A stretch of DNA of 49,728 nucleotides from Salisapilia sapeloensis CBS 127946. Lineage: Eukaryota > Protista > Oomycota. The DNA lies in contig JAADVB010000138.1 in assembly GCA_023334545.1 (NCBI GenBank), positions 1 to 49,728 of the forward strand, read 5' to 3'. Every line of letters starts with the position of its first letter. Position 1 is the first letter of the stretch. The translations under genes were made by a program, and so were the position numbers. Under the pieces are notes generated by a model. The model was not told the DNA's origin, ran no database searches, and worked only from the letters and a program-made list of their open reading frames with translations. Positions 1 to 49,728 of this stretch are shown here, piece by piece.

Positions 1-839
1 GTGCCGAGGATTAAAGCTAAATCCAAGGTCGTTCAACTCCTTAATATCTTGTTGGAGGAATTACTCGTAGTCCCCTCGGCATCGGACATTTTTCCATGCT
101 ATCCCGAGCTTAAAGTCGTACATGTACTTTGGCCATGGCTCTTCACGAGGGACTTTGAACATCCCAGGGATTTTTGCGTGCCCGTATACTTTCTTATAAA
201 GATAAAGACCTGGCATCACGAGCTTCTTCCAAGTAATCTCCCTTAAGTTCCATGTAAACCCAATTTCATTCAACCGACTGACATGCGTTTTCGACATTTT
301 TCATTGCATCGAATGTCACTAACACGACTGCCGAGTTTGAGGCCCCAACTCGGATGAGGCCATGCTGGGTCTCGGTATGGCACGGTGAACGACTGCGGAA
401 CGAGGCAGTCTCCGTATAGAGTACGATAGGTTTTCAGTGCTGCCAGCTCCACCATTTCAAAGTAGTAGTCTTTCCAGTTAGCAAGTGGGAACCCGATCTT
501 GGCAAGCTTTCGGATGACGAAACGGTCGAGGCTGGGGCCAGAAAAATGGTTCATGGTGTTATATATACAAGCGCCGAGTTTCAAGCCTCTCAATTCCTCC
601 GGCCAAGGTTGATATAGTTAATCATTTTCATTTTCTGTTTTGCCTTTGGATACTTCTGAGAATGATGTGCTTGGAATGACGAACGAGTGTTGAACAGCAA
701 AATGGAATTTGCGCTGGTAGAATTCCTGCATGGCACATACGAGAAGATAATTACGACGTTGACGGGCATTAAGCTTTTCAACTGGTTCCAAGGGCAGTAT
801 TGGGTACGATGAAGTAGAATACTTTGAAGAGAAGCATGC
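1..839 (-). pseudogene. Disrupted helicase-associated (HA, PF03457-like) repeat protein gene; runs off the left window edge
   Basis: Four HA-like repeats on the minus strand: LLVCAMQEFYQRKFHFAVQHSFVIP...PWPEELRGLKLG; ALKTYRTLYGDCLVPQSFTVP..WP..WGLKLGSRVSDIR; LYLYKKVYGHAKIPGMFKVP..EPWP..FKLG; and after the second stop FLQQDIKELNDLGFSF. Lesions: in-frame TAA at 618-620, a 1-nt frameshift at the T5 run 297-301, and in-frame TAA at 61-63. Confidence 0.8.
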
Positions 840-2175
840 CTATGATCGGCTGCTGAGAACTATACATGACGCATTCGCCCGACCACCATCGCCATACTTG
901 CCATCGAAGGCGAATTGTGTGATGGAAAAGTGCATACAGGCGAAAAGATAGCTCCATCGTCTGAAACAGCTGGTGTAGCCGGTAACTTGGGGAAAGTATC
1001 CAAGGTCACATTTTCAAGCATGCCTATCCGGCACTTTAAAGGAAATCACATTACAAAGATTCGCGCTCGTATTGTTGCATCGTTCATATTGCATTTTACC
1101 CGCTTGATCTGCTAATGCGTGTGTATATTTGTGAGTCACTTCCAGGTATGACTTAATTCAATCTCAAGTATATGCAGTAATTGCCAGAGTGATTACATTT
1201 AGATTTTAGCAAGCGCCCTAGATATTGGTAGCTAAGTATATACATCTGCAACTTCGACCCTACTGGCAAGTGACAATCATTCGTTCTCCCATTTAGAGTG
1301 TTTATCTGTTAAGGCCAAATGTCTTGGCAGCTTTGACCACCGCTACTTCTTCTACCTTACAATCGCGCTATTCAAGTCTCAGGAATCGCACCTATCTTCA
1401 CTACATCAGCACCCATATCGTCTTCCATCCCATTGTCATAAAGAGAGTTTGAAAAGCAATCTAAAGTATCGCAAGCTGTTAGTATATGACTATTAGTGCA
1501 GCCAAGAAACTGGTCGTGCTATTCCCATCTCTTGCAAATATGCTTGTCATGAATACAGTCATACAAAAGCTGATGCGGTTATAAATTCATTCCGCATATC
1601 TTGCGCCAGAATTGTGACATCGCATCGAGTTTGCGATCCACGACACGAATCTGGATTCCAACATCTACTCAAGTCAGTACATGCTGATCGCATCGACTTC
1701 TATCAGACCTGGCTTGGACAAAGCACTGCTATGTACGGCACTATCTTATGCGAACATGACAAAATTCGGAAGAGTGCGCGTAATGTAGCCATGCTTTGAA
1801 ACGATGTACGCAGGAATCCTGAAATGAAGGATTCTCTACGTGCTCCTTGTCTCAACAAACTCAATAGCGTCCATTCGCATTCTAGAGGTGCTTTTGAAAT
1901 GTATGCATACATGCTTAAAGTCTATAGAATAGACCGTATTGTGCACAACAGAGGAAAGGCAGAGCAGAAAGCTCTCTATGGTTCCACCGCTAGAAGATCG
2001 TAAAACGATATCACTTTCTACCAACCAAAAGACTTCTATTTGAATTTCTGCCAATTAAAAACTAGTGTATCATCTCAGGATTATCAGAAAGCGCAAATCG
2101 TATGCTGCTCATCTCATTTGCATTCCACGATCTACCTCCTTATCCACACAACGCGATTTCGTATCCAACTAGACA

Positions 2176-4177
2176 ATGGGAGAGAACTTTCGTGACTCGA
2201 GCCCTCTCTTGCGGTATGACTCGAACCCGGAAATCGCGTCGCCTCGACCCCAGAGCAATACACGCCGTCGCCTCAGTCCCTCTATCTTCTACTTTGGCGT
2301 CACAATCGTCCTCCTTGCACTACTTTCGTCATGCCTCTCCATGTATCAGACCCTAAGTCACATGGAAGTTCAATTGTCTCGTTCGCTAGACAACACTCAC
2401 GAGCCTGAGGTGCCTAATGCTTTGAATAATCATCACGTCCGACACCATAAACATCATCCGCATCAGGAGGATTTGTTACCCATGGCCATGCTACCGTCTA
2501 AATATGCCGTCAAGCACGTGACACCTCGACAAGACCAAGCCCACCGAGGAACATGCTGGGACTTTGCTACCATCGGCTTCCTCGAGCAGTCCTACCGAGC
2601 TCATGGCATTGCTCGAGGCTGGCTGGAAGAAGACGAATACGTCTCCTTCTCCGAACAGGTATGCACCACACAATGTACTATCTAAACTCCTTTTCATGGA
2701 TTTTATAGGCTTATGGCGTGGAAGTATTGAAATTGTGTTCTGGTCCGCCGGACTCGCCACAACAAAAGGACTGTCGAGTGGCTGGAGACTACATGTGGGA
2801 CAACTCGACAGAAGGAGGAGAAGTGCCTGAACTGTACTACCTTCGTCATGGGCTGGAAGAGTCTGTTTTCCCCACGGCTGTCTGTAAGTATTACGAAAAC
2901 GATGGAAATGATACGCTATGCCCTGGCATGGAGACACATCGAGAAACCAATCCTCTTCACTTCCGAGTGAACAGCATGGAAACGAGGTATGACGATATGT
3001 CTGCACGTGAACACTTGTTCCGAAAGGGTCAGGCGATGCCTCTGTCTACTCCTGTGGCCATGACCACACACTACTATCCGTGCATCAATGAGTTTGCAGC
3101 CCACCCGTCATGTCAGCCGGAGTCTTGTACGCTATGTCCACCGGATCTGGCTATGACTACTTGTTGCGTCCCTCTTACAGGTGGACGCAACCGTAATATG
3201 GAAGGCGAGTGGTTTAGTCATTATGGCATGTCGATTGAAGGCGGCCACGCCATGGTATGTACTCTACTTGTTTATGCCTCATAAGAAGCTGACACTTGTG
3301 CATAGTTATTGGTCGGATACAATGACGCTTTCCAAACACGCGAAGGCTTTACAGGTGGTTTAATCGTCAAGAACTCGTGGGCGGACGGACCAACTCAGGG
3401 AAGTCACACCTTGGACTATTGGATGCAAGATCTGTCCGACTGGGAAGAACGGACGATCTGCCCAAATAGCCACAAGTACGTATACAAATGATTTAAATGC
3501 TTCTGTCGTGCTCACTTTGCTTCTAGTCCTTTCAACTGGTATCACTGTGGCAATGTTGGCAAGCGACCAAATGAGACGGTGGACTATGACGATCGGGTGG
3601 AGGACTGTCTATCGGATGAAACGATCATGTTCGCCAACGTGAATGTTCAACCACTACAGTTGGAGTGTCATGATCCGGAAAAATGCCGTACCGACGGCGA
3701 TTTCAAGTACTTTGTTCAGAATACGACGGACTGGGGTGACCACATGACCGTCATGTGTGTCTGGGAATACTCTTCTTCTTTACACATCGCGAGAGAAAAG
3801 TGCTTGGAGCCGATGCTGGAACTCGATCTCGCGCGGACTTTACGGTACGACCACTCTTTCGTCTGATAATAAGGATGCGTGATGCTCATGTTCAAGTTTC
3901 TAGACCGGTGGCGGATGAGATTCGGGAGAATGACTCAGATCGTTGCGGCTTCTACTTTATTCCCTACAAAGCAGTGCGTGCGTGGATCATGCAGTTCCAA
4001 GGCTTTTTCGTCAATAGCTTTGACGTCGATTGGCACCCGCAATCGTATGCCGCCAACGCATACGCGTATCCAGACCTGGACTATTCGTTGCTGCTAGCGT
4101 CAACAAAGAAGCAGCACACGTACGACTTTGACGGTCCGTTTCCGAACGCCCATGTCGTACGCGACTTCCATGCTTAA
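2176..4177 (+). CDS. Papain-family (C1A) cysteine protease with N-terminal transmembrane anchor; 5 exons
   Basis: Catalytic motifs QDQAHRGTCW (Gln/Cys), GGHAM|LLVG (His) and IVKNSW (Asn). The frame-restoring GT-AG introns are 2659-2708, 3255-3305, 3476-3526 and 3845-3903. Hydrophobic segment IFYFGVTIVLLALLSSCL lies near the N-terminus. Confidence 0.9.
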
Positions 4178-4393
4178 ATCAAAATCCAAAACCTCTTGCT
4201 CCGTTTTTTTATCCGTCTTGAGCTTCAAGTGAGCGATTGGAGTAAACATAAAATAGTGGACCATGCGGCAGCTGGTGCAACTGGCGACATGATTATGAGA
4301 CGACTTGCAAACCAGAACGCAAGCAGCTCGCCAGTCTCGTGAACAGGGTCCGGCCAGGTTGCAACGCCTCAAGCGGATAACAGTCAAGACGTG

Positions 4394-4930
4394 ATGGAAC
4401 TCTTGTTCGTGTGCACGAGTAATACCTGTCGATCTCCAGTCGCAGAGCTCTTTGCAGTCGATTACTTTCGCCTAAAACTGGATCTTGATCGCGACCAGCA
4501 GGAAGCCAAAGGCATCCGCGTCCGATCTGCAGCGTAAGCTCATGCATCCTATTAAATCTAGATGAAATGCTTGGTAATGTAGGTTGGATGTAGGATCACA
4601 GACGCCTTCGAAAAGCCGGGGTCGCAAGCATCACTGCATGCCATCAGCGTGATGCGACAATATGATCTCGATCTGTCCCATCATCGGTCCCGACTGCTCA
4701 CTTCGGAGATGGTTGCCCAGGCTAATTTTGTCGTCTGCGTCTCGACAGGCTTGATGGATAAAGTAGGTGAGATGTTTCCAGAGCTTCATCAGCGAGACGG
4801 CGTGCTGTGCTCCTTACCACGAGACGTGCCGGATCCATGGCACATGAATTATGATGAGTATCTTCAAAACGCGGTACGGATTGAAACCAACGTCCGAGAC
4901 TTTTTAGACCAGGCCATCACGTGGTCTTAA
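4394..4930 (+). CDS. Low-molecular-weight protein phosphatase (LMW-PTP fold, YwlE/PtpA-like); 2 exons
   Basis: Exon 1 (4394-4533, too short for the ORF track) encodes MELLFVCTSNTCRSPVAE, the CX5R P-loop. Intron 4534-4593 (gtaagc...tag). Exon 2 carries HRSRLLT and the general-acid loop DVPDPW. Confidence 0.9.
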
Positions 4931-5195
4931 TATGTCTATACAAATCAAATCGACTATCCTTTCCACCCGCCCTTCCGTCATTGCTTTTAATTTTCAAGTC
5001 GCTTCCCCTCTATCCACGTTCGTCCAGCTGGAGTCTTCGCTTGAATCTACAATCGAACGACAATGTACCGTTCGCAACACTGGCGCTCCCTCCCGCTTTG
5101 CTTACGAAAGTATCAGATGCTTTAATTTGAATTTGGAGGCCGCCTACGCCCCTGGAGGTGTCGCACAACTCAATTGGGCTGGTTAAGACGAAAGC

Positions 5196-5771
5196 ATGGG
5201 CTTCTTACGTAAAAACAAGAACAACAAATTCACCTTGAGCGGCGAAACGGCGCTCGAGCAGCGCATGGACGGTGCGAGTCTCCTAGACGGCGATGGAGAG
5301 CCCATGAGCTCGACCTTGTACGACCAGAAGCACCCAAATCGGACGTCTCGCCGCGGCTCGGCCGGATCGGAGAACCAACCGAACAACTACCCACAACCGC
5401 CAATGGCAGGAGCATATCCGCCCAAACAGCAAGCGCCCATGCAGCCGCAGCAAGGATTTATGCCGCCGCAGCAACAAGGCTTTGCGCCCCAGCAGCATGG
5501 CTATCCCCCACAACAGCAAGGCTTTGCGTCCCAGCAGCAGAGCTACCCGCACCAGCAAGGCATGCAAATGCCGCAGCAGCAACCAATGCAGTCTGAAGAG
5601 CAGTTCCCTCGACGGTGGGGGGCGTATGGTCAGCAGCAAGCACCACCTCCGATGGAGTACAACGCGAATCAGAGACCTTCCTACCCACCTCCACCGCAGA
5701 CGAATCCGTCTCCGACGAAGAAATCTGGATTTTTGAACCGATTTAGCCGTAAGAAGTCGGCTGCGTATTAG
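5196..5771 (+). CDS. Hypothetical Gln/Pro/Gly-rich low-complexity protein (191 aa)
   Basis: Single ATG-TAG ORF between two confident genes; internal heptad repeats; basic termini. Confidence 0.8.
   Translation: MGFLRKNKNNKFTLSGETALEQRMDGASLLDGDGEPMSSTLYDQKHPNRTSRRGSAGSENQPNNYPQPPMAGAYPPKQQAPMQPQQGFMPPQQQGFAPQQHGYPPQQQGFASQQQSYPHQQGMQMPQQQPMQSEEQFPRRWGAYGQQQAPPPMEYNANQRPSYPPPPQTNPSPTKKSGFLNRFSRKKSAAY
5448..5561 (+). repeat. Coding 21-bp tandem repeat (about 5.5 copies) encoding QQQG[FY]xP-like heptads
   Basis: QQGFMPP QQQGFAP QQHGYPP QQQGFAS QQQSYPH QQG read directly from the sequence. Confidence 0.85.
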
Positions 5772-5849
5772 TTTCGATTGCTTTTTTCTAGTTTCCAACG
5801 TACGAGAAAGAATGAAAGATGATTGTATTCCAACGTGTGTTTTCTATCG

Positions 5850-8446
5850 CTAATGAATGTTTTGGAAGAGGCGCAAGTGGCCGTCGGCACCACCAGATAG
5901 GATCCATGGCTAGTCGTAGACATTAGTATTAATAGCTGATTAAAATAGTCGTAGGGACGTACCAAGTGAGGATGGAAGGATGTGGACATGACACCGAGAC
6001 CACCAGTGACTTCATGTCCTCGAAGGATCTTGAGTGGCACGATCAGTGGGTTTTTCATCAAGTCCCTACACGACGATATGGTAAGATATGCGTTTTGACT
6101 AGATCAATAGAGTACGTACGAGTAGACCATGGAGTGGAAGACGTGGATGGTGCCATCGTCGGAAGCAGATGACATGAGAGGGTACTTGGTATGAAAGTTG
6201 ACCGATCGAAGAGCCCGTTCGTGGTACTTTAACGTCTTGTACGGCGTCGAGGCCAAGTCCAGGTCGAACCAGCATAACCGTCTACACTTCCATCAGTCAC
6301 TTGCATCCACATAACAAGTATAAAGGAACGCACCGGTCGTAACTACCGACGAGGAGATGGTCACCATTCGGATGGACAGCCATGCTCGAGATCCACTTGA
6401 CACCAGACGTCAGCTTTTTCACCTACACGATACACTTATGAGAACCTCTATCACTAATTTTATCAACAGAAGACGTACGAGTGACTGCTTGACGAGGTTG
6501 TAGATGCGCACATGGCGCTGAGTCGCGTGGAAGAAGAACGGCTTGGACGGGTGGAAAGCGACTGCTTGCACCTGTCCAACATTCTTCTTGAACGGATTCT
6601 GCGTCTTCCGTTTCGACAATTGGTGGATGAGAACGGCAGACGTCTGAGCGCTAGGCACGACTGTTGCAATGTAATCTCCCTTGTGATGCCAGCTAAAGTC
6701 CTTCACTTCGCTCGAGTGATGAAGCACGACACGAACACCAGAGCCGACCTTACCGCCCATCCAGTGCCTCGCTTCCGCATGCTTATCCAGCGTCGTGCCG
6801 GTGTAGAACTTCCACGTCACAGGCGCACGCTTCCTCTTATCAGCTTCTGCAATCTCTTCTTCATCTTCTTCAATCTCTACTTCCGGAGCTTCCTGAATAT
6901 CGTTCGATTCGTTCAAGTGCATCGCAATCGGTTCAGAGGCTTCTCCTAGCAAGGCATTCGTAAGCTCCTGTTGATCCGCACTACCGGTGCCAGTCGCAAT
7001 AACCAGCACCTTCTTCCCAGCAGCCACTGCCAGAGCCACGTGGTCTCTATTCGGATTCCACTTGACCTTCACGACGACATCCGAGACGCGGTAGACTTGC
7101 AGGCAACGAGCAGTCTCGGTCTCCCAGATGCGGACCGTGCCGTCGTCTGATCCGGATGCAATATACTGTCCTGTCGGATCAAAGTCGACGCTGCGGACGC
7201 GACCCGTGTGGCCAGTGAACAAGAGTTCGAGCGTATTGGGGAATGGACGCAAGTCTCGAGGCTTCGGCAGTTGTGGCACGAGCGACTCTGGATCGATATT
7301 CAATCGCCTCTTGTTCACACGAGGAGCGAGGTACAGATCGAGACAACGTTCAAAGCGTTCACGAACAAATTCCTTGTATCCAGACACAGCACGTAGTGAC
7401 TCGAACTTTTGTGGAATAAAGTTCGTCTCTCGGTCCTCTGGATCCATCTCTTCCCACGCTTTCTTCTCTTCTTCCGTAAACAAAAACTCTTCCGGCGGGT
7501 TGTACGACTCGATGTGACCAGGTAGTGGCATCTTGGGCGGAGGAATGTGGGCTGGACCCTTGCGGACAGCAGCTTGGTCGTCATCGAACCAGAGTTGGTA
7601 GTTGTCCGGCTTCTTCTTCGCTTCACCTCCATGCGCCTCATCACCGTACTTGATACGGCCTTCACGAAGACCTTGAGCGATCTGCAAGATCTTCATGCGT
7701 TCCCATTTGGATGGGATGAAGCGAGCCTTTGGTTCAATCGGATTACCCAGACCATGGACAAGTTTATCAGACGATGTGGTGTCCACAGCGTCTGGTTCGG
7801 CTTCGAACTCGGGATGTGCAAACGCACCGGCTTGGATACGACGTAGGATCTCCAAGTCACGGTCGGACAGAACGATGTTCCGGTCATTGTAAGCGTCGTA
7901 GACCGTTCGGTCGTAGTTCGGGTCGTCCTTGGCAGCAATGGCATTGTCGATACCGTCGCCAGAGTTGCTCTTCATAATCTTCTTGCCCTCTCGGTCATAC
8001 CCGATGTGGTCATAGTCGTCATACCATCGAAGTGGGACGTTGCCAATCGTGTTCCGGTCTTCTTCATCGTCGGAAGACAAGTCATCGACGTGCAATGCAG
8101 ATGCCTTTTGCAACGAACCATCCTCTCGCATCTGCTTAATCTGTTTTTCACGGTCGACAGTGAACTTGCGAGTCTTTTGCTCCGCTTCCGTCATCTCTTG
8201 CTCATCCTCTTCTTCTAACTCATCATCAGAAGAGTCCTGTTGCTCAAATTCATCCTCATCTTCATCGTCTTCGTCGTCTTCCTCCTCACTGTCGTGGTCA
8301 CTACTCTCCGTATCACTGTTTTCAATGGTCTTGATCTTCTCTTGCACATCCTTTGGCGTTTGCTTCTGCTTCTGCGTCTTCTTAGATGCACTAGTTGGCA
8401 TCGAAGCCTTCAATGGCGCGCCTGCACTCTTCTTACTCTTGCCCAT
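5850..8446 (-). CDS. BOP1: Ribosome biogenesis protein BOP1/Erb1 (PeBoW complex); 5 exons
   Basis: BOP1NT motifs ([52 protein letters not shown]) followed by WD40 repeats. Introns 6423-6478, 6282-6333, 6066-6119 and 5910-5962 restore the C-terminus ...[24 protein letters not shown]. Confidence 0.95.
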
Positions 8447-8794
8447 ACCTTGTCCAAGTACTCGGACGACCGTTTGGATGTCAGCGCCACCAATTTGGTC
8501 GTGGAATCAGATGTGGCATTTCAGAACGAATTAGCATGAACGTATCACTTTAGTAGGTGCTTTTGCTGGTTGTCCTGGAAAATTGACTGTGGAATAGAAG
8601 AGGGCGCCATTCCAAACATCCCCTTCAGGCACTGACCGAGTAAGACGAGTACGTCGACTATACGTCTTGGTGTTTTATCTACGAGAAACTATTGATTACT
8701 CTAGAAGGCAAAAGGTAGATTTGCAGACGAAGACGAATTCGTTTTGTGACAAAAGACAGTCGTTTTATCAATAAGAGCCTTGAAAGATCGAGAG

Positions 8795-11700
8795 ATGGCT
8801 CCACGAGCTTCGTGTGAAGGGTATTTGACGCTACGGACAAGTCCGACGGCACCACCGCCGATGGTGCGTCGATACTGCTTTCTCATCGGCACTGGCTTCT
8901 ACTACTACAGGTATTTCAAGTATCATTGACACTATCCAAAGCAAATAATGAAAATATCTTGGAACTAGTACACAAGATGACGCGTATCACATGATGCGAC
9001 TACGAGGAGAAGTCGATGTCATCGGCGTACAGGAATGGGACGGACGAGCGAATACGCACATTTACCAGAACGGGTTTCTCTTTGCTACTGCACAGAATAA
9101 AGTCTTTTATTGTTATGGCGACACGGCCGTGGACAAAGAAAAGTGGTTGCGAGCGATGCAGACAGCGATTGAAACGACCATGCCACGATTAGACGCTCTT
9201 GGTGCCAATTCCGACCACTCTCTAACCATTGAGGCCATGTCTCCGTCTCCTGTCACTGAGTACACGACCGTCGGAGAAGCGGATGAAACGTGTAAATGCC
9301 CGAATTGCACCGTGGGACTTGATCCACAGGAAACGGTGTATCCTCCCATGGCAAGCCCTGGACCAGCATCCACGACTGCACAAGCTGCTCCACAAGCTCC
9401 TTCTACTGTCCTCTACCGTTGCAACAGTTGCGACGGTCTATTTTGTGCTGCATTCACGACTCACAAGGTACCATTACCTCAGCGGTCCATGTACTATGCG
9501 AAAAAAGTGTGTGATCGATGCTACGACGCTCAGACGTTGGTGAATTATCTCAAGGCAATTGTCGAGAGGCTACGAGCTGGTATCTGCATCTACCCTCGAC
9601 CTTTAAATCCAGACACACCAGTAGATCTGATTAAACCCACGAGACATACACCGGCAGCAGAGATCGCGATTACGATGCTCACAGAAGGCGCGATCACAGC
9701 AGACGAGTGTGAGACGATCTTACGCAAAGATCGACAGTTGCAGGACCACAACAGTGTGGACGAACCGGAAGTGCCGTTGGATATAAAGATATTAGCGTTA
9801 CATCGAGAGTTCCGGTCGAAATCCTTTGGTGTTTATCGTGCTGTGATCCTCTTGCATCGACATTTGGAAAGCGATCCGTTGCTGTTTAAGCCTGTGGTGG
9901 AAAAGCTGCTGCATTTCTCATACTCGCGGATTAATGAAGTCGAACTCTACTGGCCTCAGATCGTCCATGCATACTTGACGACACCAACGTTTGATTTTGA
10001 AAAGATCTTTTGGCTAGATGAACTCATCCTTTCGATCTGTTCGCGATCGATCCATCTAGCACTGCTGTTAAAGTGGCAACTACAAGGTGCATTGGAAGAC
10101 TCGATGGAGCCATACGCTCCGAAGAACATGCAGGACAAGTACGCTCGTGTCATTAGGTTGATGCTAGAGATGGAGTCGCAAGTAGTGGGTGGCGACCGAC
10201 GAGAACTGTTGCAGCGAGACTCGGAGACGAGGTCACCTCGTAGTCGACTTCCGTTGCCGACGGAAGAGCAGATTGGACGTATTGAACGCATGTCACAAGA
10301 AATCGAGGAGTATCGAGTGCAGTCGAAAGTTCGTGAAGAGCGATCGCCGGATAAACTGTCCTCGTCTCGTGATCTGAACAAGACGAATCAACAGCGTTAT
10401 CGAGCGTTTTCCAAGTTCCAACAGCATCTACTCGCGCCAAGAGACGGCTCGGACGTCTTAAATAGTAAAGATGAAGAGGAAGAGAGTGTGGAGAAGCAAG
10501 AGCCGACGCGTATCTTTAGTACATCTACGAGGCGCATGAGTGAAGCGGAGAAAGGTGTCTTGGCACAGCACTTTGCGGATGAATGTGGCTTTGTCGAACA
10601 GATTACGGAGATTGCAGAGCAACTACGCTTCTTGCCTGTAGTTAGCGATCGGAAGAAACTCCTTCCGTCCTATCTAGACAAACTTTCTTTGCCTCCTATG
10701 GCGTATGTCCCATTGGTAAAAGCTACAGATCCGTTTGAACAGATCGTACGTATCCCATCGCAGGAAGGAGCAGCGTTCTCGACTAAGAGTAGAGTGCCTA
10801 TCATGCTCATCTTTGAAGTCATTCGAGGTGGTGTCGAGAGTAAGGAAGAGGAGCTAGGAGCTGGCATCTCTCCAGAATCTGCTGCACCTCTAAGGGAGGA
10901 AGAGGATGATGTGGAGCAGATGATTCGAGATGAAAGTGCGGATGCTTTCCAGGAAGAAGAGACCAAACGAAGAGGAAGTGCGCCTCCGAGTGTCGGCAGT
11001 AAGGATGAAGCGGATGAGAATGAAGGAGACATGTATGACGAAGCTCCGTCGTCATTGGCAAGACGTATGGAGATGGACTTGAACATTTCGAATGGCGAGT
11101 TGACGGAAGAAGCGCAGGACCGAGATCGTATTCGGCGAGAAGATCTTGCGAATGCATTTGGTGAGAGTTGGCAGGCAAAGCGCGAGCGACTGAAGCAGTC
11201 ATCGCCTTACGGTCATGTCGTCGGATGGGACATCGTCTCGATGATGGGCAAGAGTAATGATGACTTACGACAAGAAGTCTTTACCCTCCAACTCGTCCAA
11301 AAGTTCATGCAGATCTTTGCAAAAGCAAGACTACCTCTATGGCTGCGTTTCTATCGTATCATCTCGACAAGTGCATCAACAGGCTTGATTGAAACACTAG
11401 TGGACGCCATGTCGTTAGATGGACTGAAGAAGCGAGATGGGTACGTATCACTACGTCATCACTTTGAACGAGTGTATGGACCTCCTGGATCACCGAGGTT
11501 TGAGGACGCGAAGAAGAACTTTATACAGAGTATGGCAGGGTACTCGCTCGTGTGCTACCTCTTGCAGATCAAGGATCGACACAACGGGAACTTGATGCTG
11601 GATAATGAAGGACACATTATCCACATTGACTATGGGTTCATTCTGGGCATTGCGCCTGGACGAACGGTGACGTTCGAGTCTGCTCCGTTCAAACTGACGA

Positions 11701-12029
11701 CAGAGATGGTGGAGACCATGGGTGGACAGGACTCGGAGGGGTTCCAAGAGTACGTGAACTTGTGTACGCGAGGGTTCTTGGCGTGCCAAAAGCACTGCGA
11801 CGAGATCTGCGATCTTGTCGAAGTGATGGCGAAGCAGTCGCCATATCCGTGCTTCGCTGGGAAGAATATTTCGTACGTCGTGAGTCAACTACGGTCTCGC
11901 TTCCAAGTCGGTCGGTCGCGAGAGAAGACGGTCGGGTATGTCGTGAGCCTCATTCGATGGAGCAATGGGAACCAGAACACGTGGCTGTATGATTACTATC
12001 AACGCATGACGAACGGCATCATGCCGTAA
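8795..12029 (+). CDS. Phosphatidylinositol 4-kinase (type III-like) with N-terminal PH domain and FYVE-like Zn finger; 2 exons
   Basis: Catalytic motifs KSNDDLRQE, LLQIKDRHNGNLM, IHIDYGFILG and FESAPFKLT; helical PIK region (ELYWPQIVHAYL). Exon 1 is 8795-8910 (MAPRASCEGYLTLR, a PH start), intron 8911-8968. Confidence 0.92.
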
Positions 12030-12237
12030 CGAATGCAAGAGTTTACATACAACGAAACAGTCTTTTTCAATCTTGTGCGCTTGCAGGTCTTGTGTCGAAT
12101 GCTTTTATCTATTCAAAATCTATTTCAGCCCTTGTGCTCCCAAAGGATAGAAAAGCGTTAGACGAAGCTAACGAACCGAGATCTCGGACGCATCTTCTCA
12201 ACCATCCCTATCATCAAAAGTTAGTAGAGTATCTAGT

Positions 12238-13285
12238 CTATTTCATGGAGGAGTACATACAGCGTCTAGCAAAGATAGAATGTAGAATGGCGAGGAGAAG
12301 AACCAACGCAGTGATGCCCATGACGATTTGCGTTCGAAGAGATGCTTCTCGGAGGCTGCTGATCTTTGGTCCTTCGTCCTGCGCGACAAGCAGATTGAAG
12401 TAGACGGCTGCGACGAGGGTGCAGAGAGCAAAGATACCCCAGATGACGCCCCAGCAGCGACTGGATGTGTGTGTCATCTTGGCGAATACGGACGCGTCGC
12501 TCTGGTTGACACGACGTGAGATGAGGTCGTCCCAGATGTCGTAGACGGAGAAGAGGCAGCTCATGACGCCGATGAATAAGGTAGCGTATTGACAAGGGTC
12601 GGCGTCGGTGGCAAAGTCGAGAGCGAGGAGACCGCCCAGGAGAAGAATGAAGCCAATGTTCAGCAGTCGGAAGTAGTTGTTCTTAGCGTAGAAGATAAAG
12701 ATGACCAGGAAGAAGATAAGGACGAAGGCTGCAATCTCTGAGGCCAATTGATATCCACTGTATCACGCATTGAGTCATCTTTAATAATGTATGTGAGGAT
12801 ATTATGTACCTTGCAATGAGGAGAGCCATGCCCCAGACGCCAGATCCGATGTACCCCTAAGCAAAAGCGATAAAATAGGTTTCTAAAAAAGGGAAAGAAG
12901 AAGACGTACAGCAGAAAGGATGATCCATTGGATACCGCCGACAGTTCTCGTCACACCACCTTCATTCGGCTGGACGTCCATGCTCTTAACCTTACCACCA
13001 GTAAGCCACGCAGCCGTGGCGTGACTCAGTTCATGGAGAAAGACCGTTCTATCGTACCATCAGACAAAGCACAACGAGTAGAGACGCCAAGGTAGAGCAT
13101 ACAGGATCTTAAATGGGTGAAGAATGGCCAGTTTCCATCTATATCAGTAGGTTAAGTCGAGCAATTCAAGGAATCAGGAGTCGAGGCGCAGTGACGTACA
13201 GCTTAAAGATGAGGATTGCGTAGCAGATAATGAGGAAGATGGAGAAGAACTGCTTGTCGTTGCAGCAGTCAAGTGTCCAGTCCAT
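12238..13285 (-). CDS. Peptidase M50B-like intramembrane metalloprotease; 5 exons
   Basis: Spliced product MDWTLDCCNDKQFF...HPFKILTVFLHELSHATAAWLTGG...NEGGVT...SAGYIGS has the HExxH motif, several TM helices and SVYDIWDDLISRRVNQSDA. Introns 13139-13199, 13049-13102, 12857-12909 and 12758-12809. Confidence 0.88.
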
Positions 13286-13452
13286 GCTGTCGAGTATAAA
13301 GTAGGAGAATGGAGAGGCAGGTACGCTTGAGTACCAAGTGGTGGAGGTTTAGAATGAATTTTTCTGTGACAAGATGGCTTCACAACAATACACTTGCCAT
13401 TTGGTATCCATACAAAGGACAAGTCAATTAAAATACACTTAACACACAAAGA

Positions 13453-14632
13453 ATGGATGGAAAAAAGCGACCTCGAGCCGACTTATTAGCGTCGTTAGAT
13501 GCAGCCTTTGCGTCGAAGCCAAAGCCGAAAGAGTCCAAGTATACTGCATCCACGACTGTGCAGGCTGCAAGTGCGGCATCACAACAGGCGTATCAGCATT
13601 CTAAACGTGGTAAGAATAAGAAGCGCAGAGGACAGAATACTACGCCCATCTCGGCGGAGAAGAAGGCACCGACAGATGTGAAAAATCCTGGCAATGCGAC
13701 CAGCTCCAAGAAGCATCAAGTGGATCCTTTGTATGGGAAGCTGCCGACAGAGGTGCTGTCAATTGGATTGAAGAACTGTTCGTTGCATGCGCAATTGGGC
13801 AAGTCGAAGAAGGTCCAGCGCTCGGGAGCTGTGCTAAACAAGTACTTGGTGCATGCCATGCAACCACTTGCCTCGGGCAATGTGTCTGGCAATAAAAGAG
13901 CTGGAGTCGATCCACCGAATGATATGTTACGAGCGAAGGTGGTGCAACTGGATAATCCGCCGAAGCCCACCGTAAAGCAAGTGGAAGGTATGTCTCAGAC
14001 GGCAAAGCTCATGAGCAGTCGACAGCGGAGAAAGCTGGGTTTGCATCTTATGAAGGGAGAGATGAAGTGCGTTATAGTGCATTACGTGAAAAGGCGATCT
14101 ACTGAAAGTTGCGTAGGGTCGAGGATGCGAAGAAACTACAAGAAATTTGGCAACGGTATGCATGGAGTGTCCTCGAATCCGAGTGGTACGTGTGTATACG
14201 TGTCATATCGTTGATTCGTGCTTATTGGTTGCTAGCTGTGCGTATCGAGATCAGCCAGGCCGTAGTGCTCGACTGGAGAAACTGATGAAACCGATGGATC
14301 TGTCTGGCGCTCCCATCGAAAGTACATGTTCATACTTCCCTAGGACAATCAGATGATCTAACGTCCATATTCTAGTCGTGTCTGCATCTCACCCTTGTAA
14401 CGTCGGGTTAAAGGGAATCATAATGGCAGAGCATCAGAATGTTATCCAGATATGCTCCGTCTCGAGTGGCAAGATTCAGAGTATTTACGGTCTTATTCGT
14501 AATCGTAAAGAAGGTTTTTTAACAGTTCGTTGTCTAGCGCTGCCTCGACGCGACGTGACAATGCGCATTCATGTCCAGGATAGCTGTCAGCTACTAGTGG
14601 ACGGATCGTGGCTTCAGACGCGCATACAGTAG
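13453..14632 (+). CDS. POP4: RNase P/MRP subunit POP4/Rpp29; 4-5 exons
   Basis: The spliced C-terminus has LQEIWQRYAWSVL...MDLSGAPIEIVSASHPCNVGLKGIIMAEHQNVIQI...LALPRRDVTMRI, which matches the Rpp29 beta-barrel. Introns 14067-14116, 14186-14235, 14322-14375 and a 45-nt in-frame candidate at 14481-14525. Confidence 0.8.
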
Positions 14633-15501
14633 CCGGTATAGACATACAGGTCGAACTGTACGAAGCGTCGCGATGAACAGGCAGTTTGGACACACATGCG
14701 TTCTGCCACCTCGTAACGGGTTGTCCGAACACGAGTATCTTGTGGGTGATGTCGCCTGATCAGCACGCACCCTGTGGTATCATTCGATGCAGAAAGAATC
14801 GTACGCCGTTTTTTCAATAAACAAGTGGATGCGCATGTTGCTAATCAGGCTCAAGTATAGAGTGGCTTGTCGTGTGTTCTCTCGTGCGTAAAGCGATTCG
14901 TCTTGTAGTCGTGTTGGATCGGAACAGTAAAAGACAGGATATAGGCGTGCGACAGCGACTGGGGCGACCTTTTACCATCCAAGCTAGCGTTTGCAGCTTT
15001 TCGGCTGGAGGAGCCACCATTCGGTATTACACCGCTGTCGTCATACCAGCACTCTTTCATTCGACTAACTTATATTCGCTTGATCATTGAGCACATTCTT
15101 TCTAGTCTATTCTAATCCGTTTCCATCTATCAAAAGGCACATCTATCTCGCGTCCTCCCTGTCTATCGACTGAGTAGCAGCGTTCCGAAGCTAAAAAAAA
15201 TCGGCGCCCCATCCCCTGTCGTCTCCTTGTCGACTATACGTTTCTAATCCAGCTCTTTTTCTTCCAATAACCGTCCATCAAACGTGTTTCTAACCAGCTC
15301 CAGTTGAAAAAAAACCACTTGTGGGTGTAACTTTCAGTTCTCCAGCACTCGGTCGCCAAGCAAAGGACCTCTGCCACTCTTTCCATCGCGTACGAGGAGA
15401 TCAGTTGCCTCGTAGAGTACAAGGACGAGTGTACACGAGAAAAGGAAACGACTGAAGGAGCAACATCGTCCCATCTTTGACAGGGCGTCCCGTGAAAAAT
15501 C

Positions 15502-18500
15502 ATGACTAGTCGCAGGTCGCTCACGAGCACAGGACACGGCGAAGGCGGAAGCCCTCCTAGGGAAAGCGACGCAGTCTACATGACAGAGGCGCTAGAGACC
15601 CAGCGGCAGATGTGTGACGAGGCCATGGACCTCGTCAACCGTGGCGTGGCGCTCCAGAACGCCACGCCGCCCAATGCCCGAGACGCGGAATCCACACTCG
15701 CACGTGCCGTCGAGATCATGGAACAGGCGCTGTCGATACGGTACGGATCGGCAGAAGAGAGGGAAGCTGCCCAGCGTCTGAATAACAAGATGCTTCGGTA
15801 CGTCAAGATGATTAAAAGTCAGCGTAATAAGCAGTCTGCCGTCGGGGGACCAGGCAAGACGAAGCGCTCGGTCGTCAAGCACAACGTATTGGAGATGGAA
15901 CGACCACCGGAAGTGTACGCTCCGTTGGTCCAGATGATGCACAACTCGCCTACGCTAGGTGACATTTGTGCCAGTCTCAAGCGCACCTTTGGCTTCCAAG
16001 AAGGCAACGTGCTGAATCAAAAGGAGCATCTGATCATGCTCTTGACGAATTTCAAAGAGCGTGGGGAAGAAGACGAAGGGAAGAAGAAAAAGAAGAAGAA
16101 GAAGAATCCGACGGAAGAGGAAGCCATGGCGGATTATGAACGTCAGCGTGACCCTCAGTTGGAGATGGAGATGGCGTCCAAGGCAGTCAAAGCCATGCAC
16201 GTTCGCGTCTTTGATAACTACACTAAGTGGTGCAAGTACGTTGGTCAGAAGCCAAAGTTCACGAACGATCCGCTGGTAGACATATCCCTCTTCTTCCTTA
16301 TTTGGGGTGAAGCAGGCAACTTTCGTCAGACGCCAGAACTCCTCTGCTTCTTGCTCCACAACATGCTTCCTATGGCCACGAGCGGCGGGTCCCAGGAGCC
16401 TGGATATTTCTTGGAAACGACCATCCGTCCGATGTACTTAGAAATGAAGCGTGACAATGACAAGAAGACGTCCAAGGGCGCACGTGCCGGTCACGGTCAG
16501 ATCCGTAACTACGACGACATCAATGAGTTCTTTTGGAGCAAAAAGTGTCTCAAGTACAATCTCGAGACGATCGGCCAGGCGTTTGGCACGTACGACAAGA
16601 AGGGTCGTCCGAAGGTCGTGAAGAAGACGTTTCGGGAGAAGCGTAGTTGGTTCCGAGCCATTTTGTCTTTCCGTCGTATATTCTTTTTCAACTGTGCTCT
16701 GTTCATGGCGACACTTGGCTTTGCGATGAACATGGTCCTCATGTGTCCAGACAGTCCGATCATGTACGGCGAGGACATCCAGCCTCTGCAAACAACTGAC
16801 GTGTTCTCAATTCTTGGTCACAAGTATGCTCAGCCGACGCCGGAAGACGGTCTTCCACAAAACGAAGATGATGAGATTACATTTGATCCGGATGCGAAAG
16901 ACGGATGTCTGCCTGCTCGTCTCGCTTCTTGTCTCGGTGTCGAGTACTTTGTCGAAGGAGACACGTTCAGTACGTTGCCAATCGACTTCAAGACGCTGCT
17001 GCAGGTCGTGCCGTTCACGGACTGTCTGAGTAAGCAAGTGGGCCGCTGCAGTTGCTACCACGACACGATCAACAAGTGCTTTGAGCAGTCCGGTACGGCC
17101 GACATGATCGACCCTGACACGCTCGCAGCATCCGAAGTAACGTACGATCAGAGCAAGTGTCTTCCGGACTGGAAGAAGCGTGTGGAACAGATTCTGGACG
17201 ACAATGACGACGGGTACTTGAACTGCAAACAGTGCAGCATCGATCCGTCGAGTCTAATCTCCGATCCTATGCGTCTCGTTCAGATGTTTCAAGGTATCAT
17301 TGACTTTGGACGTAAGGACATGGGTGTCTTGTGCATGGGTTTCGGCGTTGCGTTCCTAGTCCTATTTTGCGTCTTGGAGCTACAGAACCGTTTCTTCAGT
17401 GGCTTTGGCATTGGTTTCACTGGTCGTAAACTGCCTCTTCCGATCTCGATCTGGTGCAGGAACATTGGCTTTTGGATCATTCTGTTGATCATCAAATTGA
17501 TCTTTGACTATCAATTCGTCATCAAGAGTCTAGTCGAGACGTCGTTCTTCATCTGGAACGCAGATGAAGACGACTACCTTCAGTACTCGCACTTTATGAT
17601 CCAGTTCTCTTTCCACAACATTGCCTTCTTGCTCTTCTTGTGGGTCCCTGCATGGGTCGTCTTCATGTACGACGCACAGATCTTTTACTCGATCTTATCC
17701 GTCATCTACGGTTCATTCACGGGTTTCAACCTTCGCATTGGTGAACTTCGGTCGTTCCGTATCTTGCGACTGACGTTCAAGTCGATCCCGGGCGTCTTTA
17801 ACAAGAAGATTGTACCGAATATCCTCGAGACGGAGCAAAAGAAGAAGCGAAGGAAGAAGAAGGATAACAAGTCGGGTCCAGATGACGTTGCCATGCCCGT
17901 ACGTCGCTTTGAACGCGTGTCCATGTCCCAAGGCTCCAAGCCCTTGACGGTCAAGGCTGTCAAGTACAGTAGTCTGTTGGAGCAACGAGAAGACGATGTG
18001 TATAGCGAGATGCGGACGCCGAACGCCGGAGAGGACGAGACGTCTTCTCAAGTGAGTCGATCGTCCCACATGGGCTCCATCACTGGTGTCGCTGGTGCCG
18101 AGTTTGAACGCACGATTCCATTCGCCATGGCCTGGAACCGTTGTCTCGCGAGTCTGCGTGAAGCGGATGTGATCAGCGACCGAGAGCTGAATGTGCTGAG
18201 CTACTTGATTGACAGTAAAGACACGTCTGGTCGAAAGTTATACCCGCCTGCGTTCCTCACGGCTGGCAAGTTGGACGAATCGATTGACATTGTCTTGGAG
18301 TGTGCTGCCTTGTACGATAAACTCAAGACGGATAAGAAGAAGAAGGACAAGACGTTGCAAAAGATTGAAGTGACGATGCGCGAGCGTCTGATTAAGGACG
18401 ACTTGCGGATGGAATCGATCATTGGATCGTACAAGTTCTCGTCTCAAGTGCTGCGTATCCTTCTCGGAGATGAACATAAGGAGCTGGATGACTGCTTTGC

Positions 18501-21500
18501 CTTCATGGAAGAGATGGTTGCGAATAAACAAGTGCTCAAGGCATTGAATCTTGGCAACTTGTACCAGACACGCGCGGCGTTGGCAGAACTGATGAAATCC
18601 ATCCTTGAAGTGCCAAAGAAGTCGACGGAATCGAGCATCAAGTTCCAACGCGCGCTGTACAAGGTGATTGACTCGGTCGAGAACGTCATTGGATGCCTCA
18701 AGGTCATGCTCGGCAAGCAAGAGACGCTCGTGCAGATCCTGAACGACACGCCTTTGAAACCGAACTCGTTCTTCTTCCCTGGAGACGGACAGTACTATGC
18801 CAGTCTTCAGCTGCAGAAGATTGTCAACTCGGAAGCAGCTCTGGATATTGTCTCTCGAGCCTACCAATTGCTTACGGTGGACAACTTTGATGCCGAACCA
18901 AGGTCGGAGGAAGGACGTCGACGTCTTCGATTCTTTGCCAACTCGCTCTTTATGAGTATGCCAGAAGCACAGCCGATTCGAAAGATGCACTCCCTCACGG
19001 TGTCGACACCGTACTATAGCGAAATTGTCATGTACTCGATCAAGGACTTGACCACCGTCAACGACGACAGTGTCAAGCTTCTCTATTACCTCCAGACAGT
19101 CTACGAGTACGAGTGGGAGAACTTGCTGGAGCGTATTGGCGCCAAGGACATTGCCGAGGCGTTAAAGAAGCACCCGGAAGAGGTGCAGCTGTGGGCTAGT
19201 TACCGAGGTCAGACGCTTGCGAGAACTGTGCGTGGTATGATGTACAATGAGGACGCCATCCGGTTCCTCCACTGGCTCGAGATTGGTGAAAACGAAGTCA
19301 TGCACCAGTACGGATGTCCGTGCAACAAGTGCAAGCGTCTGGATGAGATGGTTGCGCTTAAGTTCAACTACGTCTGTACGTGTCAGATCTATGGCAAGCA
19401 AAAGGACGAACAGAAGCAACAGGCGACGGACATTGACTTTTTACTCAAGAAACACCCGAGTCTGCGTGTGGCCTATGTCGATGGACCGAAGAAGGTCAAG
19501 GACGGCCCGCCCAAGTTCTTTTCGGTGCTCGTACGCTCTGTGGAAGACAAGGTGCAGGAGATCTATCGTGTGGAACTCCCGGGTGACCCGATCATTGGAG
19601 AAGGTAAGCCGGAAAACCAGAACCACGCCATCATCTTCTCTCGTGGTGAGCTCCTCCAATGTATCGATATGAACCAAGATGGGTACTTCGAGGAATGTCT
19701 TAAGATGCCCAACTTACTCGCGACCATGGATGACCACAAGGACAAGCGCCCGTTGACGATCATTGGTTTCCGTGAACACGTTTTCACGGGCGGTGTCTCC
19801 AACTTGGCTAGTTTCATGTCCATTCAGGAACTGTCCTTCGTGTCGCTTGGTCAACGTATGCTCGCTCGATTCAGCGTCCGTCAGCACTATGGTCACCCCG
19901 ATATCTTCGACAAGCTCTTCGCTATGACGACGGGAGGTACTGCCAAGGCTTCCAAGGGTATCAACCTGTCAGAAGATATTTTTGCCGGTTTCAACACGAC
20001 GCTACGTGGTGGACGTGTCTCTCACGAAGAGTTCATCCAAGTCGGCAAGGGCCGTGATGTCGGTATGCAACAACTGGCGCAGTTCGAGGCCAAGCTGTCG
20101 TCTGGTGCCGGTGAGTGTGTCGTGTCTCGCGATGCCATGCGTATGGCTTCTCGTCTTGACTTCTTCCGTCTCCAGTCGTGGTTCTACGGTAACTTGGGAT
20201 GGTACTTTACCCAGACGCTAACTGTTATCGGTATCTACTTCTTCATCTACGGTAAAGTGTACATGGCCCTAAGTGGTATGGACGAGTACTTCCTCAGCCA
20301 CGGTGGCATTGGTATCGGAGGTACGTTGAACACTTCGTGGGCGTTCCAGTTCGGCTTCCTGCTTGTGATCCCTGTCATTGCCGTCGTCGGTGTCGAACGT
20401 GGTTTCCGACACGGATTCTCGTACTTGCTATGGAACTGTCTAACGCTCGGTCCGGTCTTCTTTACCTTCCAAATGGGTACTCGTATGCACTACTTCGACC
20501 GTACGCTCATTCACGGTGGTGCCAGATACCGTGCCACCGGTCGTGGTTTCACGATCAAGCACGAGAAGTTCGCTGAGCTCTTCCGATTCTACGCTTTCAC
20601 ACACTTTTACCGTGGTGTCGAGTTAGTCTTCCTGCTGATTTTGTTTGCTGCCTACGGAACGTTCTCTTGGTGCAATTGTTCATGGCGACTGGATGAAGAC
20701 TTTTACCAGAATGTCCAGCCGTCTGCACTCGAATGGAAGACGCGATGCTATGCCAACCACTACCAGACGTGTGTGCTCCCGACGAACCAGAACTATGGCA
20801 TTATGTCCTTCTCTCTGTGGATCATTGCTGCAACCTGGCTATGGGCTCCGTTCTTCTTCAACCCGAGCGGATTGGACTGGGACAAGGTCATCGAAGACTA
20901 CACGGACTGGCAGAACTGGCTCAAGACGACGAACGACTCGGCCGAGTCGTGGTTTGGCTGGTGGTCGAGCGACTTGGAGTACCTCGAACACTCTTCGTTC
21001 GGCGCGCGCTTCTTTTCCATGCTGCGCAAGACTCGCTTCTTGCTACTGGCGCTTGGTATCTACCTCCAACTAGCTTACAAGGCGTACTTTGAGAACCAGA
21101 ACAGGGTCATTACGGCCGATGACAACATGGTGACGTACATTCTGGCAGCCACGGTCATTGTCATCTTCGTCTTGCTCGTCTGCGGAGGCTATATGGCGAG
21201 TCGGATAACCAAGAAGATGTCCATGAAGCAACGCAAGCTTCGAAAGACGAAGTTCCTGCTCACGTGTCTGCTGCTGCTCATTGCCTTTGTCAGTCTGACG
21301 GTGCTCACCATTGCCAACGTGCTCGAATGCATCCTCATTCTGATGCTCGCGACGTACTGGTTCATGCAGTTGTGTATCTACCGACTGCAGTACCACCACA
21401 TTGTCGTGCGAGCGCTTGCTCGAGCATACGACCGTTTCGTTGGCTGGATCGTCTTCGGCCCCATACTCTTCATCGCCATGTTCCTCCCGTTCATTAGCTC

Positions 21501-21645
21501 CTTCCAACAGCGTGTGATGTTCAACAGCGCCTTCACTGCCGGCATGGAAGTGTCCAAACTGTTTTCACACGAAGCCGCGCCGACGCAGCAAGTGGTCAAG
21601 GTGAAGCGGGTGAAGAACAAGAAGAAGGACAAGCACGCAGAGTAG
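15502..21645 (+). CDS. FKS1: 1,3-beta-glucan (callose) synthase, GT48; 2047 aa, single exon
   Basis: FKS1 domain (FLIWGEAGNFRQTPELLCF) and glucan synthase motifs (QLWASYRGQTLARTVRGMM, GEGKPENQNHA, IDMNQD, HYGHPDIFD, SEDIFAG, QVGKGRDVG, YRATGRGF); many TM helices. Confidence 0.97.
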   Translation: MTSRRSLTSTGHGEGGSPPRESDAVYMTEALETQRQMCDEAMDLVNRGVALQNATPPNARDAESTLARAVEIMEQALSIRYGSAEEREAAQRLNNKMLRYVKMIKSQRNKQSAVGGPGKTKRSVVKHNVLEMERPPEVYAPLVQMMHNSPTLGDICASLKRTFGFQEGNVLNQKEHLIMLLTNFKERGEEDEGKKKKKKKKNPTEEEAMADYERQRDPQLEMEMASKAVKAMHVRVFDNYTKWCKYVGQKPKFTNDPLVDISLFFLIWGEAGNFRQTPELLCFLLHNMLPMATSGGSQEPGYFLETTIRPMYLEMKRDNDKKTSKGARAGHGQIRNYDDINEFFWSKKCLKYNLETIGQAFGTYDKKGRPKVVKKTFREKRSWFRAILSFRRIFFFNCALFMATLGFAMNMVLMCPDSPIMYGEDIQPLQTTDVFSILGHKYAQPTPEDGLPQNEDDEITFDPDAKDGCLPARLASCLGVEYFVEGDTFSTLPIDFKTLLQVVPFTDCLSKQVGRCSCYHDTINKCFEQSGTADMIDPDTLAASEVTYDQSKCLPDWKKRVEQILDDNDDGYLNCKQCSIDPSSLISDPMRLVQMFQGIIDFGRKDMGVLCMGFGVAFLVLFCVLELQNRFFSGFGIGFTGRKLPLPISIWCRNIGFWIILLIIKLIFDYQFVIKSLVETSFFIWNADEDDYLQYSHFMIQFSFHNIAFLLFLWVPAWVVFMYDAQIFYSILSVIYGSFTGFNLRIGELRSFRILRLTFKSIPGVFNKKIVPNILETEQKKKRRKKKDNKSGPDDVAMPVRRFERVSMSQGSKPLTVKAVKYSSLLEQREDDVYSEMRTPNAGEDETSSQVSRSSHMGSITGVAGAEFERTIPFAMAWNRCLASLREADVISDRELNVLSYLIDSKDTSGRKLYPPAFLTAGKLDESIDIVLECAALYDKLKTDKKKKDKTLQKIEVTMRERLIKDDLRMESIIGSYKFSSQVLRILLGDEHKELDDCFAFMEEMVANKQVLKALNLGNLYQTRAALAELMKSILEVPKKSTESSIKFQRALYKVIDSVENVIGCLKVMLGKQETLVQILNDTPLKPNSFFFPGDGQYYASLQLQKIVNSEAALDIVSRAYQLLTVDNFDAEPRSEEGRRRLRFFANSLFMSMPEAQPIRKMHSLTVSTPYYSEIVMYSIKDLTTVNDDSVKLLYYLQTVYEYEWENLLERIGAKDIAEALKKHPEEVQLWASYRGQTLARTVRGMMYNEDAIRFLHWLEIGENEVMHQYGCPCNKCKRLDEMVALKFNYVCTCQIYGKQKDEQKQQATDIDFLLKKHPSLRVAYVDGPKKVKDGPPKFFSVLVRSVEDKVQEIYRVELPGDPIIGEGKPENQNHAIIFSRGELLQCIDMNQDGYFEECLKMPNLLATMDDHKDKRPLTIIGFREHVFTGGVSNLASFMSIQELSFVSLGQRMLARFSVRQHYGHPDIFDKLFAMTTGGTAKASKGINLSEDIFAGFNTTLRGGRVSHEEFIQVGKGRDVGMQQLAQFEAKLSSGAGECVVSRDAMRMASRLDFFRLQSWFYGNLGWYFTQTLTVIGIYFFIYGKVYMALSGMDEYFLSHGGIGIGGTLNTSWAFQFGFLLVIPVIAVVGVERGFRHGFSYLLWNCLTLGPVFFTFQMGTRMHYFDRTLIHGGARYRATGRGFTIKHEKFAELFRFYAFTHFYRGVELVFLLILFAAYGTFSWCNCSWRLDEDFYQNVQPSALEWKTRCYANHYQTCVLPTNQNYGIMSFSLWIIAATWLWAPFFFNPSGLDWDKVIEDYTDWQNWLKTTNDSAESWFGWWSSDLEYLEHSSFGARFFSMLRKTRFLLLALGIYLQLAYKAYFENQNRVITADDNMVTYILAATVIVIFVLLVCGGYMASRITKKMSMKQRKLRKTKFLLTCLLLLIAFVSLTVLTIANVLECILILMLATYWFMQLCIYRLQYHHIVVRALARAYDRFVGWIVFGPILFIAMFLPFISSFQQRVMFNSAFTAGMEVSKLFSHEAAPTQQVVKVKRVKNKKKDKHAE

Positions 21646-21867
21646 TCGAGCCAAGGATGCAGTCTTATCTATGCAGCGCCTGGGCCTCGACTTCTTTGCT
21701 TGACTGGAGAATCGAGAGTAGCAATTTCTGCCCAATTTTTCTTTTTCGCATTTTCAACTTGTACTTGTTTCTTTTATTTTCTCTTAGGCCGGAAGGGATG
21801 ACGGTAGATGGCAATGAACAACTAAATTGTCTTGTATGCACTTGCTATTCTTAGTTAAAATTTACGA

Positions 21868-24800
21868 TTACTGCATGGACGAGAGCTCAGGAGTGGACAC
21901 GACGTGTCGAATGCCAAACTCGTCCGAAGAGGTCGAAGCTACAGATGACGCTCGACTTCGCGAGTCCGGACCAGGGGATGTGGTCAATGGCGAAGATGGA
22001 ACGTGCAAGCTGTCCGCATGAGGTCGTCCTTTTCGAGCAACAGGGTCGGCACTTGCAGGTGGTCGGGAATGGTGCACTCGAGGCGGAGATGCCAGCAATT
22101 GCGCAAGCTTAGCTCCGTCCGGTTGAAATTTAGTCAAGTCTACATGACGATAGGCTCGATTAACCTTGTACCCGGGTACGACATCGGCCTTGCCCATCTC
22201 TGCCAAGGAAGACGAGACAGACTTGCTGCGTCGTTCCAAAATTGCCTCCTTGTCGGCATCGTTCAGTGTCCGATGTGACTTTGTACTCTTTAACCCTTGC
22301 TTGCTATCGTTCGATGGCGTCGTCTGTCGATTCTTGTCTTCCGAGCTTTCAGACGTAGTGTCACTGCTTTCTTCGGCCTTGGCTTCCTGTTCTGCCTTGT
22401 AAAGCCTGTTGTATTCCGACAAGGTGTCGTCAAAGTCCGGGTCTTCATCGTTATCTAGGTCAATGCCAAGCGCACTGGATCTGTCCATGGATCGCGATGC
22501 TTGACTCATACTATGCGCAACAGAGCTGTCGATCGCTCGCATCCACTGCTCTTGACGACCCCACGTATCCAACAAGACGATGAAACTCTTGTACCCCTTT
22601 GTCGAGAATTGAATGCCATGCGCACCACTACCAGGTCCGGCCGTAACTCCGAACGAGTACCACTTTCGAACCGCAGTCGGCACCACCCACTTCATACGCG
22701 TCGCCCAGTTCGGACTCTGCAACGTATCGCAATACCATAGCTTATCGCACTTGCGACACAATCCGACAAAGGTGAGTGTAAACGTTAGAGCGTGGAATGG
22801 CATCGGGACTGGGAACTGGACAAAGGAACTGACGTGCGTCGGCTCGGGAATCGGCACGTGATCGTGGATCTTATCCTTCTTGTACAAGAAGCCTGTCAAA
22901 AAGTCATCGTCATTCTCAATCTTGCAATAGTGCGAAGGTGCACCAGAGAAGAGCGTCTCCAAGTACCCTTGGAACGCCACTTGAGTGCTCGACAGAGCTT
23001 CTTGGACGTGTTCAATCGCAAACTCCTTGAGTTTAAAGCAAGCGTTGCACACTGGCGCATTGCGCTGACCCAGTGGCTGCATCTCTCGCGCGTTCTGGTC
23101 TGCCAATGTCTGACCGAACGCTTGCCACGCAGCATGCTGCTGCGTGTACTGACGCACTACTTCCTGTACCGTCAACGCCGTGCCGTTGTGCGTATCCGGC
23201 GTATTCGTGAGCGTAAAGATACTATTGGCGATCGTAGTCATGTGACCCTTGTACTGTGCGTGTCCTTCATACGCTTTCATAACAAAGTCCAGTAGATTGC
23301 TATCGTCCGCGAAGAGTGCGTTTAAGAGTGGACACATGGGCAGACGCTTCTGATCTGGATTCATCAGAACGAAGCGGATGACGTCTGTGAGCTCATGATG
23401 AAGCAGACTGTTGCTCTTCTGATAGCCATAGCAAGCGAGGAAGCATGGCATGAGCCCACCATTTGCCAGCAATTCATCCAACTGCCCGCTCTGGAGGAAG
23501 ACACAGCGCTTGAGGAATGCTATGATGGACAAGAGTGTCGTACCCGTCGCTTCCAAGCGTTGATTATCGTTGGCACTTGTCTCCTTCATGACAACCAATC
23601 GACACAGTTCGACAAACTTGTCGACACGAGGGATGAGAGCAAACAAGAGAACAGTGTGGACGCTCTTGAGCAGACTTTCGACGCCGGTAAAGTCTCGACG
23701 ACGACGATGGTATCCCAATTGACTCATGAGCATCATGACAACAGACAGTGCACCTGCTTCATGCACCACAAGCGACTGAGGCTGCTCACACTGTCGCTTG
23801 AGCTCGGCATACCCTAGATCAATCAACGTCTCAAACGTGACGTGAGAAGATTCGAGTAGGAAGACAAGTAAAGATCGCAGGAGCGTATTATGTCGATGAG
23901 GATAGTGCTGGTCTGTAATCAACGGCAACGAGTTGTCCGTATTGTCCACGAACGTCACGACCGAGCCGAGCATGTAGACCGACGGCGGGTACAAGATGTA
24001 GTTAAGCACGGCACAAATGTTCTCGACCGTATCACGCTGGTAAGGTGTCCCGACGCCCCAGCTCATGGTGCGTTGGAGAGAGTAGAGTCGGTCGAAGAGA
24101 CAGTCGAGACACTTGCTCTTCTGCAGGTTCTCCTGCCCTTGCTCTGTCAAGTCTGAATACAGGAGCCACACGAGCGTATCTCGGATGGTGTCCATGCCCA
24201 CGTGTCTCACCAGCCACGGCATGACAAACTGTCCATCATGCGCTAGGAAATGGAGGAAGAGTCCCCCAAGCTGTTCTGTCAATAAAAAGTGGTGGATGAC
24301 TTTGCAGAAGAGGACGAGGAGAACTTCATCCAAAGGACCTGGTTGACAGATGAAGCTAAAGAGTACTTTGAGGTAGTTGGCAGATTCGCGTAGGTCAATG
24401 TCATCCAAAGACTCGGGCGACTCGGTCGCATTGGACGATCTGTTCTTCATAAAGATGCGACGTGTATACGAGAAAGCGATTTCACTGCAAAAGTGCTGGA
24501 CCTTGTACTTGCCATAATACGGATCATCAGGTAGGTTGAGTCCGTTCTCAGACGCAGGGAGTGTGAGTAGTCGAAACACTTCATAGATGACCGTCGGTTG
24601 TTCCAACCACTTTTGTGTGTTCGGATCACGAGATAGTTCGTGCTGTAGAATGTCCACCGACACGTGTCCTCCTTTTGTAATCAACAACAAGTCATGCAGT
24701 GATGCATCCGACTTGCTCATGGATTCTTCAATCCGTCGTCGATGTTCCTTTACCGACTCACTCTCAGCACGCTCTCGAAGCAAATCCTCGATCTCCGTGT

Positions 24801-26056
24801 AGTCTGTCGTGTGCGCAATCTCCTGCGCTGTCTTGCCTTCCGGATCCTTTGCATCCAGTCTCGTACCAGCGTCTATAAGTAGACGTACGCACTCTAGATT
24901 GCCTGCTCGAGCAGCCTCCATGAGCGCTGTGGTGCCGTTCGGGCTCTCAAGATCCAACTCTGCGCCGCTACCCAAAAGAATGGCAACACAGTCCTCGAAA
25001 CCACCTCTCGCGGCAATGTGTAGCGCCGTCATGCCTCGAGTCCTGTTGCGAGAGAGGTTGACACGAGCTCCTTTTCGAGCGAGTAGCTTCAAGCACTTGG
25101 TCTGACCGTCTCGAGCAGCAAACATAAGCGCTGTCATGCCATGGACGTCCTCCAGGTCGAGATTAGCGCCAAACAGCAGAAGTGCTCTCAATGCTTCAAT
25201 GTTGCCGACAGAAGCTGCAACCATGAGTGCACTCGTGCCATTGGGTTTCTGTTCATCTGGTGAAAGTCCAAACGCTTGTAGCACTTCCAAGCAGTCCACA
25301 TGGCCTTGCTCTGCTGCTTCACACAAGGCAGCGGCCTTAGGTAATCGCTAGAAAAAGAATAGTCATAAGTATAAAGTTAATTCGAAAGAAAGAGATCGTG
25401 TATCTTACTTCGAGAACTGCTCCGGAAGGATCGGAGAAGAGGAGGCTCGTGAGGAGGCTGACATCTCCTGCCCGTGCGGCGGACGGGACGGCACAGTAGA
25501 CATCATCTGGAACGATGTGCTGCATCGCATCGTCGCCAGTCAGCAGCTCGATCTTGACACGCGTCGGCTGCTCTTGTAGCAACCGGTCTGCGTGTGTCTT
25601 GGACAAGAGCACGACTGGTACAGGCACAGTCTGTCTCCCAGACGAGTGGAAACCATCGAATAGAGAATGCTCCTTGGCAGACTCCTCTGTGCGCTCAATA
25701 AAGATACAACCGACGGCGCCGGCCTGGACTACCTTCCGAACGATGTCGGGAAAGTGAACTCGACCCCCTCTTTCAACGACAGCTATGCAACCAAGTAGCT
25801 GAGACCTGTTCACGATCGGCCCGTCGGCTTTTGGCGGATCTGTAAACACGATCGTGGACGTAACGCTACGTCGTGCTTTATCGTATCGATAGCTAGATGC
25901 CTCAGCAAAGTGGTAGTTTTTATCTCCCTTTGCTGTCGCTGACTGACTATCAAGGGCATTAGGGGCATGGTTGAGAGACGCTCTCCACGAGACAAAGTAG
26001 ACACCAATGCTGTGGGAGCTCTTGCGCGAGTTTGGCGCAGACGACGTGTTGCCCAT
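21868..26056 (-). CDS. Multidomain protein: MGNTSS N-terminus, PA domain, ankyrin repeats, SAPS/PP6R-like domain and PH-like domain; at least 2 exons
   Basis: Exon 1 (25409-26056) has a PA motif (GCIAVVERGGRVHFPDIVRKVVQAGAVGCIF...VPVVLLSKTHADRL). Intron 25348-25408. Exon 2 has about 6 ankyrin repeats (GTSALMVAA, GMTALMFAA, GMTALHIAA, GTTALMEAA), SAPS-like segments and a late PH-like block (GFLYKK...QEQWMRAIDS). Confidence 0.88.
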
Positions 26057-26421
26057 GTATGGCACTTATACGAGATTTTTAAGAATAAGAAGTCTCGAGT
26101 GTGGTGTCCGTGGGAAGAATATATAGAATCGAATCAGACGCGAAGTCGAGGGTGTAGCTACTGCTTGGTACACCACGAAAGAAGTATCTGTGACGTAATG
26201 AGGTAAGATCTAGGTGGTACATCACCGGAACACTCATGGTCCGAAGCTCATCTTCGTCATTTCGTCTCCTCTGAGACGTTTCTCGCCCTGCGTAGCGCAT
26301 GATGATGGGCTTCATACGCCAGATGATATGTAGGAAAGTATCATTGAATTGAATGCATATCGAAAGGATGTTTATGTGCTCTACGTGACGTGAGATCGAC
26401 GTTCATGTATTCGGCACATGC

Positions 26422-29400
26422 TCATCCGTCTCGAGTAGTGTCTTCTGGACTAGAGATACTAGGTACTCGCAACGGCGTAGATGGAGTTGGCGACGGTGCT
26501 GTACCGAACAAGGACCAGACGCCGCCAAGTAATCCTGCGTTCGCAGTCGCTTCCTCCGTCGCTCGCTCTTGCTCCTGCTGCAGTCTATCGACTTCTTCCG
26601 GTGTGAACTGGAGTAAGCTCGCTAGCACTGGTATCAACGCATCTTTCTCTACTTGCTTGTGACTAGATAAGAACTTGATCATGACGTTCTTCAAGTACTC
26701 CATATTCAAAGACGCAGGACTTTGGTCTCCCAATTGCTCCAACCTCTTTGCCTCGTTCCGTGCCTTTTGCAACGACTCACACACTTCGTCATACTGCCGT
26801 CGATACTTTTTCACTTGGCTCTCCAGCTCTTTCATCGCAGCTTGACTACCATCATCCACAGGTTCCGTCTGCACTTGCGTCGTACTCGTCTCCACTTGCT
26901 GTCGACTAGTTTGCAAAGTCTCCGTCAGCTCTTGCTCTCTCGACCGGAGTGCCTCCACTTTGGCTCGACACTCTCTCAGTTTCTTCTGCAGCTGTTCACT
27001 CTCGCGTCTCCACTCGTCCTTATCATGTTCCACGCCTTCCATACTCTTTTCCAATTCCTTCCTCTCCTCTTCCTTTGCCTCCACCTCCTTCTTCACGTCC
27101 TTCAGCTGCACGACAAAGTCCTCTTCCAGCGTCTTCACATGCTTTTCATGTTCCACTTGTGCCTGCTCCCACTGTCGCTGCATCTCTTCCAACTGTCCAG
27201 CTAACTCCTGGATACGACCACCCATCTGCTCCTCCGCTCGTTCCTTTTCTCCCAAAGCTTCATCCGCGTGCTTCTTACTCACTCGACTTTCGTCCGAAGC
27301 CTTCTTCAACGCCGTGCGAGCTCTCTTCCGATACACTTCTAATGCGACACGAGCATCTTCTGCTTCTTGACTCTTGGTCTCTAGTTCCTGTCGTAACGCT
27401 TCGTAAGCATTCGAAGCTTCCGTCTGATCAGACTTTTCTGCTACAAGCTTTTCAATCGTACTCCTGGCTTCCGACAACTTGGATTCAGCTGCTTGGAGAG
27501 ACTGCTCATGCTTTGCAACAGTCACTTCTAAAGACTTTTCGAGCTTACGGTAGCTCTCTTGACTAGATTCTAAAGACTTTTCAAGTGCACGATAGCTCTC
27601 TTGACTTGCTTCTAGCTTTTGCGAGACACGAGTCAATTCTTCTTCCATCGAGTGCACTTGCTGTGTCTTTTTCGACACTTGTTCCTCTTCCGTTTGAACT
27701 TTGTCTTTTAGCTCTTGACACGCTTGTTCCAGCTGAGTTAGTTTTTCAGAGACTGCCTTCTCTTGCTCTTTGCTAGTGGATAATTCTGTAGTTAAAGAGG
27801 TATTGGCTTTCTCTAGAACGTCCTTCTCTTGGTCCAATTGAGCTCGAAGAGCTTGGAGGCTTTCCTGACTTGATGCAGTGAGTTGAGCTAGCTCATCGTC
27901 CTTGGACTTTAGCTTCTCTTCTAACGATTGCACGCTCTCATCCAGACGTTCCTGTAGGTTGTCCAACTGCGACTTTGACCCTTCTAGCTCTTGTACTACT
28001 TGTGCCTTGGCTGATTCCAGAGCATTACGCTGCGTTTCCATCTCAGTCTTCTCCGTGTCTAGCTTGGACAGTCTCTCTTCCAACGCTTCCACCTCTTTCT
28101 TCCTATTATCACTCTCCGACAGAGCTCCATCCAGCTTGTCTTGTAGTGTCTTTCGAGCCTCCTCTTTTCCCGTCATCTCCTTATCCTTCTGATCCACCAG
28201 TTCCTTTAGCTCTTCCACCTCCTTCTTACGCTCTTCCAAAGCAGTCGTCAACGCATCCACCTTTTCCGTATCCTCCACTGGCGGTCGTTCTTCCAGCTCC
28301 TTCTCCACAGCGTTTAACCTCTCCTCTGCTGCCTCCTTCTGCTCCTTTAGCTTATTACTCTCTGCTTGCAACGCCTGGATCCTCGTCTTCCTCTCCTCCA
28401 CACTAAACTGCAGACGTTCCACACGTTTCTGCAGCCTCGTATGCTCCGCCTCCATCTCCTGTAGCTTCTCTGAAGCACTAGATCCGGCCTTCGACGCTTC
28501 TTCCTTTTCCTTCTCGGCAGTCTTCACTTTCTCCAGAGCTTCATCACGTTCCACAACAGCATCTTGACGCTGACTCTTCAAGCTTTCCACCATCTCGTCA
28601 AACAACTGCAGTCTCTTTTCATACTGCTCTCGTTCCGACGCATACTCCTCTGCTTGAGTTGACATTTGTCCTTGAGCCTGCCCGAGTTGGTCTGTCACTG
28701 ACGCTAGCTCCTGTTTACTCTCAGCCAAGTCGTCTTGGAGAGTAGAGATAGATGCCGATAGCTCCTTCATCTTGTCATCCTTACTCTCGAGTTGCTTCTG
28801 GAGCTCGTCGACTTCCTGATCCTTCCCAGCTTCTGCCAATTCAGACGTGAGTGTCGTGATACGAGCGTTCATGTCGTCGATATGATGCTGTCTATTCAGC
28901 AATTCCTTCTGCGCGTCACTCTGCTCTTGCTTTAGACGTTCCACCTCTTCCTTGGCTTTTATACAAGACGCTTCCAACGCCCCCTTCTCATGCCCTAAAG
29001 TCTTGACTTGTTGCTCCAAGTCTTTCACATTGGATTGAGACGACTCTAACGACGTTTGGAGCTTACTCTTGTGTTTCTCCAACGTCTGCATCTTGGCATT
29101 TACATCCGTCAGCTGTTTCTGGACGTCACTGAGTTCCGATCGAAGAGTTTTGGACTGTGTTTCCAAGGCCTCTACTTCACTTTCCATCGACTCTTTCTCC
29201 TCAACTAGCTGTCGCTTATCAGCTTCCAGTTGCTCCATCTGGGTAAAGTGGACGTCACTTGCTTCACGCACACGTTCTTCCATATCCTCCAACTGTTTCT
29301 TCAGTCGAGAGATCTCAGACACTTGACTTTCACTCGTACGAGTCGTGTCACGTAGTGTTGTTGCTAACTTTTGCTCGAGCTCTTTCTTTTCCTCTACCAG

Positions 29401-32369
29401 TTGCTGCTTCTCACCTGTCACATCACGCACCTGTGTCTCCAGGTCTTGGATTAAAGCATCTAGCTTTTCCTTATCGTACGAACTATTCGACTGAGCATCC
29501 GCTAGGCTTGTCGTGACACTTGCCAACTCCGATTCGACGCTTGCCAGTTTAGTCTCTAGCACGCTCTTCTCCTTTTCCAAACTCTCCATCGCTTCCTCTT
29601 TCGTAGCAATGTCTTTGTCTTTCGACTCCATATCTGACTCGAGACTTGCGACAGTCTCCTTCAACTCAACTACTTGCGCCATTAATTGCTTCTTCTCTTC
29701 TCCCAAGTCGTCCAACTTTTTCTCCAATTCCTCCACCGTCGCCTTCAACTCGTTCACTTCCAACTCCTTCTTTTCCATCATAGCCTGAGACGCTTCCACC
29801 TCTTTCTCCACCTCTACCTTCGCTTCCACGACCTTGTCCATTTCTTGGCTCTTCTCCTTGAGCTCATCCTTGAGCTGTTGAATCAACTGTCCACTAACAA
29901 GCACCTTTCGTTGCAAGCCAAGAGCTTCCTGCCGATGCTCTTCACTACGCGCCTTCTCTTCCTCCGTTATCTTTCGAAGTTCACTGACCGTGCCCTCCAT
30001 CTCCTCCATCATGTCGCTCTTCTCTTGCTTTACCTCTGCCACTTTATCCGCCATTTCATTCAACTGCTCTTCTAGCTCTTCCTGACTCGCGCCTTGTGCT
30101 TCCTGCAGCCTCTCCTTTTCCTCCTCCGCTTCTTGCAACTGTTCCTGCAAGTTCCCAATCTCTCTCGACAATCGATTCTGTTGCTCTCGATACATCTCGG
30201 CAGTGGATTTGAGACCATTGATCTCCAACTGCTTTTCCTCCACACTTCCCTCCTTTTCACTCAACTTTTCACGCAACCTACTTCGCTCTTCAATCAAGTC
30301 CTGCGTCTGTGTCTGGAGCTCATTCACCTGCTGCTCGTACCACTCCAACTTGCTTCCATCTTCCGTCCCTTCGCTCCGACGATGCGTCTCTTCCAACGCA
30401 GCCCGAAGCGACTTAGCTTCTTCATTCTTCTCCTTCGCATCCGTCTCTAGATTCGAAATGTATGCATAAGCTTCATGCAGTTTCTTTTCTAGAGACAAGA
30501 GTTCAGATAGTGCGCCATGGAACTCCTTCTTCTCTTCCTCCGTGACGATACTGGAAGATCCAGTGGTCATATTCGACGTGTCAAGTGCTGGTGACAGTGG
30601 TTTGGCAGCTAACTCTGCTAGCTTCTGTCTCAACTTGGTCAGTTGCTCGTCTTGAGACGCAAAATCGGAACGTGCTTGGAGAGATGATTCAGCAGTCTCT
30701 GCTTCCGACTCTCGACGACTATTGCGAGTGTCTTCATCACGTTGACGCAAGAGGTCGTTTACACGTTCTTCCAATGCATCAATTTCGTGCCTTGCTTCTT
30801 CCAATTGCTCCTGAAGAAGATCCTTGTCTTTCATAAGAGTCTCTAGTTGTTCCTGTAGATCGAACTTTTCTTGTTCGAGACGAGAAGAGTCAGACTGGAT
30901 GGTTTCTACCTCTTGCTTTAGACGATCGAGCTCCGCATTCGACTTGCCATCCTTTCGGACTTGCTGCTCTTCCTGGTCTTGACGTAGTTTCACCACTTCG
31001 TCTGTCGCCTTGGCCACTTCAAACGTCATACGGACATTTTCTGCTTTAATAGCTGCCATCTCTTCTTCCATCTCGGACATCTGCTTATCCGAGTCTGTCG
31101 TGTCGGTTGATCCATTCTGAGCTTTTGTACTAGCAAAAGCTTCACTCCACTGACGATAGGCTTCATGAAGGTCTTGAATCGTTTTCATACTTTCGTATGA
31201 AGCTTGACTTTCTGCATCCAAGTCACTAAGCCACTGAATCTGAGCGTCCATGGTAGACTTTAACGCATCATGTACACTCTCAAGGTCCTTTTCAACTCGA
31301 GTATCTAGTGGTAGCGATGTGGAATCATTCCCCTGATCAAATGACAAGGGAAGTGTATGGATTTGCTCCATGAACTTGGTCAAAGTTGACTGCTGCTTTT
31401 CCTCCTCTTCCTTTAATACGTCACTCAACCTTTTCAATTCCTCCGATTGCGACTGTAAATAGGATTGGACACTAGCCACAGACGTTCCAGCTCCTGCCTC
31501 TTCCAATGCCTCTTTCATACGAACGAGATCCTCTATTTCCTCACTACCTGCGCTTTGGTCCAATTGATCTTGCAGCTTTTGTTTCTCACGCATAATGCCA
31601 TTCAATTGAGAAGCAATTTCTGTATAAGCAGATTCATTCTTCTCCTGCTGGTCCTGTAACTCATCCAGTTGGACTTGTAAAGCCGACACTTTCGAATCCT
31701 TACTCTTGCCTTCCCGCTCAAGCACTTGAATGCGTTCATCCTTTTCCTTTGATTTATTCTCATGCTCCTCTTCCAAGGCACGCATCTTGTGCTGCAGCCG
31801 GTCATTCTCATCCTGCATTACAGCAGCCTTGGCTTCTTCCTGTGCCAACTGCGCTTCAAACGCTTCCAGCTTTGAAGATAAGCTGGAGACCTGCTCTTGA
31901 GACTCCGCATATGCTCTATCCTTGCTCTGGAGCTCGCTCTGGAGATCTTGGCAGCGCTGATTGACATCTTCAAGCTGCTTCATAAGTGTATCTCGTTCGT
32001 TCTCAGCTTCAGACAGCTTTTTCGACAATTCCTCCGTGGATTTATCGTTCGTAGAAGCGTCTGGAGACTTGTCGGAACTTTTCAATTGTTCATTTTCCTC
32101 TCTTGCAATGCGCAATTGCGTCTGCATCGCTCGGCAAGTACTCACGACATGCTTCAGCTTGTCAATAAGTTCCTGCTTTTCTCTTTCAAGACGCTGAATG
32201 TCGGATTCTTGTCCATTTTCACCATTTCCATTCGAAGCTACACGAGTACAAAGCACATAATGTCAATTCCATGGACTCGATTGATGCATATAGCAATATA
32301 TAGTGATAAAGAGAGGTAGGAGACACTAGCGAACGTACATGGAGAGCTCTTGTTTGTCTCCTTGTCCAT
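26422..32369 (-). CDS. GRIP-domain golgin, about 1950-aa coiled-coil protein; 2 exons
   Basis: E/K/Q/L-rich heptads throughout; C-terminal GRIP motif NMEYLKNVMIKFL...LIPVLASLLQFTPEE. Exon 1 is 32339-32369 (MDKETNKSSP), intron 32238-32338. Confidence 0.92.
27526..27609 (-). repeat. 42-bp coding tandem duplication (2 x 14 aa, two heptads) in the golgin
   Basis: SQESYRALEKSLES / SQESYRKLEKSLEV; the two 42-nt units at 27526-27567 and 27568-27609 are near-identical. Confidence 0.85.
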
Positions 32370-32376
32370 CGAAAGC

Positions 32377-32395
32377 GGAAATGAAGTGAATACGT
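32377..32395 (-). promoter_or_regulatory. Candidate oomycete INR+FPR core promoter of the golgin gene
   Basis: The minus strand reads ...TATTCACTTCATTTCCGC just upstream of the inferred ATG (32369). This resembles the oomycete initiator (TCAYTY) plus flanking FPR (CAWTTTNC-like) consensus. No transcript data. Confidence 0.35.
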
Positions 32396-34100
32396 GGAGC
32401 TCGAGTACTTGAAGCCTTCGTGGCGCGTTTTCGTGGTGCGTAAATTACGGAAATTTATATTAGCTGACGTTTGTAGATTTGCAAGAGAAATGAAAATTGC
32501 AAATTTAGATACGAGAATGGTTATTCATCGGGTATGCAGTTGATTCGCTTTTCATGGACTCTAGCATCTTTGAAGATGGCGTGTGTACATATCTATGCTG
32601 CCGTCTGGAGAAGTGATTTCAAGTGCTGAGTAGTAAACGCAATGCTTTGGAGCATTCGTGTGAAATAGAGCTCGCCATGAAGTTGATTGCGTTTTGCTTG
32701 ATCTAGTAATCTGTCTTGTAGCTAGTAACATTCTTGCCCATGGCTTGCTGCAATGTTCAAGATGACGAGTGTTAATGACTTGGTCTTTGACGAGTTGTTT
32801 AGCAACGGCGGAATGTGTTAGCAATATCTGTCTTCTCAAGATAGCGATTGCTCGAGTCACACGCCGAGAAGCTCATAAAGTATTGTCTGAACGTGAGTAT
32901 AGCTCTTGTAGAATCGCCACGTATCATTTGGTTGATCGGCCTTCAATCTTACATTGGCGAGGATCCTTTCCGAGTTGCTATGGGAAAATTAATATTTTGA
33001 TATGGGGACTCACGATTCATTTTATCCTTGTGGCGACAGTGCATATGGATAGAGAAATAAACATCGCACTCATCTCCGTTGAGACTGTTGGAGTCGTGAT
33101 AAAAGATAGGAAAGTAGCAATTCTTCATGATAAAAGCGAGATTCGTCCATCAAGTACAGAAACTAGTCAGCATGAAGATAGTTGAAAAGACCTCTTCATA
33201 CTATCAGTAATTTGCGACGCAAAAAATTTCTCCATGCAACAGAAGCAAAGAAATTCCTGCCTCTTGCTGAGTCGATCCACTTATACCCGAACCATAAGAC
33301 ATGATGCGAGAAAGAGAGGTAAAGATGTACATGCCTTCAGTACCTACACAAGCATATCATGATCTCGAACAGACTGAAAAGCATTGCGGTATATACTGCG
33401 TCATATCCAAACGCGGACCATGCCGTGTAATTTCTACACACATCAAGCAGATAAGACAGATCGCAATTGTGACATCGAGTAATTGCCATGATCACGATAT
33501 CCCGGTGGCAACCTGAGGAGGTTCTAAATTTTAACGTGACACTTCGTGAAAAGCGCTTCAAGATCGCTGTCTTTTTTCTGTACGAGACACCAAGCACCAA
33601 CGTTTAGGTTTAACTTCTTGGCAGCTTATACAATGCCTCTGTAGTCTCGATGCAGGCTTCCCAGTGGCATCAACTTGCTCGTTTACTTCATTGTCATCCT
33701 GTCTTCCCGTATGATCAGACATGGACTTCAAGTTTTCTGTTCGGGCGTGAAAAAAATGCTCGGCACGTCCATGCCTCGTCAGAATTTTAGTATGGACATA
33801 CTCAGATCAAATGAAAGCAATCTTCAACGTCCTGGGACAAAGAAGCGACTTGTTGCCTAGCTTTAAATGGCGGGGTTTCGGGCTTTGGACTCTAGGAGTT
33901 TGTATGTGCTTCACAAGTCCTTAACTGCTGTCGTCAAAACCTGACCCATTAAATCACCAGTATATTACTCATGGCTTTTTTATTGATAATGTTCGCAACA
34001 AAATGAGATAGGCCGTCGGATCCGCCTTGCGAAGCTCTTTCACTCAGCTTTTTACCTTCCGACGCGCAAGCCCCGAAGAAGAACTCACGAAAGAAAAAGA

Positions 34101-34532
34101 ATGCCCATGGACTTGCCAGGACTCGTGCGCCGATTTAGCAGCGACAAAACCGGTGGTGCCCGGCCCGAAAGCCTCTCCGTCGACACTAGTCTTCGCAAAC
34201 GTATGAGCTCGACGTCGTCTGACAACAACGAAGGCAGCCCGGAAGCCGGTAGCGGCTCCCCTCCGATGTCTGGTGCCCCCGGTTCTGCACGCTTTAACCG
34301 AGATGACTCCGCCATGCTACGTCGACGGCGTAGCAACTCGGAATGCTTGCTGCTCGCGAAAACAAAAGGCCCGAATGATTTGCCCGGTCCGTGCCAAGAA
34401 TACATCTCGACTGTGAAGCGTGCGCTTGCCAAGAGCGAGGAGCATGCTCACAACGAAAGCATGAACCGCCCTGCCGCATTGATCCGTCGCAGCACATCAT
34501 TCCGTGGTCCATCTTCTGCCCCCGCACACTAA
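34101..34532 (+). CDS. Hypothetical small Ser/Arg-rich disordered protein (143 aa)
   Basis: ATG-TAA ORF in a GC-elevated island flanked by AT-richer DNA; no recognisable domain. Confidence 0.65.
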   Translation: MPMDLPGLVRRFSSDKTGGARPESLSVDTSLRKRMSSTSSDNNEGSPEAGSGSPPMSGAPGSARFNRDDSAMLRRRRSNSECLLLAKTKGPNDLPGPCQEYISTVKRALAKSEEHAHNESMNRPAALIRRSTSFRGPSSAPAH

Positions 34533-35272
34533 ATTAACTATTCCAACCAGATCTCAGTTCCTAAATGTGGATCTACGTACTGGAATAAATGCGGGCGCAA
34601 GTTGTAAGAGTGGAGTGGAGGTGTATATAATAGCTTTACGTGCGGTCCAAGTCGCTACGGTTCCCTTCTATCGTCAATAAAAGACTTTAATTGCGTTTCA
34701 TGAACAAATTGTAAGAGGTAGTGGACGATCTGATCAGGCGTCCCCTTTGTTTTGAATCTGGAGTTGGAGAGAGAGGCGGTGGAGCAGTCGCATGAGTAGA
34801 CGCTTTTAAAAGCTATCGCAAGTCCAAGTGAGACAAAGGATCAGGATGAGATGCTTGATCGGGAAGGCGTCTGTCTCTGTCGATTCCTCCCGTTAGATGA
34901 CAGTTGTCGATGCTACTAGAACCTGACAAGATAAGAAAACATATCCCATTTTAGCATAATTTTGCAACTGCCCATTCTCTTCATAGGCGCGGTGAGACTC
35001 ATTCGATGCAAAACGGTTTCTTACGTAGTTCAGCTCTCTAGGCATCAACCTCCGACCGTGAGCACCGGAAACCGAAACCGTTATTTGAAATGTAATAGTA
35101 AAACTTCTATCTTTTCTTTAGTATCAGCATAAGATACGGAGCGTATGACTAGCTCTGCTACTCGACATTGCGTGCCTGATGGCTACTTTTTGATGCAGAA
35201 AGTATCCCCATGGATTTCGTGGCAGAGCATGCGCTTCATTCGTCACAAGTTCAATGATGCGTTCACTGGATC

Positions 35273-38200
35273 CTACACACCAGCATTGTTTGTTCGCAAT
35301 GCTTGGAGATGTTCCCAAGATGCTCTGACCGAAGTGTCATCTTCGAGGAAAGAATGGTTCCAAGCTCGACTAGAAGAATATCTCGAGAGACAATATGAAG
35401 TTGTGGACCCCACGACACTCCTCTTCGTCGGAGACTCCCAAAACGTCTCATCATCTTCTTCAAACTCTACCATGGCGTCAAACTCATCCTCTTCCCATGT
35501 CTTTGTATCCGTCGGCCACGTCGATGACTCTTGCAGATTGATGGACATTTGGCCTTGAGCAACACCGTCTGTCCGCTCCACATCTCTCGCACAGTCGTGC
35601 TTGGCCACTTCACTGCCCTTTCGACTGAAATGAGAGGAGCCCCGGATAAGTCCATCTTGCTCACACCGGTGGTGATTCTTCTCTGTCTTCCGAAAGATCT
35701 GAGCAAGGACATTAAAGAGTCGATCACGAGGAGGGTTCTTTAGATCTTCCAATATCCTCCTCGTATCACGAATCGGCATCTCTACACTGACCAACGTCGA
35801 GTTCCTTTCCAATCCTGCAAACATACTCTCAAATCCTTCCACGCTAATGCAATTCATATCCCACAACAACGTTTGAAGCGTTGTATTCTTCGGTAGCATG
35901 TCACCCAAAGCTACCGCGAGTTTGTCACCACACATATTGCCTGTCACATCGAGTACTTGAAGCGTTGTGTTGAGTGCAAGAGACTTCGCAACTGCCGTGA
36001 TAATGTGCGGACCAAATACATAGTCACTAGTACTGTCACACTTCAGGCACAGCTCTTTCAATGTCAAATGCTTTGGAGCAATCTTTAACGATGACAATGG
36101 ACTCCCTACATGAGCTGCAACTCGACGATCATTTTGATTATCATTCACTGGATATGCGCCAGAAAGTAGAAGTGTAAACGTATCCGACGCTGTCTTCTCG
36201 ATGGAGGAAATAGGAGAGGATGGCTGAAGTGGCTCTAGACTTGACGCGAGCGGAACTCGTACGTACCCGTTGCCCTGCAGGCTAAGCGACTCGACCGACC
36301 GGCAACCTCGAAGCGAATGTAACAGCAAGATGGACTAGATGAAATGCAACATCGTTAGTCAATGTTTAGACAGAATAGATCATTGATACCGTACGGCTTG
36401 GTCGTGAAGACATGTGCGATCAAGTCGAACACAGGCTCGAGGAGTTGTCGGTGTGTTATCAATCAATTGCGCCAATGCAGAAATCTTTGTTCCTCTCAAA
36501 TCGTTCTCACTTAAATCAATGTTGCATGGACACTCTCGAGTCATGTTTTTGAACATGGGTGCGAAGATACTTTCCATGCATTGCTTGGACAACCCGGTTG
36601 TCGCCCCGGCCTTCGGATCGTACTTGTCAGCTCTAAAAGACGTTAGCCACGTCTTCTGTAAGATACCACGAAGGATCAGTGTATGTAGACTACGAGATGT
36701 CCCGAAAAGTTGACCAATAGCTTCAGCTGCAGGCTTTGGCATGTAGTTGTACGAAAGATCCAGTAGTGACAAGGAAGCATTGCATAGGTTCCGATTACGC
36801 TGCAAGCTTTGACAAAATGATTCTAAATCCAAACCTGTACCAGCCAGCAACAATTTTTGCAATACAGATGCACTTGCCAACCACGTACCCAGTTGTCTCG
36901 TACCTTTCAGCCCAAGTCGGTTACCAGACAAGTTGAGCTCCTTTAGCGCAATTGCAAAACCTGGATTGGACCGTAGAACTTCCAGTATATGACTACTAGA
37001 GTGGCTTGTGAGGGAGCACTGTTCTAGATTAAGAAGTTCAAGAGCATTTGGTAGAGTTTCCAATGCAATCGACAAATAGTAGGTCATTGTACTCGACATG
37101 AAATTGTAGGAAAGATCTAGTCTTCGCAAGCAAAACGAAGCTCCATCGCTTTGACGTATTGTCGATTGCAGGACGATATGTTGCAATACCTTGATCGACT
37201 TTAAAGATAGTCCGATATTTGAAAGCACAAGACCTTGTAATGCAGCGGATGGAGAAACAAGTATATCAAGTACCGTTTTCGTACCTGCTTCGCCAATCGG
37301 GAGATCACACACAATAACAGAGTGGATACTTCTGCATTTCTGCACTGTGCGTGATAACGCTTGGACTTCTCGGAGTTGAAGAGCAGTCATGCATAGCGCT
37401 CTCCGTAGTGAATAGGCTGCAGGGGATGATGCAAAGAGATGGTAGTTAGCTACTACCTGGCGAAGTTTCTGTCGCAAGGTAGGTTCTTGGTATGTCTGAT
37501 ATGATTGTGAGGGTCCAGTCTCATTTTCCCTCGTCTCCAGACTCGATGCAAGTCGAAGGCAGTATTGGAAATCTATATCCACGTTGATCTCGTCTTCGGG
37601 ATTATACACCGGCTGAAGACAGTCCTGGAGTGTTTTGACAACACTCGATCGAAATGGTACCTGCAGCTCATCGCAATACACTTTGTAAGCTGCCTCAACT
37701 GCGTCTGTCCAGTCTCTATCATCGAGGTGAGACGTGTGGATACCACGACTAGGACTAGCTGAACTAGTTGGTGACAAAGGAAGGCTAGGATAATACGGTA
37801 ATCTCCAATCTTCCATGTCGGCTGGAAGTCTTAGTGTTGGAGGACGACAGAAGTCAAATGTGAGACGACATCGGTATAAAAGTCGTTGCAGTAGTTTCAT
37901 AAGTGCTTCACTATGTTCTCCAGCATCAACATGTAGCTTCGTTTTCTTTTTACTGTCATCTTCAGGGTCTGTTGCTAGTGTTACAAGAATAGAAGATTTT
38001 GACTGTTCTTTCGATTGGAGTACTGACAAGGAGCGAATGGTCAAGAGTCGATAGTCTTTACAGCACACGAGTGAAGTTTTAAATGGCTTCTTCAGTTTGT
38101 ACAACCGCAGCCGAAGCTCCGACACTACCAATATTCGTTTTACGAATTTCTTCGAGCGCTTCCGAACCATGATCCATTCTGCAATCTCGACTTTGTCTGC

Positions 38201-38344
38201 ATGATGCATCATAAAGTTTGACAAGTCCGCTTGGACTGCTGCAAGATGCTCTGAACTGACGTCCCATGGTTTCTCTTGATTTGGCCATCTTGCCAGATCT
38301 ACGAGTTCGTCTGTCGACGATGCGCTCCATTCACTAGCACTCAT
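35273..38344 (-). CDS. CARMIL/LRRC16-like protein: N-terminal PH-like domain plus RNI-type leucine-rich repeats; 2 exons
   Basis: N-terminal KRILVVSELRLRLYK (CARMIL PH-like) and many LxxLxLSxN repeats (LRRLDLSYN, LKELNLSGN, LSLLDLSYN, LQVLDVTGNMCGD, LQTLLWDMN). Intron 36335-36394 joins the two ORFs in frame. Confidence 0.85.
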
Positions 38345-38528
38345 TTTTTCTCTGGTAGATCTAAAGTATCCGAAAGATGTATGATGAGGAACTTGGACAG
38401 GATCGCGTTAGACTGGAAAGAATTGACGAGTGATTGCATGCAACTGCCGATTTAAAAATAAATTTGGAAACAGAGAGTAGATGTCGATTACTTCTTTTTC
38501 AGTTGACAACTAGTTCATTGCCAATCTC

Positions 38529-41500
38529 CTACAATCCTTCGCTCTTAAGCAACGTCGTAATGACATCCATTACCTCTGTCTCCCCAATGTTAAGCTCTGG
38601 TGTGGCAATTTTTTCTTCCATGAGTGCATCCACTTCCTTTCGCATCGCTTTCACAAGCACACCCACTCGTCCGACACTCTCCACTCGCACCCACTTGTCA
38701 ATCCAAATCCTTGTCTTTTCTTTCCCATACTCCACCTGCACATCTGTACCTCCGAAGAGTAAAAGCGAGTAGACGGACACCATGGAGCTGTCTCGTACAA
38801 AGACCTTGGACGTTTCGACTAGATCGCTAAAGACAAGATACGGCGTTTCGTACTTTTCTACCTTGAAATTGATCGAAGATGGATGGATGAACACGCGCTC
38901 TTCTTTCTGTCGGGGATTATTCTCTGACTCCACCTCACGAGATTTGACAAAGTACTTGAGCTGCCTCGCATCTGGATCTTTCGATACGACACCATTCGTT
39001 GTTTGTGTATACTTGGCACTCGGATAGACTACCTTGGCTACCTGTCCACTCAACCCAGCACATAGCGCTGCCTTTAGTACGCGTGCATTATCCGCATTCA
39101 CGTTCAAAGCATGATTCTTGCTTTTGTTATAGAAGCCCACGTCTTCCAGTTGATTTAAGTAATCCCGCTTCAGGTCCACAATGCTTTCCATCGTCTCAAA
39201 GCCCAATCCATTCTGCTTACAGAATTGACGTCGCTGCTTTCGACCCTTTTCGTTCTCATACTTTTCCACGAGGCGAGCAAGTATAAGATGATCACTTTTG
39301 CTATCCTCAGCCAGTTCCTTGCGTAGCTGTTCTTGGTTGCCTTTAATGTCTTCATCCAAACTCAATGCATTTAAGAACGGAGGCTTGGAGGATAAACTAG
39401 CAGCAATACAAGCCACTGGCTCAACACAACGTAGGATACTGCCGAAGATAAGGACTTTACCCACTCGAGCATCAAGTGGGAGCAAGGCCAGGTGGTGTCC
39501 GAGAGGCGTTAGTGTGAATAGAGTATTGTCATCATTCATCCCAGAGCATGCTGATAACGCCAAAAGCTCCTCCACTGCGACTCTCACTGCATCTTCTTTA
39601 GGAGGCTCAATGGACTGCTGTAAGAAGGCAAAGACATCCAGCTCTAGCTTTAGTAACTGCAATACAAGCTGCTGGAGCGAAACACGATGGATCTCCGCTT
39701 TAATCTGAGCAGCAAAGCGTTGGAACTTGCTGCTACTAAAAAGACGGAAACACTGTCCAGGCCTTACTCGTCCAGCTCGGCCTTTGCGTTGATCACAGCT
39801 TGCCTGAGACGTCCAATTCTCTGCCAACATTGATCGCTTTGTCTCCGGACTAAAGTGCATCTCTTTCACCTTTCCAGTATCAATCACACACGTAACGTCA
39901 TCAATCGTGACGGATGTTTCAGCGATATTGGTACTCAGGACGACCTTAAATGAACCCTTTGGAGCATGCTGGAAGATACGCGATTGGTCACTGCCGGATA
40001 AACCACCATGAAGAGGCAGGACCCATGTTTTCGACGCGGTGGAGGCATTCTGACTCAGTAAATCCTGCAGTCGTTTGATCTCCATCACGCCAGGTAGGAA
40101 GACAAGGATGCTTCCGTCACTCTTGCCCGACTCTTGAAGACTAAAGCGCTCTGGATCACTCACCAATGTCGAGATTAAGGAAACGCACAAGTGGTAATCA
40201 ATCTGGGAGTCGTCCTCAAGACACTGGATTGTCTGGATGGGAGACAAATGCGATGGCGATTGAATCGACGCATCTTTTTCCTGAATCTTTCTCACTTTCT
40301 TCGCGTTCAGTTTAGCTACATTCGGCCGGTATCCTGTCTGACCAAGCACATCCTCCAAGAAATGCGTAGTGACTGGGTATGTGAAGCCTGGAATCTCAAT
40401 GACAGGCGGGTTTGTCTTAGAGACAGCGCCAAAGTAATTCACGAACAAGGATGCATCCATCGTGGCACTCATTAGCACGATCTTCAGGTTTCTTCGCTTT
40501 GGTAGAATCTCGCGGAGTAAGGACAGTAGCAAATCTGTGTCCAGGCTACGTTCATGGACTTCATCTACGATTAAATGGGAGACACCAGCTAGTTCTTTGT
40601 CGTGAAGGATACGACGCAATAGTACTCCCGTTGTACAGAACAGCAATCGTGTCTTTCGCGATCGTTTGCTTTCCATTCGGATCTGGTATCCAATACTTTC
40701 ACCAATCTTTTCATTGCGTTCCTCAGCCACCCGGGTCGCTACACCGATTGCTGCCAGTCTTCGTGGTTGTGTACAAATGATGTCGCATTTGCCACCTTCC
40801 TCTTGACGGATCATCTCTTCCAAAAGGAACTGCGGCACTTGGGTCGTTTTACCACATCCAGTTTGACCTCGCACAAGGCTGACCTGGTTGGCCTCGACTT
40901 CGGACAAGACGTGGTCTTTGAAGCTGGCTGCCGGCAGTCGGCTCCGTGCTTTTTGCATCTTTACAAAATTTGGCGAATCGAGTTGTGACTTGTAGTCAGC
41001 GAGTAACTCCTGACTGAGTGACTGCATCTGTGCTTCGGATAGAGCAGGCTTTGTAGTCTTCCTAGATGGTTTCTTGGTCTTTTTGGTGCTTGAACTTGGC
41101 TTGGGTGTCATGGCTGGCTTTGCCACTTGTTTTTTACTGGATTTGGGTGCCACAAGCTGTGGAGACGAGCAAGGTTTGGCACTAGCAACCTCGCTTTCGA
41201 CAGCCATGCACAAGTCATACAAGATTGGGTCGCCAACAGAACTACTACAGTGTTTCAGTGCGTTTCCACATGCACTGAGTAGCACACTTGGATGTACATC
41301 TTTGAAAGAGGATAGTGCGATCACAGGAAGCTCCATTGGATAAGTCGAATTTTGCGGAAGCCATACTTCCAGCAACAAGGTTTTATCAGCGAGTTCAAAT
41401 GTCAGCTTGTGACCCTGAGGGCCTTCTTCCGATGAAAAGAAAGAGTCAAAGATGGCTTCAAGAGCCATGAGTTCATCACTACGTTGCATCTCAACCTCGT

Positions 41501-42889
41501 CCATGTCCATATCACCACCATTTTTATCGCTTGTGACTCCAAAATGCTTTAAAAGTGGCTGATGTAGGTGTTGTAAAGCAGATAGTACCATCGAGTCTGT
41601 TAGTTCTGTTTCCTGGACGTCCACCACGAGCTCAGACGCTACATGAGCACAGTCGTGACGATCGTATCCATACTTCATAAGCTTCTGTACCAGCTTTTGC
41701 CCGACAAGAGGCATTTCCTCTTGCTTGTTGCTAGCGACAACAACGTCGAGCTGTGTACCTTCAGGGTTAAAGCCTTTTGGCAGCTCTCCTTCCGGTACAT
41801 GCAGACATAACCAGTCAATGACAGCATCCAGCAGATCATCTGATTGCTTGGTATTGTCCGAGCAGGCCTTTAAACCTTTATCAATCTGTCCCTGCTGAAA
41901 GCCAAGCTGCTTTAGCTTTGTAGACGCAAACTTTTTAGCTTCTTCTTGCTCTTCAGATACATCAGCTTTTTCCTGCACATCATCTATCGTAGCAGAACGA
42001 GACTTCAGCATGCTCTCAATACGCTCACGCAGAGTAGCGTTCATGAACACCGGCTTTGACTCATTCGCACGCTCTCGACTTTCCCGCATACGATTGCGTT
42101 TATTCCGTTCTTGCGTTTTCTCCAGTTTGGCTTGTTCAAACTCCTTCTTGGATGCGAATTTCCGGTCCGAAGAAAGAGATAGAGGAGCCTTTTTCGTCTC
42201 CACTTGTTCCTCCTCCTCGACTTCACCCCATAGATCCATGTTATTGGTCGCTGCTGGAGCTTCCGTTTCTTTCTTTTCTTTCTTCTTGCTCTTTGACTTA
42301 TTCGTAGAAGATGATGAGTTGTTTTGTGACAATTGGAGCCAGAGATCACGGTATGGATCAGGCAGCTTTCGTTCGTGAGGCAAGGAAGGTCCGACGTAAT
42401 GCAATGCTAATAATGCAGCACAGTGCTTAGCTTCATCTAACGTATCAAAGCTTTGTTCAGGACAAAATGCAAGATCCTTGGCAGAATCCTTTTGATCTGG
42501 AAGCACACAACGCGTTCTATTCGAGTGTTATATGATGGATATGGAATACTTTGCACACTTTGAAAATTTAGTATACCTGAACTTGCCTTCTGCAGCTTTC
42601 ACTTTTGGGTAGAAAGGATTCTTACGCTTCTTACTCATGCAGTGTTCGTGCAACAATTGCATCGGTGTCCGCTGCCATTCTTTTAACACGACACCTTGAC
42701 GCTCTTGCTATGATCAAATTTACGGTACGATTAGCACGAATGCTACAAGAAAAGCAGAAAGGAGAGTTGTACCTCGCCACGAGAACTGGTGACTGTGCCT
42801 GCTCCTTTCTGATGATGACCAGGCTTCTTCCTTCCCATGTCTTGTGATCGATCCCACTTGCTTGACTGGTGTTTCGTATCAAGTTCCAT
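38529..42889 (-). CDS. DExH-box RNA helicase, DHX57/DHX29-like (dsRBD-like N-terminus, UBA, RWD, helicase core, HA2, OB); 3 exons
   Basis: GQTGCGKTTQVPQF, CTQPRRLAA, DEVHER, MSAT, STNIAETSVTIDDV and QRKGRAGRV; UBA-like (LKQLGF...AVIDWLCLHVPEGELP) and RWD (DELMALEAIF). Introns 42708-42772 and 42517-42576. The start may instead be the second ATG at 42838 (MGRKK). Confidence 0.93.
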
Positions 42890-43012
42890 TATACGGAAAA
42901 ATGTCTTTTTACAAATTTTTATCCGGAATCAGCACATTTTGATTGATATGCATGTTTTAAGTGAATTTTAAACTCGACTTGTCAACGCGGTTTGAAACAG
43001 TGCCCACCAAGC

Positions 43013-43816
43013 ATGGAGCAAGTCGAGAGACCGCTAGGCGAGCTTGTATTGCCAACTCTACAGCTAAAGAAAGGAAAAGGGCAGAGCAAGCAGTTGGAAG
43101 CTCGGATACAATACCTATGGAAGTCTGCTCATGAGCTCATTCGCACATCTTCGAGCTATGAAGCTGCCCATCAAATGACGTACTGACAATTCGTTTATAC
43201 ATGCAATTGTTTGCACTGAGCAAGTGTATTGGTGTTTAGTGCTCAGATACTACGAACGGCAAAATCTAATAAGCTTGTTTTGCCATCGAGCGTCCTGGAT
43301 TACTTGTGTGAAAAATGTGGCGGGCTGTTGATTCCTGAAGTGACTTGCCACATCAAGATGGTGCCGCGTGCAAATGCGAGCAAGAAGACTCAAAAGAAGA
43401 CGGTCCAGCACCGAAATATTTTGGTACGAGAGATGTATTCGCATTGGTACTTAGATGGTTCCTAATTAAACAATGGTGAATAGCGCATCACTTGCCACCG
43501 ATGCCAGCATTGCACAATCCGCAGTGGAGCTCCCAAGCTTGCCAAATCATCCAAGATCCCTGTGTCAAAGAAAAGAAAGCGCGAAGAGGTGTCGCCTGAT
43601 AGTGCTGAACCAAAGAAGGTAGTGCGAGTGGAACCAAAGCCTTCACCACCTACGGTACAGTCCCATCAACCAGTGAAAGATAGTATTTTCAAGAAAGAAG
43701 CAGCTCCTCGCAAGTTACTAGACGACTCGAAAGGTAGAAAGAAGAAAAAGAAGAAGACCGATGCTGCAGCTCCAGCAGGCCTAGGCTCTTTTCTCCAATC
43801 TCTGAATAAAAAGTAG
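43013..43816 (+). CDS. RPP21: RNase P/MRP subunit Rpp21/Rpr2/Snm1-family Zn-ribbon protein; 3 exons
   Basis: ARIQYLWKSAHEL helix, then LCEKCGGLLIPEVTC and ITCHRCQH (two CxxC pairs), then a Lys-rich tail. Introns 43180-43239 and 43424-43483. Confidence 0.78.
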
Positions 43817-44068
43817 ACTTAAATTGTGCCTAAATTCCGCTGATGAAATCTCAACGTAGAAGAAGAGATAGTGTCTAATTGAAGAAGTTTCCATGAGAAG
43901 CAAGTTTTCTCGGTTTCTCTGTTCATATAAAAAGGACCTACAGTACATCATTCTAACCCATTTACATAGTTTTATAATCAGATTCTGATATAGGTAGCAT
44001 CAAGAAACTTGTTTAGAAGAGATAGAATGTCCGAGCATCCACCACATTTCTCAACAAAGTGAAGAAGA

Positions 44069-44473
44069 ATGAGCAAGCAAGGACACCAGCAGCAGTACAA
44101 CTCGAACGGTTCAGGTATTCCGGTCGCGCAACCAGTTCATTACCAACCGGACACGTCTGGAGATGCAGACTTGGCGCGCAGAATGCAGGAGCAATATGAC
44201 CACAACTACGCCTCGCGCCAGCAGCAGCACATGTATGGAGGCCAACAAGTTGTTCCAGGACAGCACATAGTGTATCCGCAGCTACCAGCTACTTGTGGTA
44301 CATGTGGAGCGACGAATATGGTTAGAAATGCGACGGATGGAGCGATGTTCGAATGTGGAGGCTGTCACTCGCAGAATCGTATTATGATGTCTCGCGGTCC
44401 TTCTGGCCAAGTGAGTCGAGATTCTGGTGGGTTCATCTGCCTCCCGATTCCGATCTTTTGTAACATCCAGTAG
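44069..44473 (+). CDS. Small Q/G-rich protein with C4 Zn ribbon and C-terminal CaaX-like motif (134 aa)
   Basis: ATG-TAG ORF; CGTC-x16-CGGC; ends in -CNIQ; DADLARRMQEQY motif. Confidence 0.8.
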   Translation: MSKQGHQQQYNSNGSGIPVAQPVHYQPDTSGDADLARRMQEQYDHNYASRQQQHMYGGQQVVPGQHIVYPQLPATCGTCGATNMVRNATDGAMFECGGCHSQNRIMMSRGPSGQVSRDSGGFICLPIPIFCNIQ

Positions 44474-46091
44474 GTCTTTGTCCGCGGACAAAGGAGGAAT
44501 GCAGACTGGTATAGTAGCCTCGTGGTAGCATTAATGCGAAATTTATACTTAGGAAAATCAATTTGTATTGCTTTTAGCTTTTCCCATCTTTAAAGCTAGC
44601 TTGGAGCTAGCTAGGCTTTACGTTCCAAAGATAAAAGCTGGTTAGCATCAATGAGCCGATGGAATATTCACTATGCTTATAGGACTGTCAATATTGATGA
44701 AAATAACGACTGCGATGATGAGCACGAAGCTAAATTGGTAGGCCATGATGAAGTCAAACAACGTTCATACCATCCAGACTACTGTATATTTTACTTTCAA
44801 TGGTGAATTATAGATTGGTGTGCTTCGTGCAAACGTAGAGTATCATCGTAAATTACCATTGATTCAAGACCAGATCCGACCAAGTACGAGACGAGAAAAG
44901 AACAGTCGTCTGAATGCCCAAGGCTGCAGGATTACCTGTACAGGCAGATGTACAGCAGATATGAGTAGACAAAACTGCGTTGTCTGAAGGCTGATAGCGA
45001 GAAAGATACAATTATATCAATTTCTCAAATGATACAAACTGATCAGTACGCAACTGTCTCCATCGAGACAACTTTTTTGTTTAATGCTATGTTTAAACTA
45101 GATGTGTACGCTCCTTGGTTAGGCAATCACTAGATGCTACAAATTCCTTAATTCTATTATACAGCGATATGATGTATTTGTGTTGTAAAAGCAAACATTA
45201 ATAATCAATGGATACGAAATAGCGACATTAAATTCTATTGGAAGTGCTTCTATAGCATAGGCTCTATCGTAGACTCAGACGGCATCTGGTGAATGATGTT
45301 TCGGTGCAAGCAATTATTTGGATGCCACTCATACGACGAATCATTCGGACATGAATAAAGAAAGGGATCCTATACAGGGTCACCACGATTAGTGAAACTT
45401 ATCGTGTAATTTGGCAATACAAGGAAGAGTGTACCGTGCGTATTTGATGTCTACACAGGTAAGAAAGTGTAGAAAGCTCACGTTTCGATCTGCCTTATAA
45501 AGATATACTGGTCTTCAGTGTCCTTCTGGCAAAATGCTTGACAATCGATTATAAACTTTCTAGTTTGGAATGAACACGACGATCGCATCAACTACCGTCG
45601 GAACCACCGTACGTTTTCACCCAAAGATGGACTTCTTGCAACCACGTCTCTTTTGATCGCACGTGTCATCCTTCCCATTCGGTTGAACTTGAGTGATCAG
45701 GTCGTCGATTGTGTGATATGCTCCACGTACTCATGTACTTTGTTCAACTAGCATGCATGTGTCAATCACGAGCTTTATAAATGTTCATGTCTTGACATAG
45801 CGGTAACTCAGCTATGAATACAAATATAATAATTCTTGAAGCGTATATTTTAATACTTTTACTTTTCCGTTCCAGCATGATTTAGAGATCACTTTTCTCC
45901 GTTGTCGTATGTCAATCTCGACCTTGAACGATTGATCAGGACTCGACTGTATGTCTCATTGAAATGTACAAACAGTATCCGTCAACAATATGAATTTGTG
46001 GTTGAAGCACCTACGTTTATGTCCTGCGCGCTTCTTCAACAAAGATGGCTGATTGACGGGCATCCGTCGTCACTTTTATCATTCGCAAAAG

Positions 46092-48517
46092 ATGGCTCTG
46101 AAGCTCAAGTGCCTCACCGTCTTGCTGGCGGCTGTGACTTCGCTCGCGAGTGCTAAACGCTGCTTCCCCGACGAATTCGTCTTTGGGTCTGCCGTCAGTG
46201 CATACCAGGTAGATCTTATACATCGTAGGCGCACCGACAATAATGTAGCTCATTTGAAATTACTACTGACTAGGTCGAAGGGGCCTGGAACGAAACGAAT
46301 CGAGAGCCGAATGTCTGGGACATTTCATGCCGAGAAGAGGAAGATGTTGCTTGTGCCAACGTGGCCACCGACTTCGTTCATCGCTACCCTGAAGACATTC
46401 AGCTCATGAAAGACTTCAACTTGGATACCTTCCGTTTCTCCGTCTCCTGGTCACGTGCGATGAACTGGAACAATGAGACACAGAAAATGGAGCCTAATCC
46501 GGAAGGTCTTGCTTACTACCACGCTCTCGTGGACGATCTCATCGCACACAACATCCAGCCCATCATGACGATCTACCATCTAGATCTCCCTTACCAAATG
46601 TCACTGTTCGAGCCATCGGGATGGCTAAACGATGACATGGTCGGTCACTTTAATGACTATGTGTCTCTGCTCTTCACCGAGTTTGGACACAAAGTGCCGT
46701 ACTTTGCTACGTTCAATGAGCCGTATTACGTCGTCTTCCTCTTCTACTCCGGTGAGACAGACCCGTACACTGTGGCACACAATGTCCTTCTTTCCCACGG
46801 TACCGCTGTCCAGACGTTCCGTGCTTTCCAAGAGGAGGGTATTGTAAGCGCTGACGCTCGTATCTCTTTGGTTCTGAACCTGGAGAAGCCTTTGCCGCTG
46901 GACCCTGAGAACGAGAAGGATGTCGATGCGGCCGAGCGTGCGACTGAATTTGGTCTCGGTTGGTTCCTCCAACCAATAGTCTCTGGCGAGTACCCGCAAG
47001 TGATGCGTGACCGTGTTGGTGACCGACTTCCCAACTTTACTGCAGAAGAAAGTGACATGCTTGCTGGTTCGTACGACCTCTTCATGCTGAACCATTACGG
47101 ATCGACGCTTGCAACTGACTGCAATTCGGAAGACTCAACCGTGAGCTGTGACGATCTTGCGCCAGGTATCTTTGCTGACTCTGGAGTCGACAGCACCATC
47201 TTACCCGAGGGAACGTTGCTTTCGGCAACCGACGAAGATGGCAACCACAACTGTGTCTGGTTCTCAGGATACCCAAAAGGCTATGGTGAGTTGATCCGGT
47301 GGATGCACAAGCGTGACACTAGTGCAGAAATCTTACTCACAGAGAACGGGTACTGCGGTAACGAAACGATCGATAATTCGGATCAAGTCTGGTACTTCCA
47401 GAACTTTGTCGATCAAGTCTACCAGGTCATGACGGAAGACAAGATTCCAGTGATCGGTTACACTGCATGGAGCTTCATGGACAAGTATGTTACTTTTAAA
47501 CTTTAGTGTATTGTGAGCATGAACTAATCGATTGTGTACAGCTACGAGTGGGGATCCTACAAGCCACGATTTGGACTCAACTATGTGGAATATCCGGCGG
47601 GAGTGGGCACTGTTGACGGCTACACGCCCAAGCCGTCTGATCTGAAGCGTACGCCTCGAACTGCAGCCAAATGGTTTGCAAAGTTAGCCGAGACGGGATG
47701 CATTGAAGACGCCGACGCTGCTATTGGCTACACGGATGGAAGCTCGAACGGATCAGATGCTGGTAGCTCTAGTACGATCGGATCAGACGATGATACATGC
47801 AACGATGCCGGTTGCGATGATGATGATAACGACGATGATAACAACGATGGTGTCGGAAATGGTGGTGACGATAACGATGGAACTGAAGCTCCATCTGACT
47901 CGCACGATGGCATGGATGATGGGCCTGCATCTACTCCGTCAGCAACCACTCCGTCTGATGGCAACCAAGGCGACGACACTCCTGCTTCTACACCTGCCAC
48001 AACTCCATCTAGCACATCTACAGCTGTGAGTGGAGACTGCGTTGAAGTGAGCGTGGAGCACGATGCGACATACTGCATTGATGGACCTATCTGCAGTGGC
48101 TCTGGGTCTGAGCCTGCTGGGTACAACTGTCCGACGCAAGGAGCGACGGCTATTGCAGATTGCCATGATTATCTTCTGAGCGCTTCGGATCAAGGATCTT
48201 GCATTCTTCCTGCCGATGCACAATGCCAGCGCATTGGCACTGGTGCTTGGGGTTGTGTACTGACCGGTAGCCATGCTGCCACGGATGGAACTACGTCATC
48301 AACTGAAGGTACGGTCGGAAACGACAAAGACATTTCGACTGAAACTGCTGGTTTGGAAGGCAGCGGAGCTGGTGCGTCCGTGGGTGTGATTGGTGCTGTG
48401 GCTGCTATTTCTGGTGTGGTCTGTATCGCTGTTGGAACACTGCTTTACAAAAAGTACCACGCAACGAAATCTACAGTTGTCTATGAGAACACGGCCAACA
48501 CTGTGCTGACACCTTAA
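46092..48517 (+). CDS. Glycoside hydrolase family 1 (beta-glucosidase-like) with signal peptide, acidic and Ser/Thr linker, Cys-rich module and C-terminal TM helix; 3 exons
   Basis: FVFGSAVSAYQ|VEGA, FRFSVSWSR, TFNEP (acid/base Glu), LTENG (nucleophile Glu) and WSFMDN|YEW...RFGL. Introns 46209-46273 and 47485-47541. Confidence 0.93.
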
Positions 48518-49233
48518 AAGCAGAAATGGTCCTGATACCTGGATCAACCTACCGAACAAGGTAGTTTTCGATTGATGATTTAGGGGATGAGAATGCATTC
48601 CGTTTGAATCGATAATGTGATGCATGAATGAAGTGGGTCGTTTCTATCGAAGTTAAATTATTTTCTTTTTACCGATCGAGTGAGCGTATTTTGTAAAAAC
48701 CTTCTTAATATTCAAGTGGTCTGGTGCCAAGACTAACATGGTTGATCAAAACTAAACCCGCGAGCTTGTCGCTGAATGTCTGCAGGAAGCAGACTACGCT
48801 AGGAAATGTTGAGGAGGTGAAGACTAGTGGGAGAATGAAAAGAGAGGACTTGTGAACAGATAAGGATCAGAACGTCTATATGATGTAGAAACTATGTTAT
48901 TTCTACAACAGTATCGAGAGCTTTCGAATAAATTGGCGGTCTCACTCCACTTGAAAGAGTTACGAGGGAGCAAACAACCACATTAGCATTTTTCTGAATG
49001 GTTGAGTAAACCGGAGCTGTGCTCTAAGCGTAAACAAATAATAACCGACTGCTATTTTTATTCTGCCTTTGCAACAAGATAATGCACCTCGAAATCCCGA
49101 ACGCGAGTACACTTCAATTATAGTACTGAAAATATCATGACAAGCGCTTCACTTTATCAAAGATTACTACAAACAGATCAAATCCTTTTCACTCAAACGT
49201 CACAGCTCAAGCATTATTGTTCTCCTCGTACCT

Positions 49234-49728
49234 CTATCCCATAGTGGCCAAGTCTTCCTGTCGAAGTCGCAATTCGGTCATCTTCAGCCATGCCAGTTGC
49301 CGACCACGCTCTTGGTCATTTAGGTCAAGTTCCGAAATACTACCCCTCCATATTTTTTCAACCATCGTATCCAATTCGTCTTCATCACTTGGACTATCTT
49401 GTACGACAGCATTCTCAACCGATGATTTCCTTTTGGACTGCACGATGTGAGTGCCATCCCCTGATGATGTAAACTGCGCAAAAGCACTCAGTGATCCTTC
49501 CGTCGAAGGCCTAAGCTGACCGGAATCAAACTCGTAAACTTCACCGGCGCAAGATTCTTCGTTTACCAAGTCCTTTATCTCCTCAGACAGCTGAGAGATC
49601 CTGGACGGTTCGACGATTGTGGATCCATTGCTCTCGTTTTCGTACCTTCCAGCTAGAAGTTCTTGTCGAGCAACTTTATAAGAATTGACCTGATCAGTAA
49701 AGTGGTCGCAAGTTGGGCAGATGCGAAC
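49234..49728 (-). CDS. 3' part of a gene truncated by the right window edge; begins with a CxxC knuckle (possibly the end of a FYVE-type finger)
   Basis: The frame is open from base 49728 (VRICPTCDHFTDQVNSYKVARQELL...) to TAG at 49234-49236. VRICxxC resembles the FYVE RVC motif. Confidence 0.65.
   Translation of the reverse strand, partial: VRICPTCDHFTDQVNSYKVARQELLAGRYENESNGSTIVEPSRISQLSEEIKDLVNEESCAGEVYEFDSGQLRPSTEGSLSAFAQFTSSGDGTHIVQSKRKSSVENAVVQDSPSDEDELDTMVEKIWRGSISELDLNDQERGRQLAWLKMTELRLRQEDLATMG

What the first reader, a model, noticed from the sequence alone, without database searches (positions are those of the whole stretch)
21868..26056. Ankyrin repeats fused to a SAPS/PP6R-like domain in one protein, with myristoylation motif, PA and PH domains: possible single-chain, membrane-targeted PP6 regulatory module
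Seen: after about 6 ankyrin repeats there are segments tracking SAPS-family hallmarks: KYKVQHFCSEI, LKVLFSFICQPGPLDEVLLVLFCKVIHHFL, FVMPWLVRHVGMDTIRDTLVWLL, KSNSLLHHELTDVIRFVL and QYKGHMTTIANSI (human PP6R has GYMGHLTRIAN). Established: the animal PP6 holoenzyme is PP6c plus a SAPS subunit (PP6R1-3) plus a separate ankyrin subunit (ANKRD28/44/52), and the yeast Sit4 SAPs are stand-alone proteins. Inference: a Rosetta-stone-like fusion of the two regulatory subunit types. The MGNTSS start (MGxxxS myristoylation consensus), a PA domain and a PH-like domain would add lipid and ligand targeting. I do not know of this architecture having been characterised.
Basis: partly seen in the sequence, partly recalled or inferred. 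Interest (0 to 1): 0.8.

Follow-up and report, generated by a model that had tools for sequence, protein, structure and literature searches.

The report
Oomycete ankyrin–SAPS phosphatase-regulator fusion protein
This is a real, expressed two-exon oomycete gene whose 1375-residue product joins a lipid-anchor motif, a PA domain, seven ankyrin repeats, a complete but divergent SAPS (PP6/Sit4 phosphatase-regulator) domain and a PH-like domain; no paper describing it was found, and it is probably a membrane-tethered phosphatase-6 regulator.

Summary
The gene lies on the minus strand: exon 1 is 26056-25409, the intron is 25408-25348, and exon 2 is 25347-21868. RNA contigs from four runs (two samples) carry exactly the predicted 61-nt splice, and one transcript covers all the domains.

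- **PA and ankyrin domains:** both pass Pfam's own thresholds.
- **SAPS region:** it is weak in Pfam for this protein alone (20-24 bits against a cutoff of 25.6), but it is a full-length SAPS domain.
  - Profile-profile comparison with canonical PP6R proteins gives 99.7% probability, E 2.5e-25.
  - The AlphaFold model (pLDDT 84) has PP6R1-3, Ekc1 and SAP155/185/190 as its top Swiss-Prot matches (TM about 0.6). Other ARM proteins score 0.28 or less.
- **PH-like domain:** supported only at fold level. It carries invariant CxxC pairs that suggest a zinc site.
- **N-terminus:** the MGNxxS start is conserved across oomycetes.

The family occurs throughout oomycetes. It sits beside three other SAPS+PH/FYVE/SnoaL families; this scan already noted two of those architectures elsewhere in this genome.

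Not shown: PP6c binding, myristoylation, lipid binding, or any specific kinship of the seven consensus-type ankyrin repeats with ANKRD28/44/52. The "Rosetta-stone" reading therefore remains an analogy. Verdict: a new variant of a known kind, of moderate interest.

The parts
26039..26056 (-). Start codon and MGNTSS N-terminus (N-myristoylation-type motif: G2, N3, S6)
   Evidence: It is the first ATG of the transcript. M1 and G2 are invariant and N3 and S6 nearly invariant in 18 oomycete homologues.
25580..25807 (-). PA (protease-associated) domain core, exon-1 residues 84-159
   Evidence: Pfam PF02225, E 6.2e-8, 33.1 bits against a cutoff of 23.9. The ERGGRVHFPD and GFHSSGRQ motifs are invariant in the family. 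No PDB sequence relative at E<=1. There is no hydrophobic signal-like N-terminus, so it is presumably cytosolic.
25409..25495 (-). Degenerate first ankyrin repeat (capping repeat), which runs across the intron
   Evidence: An AARAGDVxLLxxLL pattern that is conserved in homologues.
25348..25408 (-). 61-nt GT..AG intron
   Evidence: Read from the sequence. RNA contigs of runs X2-X5 skip exactly 25348-25408. Homologues read straight through the junction, and the Albugo gene model carries 14 extra residues exactly there.
24772..25347 (-). Six consensus-type ankyrin repeats (exon-2 residues 1-192)
   Evidence: Pfam Ank_2 E 4.2e-34, Ank E 8.6e-28. The best PDB sequence matches are ankyrin-1/2, NOMPC and DARPins.
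23053..24735 (-). Complete, divergent SAPS domain (exon-2 residues 205-765), all-alpha ARM-like solenoid
   Evidence: hhalign against canonical PP6R: 99.66% probability, E 2.5e-25, profile columns 1-567 against 22-506. AlphaFold model pLDDT 84, pTM 0.83. The top 15 Swiss-Prot fold matches are all PP6R/SAP proteins, TM 0.50-0.62. Pfam SAPS hits 18 of 18 family members, best E 1.1e-10. An exhaustive profile search recovers canonical PP6R proteins.
23038..23049 (-). Invariant CxxC (exon-2 C767, C770) at the start of the helix that links SAPS to the PH-like domain
   Evidence: Invariant columns in 18 sequences. It may form a Zn site with C864/C867/C873 and invariant histidines; this is inference.
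22492..22902 (-). PH-like beta-sandwich with C-terminal helix (exon-2 residues 816-952). It carries an invariant insert of about 30 residues after strand 1 and a second invariant CxxC (C864, C867).
   Evidence: It is the most conserved part of the protein (81% mean column identity). The model has seven strands plus a helix but pLDDT of only 49. Nearly all of the top 50 PDB fold matches are PH domains or chains that contain one, with weak E-values of 0.01 or more. hhalign to the Pfam-recognised PH domain of oomycete SAPS paralogues gives 69-78%. No Pfam PH hit.
21871..22491 (-). Ser/Pro-rich, poorly conserved tail that ends in a conserved C-terminal motif (RHVVSTP-type, last 16 residues at 21871-21918)
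   Evidence: Alignment A1 shows low conservation here except for a (L/V)DL(K/T)xFQPD block and the terminal motif.
21868..21870 (-). Stop codon
   Evidence: ORF list.

Best explanation
The locus encodes an oomycete-wide, single-chain member of the SAPS family of PP6/Sit4 phosphatase regulatory subunits. Shown: one spliced transcript encodes, in order, an MGNxxS start, a PA domain, 7 ankyrin repeats, a conserved linker helix, a full-length SAPS solenoid, a CxxC-containing helix, a PH-fold domain and a disordered tail. Inferred: the SAPS solenoid docks the PP6 catalytic subunit as canonical SAPS domains do. An N-terminal myristate, together with the PH-like (possibly Zn-stabilised) module, holds the complex on a membrane. 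The ankyrin and PA modules, rigidly joined to the N-terminus of the SAPS domain, select substrates or partners. This would be functionally analogous to, but not demonstrably homologous with, the separate ankyrin subunits of the animal PP6 holoenzyme.
For: Gene model and expression. Domains. SAPS homology by four independent routes: Pfam on all 18 family members; an exhaustive profile search that recovers canonical PP6R from animals, a choanoflagellate, Chlamydomonas, Euglena and Percolomonas at whole-library E of 1e-7 to 1e-3; profile-profile comparison at 99.66%, E 2.5e-25 over the whole domain; and fold search in which PP6R1-3, Ekc1, C. elegans PP6R and SAP190/185/155 take ranks 1-15 and 18 at TM 0.50-0.62, while the best non-SAPS ARM/HEAT protein reaches 0.28. 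The hallmark motifs pair up in the hhalign alignment (LFxFL...PLNPLLAxFFxKV, HIGTxSIxDLL, WNNxLHxQVE, GYMGHxTxIAN). The SAPS region of human PP6R3 (residues 1-513) is sufficient to bind PP6c (PMC2765987). The MGNxxS start is conserved across Saprolegniales, Albuginales, Pythiales and Peronosporales. PH fold. The three other oomycete SAPS families also carry PH or FYVE lipid-binding modules, so membrane coupling is a recurrent theme.
Against: No direct evidence for PP6c binding. Identity to canonical SAPS is only 15-20%, and the window's own protein is below Pfam's gathering score. In the tree all four oomycete families lie outside a well-supported canonical clade, which fits neofunctionalisation. 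The acidic loop residues implicated in PP6c binding in human PP6R3 (E204/205, E259/262) fall in loops that cannot be aligned reliably, and they are only partly acidic here. The PH-like domain has no Pfam hit, a low-confidence model and no canonical phosphoinositide-binding signature. PA domains are normally luminal or extracellular, so the role of a cytosolic one is unclear.
Confidence: 0.55

Rival explanations
1. This is a SAPS-derived scaffold that no longer regulates PP6. The solenoid was kept as a generic ARM-like protein-binding platform in a membrane-associated adaptor (PA, ANK and PH do the work), or it now binds another PPP catalytic subunit such as PP4c or PP2Ac.
For: Divergence is high and the Pfam score is sub-threshold. 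All four oomycete SAPS-like families fall outside the canonical clade. The paralogues match each other's profile better than the canonical profile. The mapped PP6c-binding acidic residues are not clearly conserved.
Against: The hallmark SAPS motifs and the complete domain are retained under strong purifying selection across all oomycete orders. The fold search returns only PP6R/SAP proteins and no PP4R3 or PP2A-A among the good matches.
Confidence: 0.3
2. This is a true Rosetta-stone fusion. The ankyrin block would be the orthologue of the animal ANKRD28/44/52 PP6 subunits, fused to its SAPS partner, implying that the ANK-SAPS partnership predates the animal-stramenopile split.
For: Both module types are found in one chain and are conserved together. 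One metagenomic relative also combines ANK and SAPS (P0053).
Against: There are only 7 consensus-type repeats with generic best matches, and they lie N-terminal to SAPS. No counterpart of the PP6R C-terminal ankyrin-binding region is present. A review abstract says Ankrd heterotrimers are formed 'in vertebrate species' (PMC5473023). Ankyrin repeats are among the most promiscuous fusion partners. The three paralogous oomycete SAPS families lack ANK, so ANK looks like a later addition to one SAPS-PH lineage.
Confidence: 0.1
3. This is a gene-model artefact in which two adjacent genes (PA/ANK and SAPS/PH) were read as one.
For: None beyond the a priori possibility. Some database homologues are truncated or over-merged models (767-2022 aa).
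Against: ANK, SAPS and PH share one uninterrupted 1159-codon exon. RNA contigs span everything with the single splice. Most full-length homologues have the same order.
Confidence: 0.02

Closest known systems
Canonical SAPS-domain PP6/Sit4 regulatory subunits (human PP6R1-3, S. pombe Ekc1, S. cerevisiae SAP155/185/190; Pfam PF04499)
   Same: The SAPS solenoid is full length, with the same fold (TM about 0.6), the same motif order and the same N-terminal start of the domain.
   Different: Identity is only 15-20%. It lies outside the canonical clade. It is preceded by a myristoylation-type start, PA and 7 ANK repeats, and followed by a PH-like module instead of the acidic or disordered C-terminal region. 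PP6c binding is untested.
Animal PP6 ankyrin-repeat subunits ANKRD28/44/52
   Same: Ankyrin repeats associated with a SAPS protein. Presumed role: substrate or partner recruitment.
   Different: In animals they are separate polypeptides with about 26-28 repeats that bind the C-terminal part of PP6R (my own knowledge). Here there are 7 repeats in cis, N-terminal to SAPS, and no specific sequence kinship was shown.
Other oomycete SAPS fusion families (SAPS+PH+FYVE such as P0062/P0105; SAPS+PH+SnoaL such as P0063/P0069; SAPS+PH such as P0066/P0078)
   Same: A divergent SAPS domain followed by a PH domain. They are oomycete-restricted as far as seen. They match this family's profile at E 1e-12 to 1e-26, and the PH region is detectably related.
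   Different: They lack PA and ANK and carry FYVE or SnoaL instead. Each is a separate, well-supported clade.
BTK-type PH-TH (Zn) modules, the ROCK split PH-C1 module and ZFYVE21 FYVE+PH-like proteins
   Same: A PH fold combined with Cys/His-rich, probably Zn-binding elements. These are the top fold or feature matches.
   Different: There is no sequence homology to the Btk motif or to C1. Zn binding is inferred only from invariant CxxC pairs and histidines.

Membership tests
SAPS (PF04499) PP6/Sit4 regulatory subunits | Significant sequence similarity to the SAPS domain | tested here: met
   The window's protein alone is below Pfam's gathering score (20.3-23.8 bits against 25.6). However, all 18 family members hit SAPS (best E 1.1e-10), the family profile finds canonical PP6R proteins in an exhaustive search, and hhalign gives 99.66%, E 2.5e-25 over the whole domain.
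SAPS (PF04499) PP6/Sit4 regulatory subunits | All-alpha ARM-like solenoid with the fold of PP6R/SAP proteins | tested here: met
   Model pLDDT 84, pTM 0.83. Swiss-Prot fold matches 1-15 and 18 are all PP6R/SAP proteins, TM 0.50-0.62 and covering residues 2-586; the best non-SAPS match is 0.28. The PDB holds no SAPS structure, so only generic ARM hits at TM about 0.2 appear there.
SAPS (PF04499) PP6/Sit4 regulatory subunits | Hallmark motifs in canonical order (LFxFL..PLNPLLAxFFxKV; HIGTxSIxDLL; WNNxLHxQVE; GYMGHxTxIAN; WxxF..LAxxN) | tested here: met
   All are paired by hhalign with their divergent counterparts (LFSFICQPGPLDEV..FCKV; HVGMDTIRDTLV; SNSLLHHELTD; QYKGHMTTIANSI; WQAF..LADQN).
SAPS (PF04499) PP6/Sit4 regulatory subunits | Binds the PP6/Sit4 catalytic subunit | not testable with these tools
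   There is no multimer prediction, no holoenzyme structure in the PDB, and the organism's PP6c is not in the window.
SAPS (PF04499) PP6/Sit4 regulatory subunits | Acidic loop residues needed for PP6c binding in human PP6R3 (E204/E205, E259/E262; PMC2765987) | tested here: inconclusive
   The corresponding loops align only approximately. The first holds the invariant QRDxxEN. The second has E in the family consensus but T in this protein.
ANKRD28/44/52 PP6 ankyrin subunits | Long array of about 26-28 ankyrin repeats on a separate polypeptide | tested here: not met
   There are 7 repeats, fused in cis.
ANKRD28/44/52 PP6 ankyrin subunits | Specific sequence kinship with ANKRD28/44/52 | tested here: inconclusive
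   The repeats are consensus-like, and the best PDB matches are ankyrin-1/2, NOMPC, DARPins and Kidins220. No ANKRD28-type sequence was available for comparison.
PA domain (PF02225) | Pfam match above the gathering score | tested here: met
   E 6.2e-8, 33.1 bits against 23.9.
PH domain | Sequence match to PH profiles | tested here: not met
   None of the 18 members has a Pfam PH hit at E<=10.
PH domain | Seven-stranded beta-sandwich capped by a C-terminal helix with a conserved Trp | tested here: inconclusive
   The predicted topology fits, but pLDDT is 49. Nearly all of the top 50 PDB matches are PH domains or chains that contain one, at E of 0.01 or more. hhalign to the Pfam-recognised PH of paralogues gives 69-78%. 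The Atlas feature hits are all PH, with scores of 0.80 or less.
N-myristoylated proteins | Met-Gly start with a small uncharged residue at position 3 and Ser/Thr at position 6 | tested here: met
   MGNTSS is the first AUG of the transcript. M1 and G2 are invariant and N3 and S6 nearly invariant. The modification itself cannot be tested here.

The most novel reading that the evidence does not exclude
Oomycetes may have rebuilt the regulatory side of PP6. Instead of soluble stand-alone SAPS subunits, they would use four lineage-specific SAPS families, each hard-wired to membrane-targeting modules (myristate, PH, FYVE). The PA-ANK-SAPS-PH protein would then be a single-chain equivalent of the SAPS-plus-ankyrin regulatory half of the animal holoenzyme, with a Zn-stabilised PH module as a new membrane or ligand sensor.
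Probability: 0.25. Interest if true: 0.7.

Novelty: new variant of a known kind. Interest (0 to 1): 0.5.

Why it matters
PP6/Sit4 specificity is set entirely by its regulatory subunits, and no experimental structure of a SAPS domain or a PP6 holoenzyme was found in the PDB copy searched. A natural protein that puts the SAPS solenoid, an ankyrin substrate-recruiting module and membrane anchors in one chain would be a compact model for how PP6 is targeted. It would also show that the SAPS-plus-ankyrin logic arose more than once. Because the family is conserved in all oomycete orders (which include major plant and animal pathogens) and is absent in this form from plants, animals and fungi, it is also a lineage-specific signalling component worth a knockout or localisation study.

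Tried and rejected
1. **PDB sequence search.** Searching with the SAPS-region profile found nothing relevant. The PDB fold search gave only generic ARM repeats at TM about 0.2. The PDB simply holds no SAPS structure, so this says nothing against homology.
2. **Canonical oomycete SAPS.** Two word-indexed searches with canonical SAPS alignments were meant to show whether oomycetes also keep a stand-alone canonical SAPS. The 120 rows listed were animal and other non-oomycete sequences (some unnamed), so the question stays open. An AFDB cluster hit, K3X708 (653 aa, TM 0.59), may be such a protein; from memory the accession series is Pythium ultimum, and I could not fetch it.
3. **PH domain in Pfam.** A Pfam scan of the PH-like region at E<=10 gave no hit.
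4. **PA and ANK against the PDB.** The PA domain had no hit. The ANK block gave generic hits that cannot test kinship with ANKRD28.
5. **Atlas search on exon 1.** It gave only low-score ankyrin-like leads.
6. **PP6c-binding residues.** Residue-level transfer of the PP6c-binding mutations of Guergnon et al. 2009 was abandoned because the loops do not align reliably.
7. **Deep branching order.** The order of the four oomycete SAPS families is unresolved (support 65-84).
8. **Gene-fusion artefact.** Rejected on the RNA evidence.
Full report
**Gene model and expression**

The minus strand holds a 1152-codon ORF (21868..25326) and, upstream of it, a 242-codon ORF containing MGNTSS. Reading the DNA shows a GT at 25408 and an AG ending at 25348. 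Exon 1 from the ATG at 26056 to 25409 is 648 nt. Exon 2 from 25347 to 21868 is 3480 nt including the stop. Splicing therefore gives one 1375-residue frame.

Logan contigs of four RNA runs from two samples lie on the region with no mismatches. All of them carry one joint, 25347->25409, skipping 61 nt with CT..AC on the + strand, which is GT..AG on the gene's strand.

- Three of the contigs end at 26157-26174, so the 5' UTR is about 100-118 nt.
- No ATG lies between those ends and 26056, so MGNTSS is the first AUG.
- The contigs run on at the 3' side into the convergent glucan-synthase gene, so the 3' end is not defined.

**Domains that pass curated thresholds**

Pfam finds a PA domain in exon 1 (E 6.2e-8, 33.1 bits, cutoff 23.9) and strong ankyrin repeats in exon-2 residues 8-190. 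By eye and by alignment there are seven repeats. The first is degenerate and spans the intron.

The repeats are consensus-like. Their best solved-structure matches are ankyrin-1/2, NOMPC and designed DARPins.

**Is the helical region a SAPS domain?**

For this protein alone Pfam SAPS is sub-threshold: 20.3 bits for the whole exon-2 product and 23.8 bits for the excised region, against a cutoff of 25.6. Only the C-terminal quarter of the model is matched. Four further tests settle the question.

1. All 18 aligned family members hit SAPS, with a best E of 1.1e-10.
2. A profile of the region (A2, 592 positions) was searched exhaustively against 1.84 billion representatives.
   - Besides the family itself, it finds proteins that Pfam scores as canonical SAPS at E 1e-30 to 1e-98.
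   - Where a source is recorded, these come from an annelid, a coral, an insect, a frog, a choanoflagellate, Chlamydomonas, Euglena and Percolomonas.
   - Their whole-library E-values are 1e-7 to 1e-3.
3. Profile-profile comparison with an alignment of 17 canonical SAPS domains gives 99.66% probability and E 2.5e-25.
   - It aligns columns 1-567 with 22-506, which is the whole domain, including the N-terminal part that lies before the Pfam model.
   - Every hallmark motif is paired with its counterpart.
4. An AlphaFold model of the region (pLDDT 84, pTM 0.83) was searched against Swiss-Prot models.
   - Ranks 1-15 and 18 are human, mouse, chicken and frog PP6R1-3, S. pombe Ekc1, C. elegans PP6R and yeast SAP190/185/155, at TM 0.50-0.62 over residues 2-586.
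   - The best non-SAPS ARM/HEAT protein reaches 0.28.

The PDB holds no SAPS structure, so it gives only generic ARM hits.

**The PH-like region**

Exon-2 residues 816-952 are the most conserved part of the protein, with 81% mean column identity.

- No member has a Pfam PH hit even at E<=10.
- The model is poor (pLDDT 49), although its topology is seven strands plus a C-terminal helix containing the invariant Trp.
- Nearly all of the top 50 PDB fold matches are PH domains or chains that contain one (DAPP1, BTK, AKT, PIKE split PH, CERT), but E is 0.01 or more.
- hhalign links its C-terminal half to the Pfam-recognised PH domains of paralogous oomycete SAPS proteins at 69-78%.
- Language-model features point only to PH clusters, with scores of 0.80 or less.

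I read it as a divergent PH fold with an invariant insert of about 30 residues after strand 1.

Two CxxC pairs are invariant (C767/C770, at the start of the helix that leaves the SAPS domain, and C864/C867 in a hairpin). So are C873 and H828/H830/H852/H910. This pattern suggests a structural zinc site tying the PH module to the end of the solenoid. That is inference and was not tested.

**N-terminus**

M1 and G2 are invariant, and N3 and S6 nearly invariant, in homologues from Saprolegniales, Albuginales, Pythiales and Peronosporales. This fits the N-myristoylation consensus.

There is no hydrophobic signal-like segment. The PA domain would therefore be cytosolic, which is unusual for that domain (my own knowledge).

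**Distribution and relatives**

The family is found in Phytophthora, Peronospora, Hyaloperonospora, Bremia, Plasmopara, Pythium, Globisporangium, Lagenidium, Albugo, Saprolegnia, Achlya, Thraustotheca and Aphanomyces, at 45-61% identity to the SAPS-like region of the window's protein. Database names are only "PA domain-containing protein", "Ankyrin", "Kinase D-interacting substrate" or "hypothetical". No paper on it was found.

Outside oomycetes the only close relative is one metagenomic fragment with ANK and SAPS (P0053, E 1.9e-27).

Oomycetes have three further divergent SAPS families:

- SAPS+PH+FYVE
- SAPS+PH+SnoaL
- SAPS+PH

Earlier notes of this scan report two such architectures elsewhere in this same genome (s1-296335 and s1-307830). 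I confirmed that these families exist in other oomycetes. I did not check the two loci in this genome.

In a maximum-likelihood tree each oomycete family, and the canonical clade, is separated with SH-aLRT 100. The deep order is unresolved. The paralogues match this family's profile better than the canonical one.

Whether oomycetes also keep a canonical stand-alone SAPS is unresolved. There is one lead.

**Interpretation**

The architecture is established. The function is inferred from the facts that the SAPS domain is what binds PP6c in human PP6R3 (residues 1-513 suffice) and that PP6 is described as conserved among all eukaryotes (abstract of PMC5473023).

I put about 0.55 on a membrane-tethered PP6 regulatory subunit and about 0.3 on a SAPS-derived scaffold that has changed partner.

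The Rosetta-stone claim is the weakest part, for four reasons.

- The ankyrin block is short, generic and on the opposite side of the SAPS domain from where animal ankyrin subunits bind.
- A review abstract says Ankrd heterotrimers are formed "in vertebrate species".
- The sister SAPS families lack ANK.
- Independent acquisition by one SAPS-PH lineage is therefore more economical.

The acidic residues mapped for PP6c binding could not be transferred reliably.

**Verdict**

This is a real and correctly delimited feature. It is a new architectural variant of a known family, it is visible in databases, and no paper describing it was found. Interest is moderate.

Noticed in passing
window 22438-23049 (-): Two invariant CxxC pairs (exon-2 C767/C770 and C864/C867), plus C873 and four invariant histidines, bracket the PH-like domain. 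This looks like a structural Zn site linking the end of the SAPS solenoid to the PH fold. Feature and fold matches include Zn-associated PH proteins (BTK PH-TH, ROCK PH-C1, ZFYVE21).
   Followed up: partly
window 21871-21918 (-): The otherwise unconserved Ser/Pro-rich tail ends in a motif conserved across oomycetes (RHVVSTP(D/E)L-type). A second conserved block, (L/V)DL(K/T)xFQPD, lies further upstream. These may be short linear motifs or phospho-sites.
   Followed up: no
P0062, P0105, P0060, P0064, P0061; P0063, P0069; P0066, P0078, P0090, P0077 (other oomycetes): There are three more oomycete-restricted divergent SAPS families, with PH+FYVE, PH+SnoaL or PH alone. Each is a well-supported clade. 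The scan's notes s1-296335 and s1-307830 report two of these architectures in this genome.
   Followed up: partly
window 26422-32256 (-): The upstream neighbour is a 1944-residue coiled-coil protein with a C-terminal GRIP domain (Pfam E 1.6e-15), which makes it a golgin-type trans-Golgi tether.
   Followed up: partly
window 15502-21645 (+): An FKS-type 1,3-beta-glucan synthase (Pfam E 7.6e-187) is convergent with the gene studied, with only 222 nt between the two stop codons. RNA contigs run across both genes, so either the 3' UTRs overlap or the assembler merged them.
   Followed up: no
P0030 (Albugo laibachii), residues about 200-215: The database model has 14 extra residues exactly at the position of the window's intron. 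This is probably an unspliced intron in that annotation, which would mean the intron position is conserved.
   Followed up: no
P0040 (Aphanomyces astaci, 2022 aa): This homologue carries a fungal-lipase domain and is much longer than the rest of the family. It is probably a merged gene model rather than a real architecture.
   Followed up: no
window 25409-26056 (-): The PA domain lies in a protein with a myristoylation-type start and no signal peptide, so it is presumably cytosolic. That is atypical for PA domains, and it has no PDB sequence relative at E<=1.
   Followed up: partly
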